Shown: piece by piece, positions 1 to 64,000 of the stretch
Layout of the letters: every line of letters starts with the position of its first letter
How positions within the stretch are numbered: the stretch's first letter is position 1
Assembly (NCBI GenBank): GCA_965112735.1
Contig: OZ218965.1
Coordinates: forward strand, 1,054,001-1,118,000
Direction: 5' to 3'
Source of the DNA: Phaeosaccion multiseriatum
Lineage: Eukaryota; Protista; Ochrophyta, other classes
DNA: 64,000 bases
The notes under the pieces: model-generated
Told to the model about the DNA's origin: nothing
What the model saw: the letters and a program-made list of their open reading frames with translations, nothing else
Databases searched by the model: none
Program-made: the position numbers and the translations under genes

Positions 1-289
1 AGCGTTTGCATCAACAGTTGTAAAATCGTAAGTGCGCGCACCAGCTGGTCAGCCGACAGAGGCGGAGATCTCTTGAGGCTGGCTTGGGGGCCAGAAATCA
101 GGGCGGGGAAGGCTGCTGGATCGGTCACGGCTCTCCTGCTGCTACTCCAGCTGCTCCCCCTTATCCTCTTGCTCGCTGCTTCATGTCTCTCCTGAGCCCA
201 ACCACCTGCGGCCCACACACATCCCATGTTTCCCTTGCAGGACCCCCCCCCTCTCTCTCTCTCTCTCCCTCTCTCTCTCTCTCTCCCTC

Positions 290-321
<32 letters not shown>

Positions 322-1028
322 ACACACACACGCACACTCACAAACACCTACGCTCCTCTCCCGTCTCCACTGCTCGTTGCTTACCGCGTCAATGACCTCC
401 ATGCGGCATCAATCAATCATCCAATTACTCAATGCCCACATTGTCCTTACCCTTTCTCACCATTTCAATGTCCATTTCAGCCCACTCAGGAGTTCTTTAT
501 CAAGGACATGGGCCTACCCTTAGAAATGACCCCCAACTACGAGGACTTCAGCTGCCAATTCTCTTTCGGTGGGTGAGGGAGATAGTTTCAGGACCAGTTC
601 ACTTTCGGTGGGGGTAGGTGAGACGAGTTTCAGTGCTCGTTCAGTATATCGTCTATTCATTTAAAACAAGAGCAACGGGGGAGGAGAGAGGGAGGGGGGA
701 GCCTGGGCCGGCATGCTGATTTGATTAGCACCGTGGCTCGTGCTGCGTGTGTCTCACCATCGCCGTCATGCTCTCAGGTGGCATCTCAGACGAGCCCCCC
801 CTCTCCTCAGACTGTAACCGCCGCTTCTCTCCCCCCCCTTCTCTCTCGCCGTTGTGCCCCACCGTCAACCACACGGTCTATCACACCGTTCGTTCCACAG
901 GCAAGACTCCTCTGCCCACAGATGCCGACGACGCCTTCAAGGTTGCGTGTTTCCAACAGTGCCCTGCTCAAGGCTCGCTCAGGGGCAGGTGTCACAAGGT
1001 GGAAGAGCCCGACCCCACACGAGAGTAG
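1..1028 (+). CDS. Beta-carotene isomerase DWARF27-like protein, last three exons (<1-27, 481-568, 901-1028)
   Basis: Spliced through GT-AG introns 28-480 and 569-900 it reads SVCINSCKI-PTQEFFIKDMGLPLEMTPNYEDFSCQFSFG-KTPLP...E*, matching the D27 C-terminal motif CxNxCKxPTQxFFxxxxGxPLxMxPNxEDxSC. Confidence 0.85.
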
Positions 1029-1760
1029 CTGCCTCAGAGCGGTCCCAAGGGGGAAGACAGGCAGCCAGGTAGCCAGGCAGCCAGTCAGCCAGCCAGGCAG
1101 GCAGGCAGGTGGTGCAGGGGGAGTAAGTGTATGTGAACGAGTGGACGGGTATCCGTATATCCATCGTGGAACGGGGCCATCCATCCGGGTCGAGTTAGCT
1201 CCAACCCTACGCGGGACGGGGCAGTGTTGCATCGGGATTACGCTCTCCTCGAGGTGGAGGCGTGGAAGGATGTCCAGTCTTCTCTCTCTCCATAGCAGAG
1301 GGTCCCAGCAAGGGGGTTCAGAAGGTATTGTCTCTCCTTCGATTCCGATTTTTGGAAACCTGCCTGGGGCAGGAGGGACGTTCGTCGATTCCTGCGCGTC
1401 CGAGGCGCCGGAAGGGGAGAAGCCACACCAGCAGCACCAGCACCAGCACCATCAGCAGCAGCAGCAGCAGCAGCAGCAGATGGAAGCCAAGTAGCTGCCA
1501 GGATTGCAGACGCTCTCGCTCGCTGACTCACTGGTGGTTGCTGGTGCTGTTGCTGCTCCGGAACTAGGCCGACTCCGGGAGTATTATGTCCGAACATTCC
1601 GTCGGAGCTTCTCCAAACACTTCTCGCCCGGAAGAAGAAAGACTGGCGGTGAAAGTGTTGCCTGCTGTACAACTCACTCGCTAAGCGACGCTCTCTGCTT
1701 AGTGGCGGTATGCTCAGAGGAGATTCGCCAGCAGCACCCATTGCAGTACCACCAGAGACA

Positions 1761-3455
1761 CTAAGATGTGGGAGCATCGGAAGCATCATCCCCGCCAGCA
1801 GCAGTAGCAGAGCCAGCAGCAGCAGCTGCCTCAATGCTACCGCTGATAGATTCCAGAAGGTCGTGAAGGGCTACCTGGAAGGGCCCCTTTTCCTCCTGGG
1901 GAAGCTTGAGGTAGAGCCGAAGGGCAGAGGCAGCGAGCTCGTGAAAGGGAGGATGCCGCTGGCTCTGGAGACTGCCTCCGGTACCCGCAGTGGCAGCAGT
2001 AGCAGAAGCAAAAGCAAAGCCCATGTCATGAGGGTCTGAGGCGTGCCGCTGCTCCACCGACGACCAACGAGGCGAAGAAGTGAAGGCCATGGGGGGTCCG
2101 CTCCAATCTTCGATATCCTCATCCCCTGCCTCTGGGCTGGCCTGCTGCTGCTGTTGCTGCTGTAGGTGCTGGCGGTCTCCGCGGTGCTCTGGCTCGATGA
2201 TGCAAGTGTCTCCCGGTTCAAAACCTGATGAAGCATTCGGAGCAGGAGGGTTTGGTGGTGTTTTTCAAAGAGGCTTGTGTTAGAGAGAACGTGGGGGAAA
2301 CGACAGGTTGAACAAAGGAGCAGCACACAAAGATAGTTTATGGTACAAAAAAGATGGGAGAGTTATTTTCCGTTCTTTCCCCTCCCTCCCCGCAACCAGC
2401 CAACCTTCGTAGCAGGTATCACTTGGTACCGCGAGAATGGTTGGCCGAGTCCACTTCCAGGCGTCGACTTGAGTGTCGATTCCGGCCGGTGTGTTGGCCT
2501 CCTCCCCTGCTACTGCTGCTGCGTCGGCGTGCGCGCAGGCCTCACGTAGGCAGCGCGGGAGGTGAGACGGGGAGCTCACGAGAACCACACGCTCACACTG
2601 GTACTCCCGAAAGATTTCAGCCGCAGCCGCGATTTCAGTTTGCGTGTTGGTAGAAGTGACTGGGTTCGGAAGAAGGAACAGACAGGAGAAGAGGCGGCGG
2701 AGGGGGAGGAGCAGCAGCAGGAGGAAGAGACACTTCAGGCTATAAAAGGGGCTGGAGAGAATAGGAGGTCGGGAAAGGGAAGATAGAACGTGCTCGATGA
2801 GTGCTGGTGCGGGTACCCCCGCCACGAGTTGTACAAGAAACACTCTTCGCCACAAGTGTACCTTCGGCGACAAACTTCGGTGCGAGACTCTGTTTGAGCT
2901 CAGCCAAGGCTTGCCCTCCAGGAAAGCCAGGAAAGGAAGCCAATTCATTCCAGTGATCCAATAGATAGTCGATGCTGGAGAGGGGGTGGGAGGGGGCAGG
3001 ACCGACACACTTAGACCAATGACTTGGATTGCACTTGAAGAGAGCGAAGAGAAGGTTGCCTCCGATCTTCTTGCGCAGGCAGCAAAGCAACAGCCTCTCT
3101 CCCTTGCTAGAACTTCTCCTCAACTCCCTCCCCCTCACCTATGCTGTCCCTCGGGCGTTCCGTTGCTCGAGAAGCTGGCACCAGTTCCAAAAACAACGAC
3201 TGCCGCGTCTTCCTCCACCGCAAGCTTCACCGTCTTGACCAAGCGACCAACGCGACCAGAGCTGGCTTTCCCCCACATAATGGAGGTCCACCCTGGGGTC
3301 TGTAGGTGACAGCCATGACAAAGAATTCCCGTTCTCACACCAGCAGCAGCGGCAGGTGTGGTGGCAGGGGCAGCGGCCGCCGCCGCAGCTGCAAGAGTGC
3401 AGTGGAAAGCAAGCTTACACAGCAGGAGGAGAAGGGACGTCCCATCCCGACCCAT
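1761..3455 (-). CDS. DUF218/YdcF-like domain protein, 4 exons
   Basis: Spliced product MGRDGTSLLLLL...HGCHLQTPGWTSIMWG...VVVFGTGAS...PEGQHSIDYLLDHWNEL...TSTNTQTEI...VVLVSSPSHLPRC...VPSDTCYEG-FEPGDTCIIEPEHRGD...*. The SxNTxxE and VSSxxHLPR motifs are typical of DUF218, and the junctions are canonical and phase-compatible. Confidence 0.7.
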
Positions 3456-3934
3456 GGCACTGTAGTAAGGTGCTACCAGCCAGGAGGCCGTAAGTACGAA
3501 TGTGTTAAGGGGGTGAAAAAGGAACGTCTCACCGCCCCGATGCCGATGGAGCCGCCAAATTTGCATGTTGGTGGTACCTCCAAATTCACAATTGCCAACG
3601 GTTGACCTTCTCCCTTCCCTTTTTGGTCCTTCCTTTCCCTCCCCTCAATATATCTGGCAATGTTGAAGGAGTCCTCAGGCGTGGTCAATGTTAATTGATG
3701 AACTTGATGAGAAACTCTCTGAGGAGTTGATGCCAATGCAAAAGGGGTTTTGGGGAAGGACGATGTCCCCTCTCTGCCTTTAAACCTCTTCCGAGTGACA
3801 GGAGATGGAAGGACAAGGCTACGTGCAGGCAAGTGTGTAGGTGCGCGGGCGGGTAGGCGCCTTGGTCAAAGGCTACGGTACAACGTGGGTAGCACCACCC
3901 TCTTACGCATTCCCCTCCCCCTACCCTGTCCGTG

Positions 3935-6900
3935 ATGCAGGCTCAGCCGCCTCGAAGCGTCACTAACACGCGTCGTGGCAGTATCTCTCGCCAAGCTCTG
4001 CGAGAGAGTCGGCGGGACTCGGAGCTGGTCAAGGTATTTGTTGCCACCGATGGAGGAGTTATCGCATTAGAAGAGGGGGGAGGAGAGGGGCAAGATGGGC
4101 GGGGCGAGGGAAGAAAGAACAAAGGCGGAAAGCATCACGAGCACGACGAAGGCAAGCCCGAGAAGAGACAGGAGCAGGAGCAGCAGGTCGAGGCAAAGGT
4201 GGAAGGTGTTGTGCATGGGAATGATCTTCTCCGCAAAGCCCAGCATAAGGCCGCTGATGGTGCCAGCGAAGGAGGCACAAGGGAAGCGAATAAGGGCCTT
4301 CTACGTCGTATGTCGTCGACGAAAAAGCGTGATGGCAGCAAGGTCACGAACGAGGAAGAAGGAACCAGGACAAGTGATGTTGGTGGTGGTGGTGGTGGTG
4401 GTGGAGGAAGAGGAGGAGGAGGAGGCTTGCGGAGAAGGGGCTCTTTTCAGGACCTGAAGGAGTCCTTGCTGAGTGGCCTGAGCAACGCGGGCAAGAGTAA
4501 AGCCCAGAGCGCTTCTTCTATAGAATTCGGTGGAGCTGCTACGAAGTCGCGGGGTTTGGCTCATACAGACAGCACAAGCACTACTGCTACTATTGCTGCT
4601 GCTGCTGCTGCTGCTGCCGTATCACCACCTGCCGCGCCTGGTATTGCCCCGCTGCTCAAGTCAGCGCTCAAACGCGGCGGCGTCGACCCGGTGATCCCTG
4701 CTAGCACTGAGGCCAAAGGCAGCAGGGGCCTAGCCACGGGCATCGGCGGCAACGTCTTGAGACAGGACAGGGTCGTTGGCTTCGCGGTCGCCGAAAAAGG
4801 CGACCGAGGCGAGGAGTCGATGAGACCAAACAAGGACCTGACTCACGAGAGCGCCACTTTTGGTGTTGCATCGGCCCGCGGATCCCCGGCACCGTCGTCC
4901 GGAACCAACCCCAGCTTTGGTGGGGGTGTTGGTGCGTCGGTCACCGGTAGCAGCGGTGCCACTGCAAGCAGTAAGCGGCGAAGCTTGGTGGAGGGTCAAG
5001 ATCGCCTTCCTTCTCCTGCTGTAGACCAGGAGTCGACCCAGGGTGTCAAGAGAAAGGGCTCGGCCGCTGCTGTTGCTCGAGCTGCAGCGGCGGCTTCAGC
5101 GGGGGAGACAGAGACGAGGAAGCACAGCCTGAGGAGAAGCAGCACATATGCCGAGATTCTCGGGGAGATAGAGGGCATGCCTGCGGTATGGGAGGAGGCG
5201 GATGCGCTGAGGAGGAAAGAGAGGGAGAAGAGGGGGAAGAGGCAGAAGGGAGGAGGAGGAGGAGGAGGAGGAGGAGGAGGAGGAGGAGGAGGAGGAGGAG
5301 GAGGAGGAGGAGGAGGAGGAGGAGGAGGAGGAGCAAGGCGCGAGAGCGTGGGTGGAGGTGGCAAGGAAGACGGTCAGAGTAGGAAGATGGAGAAGAAGGA
5401 CAAGAAGAAGGACAAGAAAAAGGAGAAGAAGGAGAAGAAGAAGGAGAACGAAGAGCGGAAGGAGAGGAAGCCAATGGCGACGGACAATGGCGGGCCGAAG
5501 GAGGGGGATGGGGAGGAGGGGGGGCGATGGCTGAAGTTGAGAGAGGGTGGAGGAGCACAACGTGGCGACCCTGAGAGTGAAGCGGACATGGAGACAAGGA
5601 CAAGGAGGAGCAGCAGTAGGCGGAGAAGTAGAACGAGAAGTAGCAGCAGAAGCAACAGCACAGATGGAACAGGGAGGAGCCGGAGGTCAGGGGCAGGAGG
5701 GCTAGGCGGGGGAGATCCTCCTTCGACGGGGGAGGAAGCCCCGATCGTCCTCCCCACTCGGAATTCGACGACAATCGGCTCGGCGGCAGGGCGGAGAGGA
5801 AGCAGCAGCAGTGGCAGCGGCGGTAAGACAACCAGCGGTACCAGGGTCAAGGAGAGGAGGAAACTGTCCGTGGGTTTCGTGGACGTTGGCAGATCCTTGG
5901 ACGATGGAGAGACTGGGCGAATGAGCGGGGGCAGCGGCGGGGTGGGTGCAAGCGCCTCGAGGGACAGGGGACATGAGGATAGAGTAGGGAGGAGGGGGTG
6001 GGTTGTCCGTTCCGACGCCGCCAGCGGTGATGATGCTGACGGAGACAGAGACGAAGGGTACGACGGCGACCAGGCGGACGAGGGAGAGAGGAGGAGGTCG
6101 TCTGACGGGCGGCAGTCGCCGCCTTCCCTCTCGTCTTCTGTGCCTCCGGAGCCGCCCTGTGTTCCTATGCTTGGTGGTGAGTTTGAGTTTCCTGCCGCCG
6201 GGAGGAGCAGGGGTGGGCGGAGGAGCAGCAGGAGTAGTAGTAGTAGTGGTGGTAGGAGGAAGACAGAGAGTGGAAGGAGGAGTAGGAAGGAGAGTGAACG
6301 GAAGAGTGGGAGGGAGAGTGGGAGGAGGAGTAGCAGCGAGAGTGGGAGGAGGAGTGGGAGGGAGAGTGGGAGGAGGAGTGGGAGGGAGAGTGGCGGTAAT
6401 CGCAGTTGGGCAGTCGAGAAGCGGGGAGAAGACTGGACAATGCAAAGGAAAGAGCCAGAGGGAGGGCCATTAGGCAGTGGGGGCAAGGAGGAGGAGAAGG
6501 AGGAGGAGAGGGCGGCGACCAAGGCTGAAACAGACGACAAAGGCAACGACATCGGCAGAGGCAATGGCCTAAGTGAACAAGACAGCAGGCGCAGCAGTCG
6601 GCAGCAACGAGAAGCCCTGGAGGTTGCAGAGGAGAACAAGCGGGGCAGCGGCGGCAGGGGCAGCTGGGGCAGCGGTAGTCGTGGGGGTGGGCGGGGTGGT
6701 GGTGCTGGTGGTAGCACGAATCGAAGCTCCGACCGCGGAACAAGGAGGGGAAGGCAGCGGACACCACGAGAGGCCGTGGCGGAAGGGAAGGAGATGCATC
6801 GGGCCTTGGAGGAGAAGGTGACGCGGAGCATTCAGCAGACGGTCAACGAATTGAGCGTCAAGGGGGCGGAGGCGCACGAACCCCCTGGGCTAATCTACAC

Positions 6901-7421
6901 CAAGCCGGTGGGTAGAAGGAGGAGTAGGAAGAGTAGGAGAGCACGGCCTCTGTCTCTCGTCTTTTGTCTCTGTCTCTGCTTCACGAGCCCTTCTCTCTAC
7001 TGTTGGCGTCGCTATGCAGAGCCTAGACAGACTTTACCAATGCCCGCCTGTGTCCACCCTCACTCACGTCGCTTCCCTCGTCTCTCCCCCGTCTCTCCTC
7101 CTCCTCCTCCTCCTCCTCCTCCTCCTCCTCCTCCTCCTCCTCCTCCTCCTCCTCCTCCTCCTCCTCCTCCTCCTCCTCCTCCTCCTCCTCCTCCTCCTCC
7201 TCCTCCTCCTCCTCCTCCTCCTCCTCCTCCTCCTCCTCCTCCTCCTCCTCCTCCTCCTCCTCCTCCTCCTCCTCCTCCTCCTCCTCCTCCTCCTCCTCCT
7301 CCTCCTCCTCCTCCTCCTCCTCCTCCTCCTCCTCCTCCTCCTCCTCCTCCTCCTCCTCCTCCTCCTCCTCCTCCTCCTCCTCCTCCTCCTCCTCCTCCTC
7401 CTCCTCCTCCTCCTCCTCCTC

Positions 7422-7482
<61 letters not shown>

Positions 7483-8233
7483 TCCTGCTGCTGTATCTCT
7501 GTCCAGGGCGATGTGAGGACCGCGGATGTCGGGGTCTTAGAGGAGCTTGGAGAGGACATACAGCGGTGCAGACAGGACCTCCTCGCGATAAAGCAGAAGA
7601 GGAGAGACTTTGGGGCGGAGATGAAGCAGAGGGCCAAGAGAGGCAAGCAGGTGAGCAGCGAGGATGTGTATGTATGTATGTATGTATGTATGTATGTATG
7701 TATGTATGTATGTATGTGTGTATGTATGTATGTATGTATGTGTGTATGTATGTATGTATGTGTGTATGTGTGTATGTATGTATGCATGTATGTATGTATG
7801 TATGTATGTAAGTATGTGTGTGTGCGTGTTTCCTGCTCGCTTTGCTTCGCTCCTCTCTGTGACTGTGTTGACCTCAAGCTATCTAGTAAACTGAATCTGA
7901 AACTGAAACTGAAACATTGACAACCTACGTTTGTAACGCAATAGGCGGAGGTGTACGCAGCGGTACTGACCGCCCAGGAGGAGGGCACAGTGCGTGGCCT
8001 GGATGCAAAGGCCGCCAAGGTCGTCGCCCGCCTGCAGATGCTGACCCAACAGCGTCTGGCCTTGCTCGAAGTGTCTCGTGTGGCAAAGAGAGAGCCCCTC
8101 GGCGTTCGCTTGCCCAGGAGGGCCGAGCCTGAGCTGCAGCATCAGCGCCCGGGCGCCAATGTGAGTGCGTGTGTGTGTGTGTGCGCGCGCGCGTGCGTGC
8201 GGGTGTGTGCATGTGGGCGCGAATACGTATGTG

Positions 8234-8266
<33 letters not shown>

Positions 8267-10362
8267 CATCCGCGAGGCAAAAGCAGCGTTCCCTTTAAGA
8301 CTTTTTGACTTCACTTATTAATACCTCATCTCTCTCTCTCTGTTGTCTGTCTGCGCGTTTGTCGCGCAGGAGAGGCGAAGGAGCAGCTTCAGCAGTCTCA
8401 ACACCCTCGTGGGGGAGGTGAGTGCTGCGGGCGAGAGGAGGCACACGTGCACACAGCACTGCGTAGAGGGGATCTTACACTCGTATATCCTTTGGCCTTC
8501 TCTTCCTCCTCCTCCTCCTCCTCCTCCTCCTCCTCCTCCTCCTCCTCCTCCTCCTCCTCCTCCTCCTCCTCCTCCTCCTCCTCCTCCTCCTCCTCCTCCT
8601 CCTCCTCCTCCTCCTCCTCCTCCTCCTCCTCCTCCTCCTCCTCCTCCTCCTCCTCCTCCTCCTCCTCCTCCTCCTCCTCCTCCTCCTCCTCCTCCTCCTC
8701 CCCCTCCTCCTCCTCCCCCTCCTCATCCTCATCCTCTTCCTGCTCCTCGTCCTCCTACTCTTCCCTTCTCTTCTCCTCTCCTCCTACCGCACAGCTCATG
8801 GAGCGTGAAGACATGTCCGAGTCAGCGGTTGGTGATACAGCCGCAGCAGTCTCAACCCTCTCCTCGGGCGGTGGAAAGGCCGCCGCCAAACGCATCGCTC
8901 GGGCGGAGATGCGGCGCTTGGAGAGAGGGTGGAGGGACCTCTTTGAGAGCATCTACCCCGAGGAGAGGCAGCGCAGGCTGGACCTCAGGGACGAGGCCGC
9001 AGCACAAGTCAACAAAGGTGGGCCGGGCAAGGCTCTGTGTGAGCAGGCTGTCTCTGTGTTATAAGTATTGTGTCTGCAGAGGGGAGAGCTTGTGCTTTTA
9101 AGTCAGGGTGTTTTATGTGTGCGTGTGTGTGTTTGTATATAGGTCTGCCTCAGCACCCAACCCAACCCAACCTAACCCAACCGAACCCCCTCCCTAACTC
9201 TCTCCGCTCTCAACTCGCCCGACCCCCACAACAGGGGGGCAGCAGCACCGGAGGCAACAGCAGCAGTTGGTGATACAACAGCAGCAGGAGATGCAGGAGG
9301 AGGAGAACATCCGCATCTTTCTGTCCGCAAGCACCGCCAAGGAACACCGCGAGTTTCTCCTCTTCTCGCTGGACCCCATGCAGCTCAGGTGGGTGGGTGC
9401 AGTTTTCAGTTTCAGATTTGCGATCGTAGGTTTGCGCTTCCTTTCAGCTTAATAGCAGCTTATCGTCCTCTGGGAGAGAATCGTCCCGCTCCTTCCCTCG
9501 GGTTTAGGAAAGCAATCCCTCACCTTCTTGTCTCTCTCTCCCGTCGTCGCCATCTGCAGATCCCTGCCCCGCGTGATCAAGAGCCTGGTCCTTCACTACA
9601 CAGGGGACGGTGCTGACGAGCTCAACCTGCTGGCAGGGGCCAGGCAGCCGGGCGTGCAGGAGCTGCTGTACGTGGCCATCTTGGCTCTGAGAGACCTTCA
9701 CGTCTCTCTCGTACCTTCCGTAAGTGCAGCCCGACAATACCTAGCGGCGTGTCTGCTGAGTGCGTGCGCGTGTGCGTGTGTATGTGTGCGTGTATGTGTG
9801 TGTGCGTGTGTGCGTGTGTGTGTGAGTGTATGTTGGTCTGCTTCAAAACAGTGATGGGCCTCCCTCTCTCTCTGCTCCCTTGCCCTTAACGCCCTCTCTA
9901 CTCCCCTCCCCTCCCCTCCCCTCCCCTCCCCTCCCCTCCCCTCCCCTCCCCTCCCTCCCTCCCCCTCCCCTCCCCTCCCCTCCCCTCCCCTCCCCTCCCC
10001 TCCTCCCCTCCGCTCCCGTCCCCTCCCCTCCCCTCCCCTCCCCTCCCCTCCCCTCCCCTCCCCTCCCTCCCTCCCCCTCCCCTCCCCTCCCCTCCCCTCC
10101 CCTCCCCTCACTTGCACAGCTGCTCTTCCTCCTGTGGCTCTTTGCTCGAGTGCCTGAAAACCGCGCCACTTTGCTGCGTGAGAACGTCATCAAGATCGCC
10201 CTAGGCCGACTAAAGAGATGCTGGAGAGTCTCTGGGCCTCCTCCTTCGAAGGGCAAGGGGGAGGAGGAGGAGAAGGAGGGAGGGGAGGAAGAAGCGGAGC
10301 GCCCCCCCCGGGGCTTAGAGTACGGCTGCCTAGCGCTTCTGTTGGGGACGCTTTGGTCTTAG
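3935..10362 (+). CDS. Large hypothetical protein: ~1000-aa G/S/R/K/E low-complexity N-terminus, then coiled-coil and helical (armadillo-like?) exons
   Basis: Open exon 3935-6908, then exons at about 7507-7650, 7945-8160, 8370-8417, 8795-9018, 9234-9388, 9560-9719 and 10120-10362 bounded by AG/GT. The 3' end is uncertain. Confidence 0.6.
7096..7445. repeat. Very long pure (CCT)n microsatellite (~115 units), intronic
   Basis: Directly visible. Similar tracts at 8505-8700 and, as (GGA)n on the + strand, at 39405-39510. Confidence 0.95.
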
Positions 10363-10666
10363 ACTGCTCTACAACTCTAGCTACCATCTGTTTGAGTTTC
10401 AGTTCAGTTTCATACAAAGAGGAAACACAAGAGGTAACACAGGAAAACTTTATTGCTTAATAGGAATCACCTAAGAAACCGCAAGGGGAAAGTGTGTGAG
10501 AGGAAAGGGGGAAACTTTATTGACTTAATAGAGGAAAGGGGGATGGGAGCAATAAGCCAACGAATCTCATGCGCGAAGAACCAACACGTCATGAAAATCT
10601 GGCACGGGTAGGGTAGACCCGAAGTCGCTCTTTTGGTTTGGCCGTCATAGAGGATGGTGGGGAAAG

Positions 10667-11963
10667 ATGGCGCTTAGAGGTAGATTACCAACTTCCCCAC
10701 TCTCAGTGGTGCTGGTGTGTTGTGTCGATGCCACCTTGGGCTACAGTAAGGATGGGAAGTTGCCGTGGCATGTTACGGAGGAGTTTGAGCATTTCCTCAG
10801 CGTTGTCCGACCAGTAGCAGCAGGAACCAATGCCCCAGCATGCCACCAAAGTATTGTTTTGGGAAGGCTAACCTGGGAGCGGGAGTGGAAGCCGCCAAGC
10901 ATGTGCGAGGACCTGCTTCGTTCCATGCGCTACGTCGCTGTGCTATCGAAAAACGAAGTCCTACCACTGCCACACACGCCTGATGGCAAGTTCCTCTCCT
11001 GTAGAGATGTCTGCTCGGCGGTAGAGCGAGTGAGACGCTTGGTTTTGGAAGGAGCCGCCCAGCAGGAGAAGCAGGAGCAGCAGCAGCAGCTGCCGCCGCC
11101 GCCCCATCGACTGTTCTTGTTGGGAGGTGGACAGGTATACAGGGATGGGCTTCAGTCAGGAGTCGTGGACACAGCGCTGGTGTCCAGGCTACCACTCAGG
11201 TCAGTGTCCTTCACCTCCCGCCCTCTATACGTTAGTCTTCTCCCCTTGTCCTCCCTCCGACAGAGAGGGGGGAGAGAGAAAGGCTTGCTTTAGCTTTGTT
11301 TTGTTGTTTTTATTGTCGTTGTTGTACTATAGGCATAACTCCTCTTCCCCCTTCCCACTCCTCGCAGCTACGAGTGTCAGGACCACGAGCGTATGCCTTG
11401 GCTCGACGAAGCCCTCTCCCAACACTTGTACCTCACCAAGAGGACGAAGCACTACTCCTCCTCCTCCTCCTCCTCCTCCGCCGCCGCCGCCTCCTTGGCA
11501 CCATGTCAGCAACAGGTACGAGTCGAGGGACACAAATACACACACGCGCACACAGAGACTCTCTCTCACACACACTCACCCTCGAGTGGAGCCGCACCCC
11601 TTGTTGTTCTAAGTATGCTCTTTACTGACTTGTTGGAGACCCCCCCCTCTCTTCTTACTCACCCGCTCAGTTCTTTCCTTTGCGAGGCAAGAACACTTGT
11701 TGCCTGTCTTTGTTCCAACACCCTCTGTTGTTGCCTCTCTTTGTTCCAACACCTCTGAGGCCCTTCGCATCGCCCTGTAGATCAGAGACTCGGAGCCTCA
11801 TGACGCAACTACCGCTGGTGGTGCTACTGCTGTTGGTTCTGAGGGCTGGGATGCTGTCTCTCCGCTTTTTGTCGTGGAGCAGTGGGAGCGCAAGCCGAAG
11901 CAATCACTACAAAGCCCTTCCGCCGCGTGCGGCAACAGCCAAAGAGAAGCAAAAGAATTCTGA
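10667..11963 (+). CDS. Monofunctional dihydrofolate reductase-like protein (exons ~10667-11199, 11368-11515, 11781-11963)
   Basis: Motifs VCCVDATLGYSKDGKLPWHVTEEFEHF (acidic residue at the E. coli D27-equivalent position), IVLGRLTWE, LFLLGGGQVY, YEC, and a final strand FVVEQWER. Stop TGA at 11961, with no thymidylate synthase domain following. Confidence 0.8.
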
Positions 11964-12090
11964 ATGAACCTTGAATGTAAGAAGATTCCACGTGGAAGAT
12001 TCCATCTGGTGAGTAATCAAAACAGACGACAAGAAAGCCCTAAAAAAAATTAAAAGCACTGTAGAAGTACGATCTAAAGTCCATCACTAA

Positions 12091-14352
12091 TCACAGGGAC
12101 AGCGTCTGCACAACCAAGCGTTTCTTGGGCAGGAGGCGTTTCATGCGAGGGTAACACCTCACCACACGCATGCTCGGAGGGAAGTCCAGCCTCTGCTCAT
12201 AGGCCCGACCTAATCCGAGTTCCTCCAAACAGGGCGGTAGCACTAGCGGCTCATTATACGAGAAGCACATGGAGAGGTCGAGCTTCAGTAGGGACGGGGG
12301 GAGACGCAAGGGTAACTGCCCCACTCCGCCCGTGAAGCAGTGCCCAAAGCGAGCCTCCTTGAGGCCCTCTGGCAACGCCGTCTGCTCCTGGTTGTAGCAG
12401 TAACCGAACTTGACGCTCTGGAGGGATGAAGGCAGGACAAGGGCCTGGTCGAAGCGCGTCCCTGACGTGTGTGTGTAGAGGGGGTGGGTGGGTGGGTGGG
12501 TGGGTGAGTGGGTGAGTGTGCGTAGGAGGCGGGATTGAGGAAATACAAGGGCAAGGGCTCAGAGAGGCCGGCACGTATCCGGGGGCGGCCTGCACACCCC
12601 CAAAAAGCCCCCAATGGGAGTCGCAAGCAATATCGAAAGGGAGACATACGAGCCTTGTCCTGCCTCTATGTCATGCATCCACCGCCGCCAGCCCCGTCCC
12701 TGCGCTCCGTCCCCTTCCCTCCTTCTCTTTCCTTCCTTCCTTCCTTCCTTCCTTCCAACTCCTCCCTCGGCTTGGGTTGTCATCCTTGTTTGAGGAGCGT
12801 TTTCTTTTCTCGAACTTACCAAACTCGGCATGCCTTAGGCCCTCAGGCAGCTCAATCTTGGCATTGAATAGCCCCGCAAGCTTGAGGGTTCGCAAGGTGG
12901 AGGGCAGCTTGACGTTCTGACGAAAGCAGAAGTCGAACGAAACATTCTCCATGCCCTCCGGTAGCTCTATAGGCCGATTAAATCTTGCTCCAAACGAGGC
13001 CGTCACAATCGACGATGGCAGCTCCACAGGATGATCGAAGAAGAACCCGAAGAAAACCTCTCGTAGGTGAGTTGGTAGTTCGATGGGGTGATTCCAGTCG
13101 TCGCCAAACTGAAGCTTGCGTAGCGTGGAGGGCAGGGCACCCACCTGCCCGTTGACGTTTTGCCCAAACTGTGCCTCCACCACACCCTCAGGAAGCACCA
13201 ACGTTGGGTCTTCCAGTCTGGCGTGCTTGATCACCATGAGGACTGGGAGGTGCGAGCCCTCATTATCATCATCATCATCGCCAACTGGTTCTTGCCACTG
13301 CTGCTGCTGCTGCTGCTGGTGGTGGTCCTCCTCCTCCTCCTCCTCCTCCTCCTCCTCCTCCTCCTCCTCCTCCTCCTCCTCCTCCTCCTCCTCCTCCCTC
13401 TCCTCCTCTTCCTCCTGCTCCGCATAGCGCCCACTTACGACGGTCTGATAGCCATCCAAATGCGTCCCGCTCAGCACTCTATCCAGGCGTACCTCCCGGA
13501 GCGAGCTGGGCAAAGTCACGCACACAGACGCCCCTGCTGCAAAGGTGACTCTCTTCAACCCCTCCGTCAGAATCAGACTCCTTCTCCAACCGGAGCCGAA
13601 GGTCAAACTCTCCAACGTTGCAGGTAGCTCCAAGGCGCGGTTAAAGGCTCGGCCAAATGTCACGTCTCTCACATGCGGCGGTAGCACTGTCGGCTCATTG
13701 TAGTTGGCCCCACACTCGATGGACAGCAGCGATGCTGGAAAGTCTGTGTGTTGGTTGTATCTGAAACCGAATGTAACCGTCCGCAGGGATGAAGGGAGCT
13801 GTGTGGGCCTATTGTACTTGTCACCGAGGTGTAAGTGTTGGAGGCCTTCGGGAAGCTCCAAAGCCTGGTCAAAGGTGGCGCCTGCTGCAGAGTGCATAAC
13901 AGAATACCCCGAGAGAGAGAGAGAGAGGAATGGGAGAGCGAGAGAGTGAGAGAGTCAGTGCGAGAGAAAAGAGAGAGGAAAAGGGATGGAGAGAGCGAGG
14001 GAGAGAAAGAAAGAAAGAGTGTGAGAGGAAGCAGTTGGACTCAAGGTGCACGATGGCATTAATCTTGCCCTCAAACATTGCTTGCCAGTAAGAAGCTGAC
14101 TGCTCCTCCTGTGACTGTGGCCCCACCAACGTACCGAGCTTGAGAGTCGTAAGAGAAGAGGGGAGAGCAAAGCGCACCGCTTCATTGAAAGCCTTTCCGA
14201 AAGTCGCCTCTAGGAGCCTCGCAGGCAGAAGGACGGGCTGTGAAAAGGAGTCCCCTGAGTGTGTGTGCGTGTGTGTGTGTGTGTGTGTGCGCGCGCGCGT
14301 GTGTGTGTGAGTGTGTGTGTGAGTATGTGTGTGTGTGTGAGTGTGTGTGTGA

Positions 14353-14383
<31 letters not shown>

Positions 14384-15636
14384 AGTGTGTGTGAGTGAGA
14401 TAGAGACACTAGTGTGTGCGAGTGCGCGGCAGGCAATAAATAGATTCGTCAGCCACCGAAAAAGAGGCGGCGAGGCCTCAGCACCCGCGCTGCTCCTGAA
14501 AGCGTTTCTGTCGTTCCCCCTTTCTCATAACACGGGAGGAGGGAGATGTAAAGAGGAGGAGGAGGAAGACGAGGAGGAGGAGGAGGAGGAGAAGGAGGAG
14601 GAGGAGGAGGAGGAGGAGGAGAAGGAGGAGGAGGAGGAGGAGGAGGAGGCCAGCCTTGGGGAGTAACCCTCCCTTGCAAAAAATTGCTCTGTTTACTCCA
14701 CTCCACTTCAATGTGCTTCATCTCACCGAAATCGACTCGGAGAAGGGTGCTCGGAAGCTCTAGCGGTTGATTGAAGCCCACGCTCCGTCTTCCCCACGAG
14801 TCCGCCCCACCCTCCAGCCCCCTGAAGGACAGCTCCTGCAAGCCCTCACTGAGGGCCGGCGCCTTGTTATACGTGCCAAAGCGCACCACGCGCAGAGAGC
14901 GCGGCAGCTGCACGGCCTGTCGAAACGAGTTAGAGAAAGTTATCTCTTCTATCCAGTCTGGAATGCGGACTGGCCCTTCGCCGTCCCCAAGCGAGAAGCG
15001 AAAGGAGCCTAGATAGAGGTCCTTTACGGACCGGGGCACCAGGCTCAAGCTGCTGTGCGCCAGTTCCGCTGCCCCCTTCCTGTAGGCAAGGGCATTCCTG
15101 GAATGCCGATCCTCCGCGTTGTGCCTAGCGGAAGGAGAGGAGAGCCCCAGCTTCACTTTTGTGACCGGGAAGCGGCGGAATGCACCCTCCTCCCCGACAA
15201 AGCCCCCCATGTCCTGGCGCCGCTGCGCCTGAAGCATGACCAAGAAGCGCTGTCGCACATCCTGTGGGACCTCCATGCCGATGACTATGCGTCTCGTGGC
15301 CAAGGCATCCACTTCTCGGCAGACGCCCCAAAGGTCTCTCTGGGAGCTCACCTGCCTCGTGACGATCTGGAGCACAAGCAGGCCATTCATGTCAGGGGTG
15401 GTGGGGGGCTGCTGCTGCTGCCGCTGCTGCTGCTTTTGCTGATGTCCTTGCTGCTGTTGCTGTGGTTGGTGTTGCTGTGGCTGCTGCTGCTGCTGCTGCT
15501 GCTGCTCCTGCTCGTGCTGCTGGTACATTCCGACCTCCATCTGGGCGGCAGCTGCGCCTTCTGCGGCTGGCGCTGGAGCCGCTGCTTGTACCGACGATTC
15601 CCAGGTCGCCGTTCGCTTCCTTCCTTTCCTTTCCAT
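12091..15636 (-). CDS. FNIP-repeat protein, multi-exon, possible F-box-like N-terminal helix
   Basis: Many ~20-22 aa repeats of the FNQPLELPSTL/YNRPTQLPSSLRTVTFG/FDHPVELPSSI type across ORFs 14449-15717, 12671-13897 and 12091-12375. Confidence 0.85.
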
Positions 15637-16358
15637 CCTTGTATATATATATATAGCGTTGGTGCGTCCGTTCATAGTTCGACTTCGCCGCCATCTGTGG
15701 CCCACACACGCACGCACATCATTTTGCTCTTTTCTTCACTTCTTTCTTTACGCACATACTAGAAGAGCCTAAGAGCCTTAGGTTGGTTCCTGTGAGCCAA
15801 TAAAGTGCCTTCGCTGCTGGATGGTGTATTGGATCGAGCGATCGATGTGTTGGTTAGGGGGGGGGAGGAGGTGAGCAGAAAGCACATTACAACGTGTGAA
15901 ACACGTAAGAGACTTCGTGACTTAAGTGTGTGTCCTGTATTACCTCCCTCCGATCCCCCACAATGAGCAAAAGCGCAAGCCAAGTAGGACCTGTCCTGTC
16001 TGTCCTGTCGCTCCACGTCCTCTCTGGGTTCGCCACTCTCCACCCTCCCCTCCTCCTCCTCTCCTCCTCTACTCTCACTCTACCCCTCCCCTTCATCCTC
16101 TATACTCCCATACGGGGCAGCTGCAACCCACCCCTTTGCCTTTCCTCCACTCCCTGCTACCTTCTTCCTCCTCCCCTCCCCTCCTCTCCTTCCTCTGTCG
16201 CCCCCTTCCTTTCCACAACAGAGAAACAAGCAAAAAACCCCACGCTCGTCCACACACCCCCCCGCCTACAATAAAAACATAAAAACCAAAATCACAACCC
16301 CAAACCCTCAATCCAAACCTCCTGCCCCACCGCCATCCACTGCCATCCCTCTCCCCAC

Positions 16359-19300
16359 TCAGAAGGGTGCCTCTGAAACCGCCCCCCCTCCCCCTCCCTG
16401 CTGCCCCCCCCCCCCTCCCGCGAAGTGCTCCTCTTCGTCATCGCTCGTGACTATCCAATCGTCGTTCACGTCGAGCTCCATCCCCTCCCCCACGTCCCTT
16501 TCGTCTTCTGCAGCGAGCCGGTTGTAATCGTGGAAGGCGAATCGATCCCACTCGGTCTGTGTGGGTGGGGCATGGTAGGGTGGGGTAGGGTAGGGTAGGG
16601 TAGGGCAAGGTAAGGTAGGGTAGGGTGGGGTGGGGTAGGGTAGGGTAGGGTAGGGTAGGGTAGGGTAGGGTAGGGTAGAGTAGGGTAGGTGGAGGGAGCG
16701 AGTGAGATAGAGGAGAAGGAGCCACACAAGATTACCGGGAGAGGGAGAGGGAGAGGGCAAGAGAGTAGTGAGTGAGCAAGGACAAGAGAACGAACGAGTC
16801 AAGCCGTCCCTCACGGAACCTCCCTGGTGATTCCTATTACGTCAATAAATAGCCTCCCTGGCCCCCACCAGGCAGGCAAACCTTAGGGACACATTTGGCT
16901 GCATTTCATGGCTTTCTTTCGCGCCTTTCCTGAACTAACCAATTCGCCGCCCCCTCCCTCCTTAAAAACTTTTTCCTTCCATTCATACCTCCATGCCCGC
17001 CGTCGGACCCACGCCTCTCTTTCCCCCCTCCCTCCCAGACTGAATTCCTCTCTTCTGCTGCTACTGCTGTACCACCAACTGCTGCTTATTCTGGCCCTCT
17101 CTCCTGTCTCTCTCACCTCGAAGGGGTCGTTTCTCTTTTGCCGCTCTGCGAAGGGGTCGCGCTGTTCAAAGGCAATGAACTTGTTCAAGTTGAATAGCGC
17201 GTCAAAGAACACTCCAGCCACCTTTGGGCGGTTGGGTGGATGGACGGGAGTGCACGGTTAATTGATTGGGTGGCTGGTTAACTGGTTGGTTAGGTGGTTG
17301 GTTGGTTGGTTGGTTGGTTGGATGGATGGCTGGATGGTTGGAGAATTGGTTGGTTGATTGGTTGGATGGTTCGTTGGTTTGTTGATTGGGTAGGTGGTTG
17401 TGGGTGGGTAGGTGGGTGGGTACTGGCTGGGTGAAAGGCCAACGGACATGAAGATCGAGATGGATGTAAAGAGCACGCCCCCACACCCACACCCACCCCC
17501 CCCCCCTCCCTCCCTCTGTATCACTAACTCCTTACCTTGATGACGTCCTCCTGCAGAAAGTCCCTAAGCTCCACCCATTGCCTGTCCGCCGGCAGCTTGA
17601 TCATATCCCACATTTGGCAAATCACATCTTCGTAGGGTACCACCTCGTGCCCAAGGCTCTCCATACGGTGGATCTGGGGGCGGGGGAGAGGATGAGGAGG
17701 AGGAGAAGGAGGAGGGGGAGGAGAGAGGAGGAGGAGGAGGAGGAGGAGGAGAGAGGAGGAGGAGAGAGGAGGAGGGGGAGGAGGAGGAGGAGGAGGGTAA
17801 GAAGAAGAAGATGGAGGGGGGGGAGAAGGGGGGGGAGGAGGGGAAGTAGAGGGAGCAGGGGGAGGAGTAGGAGGGGGAGGAGGGAGGAGGGGAAGGAGGA
17901 GGAGGAGGAGGAGGAGGAGGAGGAGGAGGAGGAGGAGGAGGAGGAAGAAGACACAGACGCAGCGGCCAGAGCATATCAACACCAGCAACACGAGCCGCAA
18001 AGCCCCTCACTAGCCCCCCCGCTCCCTCCCCCTCTCCCCTCCTCCTTCACCCACCCCCTCCCTCCCCTCCTCCCTCTGTACCACCAACAACAACACCATG
18101 TACCTGCAAGTTGTAAAAGTATCGCATTTCCATATGCCTAATCTTCTTGTCACCGTCAAGATCACAGCAGTCAAACCAGTAACGCAGGCTGCGTTCGCTG
18201 CCTCGGTCCTCCTCACTGAGGGTGTGCAGCAAGAGACGGAGAGGGGGAGATATACACGGGGGAGGGAGGGAGACGAGGGGGGTACGGAGTGCAGGAGGGG
18301 GTGGGAGAGGGAGGGAAGGGGGGAGGAGGCCGTTCAGCAAGGCGCGAGAGAGAGAAAGCGAGACAGCCCATAACAAACAAGAGCTGATGGAGCACAACGC
18401 GCACACACGTACGCACCTGAGCATGAAGTACACGTAGTCGTCATAAGTCATGAAATCTCTGTCCTCCTCAGAGCGAGGGCCCCATGGCCGATGCCCAATC
18501 TGAACGAGATGGCAGTGGATGGAAGGAGGAGAAGGAGGAGGAGGAGGAGGAGGAGGAGGAGGAGGAGGAGGAGGAGGAGAAGAGGAGGAGGAGGAGGAGG
18601 AGGAGGAGGAGGAGGAGGAGGAAGGAGGAGAAGGAGGAGGAGGAGAAGGAGGGAGGAGAGCACGGCAGAAGGTAGGTCAGTGAAAGAGGGAGTGGAAAAA
18701 GAAGGAAGGCACCGATGGACTTCAGGACAGCAAAAGAGAGCTGGAGGACGACCGATGAGACGATGGAACGAAAGAATGGAACCAAGATCACGCCGCATGC
18801 CACAAGTCGTCACCAACCACACCCACCCCTTTTTCCCTCCCCTCCACCCCCTCTCCTTCCCTTTCCTCCCTCCCTCCCTCCTTCCCTCCCTCCGGCCCTC
18901 CCTCCCTCGCTCCCTCCCTCCCCCTTTCCTCACCTCCATAATCCTATCAACGATAGCCCGACTCATGCCGTGCTCGCCGTACTTTAGCAGGTCCTCCCTG
19001 TTAGCGAATAAGTCAATGATTGTGTGTAAGTCAACGATTGTGTGTAATCACTGTCAAGTGAGAGTGAGACTCTCTCTCTCTGTCTCACACAGGCGGTACT
19101 CGGAGTCCTGGCAATTGATGGGAGATGGAGGGATGGCAGCAGATGGAGGGATGGCAGTGGATGGAGGCATGGTAGGTGCATGTACCTGCTGAGCCTTGAG
19201 TCCCTGTCGCTGTCCAGCTCGTAGAAGCGACAGAAGAGGACGTAGAAGTGCTCATAGGAGAAGTACTCTGTCACCTTGTTGATGTCCTCCTCCTGTTGAT

Positions 19301-22300
19301 CATTCAGTCATTTAGGCGTTTCAGGCGTTTCAGAAGGGAGAAATGACAGTGGGTGGGGGGTGGGTGAGTGGGTGGGATGGTGCGTTGGTCCTCTTCCTCT
19401 CTTTTCTCCCGTCGTCCCTCCCTCCTTCATCCTCCTGTTCTTACCCCCCCTCCCCTTCCCCTCCCCCGCTCCCTCCCTCCCTCCCTCCCTCCCTCCTTCC
19501 TCCATCCCCCTCCTCTTACCCCCTCCTCCCTCCCTCCCTCCCTCCTCCCTCCTCTCACCTCGTCCACGAGGCTGAAGGCTTCCACAATGTTACTTCTCCG
19601 AACCTCCCGCGCTGATATCTTTCCATTGCGCATCGTGTTGATCTCGTAGAAAATCCTGTAGAGGCGGAGGGGGGGGGAGGGAAGAGGGAGTGAGTGGGTG
19701 CGTGTGGGTGGTGAGTGAGTGGGTGGGTGAGATACAGAGGGGGGGTGGGAAAACACCCCCCCCCCCCCCCAAAACCAAGCTGCACACCTTCTCAACAAAA
19801 TAAAAGAAAAAAGGACCAATGAATCCCACTCCCACTTCCAATGCCCCTCCCTCCCACCCTCCCTCCCCCTCCCCCTCCTCCCCATCCACTGCCATCCACC
19901 CATCCCTGCCTGACGAACTGACCTGGTGGTGACGGTGGAGGCATACTTGGAGTGAAAGTCAGGGTGTGACTCTAGGAATTCAAGCCCCGGATGGTACTGG
20001 ATGAGCTCACGGATGAAGGGCTCGAAGTCCTCCACCTTGATGGGTGTCAGGACAGGACAGGCAAAGGGGAAGGGGATGTCAGAGGCATATGGGCATGAGT
20101 ATGAGCATGGCAGGCAGGTATATGGGCATAGACAGGCACACAGCTATGAGCAGGCACAGAAGCTTCGACATCGATATTGATAAAGGTCACATAAACTGGA
20201 AACTGATAAATGGGCAGGCATATGGGTAGAAGTGGGCAGGCATATGAGTATGGGCAGCAGTCCTATCGTGGTACCTCGATGACGTCAGCGCTCTCCTGCT
20301 TGACGAGGCGGAAGAAACGGTCCATGGCGTCGAAGGGTTCGATCTCACGCCTCCAGAAGCCTTCGAACTCCTTTTTGGTGATGCGCGAGTCCTCCTGCTC
20401 CACATCCGCTCCTCTCCCTGTGGGGTGGGGCGGGAGGGGAGGTAGGGGTGAGTGAGTGAGTGAGTGGGCGGGAGCACGTGAGTGAGTGAGTGAGAAAGGT
20501 AGCGTAAAATTGGCGATCTGGTCCTGTGAGTGGCTTGACTGGCTGACTGACAAACTCAGTAACTGACTTGACCCACTGACTGATTCACTGACTGACTGAC
20601 TGACTTGATTCACTGACTGACTGTCTGACTGTCTGACTGACTGACTGACTGACTGTCTGTCTGACTGGCTGACTGATTCACTGACTGACTGTCTGACTGA
20701 TTGATTGACTGACTGACTGACTGACTGACTGACTGTCTGACTGGCTGACTGATTCAGTGACTGACTGTCTGACTGATTGACTGACTGACTGTTTGACTGA
20801 CTGTCTGACTGATTGACTGACTGACTGTCTGACTGTCTGACTGGCTGACTGATTCAGTGACTGACTGTCTGACTCACCTGACTGCACGAGTATCCTCCTA
20901 AAGAGGACGGCGTTGAAGAAGGAGGGGAAGCCGCAGAGAGTCTTTGTCACTGGCACGAAGTCCTCCACGATCATACCCTGGGGAGAGGAACCAGGGAGGG
21001 AGGGAGGGAGGGAGGGAGGGGGAGGGGGAGGGAGAGAGGGAGGGGGGGAGGGAGGGAAGGACGGAGGGGGAGGGGGAGGGAGAGAGGGAGGGGGGGAGGG
21101 AGGGAAGGACGGAGGGGGGCAGGCAGGCAGGGAGGGAGGGAGAGAGGGAGGAAAGGAAGGTTACGAAGGAAGGAAGGGAGGGAGGGCAAGGGAGGCAGGG
21201 AGAGAGAGAGATGGCGAGACTTGATAAGCAGCGCAGGTGGCAAGCAAGCACGGCTTGTCCTCGACTGTAGAACCCCCCCCCCCCCCCCTCTCTCTCTCTT
21301 ACCTCCGGATGCCCCGCAAAGAGCTGATCGATTTCCCCTTGCCTTAGCTCAAGCTGGTCCGCGAGCGGGGGCTTCCCCCTGCCCCTCCCACCCTCACCCT
21401 CGGAATAGAAGGCAGGGATGGTGGCCACGGCCTTCTTCTTACTACCACTACCACTACCACTACCACCACCACCACCACCACCACCACCACTACCACCACC
21501 ATCGCCACCACCAACACTGTTCTCGTCGTGGTTGGCGCCTCCCTTCGACACTGAGGAGTCGTGGCTCGCATCGCGCAGAGAGGATGCGGAAGAGGAGAGA
21601 CCGAGCCCATCGGGGAGAAGCCTCTCCTTCTCCTTGTCCGACGATGAGTGGAAGCGATCGAAGCGACCAGAGCGCGAGCTTGGAGAGCAACTGTTACTGC
21701 CACTGCTCCCTGCTCCTCCCCCTCCTCCTCCCGCCCCCCAGCCGTGGGCTGACTTCCCTTGTGTGTTGGGCGATCGAGGGGGCGCTGCCGCTGCTGCTGC
21801 CGCCGCCGCTGCTACTGCTGTCGGCCCGCTAGGACTTGCCCCCCCTCCTGTGCTCAGCCTGGGTGAAGAGAAGGAGGGGGGTGTGTGTGTGGGGTGGGGG
21901 GGGGAGGTTAAAGCAGGAGGGTAAAGGCAGTGTGAAAAGAGCGAAGAAGGCAAAGGGCACCAATCAATCAATCAACCAATCAATCAATCAAGTCCAGCTC
22001 AAGGTCAGGCCGTGAGGCGAGAAGGAAGAGTGCGAGGTGTGTGTGTGTGTGTGTGTGTTTTGGCGTAGAGAGAGAGAGAGAGGAGATGGGAAAGAAGCTG
22101 AAAACAAACGACGACGGAAGATTTAAGCTCGGTCCTTCCGCTTCTCCTCCCTTACCTCGGCGATGCAGCAGAAGATGAGGTCTGTTGCAGTATGGAGAGC
22201 AGAGACGTGGACTGTGGCTTCTCTAATACAACATCGTCACCACAGCTCAGGGCCTCCAGATTCTGCTCCAGCACCTGCCGGGCCTCGTTTGAGCTCAGCC

Positions 22301-22916
22301 TGTGGGCCGAGGAGGGAGAGGAGGAGGCGGAGGAGGAGGATGAGGAAGAGGAGGAGGAGGAGGAGGAGAAGAAGAAGAAGAAGAAGAAGAAGAAGAAGAA
22401 GAAGAAGAAGAGAAAGAAGAAGAAGAAGAAGAAGAAGAAGAAGAAGAAGAAGACGAATTCAGTCGAAAGCGTTGAGGTGGGAACGAGGGTCACAGAGCGG
22501 CACACAAGAAAACGGTTGGAAGGGTAAAACCACACGAGAAGGAGTGCTTTCAACCCCCTCACTCAGCCGGCGTCCTTCTCCTCCTCCCCCATCAGCAACC
22601 CCTCCATTCTCCTCCTCTCTGTCTCTCCCATTCCTGCGTACCAGTGGATAAAGAGCTCGTCCATCTTCATTCTCGCGCCCACGTACTCATCATCGGGCAC
22701 CATCGTCGAGCTGAGCGACATGCTCAACGAGATACGGGGCACCTCAGTTGTCGCTGCTGCTCCTGGCGCCACCCGCCCCCGTCCTTTGTGACCTCCGCCG
22801 CCCCCTGCAGAGAACTTTGACTCATTCGCTGATGCCGACGCTGCCTCTGCCGCTGCTGCTGACTCTGATTGAGGCGCGACTGCCACCCGGAGGCCCTGCT
22901 TGTCCTTGTCCTGCAT
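16359..22916 (-). CDS. Serine/threonine protein phosphatase 2A regulatory subunit B'' (PR72/PPP2R3 family, EF-hand), ~14 exons
   Basis: Exon peptides [97 protein letters not shown] and [14 protein letters not shown] are hallmark B'' sequences. Confidence 0.95.
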
Positions 22917-24774
22917 AGTGGTTTAGGTGTGGTACGTATGTTTTTGTGCGACTGACGATGTGCTTGCTGCTGCTCCTGTGTGGTTCTCTCGAACGCACAC
23001 CAACCCCTTGCGCGTCCCTGGCCCAGTAGTAGCCCCTCCTACTGTTACGATGCTGCTAGATTCTCTGGAGTGGGAGCGATAGGTGCTCTTCGTTCCTTTT
23101 TTTTTAAAAGGGTCTACGCGGCTGTATTCGACCTTCGGATCGATTTCGCCTGCAAAGAACGACTCGAGCAAATCTCGATCACTCCTTGCCACGTCTTGAC
23201 GCTCGTGATATCACCGAGAGAGGGTAGAGGCCCATGTGCAGAAAAAGCCGTGGCTTCTCTCCCTTTTTCCCGCTCTCCCTCTCCCAACTCCCACCCAACG
23301 CCTTACTTTTTCCCTTCTCAGCTTTAAATTCGCCTCCTGGCTTCTCGCCTTTCGGCCTCCATCTCCTTCTCCCTCTTCACTCTCTCACACCATTCAAAGC
23401 TGTCTCTGAAAGGTGAAGGAGACACACACAATTTTTCTCTTTTGTGAAAAAGGCGTGCCCGATCGTGCCCCAAAGAAGTGGAGAAGTGGGCATTGACACC
23501 CAAGAGGGAAAAGGAAAAGAGGGGGGGGGTTGGATGACAGTTTCGGCCGCGTTTTCCGGCCGCTTTTCCCAAAAATTCACGCACCCACTCGCGCACCCGC
23601 CGCCCACCCACAATCCCACACTTACACGTTCCCTTCCTCTCTCCCTCTCCCTCCCTCCCTTCCTCTCTCTCCTTCCTTTCACTACTCTCTCAGGTACATA
23701 CGCACACGCACGCACCACGCACCCACCACCTCGAACCACCCACGCCCACCCACGCACCCATGCACTCAAGAAACAAAGGGCCGGCAGCGACATGGCAATT
23801 CCCCGATCTCTATGGTCACCGAGGCAGGAGTCTCTGCTTCCAAATCGCATCCACGGGAGCAACCACAACCAAAAAAATGTTGCCATTGTCCCTACCACGA
23901 TCGCAAAGACTGACGCAAGCACGACACAGGGCCCCTTCAAGGAGGCAAGGCGCTAAAGAAAAACCCACCCATACTTTCATAATTAAGAGCAATTAATATC
24001 AATTAACTAGATATTACAACCGTTTTCTACAACCTCCCTCCACCCTTAAACTAACTATAACTATAACAGAAGTACTTTTGTCCTGTTTGGCCCTCCTCGA
24101 CGGATCGATCGACCGATCGCCTTGTCCGTACGGAACACCGGACAATCATATGTGAAACATGTGCCTCGCTGTCCACGGTAGGGTATGCCCAATGTCCACT
24201 CCTCCTTCGCTCTCTACAACACTCAGAAGAAGAAAAAAAACAGACCACAACTCATCAGTTATTCGTCACACACACACACAGAGGTAATAATAGAAACACT
24301 GAGACGGAAAGGGGCGTTAAATCGAATCTACTCCACACCCTCCACCCTCCCTTCCCCAACCCCGGACTTGTCCTCCCTCATGCAGGGCTGTCGACGCTCC
24401 TCTCTCCGCTCAGCGATGGTCCCTCATGCCATCAGTAGTGCCCTTCCCCCCACTCACCGCTGCTGCCCGTGACTCTCCTCACTACATCCTCTGTTCCCTC
24501 GTCCTGCTCTCCGGCGGCTCTCTCCTTCCCAAGCGTCGGTGGTGCTGTATCATCCCCACCCCATCCAGTGCCATCCCTGACGTATTCAAACCCATCCAGT
24601 GCCATCCCATACACCCACTCACCCCATCCCGCTCACACGTACATGCTGAGAGCATATGGGGCATATCCTCCACTCACACTCAAGTGTCTTCCTCCACTCA
24701 CACTTGGGCCACCCCTCCGCTCACATTGGGCATAGCATTCATCACCCACGCTTAGGTCAGGTTAATGGGGGGGC

Positions 24775-26259
24775 TTAGATGAAGTTCTTTGTAAAGTCCT
24801 TGAGAAACACGTTGACCACGTTGGCCAGGATGCCGAAGTGCACATCCACAATGAAGGTACGCCATTTGTGACGCATCTTGTATTTTCCATTGTGGAACAA
24901 GTAGGTCCATGCGATGGCAACCAACGGGCAGGGGGTAGATGCGTGCGTACGTGTCGTGTGAGTGAGTGTGTGTGTACATACCAACAGAGGAGCAGAAAGA
25001 GCGAGATGAGAGGCGGAGGAGGAAGGGAGGAAAGGAGCGGTGGGGGGGGGCTGAGGAAAGAAAGAGACTTGAGAGTTGAGACGCGGGTGTCCCCAGAGCG
25101 CGGCACAGAGCAAGGCATTCTTTGCGGACACAAAACGACGCACCCAACCCTCCATCCCACAAACACACACACACACACACACCGACAAACAGGCACACAC
25201 AAGAATACATCCACACACACACACACACGAATACATTCATGCCCATACACAAACACACCCCATACCCACACACAAACACACACACGCACTCGAGGCGGAC
25301 GGCATCACAAAGCCACAAGCGTTTCTCACACCCCTTAGCCACTCACCTGAGGGTTTCCGACCTTACGGATGCCAAAGTAGGTGATGCCCCAGCAAATGCC
25401 TCCGTGGATGGCCTTCTTGAGAGGGGGATGCCAGCTGCGGCACGTCTGAATGAAGCCCTCGAGACTGGTCCAAGAGGCTGGGCACTCCTCGGGGAAGACG
25501 TTGTTGACAACGGCGATGATCACGGCGATGGCGGCCACCACGTACACCATGATCACGCTCTCGTACGCTGTGCGGGGGAGGAGGAGGAGGGGGGAGGAGG
25601 AGGAGGAGGGGGGTAGGGGGAGAGGGGTGGCAGGGGTGGGATTAGATGGGAGAGGGGGAGGAGAGAGAGGTGGGAGGGAGGAGGAGAAATGGAGGTGGGC
25701 AGGGAGAGAGATGGGAGGCACAGGATTGCATTAGAATAAGCGGAACAGAGGGGCTTTTCTCGCTATGCAAAAACACTCACTTGAAGGAATAGATATATCC
25801 GGTGACTTGGGCTTGGTAACCGCCACGGCCTTGCTCACATTGTCCTTGTCTAAGCTAAGACCGTTTCCGTTCTCTGTGAGTGATATCGCCTTGAGACGCG
25901 TTCCATCCGGCAGAGAGGGAGAGAGCACCAAGTCTGGGATCGGGGAGGGGGGAGAGAATATGGAGGATGTGGTAACAATGAGATTGGTGTTAGTGGCGGG
26001 GAAAGAAGTGGAAGGAATACCAATGAGTCACCTTCAGGGTACATAGCCCCTCCCCTCCCTCCCCTCCCCTCCTTTCCCTTTCTTTCTCACCCTGATCATC
26101 GTCTTTAGCATCGACAAAAACCACTCTATCCTTGCTTAGTAGCCCGATCCTGGCGTAGACATGATCCTTGAGCTCCGCATAGCCAGTGTCGGGGTAGAAG
26201 GAGACGACGGTCTCCTCGCCTTTGTAGCTAATATTCAACTTCCTCTTGGATGACGCCAT
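24775..26259 (-). CDS. Hypothetical membrane protein with an N-terminal beta-grasp/PB1-like segment and 2-3 hydrophobic helices (4 exons)
   Basis: MASSKRKLNISYKGEETVVSFYPDTGYAELKDHVYARIG...LVLSPSLPDG; hydrophobic VIMVYVVAAIAVIIAVV; last exon MRHKWRTFIVDVHFGILANVVNVFLKDFTKNFI* after acceptor at 24877. Confidence 0.65.
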
Positions 26260-26619
26260 GTTTGCTTGTGCTGTTCCTCTTCTTGGTGGCGTACTCTCAG
26301 CTCAACAGATATTCCAGCGGCTCCTGCCCTGCGAGCGCTTACTTATTAATTGAGGATCCGATCAAGATCCCACGTGTATGTTTTCCCAAGGAAGTGTGAG
26401 GGACCTGATTGTTTAAAGCCACCGACCCGAGGGGCCCTTCCCTTGAACACATTATAGAGCAGCACGACAATCACAACCACCCCTTGTCCTGTCTTCCGTG
26501 CGGCTGAGACGCTTGATTAACTAAAACCGAGCGGTCCTTAGTGCTCGTCGGAGAAGAGAAGAGAAGAAAGCACGGGAGCTTCTCTTTTATAACTCCTTCG
26601 CGACACCTCTTTCTCGATC

Positions 26620-29600
26620 ATGAAGGCTGCCGCCGCCTCCCTGTTGGCCACAGCTGCCCTACTCGGTAAGGAGGAGAGCGAGGGAGTACGAAGGGACACG
26701 GGAGGGATAGCGGAGAGGATGTGTGGATGAAGTCCTTCATTGTGTCGGATATATGGCTCCCTTTCGCAAGATGGGGGGTGGGGAAAGGTTGAAGGAGGGT
26801 TTGACGAACATCCCCTCCCTTTGACGGCTGGGAGATGGGTTTTACGGATGCTCGTGTCTTGGGGTCCCGGGGGCGCGGTGCATATAATCCCCTCTCTTCT
26901 CGTGCTGTGGAGGAAGCGCCGCAGAAGGAGGGAGAGCTCTCCTAGTGAATCCTTCCTTTGAAGGGAGGGGGGAAGGGGGAAGAATGGCTCGGCATGGACA
27001 AGAAGAGAGATGATTCATCATCACGCCCCCTATACGCCCCCCTTGCCCCCCCCCCTCCCCCCGCCCGGTCACACAGCCTCTCAGGAGGCATCGGCCTTCG
27101 TGCCCCTCTCTGCATCTTCCGGCGCCGCCCTCTCTCGCTCCTCCCAGCCTCGTGCCGGCAGGACTGCAGCTGTCGCACCTGGTGGTGCCAGCCGAGGCAG
27201 GGTGCTGGCGCCGCTGCGCGTAGATCCTGAGGACGACGACGCCCCCAAGGTGTACTATGCCTCAGGTATGTTGATTGGTGCAGGAGGGGGCTCAGCGAGA
27301 GATAGACAGACAGAGAGGGAAAGAGATGTAGAGATATGCAGTTTCCGCAAGGTGCACGATGCCTCAGTTATTTTGATTGACGAAGAGGGCTGGCGAGGCA
27401 CAGACAGACAGAGAGAGAAAGAAACGGAGAGAAGAGAGGGGGAAAGAAAAGGCGCGAGGGAGAGAGAGAGAGAGAGAGAGATGGATACGCAGCCCCCCCC
27501 CCCCAGGTATGCTTGATTGAAGCACAAGTCCCGGGCGACGCGTGGGACGAGGGCCAGCGAGACAGAGAGAAGAGAGAGGAGAGGAGAGAGAGAGGAGAGG
27601 GAGAGACAGAGAGAAGAGGAGAAAGGGAGAGAAGAGAGGGAGAGACAGAGGGAAGAGGAGAGTGAGAGAGTGAAAAGGGGGAGAGACAAGAGAGAAGAGG
27701 AAGGAGAGAGAGAAAAGAGGGAGAGAGAAGAGGAGAGAGAGAGGGGAGGGAGAGACAGAAGACAGACGAGATGGAGAGGGAGAGAGAGAGGTGAGAGGGT
27801 TTTGAGAGGGTTTTGGACATCAAGGCGTTGTTAAATCTCATCCATGACTCCCATGCATGAAGCGTTACACCATTCGACACATACGCACACACCACACACA
27901 CTCACAACCAACCACCCGTCTCTTTTGCTTGCAATCAATCAGAAATCGCCGACGAGAAGGAAAAGACAAGCTTCTCAAGGCAGTTTGGAGACCAGGGAGT
28001 GCGTACCACAGAGCAGACGCGCCAAGGTGGTACACACAACAATGCGGGACCGGCCAACTATGACGGTTACGTGGATGGTGACTCCTTCGATGGAGGGGAT
28101 GGTCAGACGGGGTGTGTGGGGGATGGCAAGATGAACCTCGATGAGTTTGCGTCCAATGAAGTGGTGGTGAAGGAGTCGATGGTGAGGGACAGTAAGTCAC
28201 AGAAGGCGAAGAACGCGTGGGGATCGAATACGGGCTACGCGGACGACCTCAAGAAGCAGGGCCTTGTTGACATTGACGAGGTGAGGAGGAGGGAGGAGGA
28301 GGAAGGGGAAGAGTGAGGGGGAGGAGGGGAGAGGGAGGGAGGAGGTGGAGGAGGACGAGGGGGAAGGAGAAGGGGAGGAGTGAGGAGGGGGAGGAGGACG
28401 AGGGGGAGGGAGAAGGGGAGGAGGGGGGAGGGAGGAGGAGGATCAAGGAGGGGGGCCAATCTTTGTATGGGCTTATGTGTCCATTTGCGTGGACCTGCGG
28501 CTCCCTCCTCATTGCCTTCTGCTCCCCTCCTCTCCTCCTCCCCCCCACCCTTTCCCCCGCTGCCCCTCCCTCCCAGTCTGGCGAGGACAAGAAGGCCGTC
28601 CGTCGGCAGCAGTTCGAGAACTGGCGCAACCAGCAGGACCTGCAGAGCAGGCAAAGGCAGTCCATCACTCTTGAGGAGCAGATCACAGGGGAGGGAGACT
28701 ACGTTTCCGGGGCGGGATGGAAGAAGGTGAGTTTGCAGTTTGCAGTTGAGAGGTTTTGTTTGTTGTTGAGCTTTTGATTTTCAGTTTCGTAAGGCCGCAC
28801 TCAGTTTGTTACCTCACTTCCTCCTCCTCCTCCTCCTCCTCCTCCTCCTCCTCCTCCTCCTCCTCCTCCTCGTCCTCCTTTCTTTTACCTCCCTCCTTCC
28901 CCAGGGAGTGAACAGTTACCTTGACAACATGTCGGGCAAGGTCGGGGTGGAGAGTGACGACGATTGGAAGAACCCCACCTACACCGCCACGGGGAGGAGC
29001 GACGGAGAGCAGTGGGGAGAGATTAGGCTCGAGGGCAACGAGAAGGTCCGTTTCAGTTTCAGTTTCAGCTTATGTGGACCTCATCCAAACCTCCGATGGT
29101 CGATACCAGCCAGCCGATGAGTGTCATTCAAGTCTGTCAGTCATTCAGTCAGACAGTCAGTCAGTGTCGGGTGGGCAGTGGCAGCAGCAGCAGCAGCAGC
29201 AGGAGGAGGAGGAGGAGGAGGAGGAGGAGGAGGAGGAGGAGGAGGAGGAACGAGGTGGCGACACGGGAGTGGGCCGGGCGTTGGGAGGATGGCGTTTCAA
29301 GCGTTTCAAGCGTTTTAAGCGCGTGCCTGCCTCTGTTGTTTTTAACGAACTCTCTTTCCTCATGCGCACCCTGCCCACACGCACACAGGTCAAGGACACT
29401 CTGACTGTGACGAGCGAGCGCGGTAGGCCGGGAGTGACCACCATCGAGGTTAAGAACACCGTCATGGGGTTCGAGCCCTTCCATTGCGCCTTCTTCGGGG
29501 ACAACGTTGAGGGCTTCAGGTGCGGTACAACAGCAGCGGCAGCAGCAGCAGCAGCAGCAGCAGGAGCAGCAGCAGGGGCAGGAGGAGGAGGAGGAAGGAA

Positions 29601-29997
29601 GGGGGGGGGGGGTTGCTTTGTTTTCGTCTGAATCGAGACCATTCTCCCTTCTTTCTCTCTCTTTCTGGCCGGTTCTCCTCCTGGGTGAACCCCTTCCGAG
29701 CTTGTCGCTGACGCTCCCTCCCTTCTGTCTGCCCCCTTCCACCCCCTCCTTCTCTGTCATATTCCGCTCCATCTACTCTTTCCTGACCTTCCCTCCCACG
29801 AACACAACGAACACCACCCCACCCCACTCCTCAGCTGTAGTCCTATGGAGGGCACCCTAAACCGCCGCAGCGGCCCCCCGATCCCCATTGACGTGCTGTT
29901 CAAGGGCATGTCCCCGGGGGACAACCGTAACGCCAAACTCGTCATCGAAACGGAGGAGGACAAGTTTGTGTACATCGTGGAGGGGCGCTCGCAGTAA
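26620..29997 (+). CDS. Plastid-targeted unknown protein with a C-terminal Ig/MSP-like beta domain, ~7 exons
   Basis: Signal peptide MKAAAASLLATAALL + ASQEASAFVP (ASAFAP-type cleavage motif) + S/A/R-rich transit peptide. Later exons GYVDGDSFDGGDGQ, KNAWGSNTGYADDL, RRQQFENWRNQ, VKNTVMGFEPFHCAF...GTLNRRSG...EGRSQ*. Confidence 0.8.
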
Positions 29998-30882
29998 GGA
30001 GGGGAGGAGGGGAAAGAAGCTCGCAGTGAGGAGGAGAGGAGGGGAGAGGAGCTGAAAGTGAGGGGAGGAGGGAAGGGGTGACACGAGGTTAGGCGAAGCT
30101 TTCCGAGTGAGGGGGGAAGGGAAAAGGAGGGGGGTGAGAGGCAGAAAGGGGGAGAGAGAAGAGAAAGAGAGGGAGGTCGGCAGACCGAAAACCAAAGAAA
30201 GGACGGCGGGACTGCTCCCGTGAGCACGCACGCACGCACGCACACAGGCAGGCGCGCACATTCCTCCCTCCCCCCGCAGTCACCACCGTGTGCGGTGAGA
30301 GGGAGCGGCGAAGGGGAGTGGGTCGGTAACGTTTTAGTGGTTACAGAAAAGCGGAAAAGCTGTTTCATCGGACGGAGTACGTCGAAAGAGGCTTTCGGCA
30401 GGCACCTTACACGCAAACTATGAACTCTTTCTTATCGTACCAGGGATGCAGTGGTGGGGGCGCGGATGGTGGTCTTTGCACTATGTGCAGCACCGCAGGC
30501 ATTACAGTTACAGCTTGGAGAAAGGGAGGAAAGGAAGAGAACGGCCTGAAGTAATCGTTTACGATGATACCATCAAGTTTTTTAGTTTCAACATTTCATC
30601 AATTTTAATCAATAATCAGTCACCATTGTACATTCCCCCCCCCCCTTTTCTCCTTAATTCTCAACTGCAAAAACTGCAAGGGAGACAGGCGGTATCCCTT
30701 GCAGGCAATTGTGTGAGTGATGACATGCACGCATCACTAGTGCTACCCACCACCTACCAGCCAACCACCAATGCCCTGCCCCCCCCCAACCAGGCCCAAC
30801 CAGGGGCTTTCAGCGTGACACGTGTAGACACACATGTACGGGCTCTTGGGAAACGAACAATGGGGTGTGGCGTGGGGAGATG

Positions 30883-30913
<31 letters not shown>

Positions 30914-31251
30914 CGGTGATAATGACGCTGATGCATATCATCCACAAACGGTTCAATGAGAATCACCCGTTTCCTCTGGTGCTGGTGGTGCTGCCGATAC
31001 TCTCTCCGTCGCTGACATAAACATAGACTTACCTCCCTCTTCCCCCACTTCTCTTCCCTTTGCTGGGAGAGGAATTTCACCGCTCGGAATTATCCCAATT
31101 CCTCTCCTCTCCTGTCATGCTTCTGACAGGTACTGTCTCCTCCTCCTCCTCCTCCTCCTCCTCCTCCTCCTCCTCCTCCTCCTCCTTCTCCTCCTCCTGC
31201 TGCTGCTCCTCCTCCTCCTCTTCCTCCCCCTCGTCCTCCTCCTCCTCCTCC

Positions 31252-34200
31252 TCAACCCCCGATGGTGATCATGGGTCGGTTCGGACTCGAGGCAATCCCG
31301 TACATGTCACCGTGGCCACCAAGCGCAAACTTTTTGCCCCTCACCGCCACCCCCACGAGGGCCCCAAGCTCTCTCTCGGAGAAGTCTCCCCTCATGGCGT
31401 CTCGGAGAGAGAGACTCTCGTCACCGAACAAGCACACCTGTTGAGGGAGGGGAGGGGGAGGGCAGGGCAGGTGGAGGGGGTGTTGTGTTTGGGCAGGCAG
31501 GCGGGGAGGCAGGCGAGCCAGAGGGAGGGAGGGGAGGGGAGGGGAACGCAGGAGGAGAGATGCGAGATGGGTGAGTGGGCAAGCAGCAGCAGAAGAGGGT
31601 AGTGAAAAGAGGAACGAGAGAGGCGGGGGCAGAGAGAGAGAGACTAGAGAAGAGAGAGAGAGAGAGAGAGAGAGGTGGGTAGAGCTCTGGAAGGCGAGAC
31701 AGGGCCCGGAGAAAGGGCGAGGAGGACAAACAGATAGAATACAATAGGAAGCAGCACAAAGGACTCACCAAACCAAACGCGCAACACACACACACAAACA
31801 CACACACACACGCACGCACACACACACACACACATGCACACCCACATACACACCCACACCCACCCACACGCACACACCCACACACCTTCAAAGAGCCGTC
31901 AGCCGTGAGTCTCAGGCGATTGCACGTGCCGCAAAAGTGCTCGGTCATGCTAGTGATGAAGCCCACCCTACCCTCATGCCCAGGCACCCTCCACCACTTG
32001 GTCGTGTCGTTGGCCGAGTCCTTCTCCCTGGCCAGGGTGGGCCATTGGTCGCGTAGGAGGGAGAGCTGCTCGTGGTAACTGACGAAACGGTTGTCGTCCC
32101 AGCGGTTGTCGTCGAAGGGCATCCACTCAATGAAGCGGACGTCAATTTTTCGGTCCTTTGTGAGGTGGAGGAAGTCCGTCAGCTCCTCCTCGTTGGTGCC
32201 TCGCATCACTGATCAATCGTGCCAAGCAAAGCAGTTGGTGATAGAGAGCAGCAGCAGCGGTGGGTGAGACAGCAGACTTTGATGACAACAGGAAAGTAGA
32301 CAAGACGGGGTGAAACTAGTAACAATCGAACAACGCAAGAACCGAGAAACCCACACCACGGTACCGCACACTGTAACCGTCTGTAACCGTACCTACGCAA
32401 TTGATCTTGAGCGTGCCTCCATACCCGAGCTCCAGGGCCGTGTCCAGCGCCCCCAGCACCCGATCGAGCCCCTTCCTCCGGGCAATGGCCTGGAACTTGT
32501 CAGGACAGAGAGTGTCGAGGCTCACGTTGATGTGCGTGAGGCCTGCTTCCAAGAGGCTCGGCAGCCGCTTGGAGAGGGTGATGCCGTTGGTGGTGATACC
32601 GACGCTGTGCACGCCTGTTGTGGGGGAGAGGAGGGGGCAGGAGGAGGAGGAGGAGGAGGAGTAGGAGGAGAGGCGTGAGGATGCGTATGGATGGCTCCCT
32701 GCTGTCCATCCTAGCTCCAATCTCTTTCCTCTCTGTATCACCCTGGCCCCTCCTTTCTCGACCCACAATCGATTTCAGCTCCTATCTCTCCTACGTTCCT
32801 GCCCCCCTCCTTCCTCGGCTCTCCGGTCATAGTCATAGACGAAGAGTACTCTCTCACCCTCTTACCTCGATTGCTCCTCAAGCCTGCCACGATCTCGGGC
32901 AAGTCGCGGCGCAGCAAGGGCTCTCCTCCCGTGAGGCGAACCTGTTGTTATTCACACACAGTAGGGCAGAGCAGACAGGTCGTCGCCAGTTGGGGTGTAG
33001 GTAGATGAGATGATGGATAGATGGATAGAGTGGGGAGACGCGGAGTATGAAGGGGGGAGGGATGAAAAGGGGAGGGAGGGAGGGAGAGGAGAAAAGAGGG
33101 GTAAGGGACAAGCGAAGTATACACATTAGCACGACATGGGAGAGGGAGGGGAAGGCGAGAAATGAGAGACAGACAGCGCGCCCGTTCCATTCTTTCGGAA
33201 GCCCCCCCAGTCCAACCAACCCCCCCCCTCTCCCTCCCTCTTGTATTAGTGTCATCACCATCCTCCCCACTCCCGGTCGCCTACGACCCCTCTCGCTCCT
33301 CACCTTGTCCACTCCTGCCTGTGCGAACATGTCACCCAGGCGCAGAATCTCCGGTGTGCTGAGCATCTTCTCTTGGGGCTGCAGATCCACGCCGTCGGCG
33401 GGCATGCAGTACACACAGCGAAGGTTGCAGCGCTCCGTGAGGGAGATGCGAAGGTAGTTGTGAAAGCGGCCGTATGTGTCCGATAGCATGCTTTGGACCG
33501 AAGCATCAGCAGCAGCAGCAGCAGCAGGAGCAGGAGGAGGGTGCTGGTGCTGGTGCTGTTGCTGTTGTGTCAAGTGTGTAGGTTGTGGTGCTGCTGCTAA
33601 GGCGGCATCTTCTGACCGCACGAGTTGTTTGGCAAGAGCACGTAGGGACTCCAAGTCTCTCGGGACGGATGAAGAGGTAGATGACGATGCTGTGGAGGGA
33701 GGCAGAGATATGGAGAGGTTGAGAGAGGGGGAAAAGGAAGGAGGAAGACAGGGAGAGAGAGATTGCGTGCGTGCGTGTGAGCGAAAGAGAGGAAGAGAAA
33801 GACACAGAGACGGAGAAGGAGAGAAGGAAGAAAGAAAGAAGGTAGGTGGGAAGTGTTGGTGTGCAGTGAGTGGTGTTCACACGATGGCGAAGAACGTGTT
33901 AACAAGATCAGTCAAAGAGGCGCCGGCACGTATGTAAAGACTCAGAGTAGGTACAGCTACTGCCATCTGCAGGCACCACAATGAACTCACCCTTCGTAGG
34001 CTGCTGCCGCTCTGCCGCTGCTGTCGAGGCCTGGACGAAATGGGCCAAGCCTGGGCCCTCTCGAATGTACTTGCTGCTCCTATGTCGCTGATGCTGATGC
34101 AGAGCCTCGCCCTCGTCGTCCTCTTCGTCCTCATCGCTGCTACTGTCCTGCACTTGGGCCACTGCTGACGCCATCATCTCCCTGCGAGGCGTGGCGGCGA

Positions 34201-34684
34201 CGGCCAGACCTCTGGTGCCCCCTCCAGCTGCTGACGGAGGCTGCTGACCTGGACCCCCATCACCACTGCGCCTCTTACTTGCACATCCTCTAGAGCTGCT
34301 ATTGGTGCTGCTAATGGTGCTGAAGCGACGAAGTCCCGCTCCTCCACCGGCATGAAGATCATGATGATTGTTCTTGTGAATCACTCCGTTCCTCCCGCTG
34401 TCCTCGGCTCTGGCTGGTGCACCCAACCAGCCTTGGCCACCGCTGTGGTAGCTCCGACCCTGCCAACATGATCCCTCGGCGGCACCGTGTGGAGCTCGGG
34501 ATTCGTCGCGTCGTCTCCTTCTGGACCCCGCCACTGCTCCCTTTCTTGGTCCTTCTCCTCCTCCCCCTCCTCCTCCTCCTCCTCCTCCTCCTCCTCCTCC
34601 TCCCCCCAGCGACGTGTACACAGCAGCTGCCGCTGTCCGCTGGTGTTGCTGCAAGCATCTCCCAGACTGTAGCAGCAGCGTCAT
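31252..34684 (-). CDS. CNX2: GTP 3',8-cyclase (molybdenum cofactor biosynthesis MoaA/CNX2/MOCS1A), 6 exons
   Basis: YLRISLTERCNLRCVYCMP (radical SAM CxxxCxxC), [53 protein letters not shown] and the C-terminal RPMITIGG* double glycine. Confidence 0.95.
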
Positions 34685-35787
34685 CGCTCCCCTTTCTTCT
34701 TGTGACTACTGTAATTTATTTCTTTGAGATTTTTCTGTTTCCAGGCCGGGGTGATTGGAAATGACGAACAATGACGATCGAACCTTTCCGCGTGGGAGTG
34801 ACGGAATGAGGGCAGGGAGTGAGAGTGGTGCTGGGTGCGTGAGTGCGTCAGCAAGTGAGTGAGTCAGTGAGTGAGTGCGTGAGTGTGTGACTGAGTGAGG
34901 GCGTGACTGAGTGAGGGCGTGAGATGGAGCGAGTGAGTGAGTGACTGAGGAGCGAGCGAGGGAGGGAGGGAGTGAGTGAGTAAGCGAGTGAGTGAACGAG
35001 TGAAGGAGTGAGTGAGTGAGCGAGTGAGTCAATGAGTGAAGTGTGAGGAGGACCCGCCATCAACCCCTGCGCTGAGCTCTACCCTGCTATTCCTGCTATA
35101 CGAGTATCTGTCGTCCGAGTTCCTACTATGATGAGAGACGAAAGAAACTGAACGGAGTCAGCCACAGAAGTGCCCGCACATAACAGGTCCTAGTACCTGA
35201 CCAAGGGCCTGAGGCTCCTCTAGACGTGCCAAATTTCAAATTTCCGTCCGAGAGGCCTACACCGAAACACCGCGAGACACGTCTGGGGCCGAAATGGGGC
35301 CGAAAGGAGAGGGATGAATCGGGGTTGACCCGACCATGTGTGCTAATCGAGCTGTGATGTGATGTGATGTGATGTGATGTGATGTCCATCTTGTCCCCAT
35401 ACACGTAACCGCAACAAATTGAAATATGCTTCCTCCTTCCCCAGTCCTGGTGGACACGGTAAAGCACGTTCGATTGTTCTCCCTAAACCATGTTCGATTG
35501 TTCTCTCTCTTCCCCCCCCCCCCTCCTCTCCGCCTTCCTTGTTCCTCCACCATCGACCCCTTCACAAGGCCGAAGAGAACAGAAGAGAGGCAGAGAGACG
35601 TAGTGGTACCTAACCACCAACTGAGCACCAAATCACCCCCCCCCCCCCCCCTACACCCCCGTTCGGACCAGCAGTAGCAAGGCCCTCAGCAACCCTCTCA
35701 GTTGGCCCCTCCCTCTCACTCTCCTCTCTCTCTCTCTCTCTCTCTCCCTCTCTCTCTCTCTCCCTCTCTCCCTCTCTCTCTCGGGTC

Positions 35788-37617
35788 TCATACGGACTGG
35801 GAGGAGGTCGCCGCTTCCCGCATAGCTGCCCTCTTCTGATCCAACTTTGCCTTGATACGGAGGCCCCTCTCCGCCTCGAGCTTGGCAGCCTTAATCTGCG
35901 GGTTGCCTGTGGGACACACACACAGAACAGAGTAGAGCAGTAGGGAAGCAAAGCAGACCACAGCAGGGAAGCACAGGAGACCACAGCAGGGAAGCACAGC
36001 AGACCACAGCAGGGAAGCACACAGCGGCGCAGACCAGTTGGGGGGGGGGGCAGCGGCAGCATACATCACAGCACCGCGGGTGAGGACGAGACGAACGAAC
36101 GTGGAGCGCGACAAACCTTCATAATTCACTCGCAATGCATCCTCATCCTCTTCACTTTCTTCGGTGATTCCTTTAAGTCAATAATACTGCCTCATCCCCC
36201 TCTCCGCTTCTCGAACGAAAGAAGGAAGGAAGGAAGGAATGAAAGAAGGAAGAAAGGAAAGGTAGGGATGTCGTACAGACCCTTCCTATGCCTTACGTAA
36301 GGAGGCATAAGCGTACCTGGCTCCATGTCCTCAAGTGTGGCCAAGTCTTGGAGGGTCTCTTCGTAGTATGCCATTAGGCGGTGCGCCTCCGCCCTGCGGA
36401 AGAGCGCCTTCTTGTTGCCACTGTCCAGCCGGAGCACCTAAAGGGGGGGACGGAGGGAGGCATGGAGGGTGGGAGGGAGGGAGGGAGGGAGGCAGAGAGG
36501 GAGGCAGGCAGGCAGGGAAGGAGGGAGGCAGAGGGAGGGAGGGAGGGAGGGAGGGAGGGAGGGAGAGAGAGCGGGAGGGGCAGGGGTAAGGGATGGCAGA
36601 GACGCAACCGCACACGCGCGCGCACACACACACAGAGCACAAGGGAACAAGGAGAGGCAGAACGTACAGACGATGGAGAGGAGACAAACTGATCGTCCTT
36701 GCGAACATGTGAGTGAGTGAGTGAGTGAGTGGGTGAGTGAGTGAGTGAGAGAGTGAGTGAGTGAGTGGGTGAGTGAGTGAGTGAGTGAGTGAGAGAGTGA
36801 GTGAGCGAATGAGGGAGAGAGTGAGTGGCTTACTTCTTCCACGTCGATAAGACACCTCTCCGGTAGGGGCTTGGGAAGCTGCAGGGAGACCAGTGCACGG
36901 TTATTCAGAGCGTCTATACAATCGGGGTGGAATGCCTCGATGAGGCTGAGGAGGGGAGATGGCAGTGGATGGAGACGGAGCAGATGGCAGTGGATGGAAA
37001 GTGGGTGTCGGGGACGAGAGGAAAAGGGAGGGAGGGAGGGGAGAGGGGAGGAAGGAGGAAGGAAGAGAAGTGAGAGCAGTAAGGTAGATTGGGCGATTGG
37101 ATAGGCTGTCTTTCTCTCATCAACAGAACCCATGCACCTCTCTTTTCTCTTTCTCTCTTTCTCTGAGCACAAACACCACACACACACATACTCACCACCC
37201 ACCCACGCAGCCAACCATTCATGCCACGACACCCACCCACACACACAGACGATATACACACACATAAACACACGCACACACACACAGACGACATACACAC
37301 ACAGAGACGACATACACACACACACATACACACACACACAGAGACGACATATACACACACGCAGAAACAGAAACACACACGGCTCACCCGGACAGCAGCT
37401 CGCTCGCCCCTTCCTTGTTGCCCTCCTTGATCAGCTCATTGGCCGTGCGAAGGTCGTACCGGTACATGTCCCCACCCTTCTTCCCAAGCCTGCCCTTGGC
37501 CCACACCTCGCCTCCCCACCACTCCGTTCGAGTCTCCCAAGCTGCCAGGGCGATACGTTTTCGCGCCGCCCGCTCCACTTCAGCTGCGGTCACTGGCACA
37601 GCTCCTCCTTGCTGTAG

Positions 37618-37670
<53 letters not shown>

Positions 37671-37701
37671 GCTGTGGTGGTGGTGGTGGTGGTGGTGATC
37701 G

Positions 37702-37760
<59 letters not shown>

Positions 37761-38198
37761 CTATTGGGGACCCAGCGCCAGCAGCAATGGGGACAGTAGC
37801 CTGCTTTCCATTTGATAGGCTCTGGCTCTGGCTCTTCACCAAGCCCGCCCCCCCCTGCTCCTCCTCCTCCTCCTCCTCCTCCTCCTCCTCCTCCTCCTCC
37901 TCCTCCTCCCCCCTCTCCTCCTCCTTCCCTTCCCCCCCCTCCTGCTCCTCCTTCTCCTCCTCGACGTCGTTTGGAGTTTCAGTTCGCCCGTCTGTAACGT
38001 CCTTGCCCTCACTGCTGCCTAGAGGAGGCGACGAAGGGTGTGGAGCTGAAGCGGCGGCGCTTGGCGGCGGGTGGGGGGAGGGAAGAGAGTTTGACACGGA
38101 GAACGACAGAGCGGGCCCTTCCCAGGCCGGATCACCACCTGCTCCCCCTCCTCCTGCCGCTGCCCCTCCGCTTCCTCCTCCTCCTCCTCCTCCTCCTC

Positions 38199-38232
<34 letters not shown>

Positions 38233-41200
38233 GGCAGCTCCTGTGTCCTCCTCCTTCCCACCCGCCGTATCGGCACAAGCTTGCCGCTGTATCACCAACT
38301 GCTGATGCTGCTTCGGCTTCTGCTGCTGCTGCTGCTGCCCCTCCGCTTCCCCATCTTTGCTTCCTCCAGTGCCTTTCTTCGCCGCACTCTTGCCCTTTTC
38401 CCCCGCCTTCTTTACATCATCACTCTCCACCTTGCTTCCACCTCCTTTCCCTCCCTTTTGCCCCTTACTTTTCTTCTTGTTCTTACTCTTTCCCTTACCA
38501 GGCTTTCCCTGCGCCCCCGCTTCAACCTTGAAGTGGAGAGGGAGGAGGATCGGAAAGAAGGAGCGGAGAGGGACAGGAGGGAGAAGGAGAGAGCAACAGT
38601 GCCAGTTCAGTCGACCAGTCTACACCGGCATGACACAAGTAGGGCATGAACTGAACAAAACACATCGCTCTCCCAGCCTTCGTTCTGCACGCACGCACGC
38701 ACTCACGCACAAGCACTCACGCACTCACGCACTCACGCACGCACGCACTCACGCACTCACGCACTCACGCACGCACGCACTCACGCACTCACTCACTCAC
38801 TCACTCACTCACTCACTCACTCACTCAAGTACTCACCGATCCCTCTGCGTCGAGCGCTTCGAGCAGCGCAGCCTCGGCCTCCCTGGCTTTTGCCGCTTGT
38901 CGCTCGAGGTCCCCCTGCTTGGCAGCCTTCTCCCTCTCCTTCTCTTTCCTCTTATCCTCCGCCTCCTTTCTGCGAAGCGACAGACATTGGGGAGGGAGGA
39001 GCAAGACGAAATTATTCCGGAGTGTAGCTCATCTTACGCCCAAGGGGCCTGACCTTTCCCTTGCGTGCGTGCGTGCGTGTGCGTGCGCTTGTGTCATCGT
39101 CGACACTTCCGATATTTTCACGTATACTCTACTACACACATATATACATATACTATACACATACTATATACACACCTTCTTAACGCAGCCTTCGTAGCCT
39201 CCTCGAGTGCGCGAGCCTTGTCCGTCTCCCTGCTGATGGCCGCTAAGCGAGGAGCCATCAGGGCCAAGTAACTCTTCTTCTTTTTCTTTTTACACTGGTG
39301 TATGAGACGCACCACAGCACCGCGAGAGGGGGGGGGGCGTCATAGGAGGCGGAGGAGGAGGATGAGGAGGAGGAGAAGGGGGAGGAGGAGGAGGAGAAGG
39401 AGAAGGAGGAGGAGGAGGAGGAGGAGGAGGAGGAGGAGGAGGAGGAGGAGGAGGAGGAGGAGGAGGAGGAGGAGGAGGAGGAGGAGGAGGAGGAGGAGGA
39501 GGAGGAGGAGGGCGAAATTGGTCACGAAACGAAACCGCTCCATGAGAGCGAAACAGAGCGAGTGTGAGTGGGCTCCGCGTGGTGTTCGTAATGGACATGC
39601 TCTCTCTTCTCTTCTCTTCTCTTCTCTCCGGTGCGGGGCGACTCACGCCTCCCTCAGATACACCCAATTACCCATATACCCCATCTACCAAGGTTGGCAT
39701 CTCCCTCACAAATGTACACTCTCGAGCTTGCAACCCGCAACAAGAAAAGGAGAGGACAACGAGAGACGAAAAGCATTGGACATCAACCTCCGCAGGCACA
39801 CTCATCCATCCATCGTAGCGGCCGGTGCTCTGACCGATTCGTACGCACACAGATACTCACGAGCTCGAACGCGGAGTGGCTGAGCTTGGGGTCGGCCGTC
39901 CAGGTGGGGTCGGCGTTGAAGTCCAGCAGCAGCTTCACCAGCTCGTCTCGGTTCTCCTCGCTGCAGGCCTTGTGAAGGCATCTGTTGTTGCTGCTATCTG
40001 AAGGGCCCCAACGGCAGTAGTGTGCAAGAGGAGGGGTAGGAGGAGGAGGAGGATGAGGAGGAGGAGGGGGAGGGGGAGGGGGAGGGGTAGGAGGAGGACG
40101 AGGGGGAGGACGGAGGCGGAGGAGGAGGAGGAGGAGGAGGAGGAGGAGGAGGAGGAGGAGGAGGAGGAGGAGGAGGAGGAAAGAGGAGGAGTGAGGAAAG
40201 AGGAGGAGGTGAGGACGGACCGGGGGGCGGGGGGAAGTCATCACCAAACGGGCAGGCACATACCATCGCAGGTCAGTCTAGCGAGTCCAGTCCAGGGGGG
40301 AGTGAGCAGGTCAGATACACTCGTGTGCTGCTCTGCTTCTGAAGCTTCGCGACATCGATCACATTTAAGGTGTTCGATATTGATGCATTCCCCATTCTTT
40401 CAGAAACTGCTCTGCTTCTCCCTATCATACCTGGGGCGTTGACGTCGACTCCTCGCTGCAGCAGCAACCTGGCCATGACTGTATTGTTTGTGTGTACAGC
40501 CCAGTGCAAAGCCGGCACTGGCAGGCCGTCGTTCGGCTTGTTAAGAGCCTCCAGCTCATAGTGATCGAATAAGGCAGCCGCCTTTAGGGACAGGTGCAGA
40601 GGGGAGCGGCGGAGCGAAGGAGAATGGAGGGGAGAGGTGAAGTGGGGAGAAGTGAAGTGTCGGGGAAGCAGGGCACGGAAGAGGGCGAGGGATATACACA
40701 TGCACACGCGAGGAGGAGGAGGAGGAGGGACTCTGCTCGTGGTGCCATCCGACACTTCATGGAGAGCAATTGCGGCACGCCGAGCACGCAAAGACATTAC
40801 AGACGTTTCAGACTGCTCTTCCTTCCCACTCCCTCCCGCGCCTCTCCAACAGAGTAAGCAACCGACAGCCAGTGAGCAGCTCTCTCCCTTCACGCACCAG
40901 CTCGGTATGGCCAATGCGCAGACCCATAAGCAAAACGCCGTGCGTATCTTCTCCAAGAGGGTTCCCAAACCCAGGATGAGTCGGGGGTTTCCGCAGCCTC
41001 TTGGTCAGCTCGAGGCAGAGCAACACCTCCTCCTCCACAGTCGCTCTCTCTTCTTCGTCTACTTCTCTCAGTTGGGTCTCGAAGGATGCATTCATCATCC
41101 TCTCCTCATTCTCTTCCCCGTCTCCTTCACTTTCATCTCGCTTCTTGCTGCTGCTGCTGCTGCCCGCGCTCTTCCCTTTTCCTTTCCCCTTCGTGGTCCT

Positions 41201-41862
41201 GGCCTTGTCGGGCTTGTCCTTCCCCTCCTCCTCAGCCTCCTTCAGCTTCTCCTTAATCATCCTCCTCTTCCTCTCCTGCCGGGCCTGCCCTATCACGTGT
41301 AAGTGGCGGTGAAGCTGTGCGAGAGGAATGGGGCGACCACGTTAGCCCCGTGCCGTTAGGGAGAGAGGGTGAGGGAGAGAGGGAGAGAGGGAGAGAGGGA
41401 GACGGAGAGGCAGAGTGTGTGCGTACAAGAGGGAGGGAGAGGGGAGAGGGAGAGAATACGACCGGAGGAAAAGAGGGAGAGATGGAGTAGAATATCTGTG
41501 AAAAAAAGGGGGTTCAAGAGAGAGAGAGAGACAGAGAGAGGCAAGCGAGGAAAGATTGCGGAGGAGCGACCAGTCGAGCAGTGCCCCCAACTCCTTACCC
41601 CCCCCCTAGCCCCCGCTCTCTTCCCAAAGTCGTCACATCCACAAGGGCATCGAACTCACAATATAGAGGGCCATGAAGAGCGGACCTCCCTTCGTCCTCG
41701 TGTTGTGGTAGTCAGGATCCCCGCTGGGGCAGTAGCCCGCTTCGACCATGGCATCAAGCTGTCGAACACAGCACGCGCGGTGGGAGGGAAGGAGAGGAGA
41801 GAGCGCCGGAATGGAATGAGCAGGGCATCTCAGGTCCAGGCAACCAAGCGAGAAGCAAGCAA

Positions 41863-41904
<42 letters not shown>

Positions 41905-44900
41905 CATATTATATATATTGTGCGGTCTCCATACAGCAGCGACAGGAGGGGGGCCCCTTTCACCACGCCTCCCTCCACCGTCAATATATACACGTACAGC
42001 CCCTATCGACAGACCGCCACTCACATTCACACACTCACATAGTCGAGCATACCCATCGTCACAGCTTTGGTCATGGCGTTGCTGCGATGGCGGACCGCGT
42101 GTGTGGGGTTGAGGGCATCCTTCCGGCCTAGCAGGTGCTGAAGCGTCTGCAGAGGGTTGGTGCACCCGTCACGGTTCAGTATCAGACAGCTGCGCAAGAA
42201 GGCCGCAAAGAAAGGGGCAAGCGAGGGGGGAGAAGGTGACGGAGAAGGTGACGACATTGGTTGATAGGATTGCCGGGTGTGGGGATGGAGAACAGGTACT
42301 TCGCTCTGCCCTCCGCCCGGCCGGTACCGATGCCTGATGTCCTACCAGTAGGCGGTCACTATTGGCGCGAGTTGAGAAGATCGCCGGTCGGGGACCACAC
42401 CATAGACCCGAAGTACGCTCGCAAAGCCGCTGTCGAGCAGCGTATCCACAGCCTCCAGGTTGCCGCTCATGATGGCGGTGGTGAGGTACACAGGGCTGAA
42501 ATCCAATGTCTTCTGCTCCGCATGGCCTTGCCAGTGTCGTCCTAACGCCCCAATCAACGCCTTCACTTGCGGAGTGTACCAGCCCATACCCGTATGTCGG
42601 CCTGGTCAGCAACACGTCAAAAGCATAGCATTCAACGGAGGCAATCAGACCCTTGAGTGTGGCCTGTCGACGCCCCGAACCACCAACCCCCCTCAGCAGC
42701 AACAATTCCTCACGCACACACCCTTGCCTTACCCCTGGGCGAAGGATCCACAACGGAGAGAACGCGATCAATTAACTCGGCGTCCGAGGGAGGGGGGGCC
42801 ATTTTCACTATTCGATCAATCACCCTCTCCATGTCTTGCTGCTGCTGAGGCAGGAGGGGTCGCGACGATCCGATCACATTGCCGTGTTGGTCAACAGCGC
42901 CCCTGCAGAACTGAAAGGAGTGGAATCGCCACCACCACCACCACCACCACCACCACAACAACAACACAAGGCACAGACTAGTTAGAGCTAAACTCGTTTT
43001 TCTTAGAGCTGAACTCGATTTTCTGGAGGGGAAGGGAGGGGAAGGGGGCGAGTAAGGAGAGGATAAAGGAAGGAAGGAAGCCCACTCCGTTTTCAGTCAT
43101 ACCCTCCTCCGTTCTCGCCCTACCCACGGGCAGGCTTGACGCACTCACATGAATGCAGAGCAACACTCGGTAATGCTCCTGCGCTGACTCCGATTTGCCC
43201 ATGAGCTTGGAAGGGTGGATCGAAAGACATTTGGCACACACATGGCGGGGAATGTGTTTTCAGCACCAGGGCTAGGGTCAGGGTCAGCGTCAGGGTCAGA
43301 GTCAGGGTAGGGAACAGGCTTTGTCAGAGGAGTACAGCAGAGGCCGTGCGCATAGAGAAGGCGAATCCGCACCCGCCTCCAAGCAAGATTGAGTCTTTTT
43401 GGCCCATGCTGGGCGTGACACCACAGAACACAGAAAGAAGCAGCGCAGCAGAGGTTCCCAAAGGCCTCTTCCTTCCTTCAGAGTGAGGGCCGGGATAACC
43501 GCCTGTCTTACCCTACTTCGCCATCGCTCCCCTTCGCTTCGCCCATCGGAGGTATCGATCACCTTCTCGCCCGACACATCTAGCAGTATGTGACACTTCT
43601 CGCACAGCTCGGCATCCTTGAACGTGTCGTACTCGGACTCTGGCTGCGCCCTGGCTGCTGCGGCTGTATCACCAACTGCCCCTGCTGCTCCGTATGCCCA
43701 CGGCCCTGGCTCTTGCGCCCGAGCGGCAGGCACCACTCCACGGAAGTGCATCAAGGCCATAGCCAAGACATGGCACGACACACCCTTTTCAGAGTTGCAA
43801 TCCTCGTTCCACACGTTGAGCTCACCCGTCTTGCCCTCCACATCCTTGCTCGCTCTCCCTCGCCCCTCCCTCCACCCCACCAGCAGCGCCAACACCTCAG
43901 CACTGACGTTTTCTTCCACAAGCGCCAGTTCAAGAGGCGTCACCGGCCGGTCCTTGTACTTGCACTTCTTGTGGACGTCTGCCCCCAGCTCGAGCATCAG
44001 GCGCACCGCGTCGGGAAAGTTGTCAACCACCGCAGCGCCTAACAGGGTGCCCTCGGGTATGGCGTCAAACAGCTCAGGGTCGTCGACCTTCCAGTGCCCG
44101 ACCTTCTCGCACAGGACGATGACGCCGGAGGCAAGACCAGGTACACACACACACACACACACACACGCACATGCACACGCACAGAGAGAGAGTTGGAGGA
44201 GAGAAAGAGAGGGTCCAAGAAGGAGAAGGAAAGGGCAAAACACAGAAGAGAGAAGAGAGAAGGGGAAAGGGACACGCGGGTAGCCGTCTTGGATATGGAC
44301 GCCTTTGACGTGTCTCTCCGTGCCGCGTGTGACAGTCTACGACCCCCAGAGCTTACAACACAACGCGCACAACACGCATCCGCTACCACCCGCTACCATC
44401 CGCTACCATCCGCTACCATCCGCTGCCATCCGCTGCCATCCGCTACCCTCCCCCTCCCGCACTCACACTCACTCACTCACCTCCACCAGCACTCTGAGAG
44501 TGTTTCGCATCTTCATCGAGACCGTCCTGCCCCTGGACTGGCGGCTCACATCCTCTCGCTTCCCTTTCTGAGGGCTGTTGCCGCTTCTCCTCTGCCGCTC
44601 ATCCTCCTGTAGTTCCAACCGCATGGAGCTCACCAGCTAGAGGAGAGCACCGGGAGCCAGAGGTCAACAATAGAGCGAGCGAGAGACAGAGCAGGAGGAG
44701 GAGGAGGAGGAGGGGGAGGAGGAAGAAGAAGGAGAATGAGATGCGCGACATGTATATATATGTATTATTATAGAAAGAGAGGAGAGGGGAGGGCGTGTGT
44801 GTTGTGGGGGAGGGGAGAGAAGGAGAAATCACGGAAAAGGTGATTGCTTGGCAGAGGCATGCCAGAAAGGAGCGTTTGCAGACGCACAGAGCCCGCCAAG

Positions 44901-45305
44901 CTACTCGACGCCCACGCCGCCAATCCTCCCTCCCTCTCCCTTACCGTCTGAATCTCCGCTGTCGAGAGACCAGCCAAGGTGAGGGGTACCTGCTCTGATC
45001 GGCCCAGAAGGAGTCGCTGGAGGGGAGGGGAGGGGAGGGGAGGGCAAGGAGAACGGGATGAGAAGAGAAGACGGACAGGCCAGGAACAATCATCAGCAGA
45101 TGCGGTGGTTTCATGCTGCTCCTCCTCGTGGAGTGCCCAAGGCCAGTCAGCAGCGTCCTCTCACCTTGAGCGTGGCAGCCCTGCTAAATCTCACCATCTC
45201 CCACACGTTGGGCAGCTCTCTCGGCCTCCCGAGCACAACGTTCCCGTCCTTGGGCACTGCGCCCACAGTCAAAATGGCTCCCAAGGCTGCGCTACCTCCT
45301 TCCAA

Positions 45306-45337
<32 letters not shown>

Positions 45338-46106
45338 TGCTACTACTTGCACGGGCGGCATCTGAGGGAGTGGGGATGAGGTCTGCGGGTTCGGGTTGGA
45401 AGTCGATGTCTCCATTCGTCTCGCTGAGCAAGAAGGAGAGTACGTCGGCCGACTTCTCAAACATCTGCTGGGCAAGCTTCGCCTCCGTCGCCTGCTGCCT
45501 CCCTTCGCGCTCACCTTCTCTCCTCCCACCCTCCCCCACCTCCTCCCCCTTCCCCTCTTCGACTCGCAGCTGCTCCAGGTGAAGAATCCTGTTGATGAGA
45601 TCCTCTGCCTCCGCCAAGTAGCGTATTGTATAGCCGAGTAGCGACCTCCAGCATGGCTTCTCGCTTGGCCCGCCCCAACCACCACTCCCATTGCTACAAC
45701 CACTGCTTCCTTCTCCCTCTTCGTCCTCCTTCCTCGCCTCCTCGCCTCCGTTCTCTCCCTCGTCATGGCTGTTGAATGGCCTTACGGCGGGCACAGGAAA
45801 GCCAATGACAGTATGGGGGTCCAGCCTGTAGCGTACCACCAGCCGAGCCAGATCGACATCCCCGGTACGCAGCGCCATATCAAACACTCGAAGAAACACC
45901 ATATCCTCGCCGCCGAATCTCGCCACCACACTATCGTCGCCCTCTTCCTTCTCCTCGCACTCCACATACTCGCCCCTTCTATCCATCACGATCCTTAACA
46001 ACTGGGGGAGCTGTGGAGGCTCCTGGCGGGAGAGGAGTGCAGCAAATGCTTTAAGCAGATTGCGCTCCTCTCCAGGAGGCAGCGAGGCCCCAAAAAAGTC
46101 AGCCAT
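35788..46106 (-). CDS. Large multi-exon ankyrin-repeat + TPR protein; exon structure partly inferred, may be two genes
   Basis: Ankyrin-like exons LLGAAVVDNFPDAVRLMLELGADV, YLTTAIMSGNLEAVDTLLDSG, LHWAVHTNNTVMARLLLQRGVDVN, LHKACSEENRDELVKLLLDFNADP. TPR-like exons ALNNRALVSLQL and VLRLDSGNKKALFRRAEAHRLM. All lie on the minus strand with microsatellite-filled introns between them. Confidence 0.7.
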
Positions 46107-46891
46107 CTCCACCTACCCTTGTTGTCCCTCCCTTTCCCCCCTCCGGATTTTGTTTATTTGACGTGCACATTCGGTGCCATCTGCACTGCCTGAAAGGTAT
46201 AAATTCAAATTGTCATTTTACAGTTTTTCATTTTTTTCGTGCTGACGAGGCAGTTTGGCAGCGGAGATGTATGGTTTGGCAGCGCGCTGAGATGCGTAGA
46301 CAGAGGGGACCGATGCCGTCTTGCTTCAAACTCCTCGCTCACCTCATTGCCTCGCCTGCTCTCTTTCACCTCGTCGAGTAGGTGGCCCCAGGGACCCGAG
46401 CCATTATTAGCGCAAAGCAAAGGTGTTGTCGTGACCCCCCGTGCCGCGGCGTGGCTCATACCGGTGGGCAGAGTTATGGGTAGTAGGAGCCAGCATGCCC
46501 ACCCACGCTCCAAACCACGCGCCGAACGCGGCCCCTTATTTCTTCGGAGGGCAAGCACAACAGAGCACAGCAGTTTCCATCACCGAGCACCTCCTTGTTC
46601 GGGACCCTCAGAAACGTGCCAATAGACCACTGAGAGGGTAGCTCGATGAGTCTACCCATTGCTCGAGTTAGGGGGGGTGAGGGGCTCAGAGGGCAGCTCT
46701 CGCCACACCTTCCACTCCTCCCCCCCCGAGCGGAAGGAGCGGCGGCTTAACTCGGACGGTGGGCCCGAGGACGGAACCTCTGCCCCCTCCTTCGCTCCGT
46801 CTGCCGTATGAGGCAAATGCTGCAGCAGTGCGTCTCGTGTCGTCTTGCCTCCTCGTCTCTGGGGACAGAGCAAGGCCAAGCTGCCCCCGCT

Positions 46892-46922
<31 letters not shown>

Positions 46923-46977
46923 AAGCTGGCCACCCACTCATACGATGCAGGATACTCTTTGTAAATGGGTTGTCTTT

Positions 46978-48312
46978 TCAGGACGATGGTTCCTCCTCCA
47001 CCGTCTCCTTGTCAAAGCGCTGCGCGGATGCCAGCGCACCAATGAGCCTCTCGTACACGGCAATACCCTCCAAGAAGACACCCTTGTCCAAGTACTCGTT
47101 GTGTTCGTGCAGCAAGACGGGTGTATTCCTCATGGGTGAAAAGCCCAGGGCGGGCACCCCTAGCTGCCGCAAAAAGCGGGAGTCCGTGGCCGCGGGAAAG
47201 ATTTCCGGGTCGATGTTCGTGCCCACTTCCTTCATGGTGTCCACAAAGAGGCCCCACCAGGGGTTCTTGGCCCTGTCCAGAGAAGTGAGGTAGTGCTCGG
47301 AGAGAGGGGAAGTCCACTCTGCAAAGTCCCATGTGACACCCTCCTCCTTGCACCACTCGTCCACCATGGCACGGAAATCCTCGGGCTTGAGATGCGGACT
47401 GATGCGCACGTCGAACCCCGCCTCTGCCTCGATGGGGATCACATTGAGCGAGAAGGTTTTGCCGCCATCCGCTGTCACTCCCCCTCTGAGGAGGGTCAGG
47501 TTGAGCGTCGTCACATCGCCGAGCTTCTTGGCCGTGGCGTGGCTGCACCCTCCATGGTGTCCCAGCTCCTCCCGCTGCTGCTCTCTAAAGGCCAGCGCCT
47601 TGTTGCACACCTCCACGAGCTTCATCATGGCTGTGTCCTCGATGAAGCGGCTACCATGGCCCGTGTTGCCCGTGGCCTTGACGAGCAGCCACCAGGGCGT
47701 GCGCTCGCCGTAAAAGACGGTGTAGGCGTCGGCCGTGTTGGCCAGGCCCTCGTCCAGCGCAAGTCCCACTGGCTGCATCGCTTGCCACAGCTCACTGGCT
47801 AAAAAGGCTCCCATCCCGTCCTTGCCTCCAATCTCCTCGTCGGGGACAAAGCTCAGGTACACCGTGCGCACCGGCACGAAATCGGCGGCCTGTAGCCGGC
47901 GAATCGCCTCCAGGTACTGCACACACACGCATTTCATGTCCTGCGCCCCTCTGCCGTAGATTCTGCCGTCCGCCGTGAGCTCCCCTGCAAATGGGTCGGT
48001 GTCCCAGTGGTCTGACATGGCCGGGACGACATCGTAGTGCGAGTTGAGCAGCACGCACGGGAGGGAAGGTTCCGAACCCTGCCAGGTCATCAACACGACG
48101 GGCTTCCCTTCCACGCACTCCACCACCTCACAGGGCAGACCCAGAAGAAGGGCAAACTCACTGAGCCACAGAGCGGCCTCAGCATACGCCCCCGAGCGCA
48201 CCCCGGATCCACTCACTGTTGGGATGCGCAGGAAGGAGCGTAGATTCTCCACTTCGTCCTTGCTTATCTCCACACTTCCTTTGCTGCCCCTAGCACCATT
48301 CTCCTCGCCCAT
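46978..48312 (-). CDS. ACY1: Aminoacylase-1 (M20 peptidase family), intronless
   Basis: LRSFLRIPTV, LLNSHYDVVP, IYGRGAQDMKCV, FVPDEEIGG, ALDEGLA, GHGSRF, NVIP, FPAATDSRFLR, PVLLHEHNE in one uninterrupted ORF. Confidence 0.95.
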   Translation of the reverse strand: MGEENGARGSKGSVEISKDEVENLRSFLRIPTVSGSGVRSGAYAEAALWLSEFALLLGLPCEVVECVEGKPVVLMTWQGSEPSLPCVLLNSHYDVVPAMSDHWDTDPFAGELTADGRIYGRGAQDMKCVCVQYLEAIRRLQAADFVPVRTVYLSFVPDEEIGGKDGMGAFLASELWQAMQPVGLALDEGLANTADAYTVFYGERTPWWLLVKATGNTGHGSRFIEDTAMMKLVEVCNKALAFREQQREELGHHGGCSHATAKKLGDVTTLNLTLLRGGVTADGGKTFSLNVIPIEAEAGFDVRISPHLKPEDFRAMVDEWCKEEGVTWDFAEWTSPLSEHYLTSLDRAKNPWWGLFVDTMKEVGTNIDPEIFPAATDSRFLRQLGVPALGFSPMRNTPVLLHEHNEYLDKGVFLEGIAVYERLIGALASAQRFDKETVEEEPSS

Positions 48313-48367
48313 CTCTCTCCTGTCCTCCGTTCGCTGGAAGGGTGCGATCTTCCCCCGCGGAGACACA

Positions 48368-48461
48368 CTCCTGCACGAACTTCTGCGCGTGGTTTCGAGT
48401 AGAGACTCTGACACCCTCCTGCACGAACTTCTGCGCGTGGTTTCGAGTAGAGACTCTGACA
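48368..48461. repeat. 48-bp direct tandem duplication (2 near-identical copies) in the ACY1/Nth divergent promoter
   Basis: CTCCTGCACGAACTTCTGCGCGTGGTTTCGAGTAGAGACTCTGACA occurs twice with a 48-bp period. Confidence 0.9.
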
Positions 48462-48629
48462 AGCAGGGTGGAAGAAGGGAAAAAGGGAAAAAGGGAAGGG
48501 ATGGGGAGAGGAAAGCCGCAGTAAGTCAGCGGGAGATCTACGCAGAGTTGATAAAGTAGTTTTGCTCACGTGCTGCTGCCTTTGAGCGAGCAATATTGTG
48601 GTGGAGCAGCACTTGATGATACCCTGGTG

Positions 48630-53896
<5,267 letters not shown>

Positions 53897-53936
53897 ACAG
53901 CTCCACGGTAGACGTCCCCCCGTAAGGAATCCTCAA

Positions 53937-54250
53937 GCACACGCACGCACGCACGCAGCGCGCACCGTAGTGATTAGGAAGAGGGGGGCTTCATTGTGGA
54001 CCCAACTAAATTTTAGTTTCAGTTCCCACTTTTTTTCTGTGAAGTGATGCTCTCACATCATTTGTTGTTATATAGCAGCGGCAGTAGGACTCGCGGCAGG
54101 AGAATTACGAGGAGAATACTTGTATGTTGCACGAATAGCAGTCACACAAGCAGCGGCGTCACAAGTATGTTTCTAAGCGCTGGTCTTGGGCAGCAAAGAA
54201 ATTTGGAAGCCTTGAAGTGATCGGGCCACACGTCGTTTCTGTCATAGCAG
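53937..54250 (+). promoter_or_regulatory. Conserved upstream module of the ankyrin-like paralogues (further copies at ~56963-57160 and ~58940-59265)
   Basis: GCACGCAGCGCGCACCGTAGT ... TTTCAGTTCCC ... TCTGTGAAGTGAT ... TATAGCAGC precedes each paralogue. Promoter or 5'UTR-intron role is inferred. Confidence 0.55.
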
Positions 54251-54532
54251 CAGCGGCCGCAGCTCAAGAGGAGGCACGAGAACTAGCAGCAGAGAATACT
54301 CCCAAAGCATCTTCCGATTCAGGATAAGTTTTGTGGGGGGCGACCGTGCGGAGGGAGCGTCTTTGAGCGGGCCAGCGGCAGGAGGGGGAGGCACGGAGGC
54401 GCTGGCCATCAGGAACCGTCCACCGGCTCGAACAAGCCCCTTTTCTAGAGGCCTAGTGGAGATGAAGAATGGGGCGCAGCAGGCACCGTACCTCCCTGCT
54501 CAGCAGAGGAAGGAGGGCAGGAAAAGGCACCG

Positions 54533-54971
54533 ATGAGGCTGCAAGGCACTCCTTTGAAGGCCACCGAGCTCGTCGCGCTCGACATCATACAGCAACTCGA
54601 ACAGCAGGGCACAGGAAAGGTCCCTTGCCAGGTGCGGTCCGAGTCCCCAGCGGCGGGTCAAGTCATGTCGCAAACTCGGCCCAGTCAGTTGTGGACGGCC
54701 CCTACAACCCCCCAACGTGCTGGAAGAGGAAGTTGTGCGCTGCGCGGTCGTTGACTTTGTTGGGGGCGGATCACTATATCTCTTCACAGAGCTGGAGGAA
54801 TGCCTACGTGAGCAAGCATCTTTCACCATGCAAATCACATGGCAGTGTGACGCAGTCCGTGGACCGCATATATATATACCCGGCTCGGCGGAATGGATAC
54901 ACCGTGGATGTGAATACGCTTGCTTCGGCAGCCATGCAGCAAGACGTAAATATGTGCAGGGCGCTGTACCA
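54533..54971 (+). pseudogene. Truncated, frameshifted copy of the F-box-like/ankyrin-like gene (left arm of the fold-back)
   Basis: MRLQGTPLKATELVALDIIQQLEQQGTGKVPCQVRSESPAAGQ is homologous to 57483 onward. Indels lie around 54700-54800, and the copy ends at the palindrome centre. Confidence 0.85.
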
Positions 54972-55323
54972 CATCTGGTACAGCGCCCTGCACATATTTA
55001 CGTCTTGCTGCATGGCTGCCGAAGCGAGTGTGTTCACACCCCAAGGTGTACCCATTCCGCCGAGCCCAGTATATGCGGTCTACGGACTGCGTCACACTGC
55101 CATGTGATGTGCATGGTGAAAGATGCTTGCTCACGTAGGCTTTCTTCCAGCCCCAGCTGATCGAAGCAAAGAAGACATATTGCTTCGCCCCAACGAAGTC
55201 AACGACCGCGCAGCGCACATCCTCCTCTTGCAGCATCTTGGGTTTTTTAAGGGCCGTGCACAACTGAGTGGTCTGAGCATGCGACATGACTTGACACGCC
55301 GCTGGGGACTCGGACCGCACTTG
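54629..55323. repeat. Long inverted repeat (fold-back), ~345-bp arms, 4-nt loop CATC at 54972-54975
   Basis: 54922-54971 is the exact reverse complement of 54976-55025. The outer arms pair with mismatches out to CAGGTGCGGTCCGAGTCCCCAGCGG / CCGCTGGGGACTCGGACCGCACTTG. Confidence 0.95.
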
Positions 55324-56922
55324 CGAGGCTGAGGCGGGGAGAGGGAGGAAGGCGGGAAGGAGGGGAGGAAAGGGGGGAGGGAGGGAGGGAGGGAGGGATG
55401 GAGGGAGAAGTGAGGGAGGGAGGGAGGGAGGAAGGAAGGAAGGAAGGAAGGAAGGAAGGAAGGAAGGAAGGAAGGAAGGAAGGAAGGAAGGAAGGAAGGA
55501 AGGAAGGAAGGAAGGAAGGGAGGGAGGGATAGTGTTGGAGTTGCGGAGGGGGGTTAAGTAGGGGAGGTTGGCATGGTTGAGTGAAGAAGAGTGAAGAGTG
55601 GTATTGTTTTCGATTGTACTCATATATGTGTGGAGGGCTTGGGCGGGACGTTTTCCATCACCGCATCTCCCCTACTTGAGGTCACTGGGGCCCCAACGAA
55701 CAACGCAAAACCCCCTCTGCCGTGTCGCCCCGCCCTGTCCTCTCCTCGTCTGTACATCATAATGTGGGCTTTGCGGTCGACACGCACATCCACCGACAAG
55801 CAGTGCGCTGCGGCCTCACTGTTAGAAAGGAAGAGAAGGACGTCAAGGGGAGAGTAGAGGAGGCGCTCACGAGGTGAGTTTCAGTTCCAATTAGCTAGAG
55901 TGGGTCGCTTCCGTCGGCTGCTGAGAAACACCCTACCCTTTCCCCCCCTTTCCCTCGCAAAGCTGTGCCATCTCTCTCTCTCTCTCTCTCTCGGGCGCGC
56001 GCTCTCCCCCATGGTGTTTATTAGCACCCACCCTCTCCCACTCCCCTCCGCCCCCCTCTCTCCCCGCCCCGTCTCTGTACCCAAACATGTCTCACCTCAC
56101 GTCCCCTCCCCTCCCATTCACTGCCATCCCCCTCCTCCCCTTTTCCTGTCCCTGCTGTCGTGTCCCCTGTCGCCGCCCGAACCTTCGTGCATGCAGCCAC
56201 CAGCCACTTGCCCGTGAGGACTGGAGCAAGCTGCATCTTCAACTCATCTACTTTGGCAAGTTGGGTTTTGCCCGGTGCGTATCGAAGATTGAAGGCGGTG
56301 GGGGGGCTGGGGGACTGTAGAGAAGAAAGAGAACATGTCCACATGAACAGGTCTTTGACGAACCTTTGTGGGGTTGCTTCAACACGTAGGAGTCAGTTTG
56401 GGCATGTCCAGACGCAGCCCATTGTTTGTGTTACTCACCCCAGCGATGCACGTTCACTTCCCTCTCTCTTTCTTTGGTGTGGCGCCTCTTGCTCAGATCC
56501 TCTGATCATCGTTCGCCTCTCTCTGCCCGTCCCCTCTGCTGCCATCCATCCATTCATTCCATCCATCTGTGCATGAAAACACACCCCGAGCAGGCCAAGA
56601 AGCACACCCCTGCAGAGTGCCCGATTTGCTGCTGGATCAACAAGGCCGGCAGGGTCTCGAGTGGCGGTGGAAACGGAGCCACCAGCGCAGACGGAGGAGG
56701 GGAAGGAGGAGGAGGAAATAGTACCGAATACAGGAGAGCATAGAAGACGTGACTGCCGAGTCGCTGCAGTCCACCGGCAGAAAGACCGGGAAACACATCA
56801 TCCTCTATAGAGAGAGGATGGAGCAAATAGAGGCCCGTAACGGCCAAACCCGGCCCAGCAGCAGCCAGCCGGCTAAGCGAATGGACAAGAACGATGACTC
56901 AGTGGGCGTGAAGGCGACGTAA
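55320..56922 (+). pseudogene. Duplicated, degenerate 3' part of the endonuclease III gene (part of intron 4 through the stop)
   Basis: Colinear with ~52010-53896. The exon-5 acceptor CATAAG is mutated to CATAAT, and the exon copies carry indels (e.g. GCAGCCACCAGCCAC, GACGTGACT). Confidence 0.9.
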
Positions 56923-57482
56923 ACAGCTCCACGGTAGACGTCCCCCCGTAAGGAATCCTCAAGCACACGCACGCACAGCGCGCATCGTAGTAGGATAGCA
57001 GGCCCGGTCTCAGCCCTGTACGCCATATACCTCCATCCAAGGCCTACCCAAGGGGGAAACTCAATTTCAGTTTCAGTTCCCCGGGTTTTTTTTCTGTGAA
57101 GTGATCGCCCCACGCTGTTTACATCGTTTCCTGTTATAGCAGCTGAAGCAGCGGCCGCAGAGGGACAGCGGTACTAGCAAGAGGAGGAAAATAGGACTCG
57201 GTGGCACGAGAACTGGCAGCAGAGGCAGCGGAGGTGGCAGGAACACGTCAGAAGAATCTTCAGATTCAGGATAGTGCTGTGGGGAACGACCGTGGGGAGG
57301 GAGGGTCTTTGAGCAGACCAGCGGCAGGAGGGGGAGGCACTGAGGCGCTGGGCATCAGGAACCGTCCACCTACTCGCAAAAGCCCCTTTCCCAGAGGCTT
57401 TGTGGAGATGAAGAAGGGGGCGCAGCAGGCACTGTCACCTCCCTGCTCAGCAGAGGAGGGAGGGCAGGAGAAGACACCAACT

Positions 57483-58604
57483 ATGGGGCTGCAAGGCACT
57501 CCTTTGAAGGCCACCCTGCTCGTCATGCTCGACATCATACAGCAACTCGAAAAGCAGGACACAGGGAAAGTCCCTTGCCAGGTGCGGTCCGAGTCCCCGG
57601 CGGCGGGTCAAGGCATGTCGCAAACTCCACCCAGTTGTGTAACGCAGAGGGGGGCTTGTCAAATTCCCAACGTGCTGGAAATTGAGAATGTGCGCGGTGT
57701 GGTCCTTGACTTCGTTGGGTCGAAGCAATATCTCTTTATTGCTTCGATCAGCTGGGGCTGGAAGAAAGCCTACGTGAGTAAGCATCCTTCACCATGCACA
57801 TCACATGGAAGTGTGACGCAGTCCGTAGACCGCATATACTGGGCTCGGCGGCATGGGTACCTCTTGGATGTGAACACACTCACATCGGCAGCCATGCAGC
57901 AAGACGAAAATATGTTCAAGGCGCTGTACAACATGGGCTGTCCGTCTGGACCACGGGTGGTGCGGGGAGCCATAAAGAATGGCAGGCACGGCGTTGCCAT
58001 CCTGAGGTGGCTGCACGGCCTCCCTGGCAAAGAGGGATGCCGTTTCGACACACTAGTGTGCGAGTATGCCGCCTTGGTTGGAGCAACGGACAAGCTGGAG
58101 TGGCTTCTCTCGGACGAGGTCAATGCGCCGTTCAGTTTCACCATCTGGTTGACCGCCCTACAAAGCAAGAATCTCGAGGTCATAAAGTGGGTCTTCGAGC
58201 ACCCCAAGATCAGGGCCGAGATGGAGAGTGCGACAGCCCCTGCTGCCCTGCCGCAACCCCTCTTGGCCACCCAGAATAGTGAGTGGAGAATGGGGGCCAA
58301 GTTCGCCATCACCTACAGTACTTTGGAGGTGCTCAAGTGGCTGCACGCCAATGCACGTGAGTTCTGTGAGTGGAATCCAGAGCTCTGCCAAACGGCAGTG
58401 GGCGTAGCACAGAGCCTTGAGATGCTGCAGTGGCTCCGCTCGGAGGAGGTGCGGTGTGAGTGGGACCAGTGGGCCTGCCCTGTGGAGTTGAAGGCATCGG
58501 ATGAAGCTTCCGGTCATCACCGAGAGCCCACAGATCCCGCCGCAATGAGAGAGATTAAGGAGTGGGTGCACGCCAACGGGCACCCTTGCACATGCTCGGA
58601 CTGA
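57483..58604 (+). CDS. Intronless F-box-like/ankyrin-like helical-repeat protein
   Basis: The ATG is conserved in all three paralogues. VRGVVLDFVGSKQYLFIASISWGWKKAY is followed by repeats AILRWLH..GC.FD..VCEYAA..G..DKLEWL, LEVIKWV, LEVLKWLH..CEW, LEMLQWLR..CEWD. Confidence 0.85.
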   Translation: MGLQGTPLKATLLVMLDIIQQLEKQDTGKVPCQVRSESPAAGQGMSQTPPSCVTQRGACQIPNVLEIENVRGVVLDFVGSKQYLFIASISWGWKKAYVSKHPSPCTSHGSVTQSVDRIYWARRHGYLLDVNTLTSAAMQQDENMFKALYNMGCPSGPRVVRGAIKNGRHGVAILRWLHGLPGKEGCRFDTLVCEYAALVGATDKLEWLLSDEVNAPFSFTIWLTALQSKNLEVIKWVFEHPKIRAEMESATAPAALPQPLLATQNSEWRMGAKFAITYSTLEVLKWLHANAREFCEWNPELCQTAVGVAQSLEMLQWLRSEEVRCEWDQWACPVELKASDEASGHHREPTDPAAMREIKEWVHANGHPCTCSD

Positions 58605-59534
58605 TGCAGCTCGGATGCAAGCTGAATGAGAAGGAGAGGCGACGTGCGTCTGTAAAGTTGGGACGGCTTATGCCTCAAGCCACACGGAGCTGATGCGCCG
58701 CGAGTGAGGGAGCGAAAGATGTTTATGCCCGTCCGAGGGTAGCGGCCGCAGCTGCATGCCACGGAGGGAACGCAGTGTCCTTCTGTGACGGCTTCTACAG
58801 CCCAATTGTGCAGCTCTCCAACGCGTCGCTCCGCCCCGCGCACTTTCTTTTTTAAAAACAAATTGAAAAAAATTCATGAGAGTGTTATGGTTGCATGAGA
58901 GAGGGTGTGTTCTACAGCAGCGGGCACTACCAACTATGGCACACGCACGAACGCGCGCAGCGCGCACCGTAGTGATATAGGATAGCAGCAATGAGGCCCG
59001 GTGTGTCTCTATAAACGAAGTTCTGAGCTGGCCTTCATTGTGGACCCAACTAATTTTCAGTTTCAGTTCCCCAATAGTTTCTGTGAAGTGATCGCCCTCA
59101 CATCATTTGTTGTTATAGCAGCAGAAGCGGCAGTAACTCAGCAGCAGGAGCAATACAAGGAGAGTACATGTATGTTGTACGAGTACCCGTTGCACAAGCA
59201 GCTACTCGTCGCAGGAGTACTCCTCAGCGCTGGTCTTGGTCAGCAAGGATTTTTGGAAACCATTGAAGAGAGAGGAGAGTGAGAAAATAGAGAGGAAAGG
59301 AGTGCAGCGGAATTGCCATGAAGAGGAATGGTCTACTGAGATAGCCCTAATGCCTTCACCATTCCACTTGGGTGTTGTGGAGTCAGGCACCGTCCACGAA
59401 GACGAGTCGACTCACTCGCCCAAGCCCCAAGAAGTCAATTCCAACCAGAGGCCCCGTTTGGAGATGAAGAAGGTCCTGCAGGCACATTGTCAGCCCCCTG
59501 CTCGACAGAGGAAGGAAAAGAAGCGAAGGCACCT

Positions 59535-60410
59535 ATGGGGCCGCAAAAGGTCCCTTTCATTGCCACCCTGCTCGTCATGAACGAGATGATAATGCAAGCG
59601 GACGGACGGGGAACGGAAGCAGCGCCTTGTGAGGGGTCCCTGTCCTCAGCCCGTGGTCAGGCTACCTTGCAATATCAGCCCCAACTAGGAGGGGACATAC
59701 AGGCGAGTACGGAGCTTGACAAATTAGCCCGCAAGGTACTTGGAGAGGAATGTGTACGCGACCGGATCGTTGAATACGTCGGGAGTCATCGCTATGCCTT
59801 CATTGCTCCGATCAGCAAGAATTGGAGGAACGCCTACGTGGTGAGGCATCGACCACTCACCTCAGATTCGAGCGTGAGCGAGTCAATGGAGTGCGAAAAC
59901 TGGGCTCAGCGGATGGGATACACATTCTCCTCGTAAACCTTTCCACAGGCAGCGTTGCGTCGCGACCTGAACATGTGCAAGCTGCTGCACAGCCTGGGCT
60001 GTCTGTCCGTGGGGAACCGGCGGTGACGGCCGCAGCAATATGGAATAAGGGGCACGGTCATGCTATCCTCAGTTGGTTGCGCATAATAGACCTCCTCGAC
60101 AAGGAGAGCTGCCCTTCCGACACCACAGCGTGCATTGCAGCAGCCTGCTGTAGAGGCGCGGTCGATAGGCTGGAGTGCCTTATGGCGGATGATGTCAATG
60201 TCCCCTTCGCTTCGACCGTCTGGGAGAACGTAGTGCTGAACGACTATCTTGCGGCAATGCGGCGGGTCTTGGAGTATCCCAAGGTCACCGGGGCCGAGAT
60301 GGAGAGAGCGCCTGTCTCTCGTTTCTGGCAGCAACTTCTCCATGCCGATGACGCTAGCGGGTGGAGACATGACCCCTTCTTCGTCGCTCGCAAGTACACA
60401 AGGAGGCCTC
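59535..60410 (+). pseudogene. Third, more diverged paralogue of the ankyrin-like gene, with premature stop and frameshift
   Basis: MGPQKVPFIATLLVM...RIVEYVGSHRYAFIAPISKNWRNAYV...WAQRMGYTFSS* (TAA at 59934). Homology resumes in another frame (AILSWLR...DRLECLMADDVNVPF...EYPKVTGAEME). Confidence 0.8.
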
Positions 60411-60661
60411 AATACTTTTTACTAAATCACTTTTTGTTTATTTTGTAATTGAAACATGAAAATTAATGCCTCACTTGAAAGTACTCTAGATGAGACAGCG
60501 CGGGCCGTTTGACCGACTTGAAGTGCACCTGACGTCTGAAACCATCGCCTGATGAACACTCCCTTCTCTAAACTTTATAGCGGTTGGCTGGATGTAACGG
60601 TTGGCTGGATGCATGGTCCCCGGACCTCACATGGGCTGTTGTGCTGCCATGGCCCACGCAG

Positions 60662-63600
60662 TTAGAGGGCAGGGCAGTCGTCATAGAAGAGGAAGCCACA
60701 GAATCGACAGATCACATTGCCACTCGTAAAGCAGCCGAGCCCACCTCCGGCGCAGGAGGCTGCATCCTCGAAGCACTGTGGGAAGGCAGACAGAAAGCAA
60801 AAGCAAAAGGTAGAGGCAACAGCGTCCGTCATTGACATTGAGTCTCGCACGAACTTGGCGATGGCGAGGCACCGCGCGGGCTCGGACACTCGCTCGACTC
60901 CTCAGGCGCTTTGACACGCACCTGCTCATGTACGCCGCTGGGAAGGATGCCGGTGCAGGCACAGGAAGAAGTCTGCGCTGGCGCTGACTGCGCTGGGGTG
61001 GAGTCAGCGCCAGGACAGTCAGGGAAGGGGGCCGCTCCGCAGAAGCGGCAATCTTCTCCGTTAATGTCACTGTAGCAGCCTAGGCCACCACCAGCGCAAA
61101 GGGCGTCCTGATAGCACTGAGGAGAGGGAGGGAGGAGGGAGGGGGGATGGGGGTTGGAGTACGTTAGTCGCTCTGTCTGTAGGTGGTTGGTACTCGCTAG
61201 CTCCAGCTTCTCTCTGTCAGAGGGGCCATCTCACCTGCTGCTCCTGAGCGTTGGCCAGGAAGCCATTGCAGACACAGGCGTCTTGGTACCCGCCCGAAGC
61301 CGCAGGGGTAGGGGTGGTCGTCGTGACAGTTGAAGGGGGGGGAGTAGTACCAGTGCTCACAGGAGTGCTCGTAACGGTAGAAGGCTGAGGTGTGGGTGTC
61401 GGTCCGGAACTGGCAGATCCAGGGCAGTCCGGGAAGGGGGCCGCGCCGCAGAAGCGGCAGGCTTCTCCGTTACTGTCACCGAAACATCCGAGGCCGCCGC
61501 CGGAGCAAGAAGCGTCTTGGTAGCACTGAGGAGGGAAGGGGAGGGAGGTGGGATACGTAAGTAGATACGTAAGTGGAAGTGCCAGTGGTTGGTGCTCACC
61601 TGCTGCTTTAGGACGGCCGTGACCATGCCACCGCACACGCACGCGTCCTGGTAAACGCCCGACGCCACCGCGGTAGGGGTGGTGGGCTGAGGCGTGGATG
61701 CGGCAGTGGGCTGAGGTGTGGATGCGGCAGTGGGCTGAGGCGTCGATGCGGCTGTGGGCTGAGGCGTGGATGCGGCAGCGGGCTGAGGCGTCGATGCGGC
61801 AGTGGGCTGAGGTACAGGTGTGGGGCCGGTAGGAGTAGGAGGCAGCCCACCTCCCGTGTATGGCGCAACGTTTGAGCCAATCCCGTTGGCGCACTCTGCC
61901 GTAGCAGCGCCGAGGAAGCCTGCCCCCGAGTACTGCACACCATCGCGGAGACAGAAGTCAGCCAACGGAGACGGAAGGCCTTCGCTGCAGCTGTTCCCAG
62001 CGTTGATGAGTGAGGTGGAGTCGACTTCGTCGAAGAAGATGAGCAGTTTGACGTTCATGTGCTCCACGTTGCACGGCACCTGTGCCGTGATGGTGGTCTT
62101 GAGGGGCTGGCCGGGGAAGTGCGCCAGGAGGCGAATCGACTCTACGCCGTTGGCCAGCTCGGTGCGCATGCTGATGAACTCCATGTAAGGATGGTTCACA
62201 ATATCCCCCTGCAGGTTCAAGTCGATCTGCCAGCGGCAGTCCGGCAGCTTGGTAGCTCTGATGTAGTTCATCCACTCTGAGGTCGGACCGAGTCGAGGGC
62301 GGGGGGAGGGACGAGAGTGGATCAGAGGACAAGAGGCTCTCGAGTCAGCAGCGTCGATGGGAGTATAATTGCGCTTTTCGCCATGGGTACTACACGGTCC
62401 GACCTCACGCTGCCTACCCAAAGCGGCCTCACTCACTCACTCACTCAGTCAGTCAGTCAGTCAGTCACTTACTCACTCACTTATTCACTCACTCACTCAC
62501 TCCCTCACTCACTTCCTCACTCACTCACTCACTCACTCACTCACTCACTCACTCACTCACTCACTCACTCAGTCAGTCAGTCAGTCAGTCAGTCAGTCAG
62601 TCAGTCAGTCAGTCACTCACTCACTCACTCACTTAGACCTCACTCACTCACTCACTCACTCACTCACTCACTCACTCACTCACTCACTCCCTCACTTCCT
62701 CACCAGCGGGTCCTGTGCCGGCAGTGGTGCCATAGACGCCCCCCGGGGCACACAAGGAATTATCCTGAGCTCCGGCAAAGTGGAATGAGTCCGGCATGCT
62801 GCGAGGGGCCGTGCCATTGGCCACTGCCTCATGCTCGGCCGCTCCCTCCGAGAAGCCGTAGTGCGGCATCGTCACAGGCTACTCGCGAAGAGATCGAATG
62901 CACACGCACGCACACACAGTAACCACGGCGAGGAGCAGCGCGACATTAAGTGTCAGTCCGGCAGAGAGAGTACGTGTTGCCCCACAGGCTGCATACCCCC
63001 CTCCTGTAAGGCCAAAGGGCTGACTCACCGAAGTGTACCCCGTCGGGCAGCCTGCGCCCTCGAAGCGGGCCCTCCAACGGATATCGGCCGTGTCTCCGAT
63101 CTCTCCGGGATTGGTTCTTCCGTCGAAGGTGAGCGGCACGCTGGGGAGGCTGGCGTCTCTGATTCCGTAGTCCGCCATCCAGGAGTAGAGAGGCATCCAC
63201 GTGCCTCCATCGAAGCGCTCGAAGAAGACGCTATCAATGTAGGGGTTCCTCTGCCACAGATCGGAGTCCGCCATCTGTAGCCTTGTGTACCACCGAGGCA
63301 CTGCATGAGTGCACCGCAGAAAGGAGGGGATCGGGGGGAGAGACGCGTCATGCTTCGAGGCGATGCAATATGGATACAAGAGCGTCAAGGCAACCCTTGC
63401 CCAAACCTCAGCGCTCCACGCGGTGCTACTAGTGGAGGCGCTGAGTGTAGGAAGATGGCATGCAGCAGAACACTTCTCTCAGTCGCCGCACTTACATCCG
63501 GGGGGGGGTCCGTCGAAGTAGTCCTGAGCAAAAGAGGAGACGCAAGGCAAGGAGGGTGAGACGAGAGGGCTGCGGCGCCTTCATTATCCTTCAGTAGTGG

Positions 63601-63928
63601 AGCGTGCTTCCCCCCGATCCCACCATGCCCCCGCTGTCTTTCTTTTGACAGTCTTCTTGTCACACCGGCCGGTGGGGCTGCTGCCGCGTTCGTGGATGTC
63701 TGCGTGCAAGACAAAGGAGCGTACCTTCGTGGTGAGGGTCCAGGCCAAGGCGTCGTCTCGCGCTTCCCCTCCGAAGTAGTACTGGCCCCCTGGTTGGCAC
63801 TCGGCCTGCCCTACAGCATGGCGAGGGAGGCCAAGCCCTGCCAAGATGAGGGGCACAAGCAGCATCAGTGGCACTCGCTTCTTCCCCCCGCCAAACCCTT
63901 GGCCTTGCTGGCCCAGCATTTTTATCAC
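60662..63928 (-). CDS. Secreted Cys-rich protein with three GGGLGC..CRFCG modules and Pro/Thr/Ser linkers, multi-exon
   Basis: Hydrophobic leader MLLVPLILAGLGL..AVG; modules CYQDASCSGGGLGCFGDSNGEACRFCGAAPFPDCP, CYQDALCAGGGLGCYSDINGEDCRFCG and CFEDAASCAGGGLGCFTSGNVICRFCG; linker (STPQPTAA)x5. Confidence 0.75.
61683..61812 (-). repeat. 24-bp coding tandem repeat encoding STPQPTAA (mucin-like linker)
   Basis: GGCTGAGGCGTGGATGCGGCAGTG variants, ~5 copies. Confidence 0.85.
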
Positions 63929-64000
63929 AAAGATGAAGAAGAGCCCTAAAGGATAGGTACTCGTAGACGTGTTTGTGACGGCCCAGGACCGCTCAAAGAA

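Follow-up and report, generated by a model that had tools for sequence, protein, structure and literature searches.

Foldback inversions are known to form via single-stranded DNA hairpins (PMC7467729). The arms of inverted repeats are homogenised by template switching in yeast (PMC8604942), and gene conversion from arm to arm acts on the palindromes of primate sex chromosomes (PMC8327919). At the RNA level, Drosophila hairpin RNAs (hpRNAs) can originate by a partial 5' duplication adjoining the target (PMC10317233), and plant proto-MIR genes via inverted duplication of the target gene (Allen et al. 2004, doi 10.1038/ng1478, as cited in PMC4513859). The brown alga Ectocarpus, related to the organism considered here, has one Dicer, one AGO and one RdRP together with active small-RNA pathways, and for its miRNAs no origin from protein-coding genes was seen (PMC4513859).

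The locus in this report lies in a 64,000-nt stretch of Phaeosaccion multiseriatum DNA, referred to here as the window. It is a fold-back with a total span of 695 nt, probably an old inverted partial duplication that truncated G1, one member of a tandem array of F-box-like ankyrin genes. The intact gene whose coding sequence the arms resemble, termed the parent, stands downstream, and the features on which the comparison rests are as follows.

52128 to 53957, unstranded: spacer S1, an older copy of spacer S2, ~94% identical to all three S2 copies.
53937 to 54262, plus strand: U1, the upstream module of the dead left gene copy, closer to the module of the third gene (58939-59261) than to that of the parent (56957-57154).
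54294 to 54628, plus strand: 5' part of the dead copy G1, homologous to parent 57241-57578 at 79-88% identity.
54629 to 54971, plus strand: left arm, 343 nt, in gene sense, corresponding to parent residues ~127-245 including the F-box-like head, and frameshifted relative to the parent.
54922 to 55025, unstranded: perfect core with loop, a 50-bp stem (54922-54971 against 54976-55025), read as a product of arm-to-arm conversion or re-synthesis.
54972 to 54975, unstranded: loop of 4 nt, CATC.
54976 to 55323, minus strand: right arm, 348 nt, with the gene sense on the minus strand.
55135 to 55195, minus strand: parent-like tract of the right arm, including the 14-nt TTTGCTTCGATCAG, which is missing from the right arms of the two other copies and from all left arms.
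55324 to 55560, unstranded: GA-rich microsatellite (GGGA/GGAA) directly bordering the right arm on its outer side; this outer junction is identical in all three copies of the fold-back.
55561 to 57120, unstranded: spacer S2, between fold-back and parent, 97-99% identical between the three blocks described below.
57201 to 58604, plus strand: parent gene, an intact, single continuous ORF of 467 codons for a divergent ankyrin-repeat protein with an F-box-like head.
57581 to 57938, plus strand: parent segment homologous to the arms, containing the variable patch 57879-57938.

Self-comparison of the window returned five gap-free inverted-repeat pairs in which 54629-54971 is tiled against 54976-55323. 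A gapped alignment of the two arms gives 292 matches, 39 mismatches and 25 gap positions, so that ~88% of aligned bases match. The geometry given in the earlier note, with arms of ~345 bp, a 4-nt loop and 50 bp of perfect pairing, is thus accurate. Folded as RNA, as that note had suggested, 54629-55323 forms a single long hairpin with a minimum free energy (MFE) of -592 kcal/mol, compared to -250 +/- 7.7 for dinucleotide shuffles (z = -44.6). No other long, short-spacer fold-back occurs in the 64-kb window. The only other fold-back in the 138 kb examined is small and unrelated (contig C16, 931017-931136 and 931234-931354; 121-nt arms, 91% identity, 97-nt spacer). No known RNA family was matched at the Rfam gathering score in 50000-64000. 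Dense microsatellites (GGAA/GGGA, ACAG-type and others) at 50400-52500 and 55324-55560 are the source of spurious long ORFs on either strand. A coding role for the arms is ruled out, the left copy running through all three frames with stops. We also set aside a 262-codon ORF on the minus strand (54835-55623), which begins in the microsatellite, has no Pfam match and is broken in both other copies of the fold-back by a 14-nt indel.

Both arms are homologous to parent 57581-57938, the right arm with 298 matches, 43 mismatches and 22 gaps and the left arm with 272 matches, 56 mismatches and 43 gaps. This bears out the derivation of the arms from coding sequence by inverted partial duplication beside an intact paralogue. 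The paralogue had been placed at 57483-58604; its intact ORF and its end hold, and the start does not, the ORF being open from 57201 with a first ATG near 57408. A Pfam search of the parent protein found ankyrin matches below threshold only (Ank_4, E = 0.0025) and no match to an F-box. The closest proteins in a public search were ankyrin proteins at 24-34% identity, and no closer homologue appeared there; among them, distant relatives at 24-28% identity have Ank domains, in two cases with an F-box as well. Within its own genome (assembly of 67 Mb in 22 contigs) the family has 355 candidate loci; all 91 loci that were scored have E < 1e-60, with 40-50% identity over residues ~130-467. Near-identity to the parent is limited to three genes.

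The left arm does sit behind its own copy of the family's upstream module, as the earlier note had seen: U1 is repeated at 58939-59261 with 76-96% identity and, more weakly, at 56957-57154. The homologous reading frame of G1 shifts across all three frames and hits stop codons, and G1 is therefore a pseudogene.

The whole fold-back is present three times on contig C16, which carries the window: at 1108629 in the window, at 945061 in the same orientation (block B1) and at 980269 inverted (block B2). Each of the three blocks, 4.4-6.4 kb in length, holds the fold-back and an intact parent gene of its own, separated by the same spacer. Collinearity with B1 (944393-950778) covers window 53981-60313, and collinearity with B2 (981138-976760) covers window 54446-58871. 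The U1 module is present in B1 (95% identical) and absent from B2, where collinearity begins at 54446; B1 lacks an S1 copy at the position that S1 occupies in the window. The junction between right arm and GA microsatellite is identical across window, B1 and B2. Since three diverged copies share it, the fold-back had a single origin before the blocks were duplicated, and it is no read artefact. It is thus older than the segmental duplications that spread fold-back, spacer and parent to three sites on the contig.

B1 and B2 sit in opposite arms of a large inverted segmental duplication on C16 (~932-949.4 kb against 988-976.7 kb), whose arms are ~12-17 kb long and 82-98% identical, with ~27 kb between them. 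Next to B1 only, there is a second inverted fragment of the parent gene (C16:950777-951194, 82-85% identical to C16:948212-948707). It replaces the end of that block's third gene, at the point where collinearity with the window stops (60313). Inverted duplication, repeated at the same place, supports a rearrangement-prone locus.

An alignment of nine sequences (three left arms, three right arms and three parents) separates the history of the outer arms from that of the centre. The outer 120 columns resolve three lineages, one each of left arms, right arms and parents, that are 16-22 mismatches per 100 apart, plus indels, in keeping with the outer-arm divergence that had been claimed. Within each lineage the three blocks differ by only 0-4 mismatches. 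The lineages being near-identical across blocks, the outer arms were already 16-20% different before the block duplication, and nothing compensatory has occurred in them since. When differences attributable to conversion are removed, 8, 8 and 12 remain in ~340-380 columns, close to the spacer divergence of roughly 3%. Since duplication the drift of the outer arms has been roughly as fast as that of neutral spacer, without compensatory change.

The inner 60 columns group by block and not by arm side. One patch type is common to the left arm, right arm and parent of the window, and another to the left arm, right arm and parent of B1. Among 305 consensus pairs over the three copies, eight are altered on both sides, and all eight fall in columns 308-342, at most ~35 nt from the loop; outside these columns there are ~15 one-sided breaks and ~8 wobble changes. 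In addition, 43 of the 71 block-private differences carry the base of a paralogous segment in the same block, compared to 16.7 expected with random new bases. Within each copy the loop-flanking bases have been made alike again, and every centre has been remodelled in a different way: the central sequence is CATC in the window, TTGTT in B1 and TTCTCAT in B2, the arms of B1 and B2 are ~7 nt longer than those of the window, and perfect pairing extends over 50 bp in the window, compared to 25 bp in B2. The confinement of double-sided changes to one tract, with the 43 of 71 paralogue-like differences, explains the perfect core by gene conversion; since conversion accounts for it, selection is not needed. 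The earlier note had left selection and intra-palindrome conversion side by side. Its second option agrees with the grouping of the inner columns, the clustered double changes and the paralogue-like differences, and its first finds no support in the sequence.

The arms have also swapped patches with the neighbouring parent by non-allelic gene conversion. In the middle region the right arm of the window resembles the parents, whereas the right arms of B1 and B2 resemble left arms. Over columns 215-300 the window's right arm and its own parent show 77 matches, 6 mismatches and no gaps, compared to 59 matches, 10 mismatches and 14 gaps against the B1 right arm. We read 55135-55195 as a putative conversion tract between parent and arm, in either direction. 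In the parent, patch 57879-57938 differs at 4-7 of 60 bases among three copies that are otherwise 98.5% identical; in two of three blocks its type agrees with that of the arms in the same block, and it may belong to the hypervariable surface patches of the family. The nearest copy changes with the segment compared, the spacer 55561-56500 pairing the window with B2 (99.1%) and the arms pairing B1 with B2 (97-98.5%). These trees conflict, which points to ectopic exchange between distant blocks as well. Between blocks the arms diverge by 5-8%, compared to 1-3% for the spacer. Hypermutation of the arms need not be invoked, the excess being explained by conversion from diverged paralogues. With three copies and no outgroup, the tests for the direction of conversion and for selection are weak.

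A reading at the level of DNA is the simplest, and every step in it is a known process. The locus has what a foldback scar would be expected to leave: head-to-head copies across a spacer of a few bases that truncate a gene, and arms that are homogenised near a remodelled centre. A break or stalled fork in G1 may have been repaired by copy-back along an inverted template, and this foldback-inversion or template-switch route would give a head-to-head repeat of codons ~127-245. The scar would then have been carried along in later segmental duplications while its outer arms drifted, its centre was broken and re-synthesised, or converted, to become perfect again, and its arms exchanged patches with the parent. 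No clear microhomology can be reconstructed at the founding junction, the centres being rewritten in every copy and the outer junction bordering on the GA microsatellite.

Two observations sit less easily with this account. Fragility would be expected of a perfect 50-bp palindrome with so short a loop (4 nt), yet all three copies still contain a fold-back, which could hint at tolerance or usefulness. Furthermore, a single simple founding event does not fit the distances, as left arm, right arm and parent are equidistant (16-22% apart), yet S1 and S2 are only ~6% apart. A single duplication or inverted triplication is accordingly a poor simple fit.

The strongest rival to a scar is that the fold-back is a working hairpin-RNA (endo-siRNA) gene, transcribed from a promoter retained from G1 and restraining the three near-identical parents, with hairpin and target amplified together as in the hpRNA/target clusters of Drosophila. 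Transcription through both arms by RNA polymerase would, if it occurs, yield an RNA that pairs into a long double-stranded hairpin, which a Dicer-like RNase III and Argonaute could convert into small RNAs against the three parent copies. The inverted repeat is long enough for an extended RNA duplex (the 305 consensus pairs), and the predicted hairpin is strong. With the gene sense of the right arm on the minus strand, this arm would be antisense to the parent mRNA on a plus-strand transcript, and 45 of the 328 right-arm 21-mers match the parent perfectly, 175 of 328 within two mismatches. A domain search of the genome located genes for RNAi proteins:

Argonaute, contig C13: PAZ and Piwi domains.
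RdRP, contig C1: RNA-dependent RNA polymerase.
RNase III, more than one gene: that on contig C2 has two tandem RNase III domains.

Given these genes and the 45 perfect antisense 21-mers, a role in hairpin siRNA is possible, and the Drosophila and Ectocarpus precedents cited above lend it some plausibility, as does the threefold duplication of hairpin with parent.

Co-duplication, however, is automatic for neighbours in one block, and B2 lacks the upstream module proposed as the promoter. Pairing kept by selection, as co-evolution with a target would leave it, was not found: the three copies, a sample of low power, show one cluster of changes at the loop and ~15 breaks. Compensatory changes are not scattered along the stem, pairing beyond the conversion tract only decays, and arm drift, with conversion discounted, is about as fast as that of the spacer. 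The Ectocarpus miRNAs likewise offer no parallel for an origin from coding genes. We therefore regard a selected hairpin-RNA function as unlikely, and incidental siRNA production as somewhat more likely; small RNAs from the hairpin would then be a side effect, for which no trace of selection has yet been seen. That a working hairpin-RNA gene was born beside a fast-evolving F-box-like ankyrin target and then amplified three times with it seems quite unlikely.

Two further proposals of the earlier note are not borne out. It had suggested that small RNAs could silence this gene family, which reaches too far: the arms match only the three parents and the one inverted fragment beside B1; no right-arm 21-mer matches the neighbouring gene G3, several hundred other members are likewise unmatched, and a genome search with arm DNA gave no match beyond the three blocks. 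Its candidate proto-miRNA locus is not supported either, the 695-nt, near-continuous duplex having no defined miRNA/miRNA* duplex and no Rfam match.

The exchange of patches admits another reading, which we judge very unlikely, namely that the dead arms serve as pseudogene donors, storing variant patches that are converted into the variable face of the parent in the manner of the pseudo-V donors of bird antibody genes. Arms and parent within a block do share patch types that differ between blocks. The left arm and parent of B1 agree completely over a 19-nt patch core and show differences at 4 of 60 columns, compared to 8-10 against the other two parents, and the patch is the part of the parent that varies most between blocks (4-7 of 60 bases). 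Transfer may nevertheless run from parent to arm, only one or two conversion tracts are seen, and a donor role has no need of the inverted arrangement, for which tandem paralogues of the ordinary kind would be equally suited.

An assembly or read artefact, in the form of a chimeric fold-back read, is scarcely credible and is rejected: long-read data do contain such chimeras, and a perfect core with a tiny loop would suit one, but the fold-back lies inside a 2.4-Mb contig, its outer junction is shared by three diverged paralogous copies, and the arms differ by 39 mismatches and indels, a divergence that the earlier note had already held against it.

Elsewhere in the window, an aminoacylase-1/M20 peptidase gene on the minus strand (46978-48462) is 64-68% identical to those of Phaeothamnion, Discosporangium, Tribonema and Ectocarpus, which places the genome among the ochrophyte stramenopile algae, close to brown and yellow-green algae. 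Two ORFs with FNIP repeats lie on the same strand at 12671-13897 and 14449-15717 (Pfam PF05725, E = 3e-30 and 3e-5).

If the fold-back is only a scar, it provides a clean natural example of how a gene-sized fold-back ages, with arms that drift, a centre that is rewritten and patches that are traded with a live gene; that a perfect core need not mean selection is a caution for the reading of fold-backs in general. If it is transcribed and diced, it would place the route from inverted duplication of a target to silencing RNAs on the brown-alga side, unlike the miRNAs of Ectocarpus (PMC4513859). Were it a working hpRNA gene, stramenopile algae would have their first gene-derived hpRNA/target module, comparable to the hpRNA networks by which Drosophila keeps young and rapidly evolving genes in check.

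Compared with the foldback inversions described in yeast, human disease and cancer genomes (PMC7467729), the locus shares the head-to-head copy, the spacer of a few bases, the truncation at the turn-around and the recurrence in a repeat-rich, rearrangement-prone region. Unlike them it is old and has become fixed in the germ line, it has passed through later segmental duplications, and it shows no reconstructable priming microhomology, terminal duplication or breakage-fusion-bridge product.

With converted palindromes (PMC8327919; PMC8604942) it has in common the clustered double-sided changes that re-equalise the arms and the grouping by locus and not by arm. Homogenisation here, however, extends no further than ~35-60 nt from the loop, and the outer arms still differ by 16-20%. 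The arms are, moreover, fragments of a dead gene in place of intact genes, and they exchange sequence also with a third, directly oriented copy ~2.6 kb away.

The likeness to Drosophila hpRNA and plant proto-MIR loci (PMC10317233) lies in a long hairpin that sits beside a protein-coding gene and consists of a partial 5' copy of it, in the extended antisense complementarity, and in hairpin and target having multiplied together. No sign of co-evolution came from the window's hairpin. At 695 nt and with ~88% pairing, its transcript would be of the hpRNA type and not of the miRNA type.
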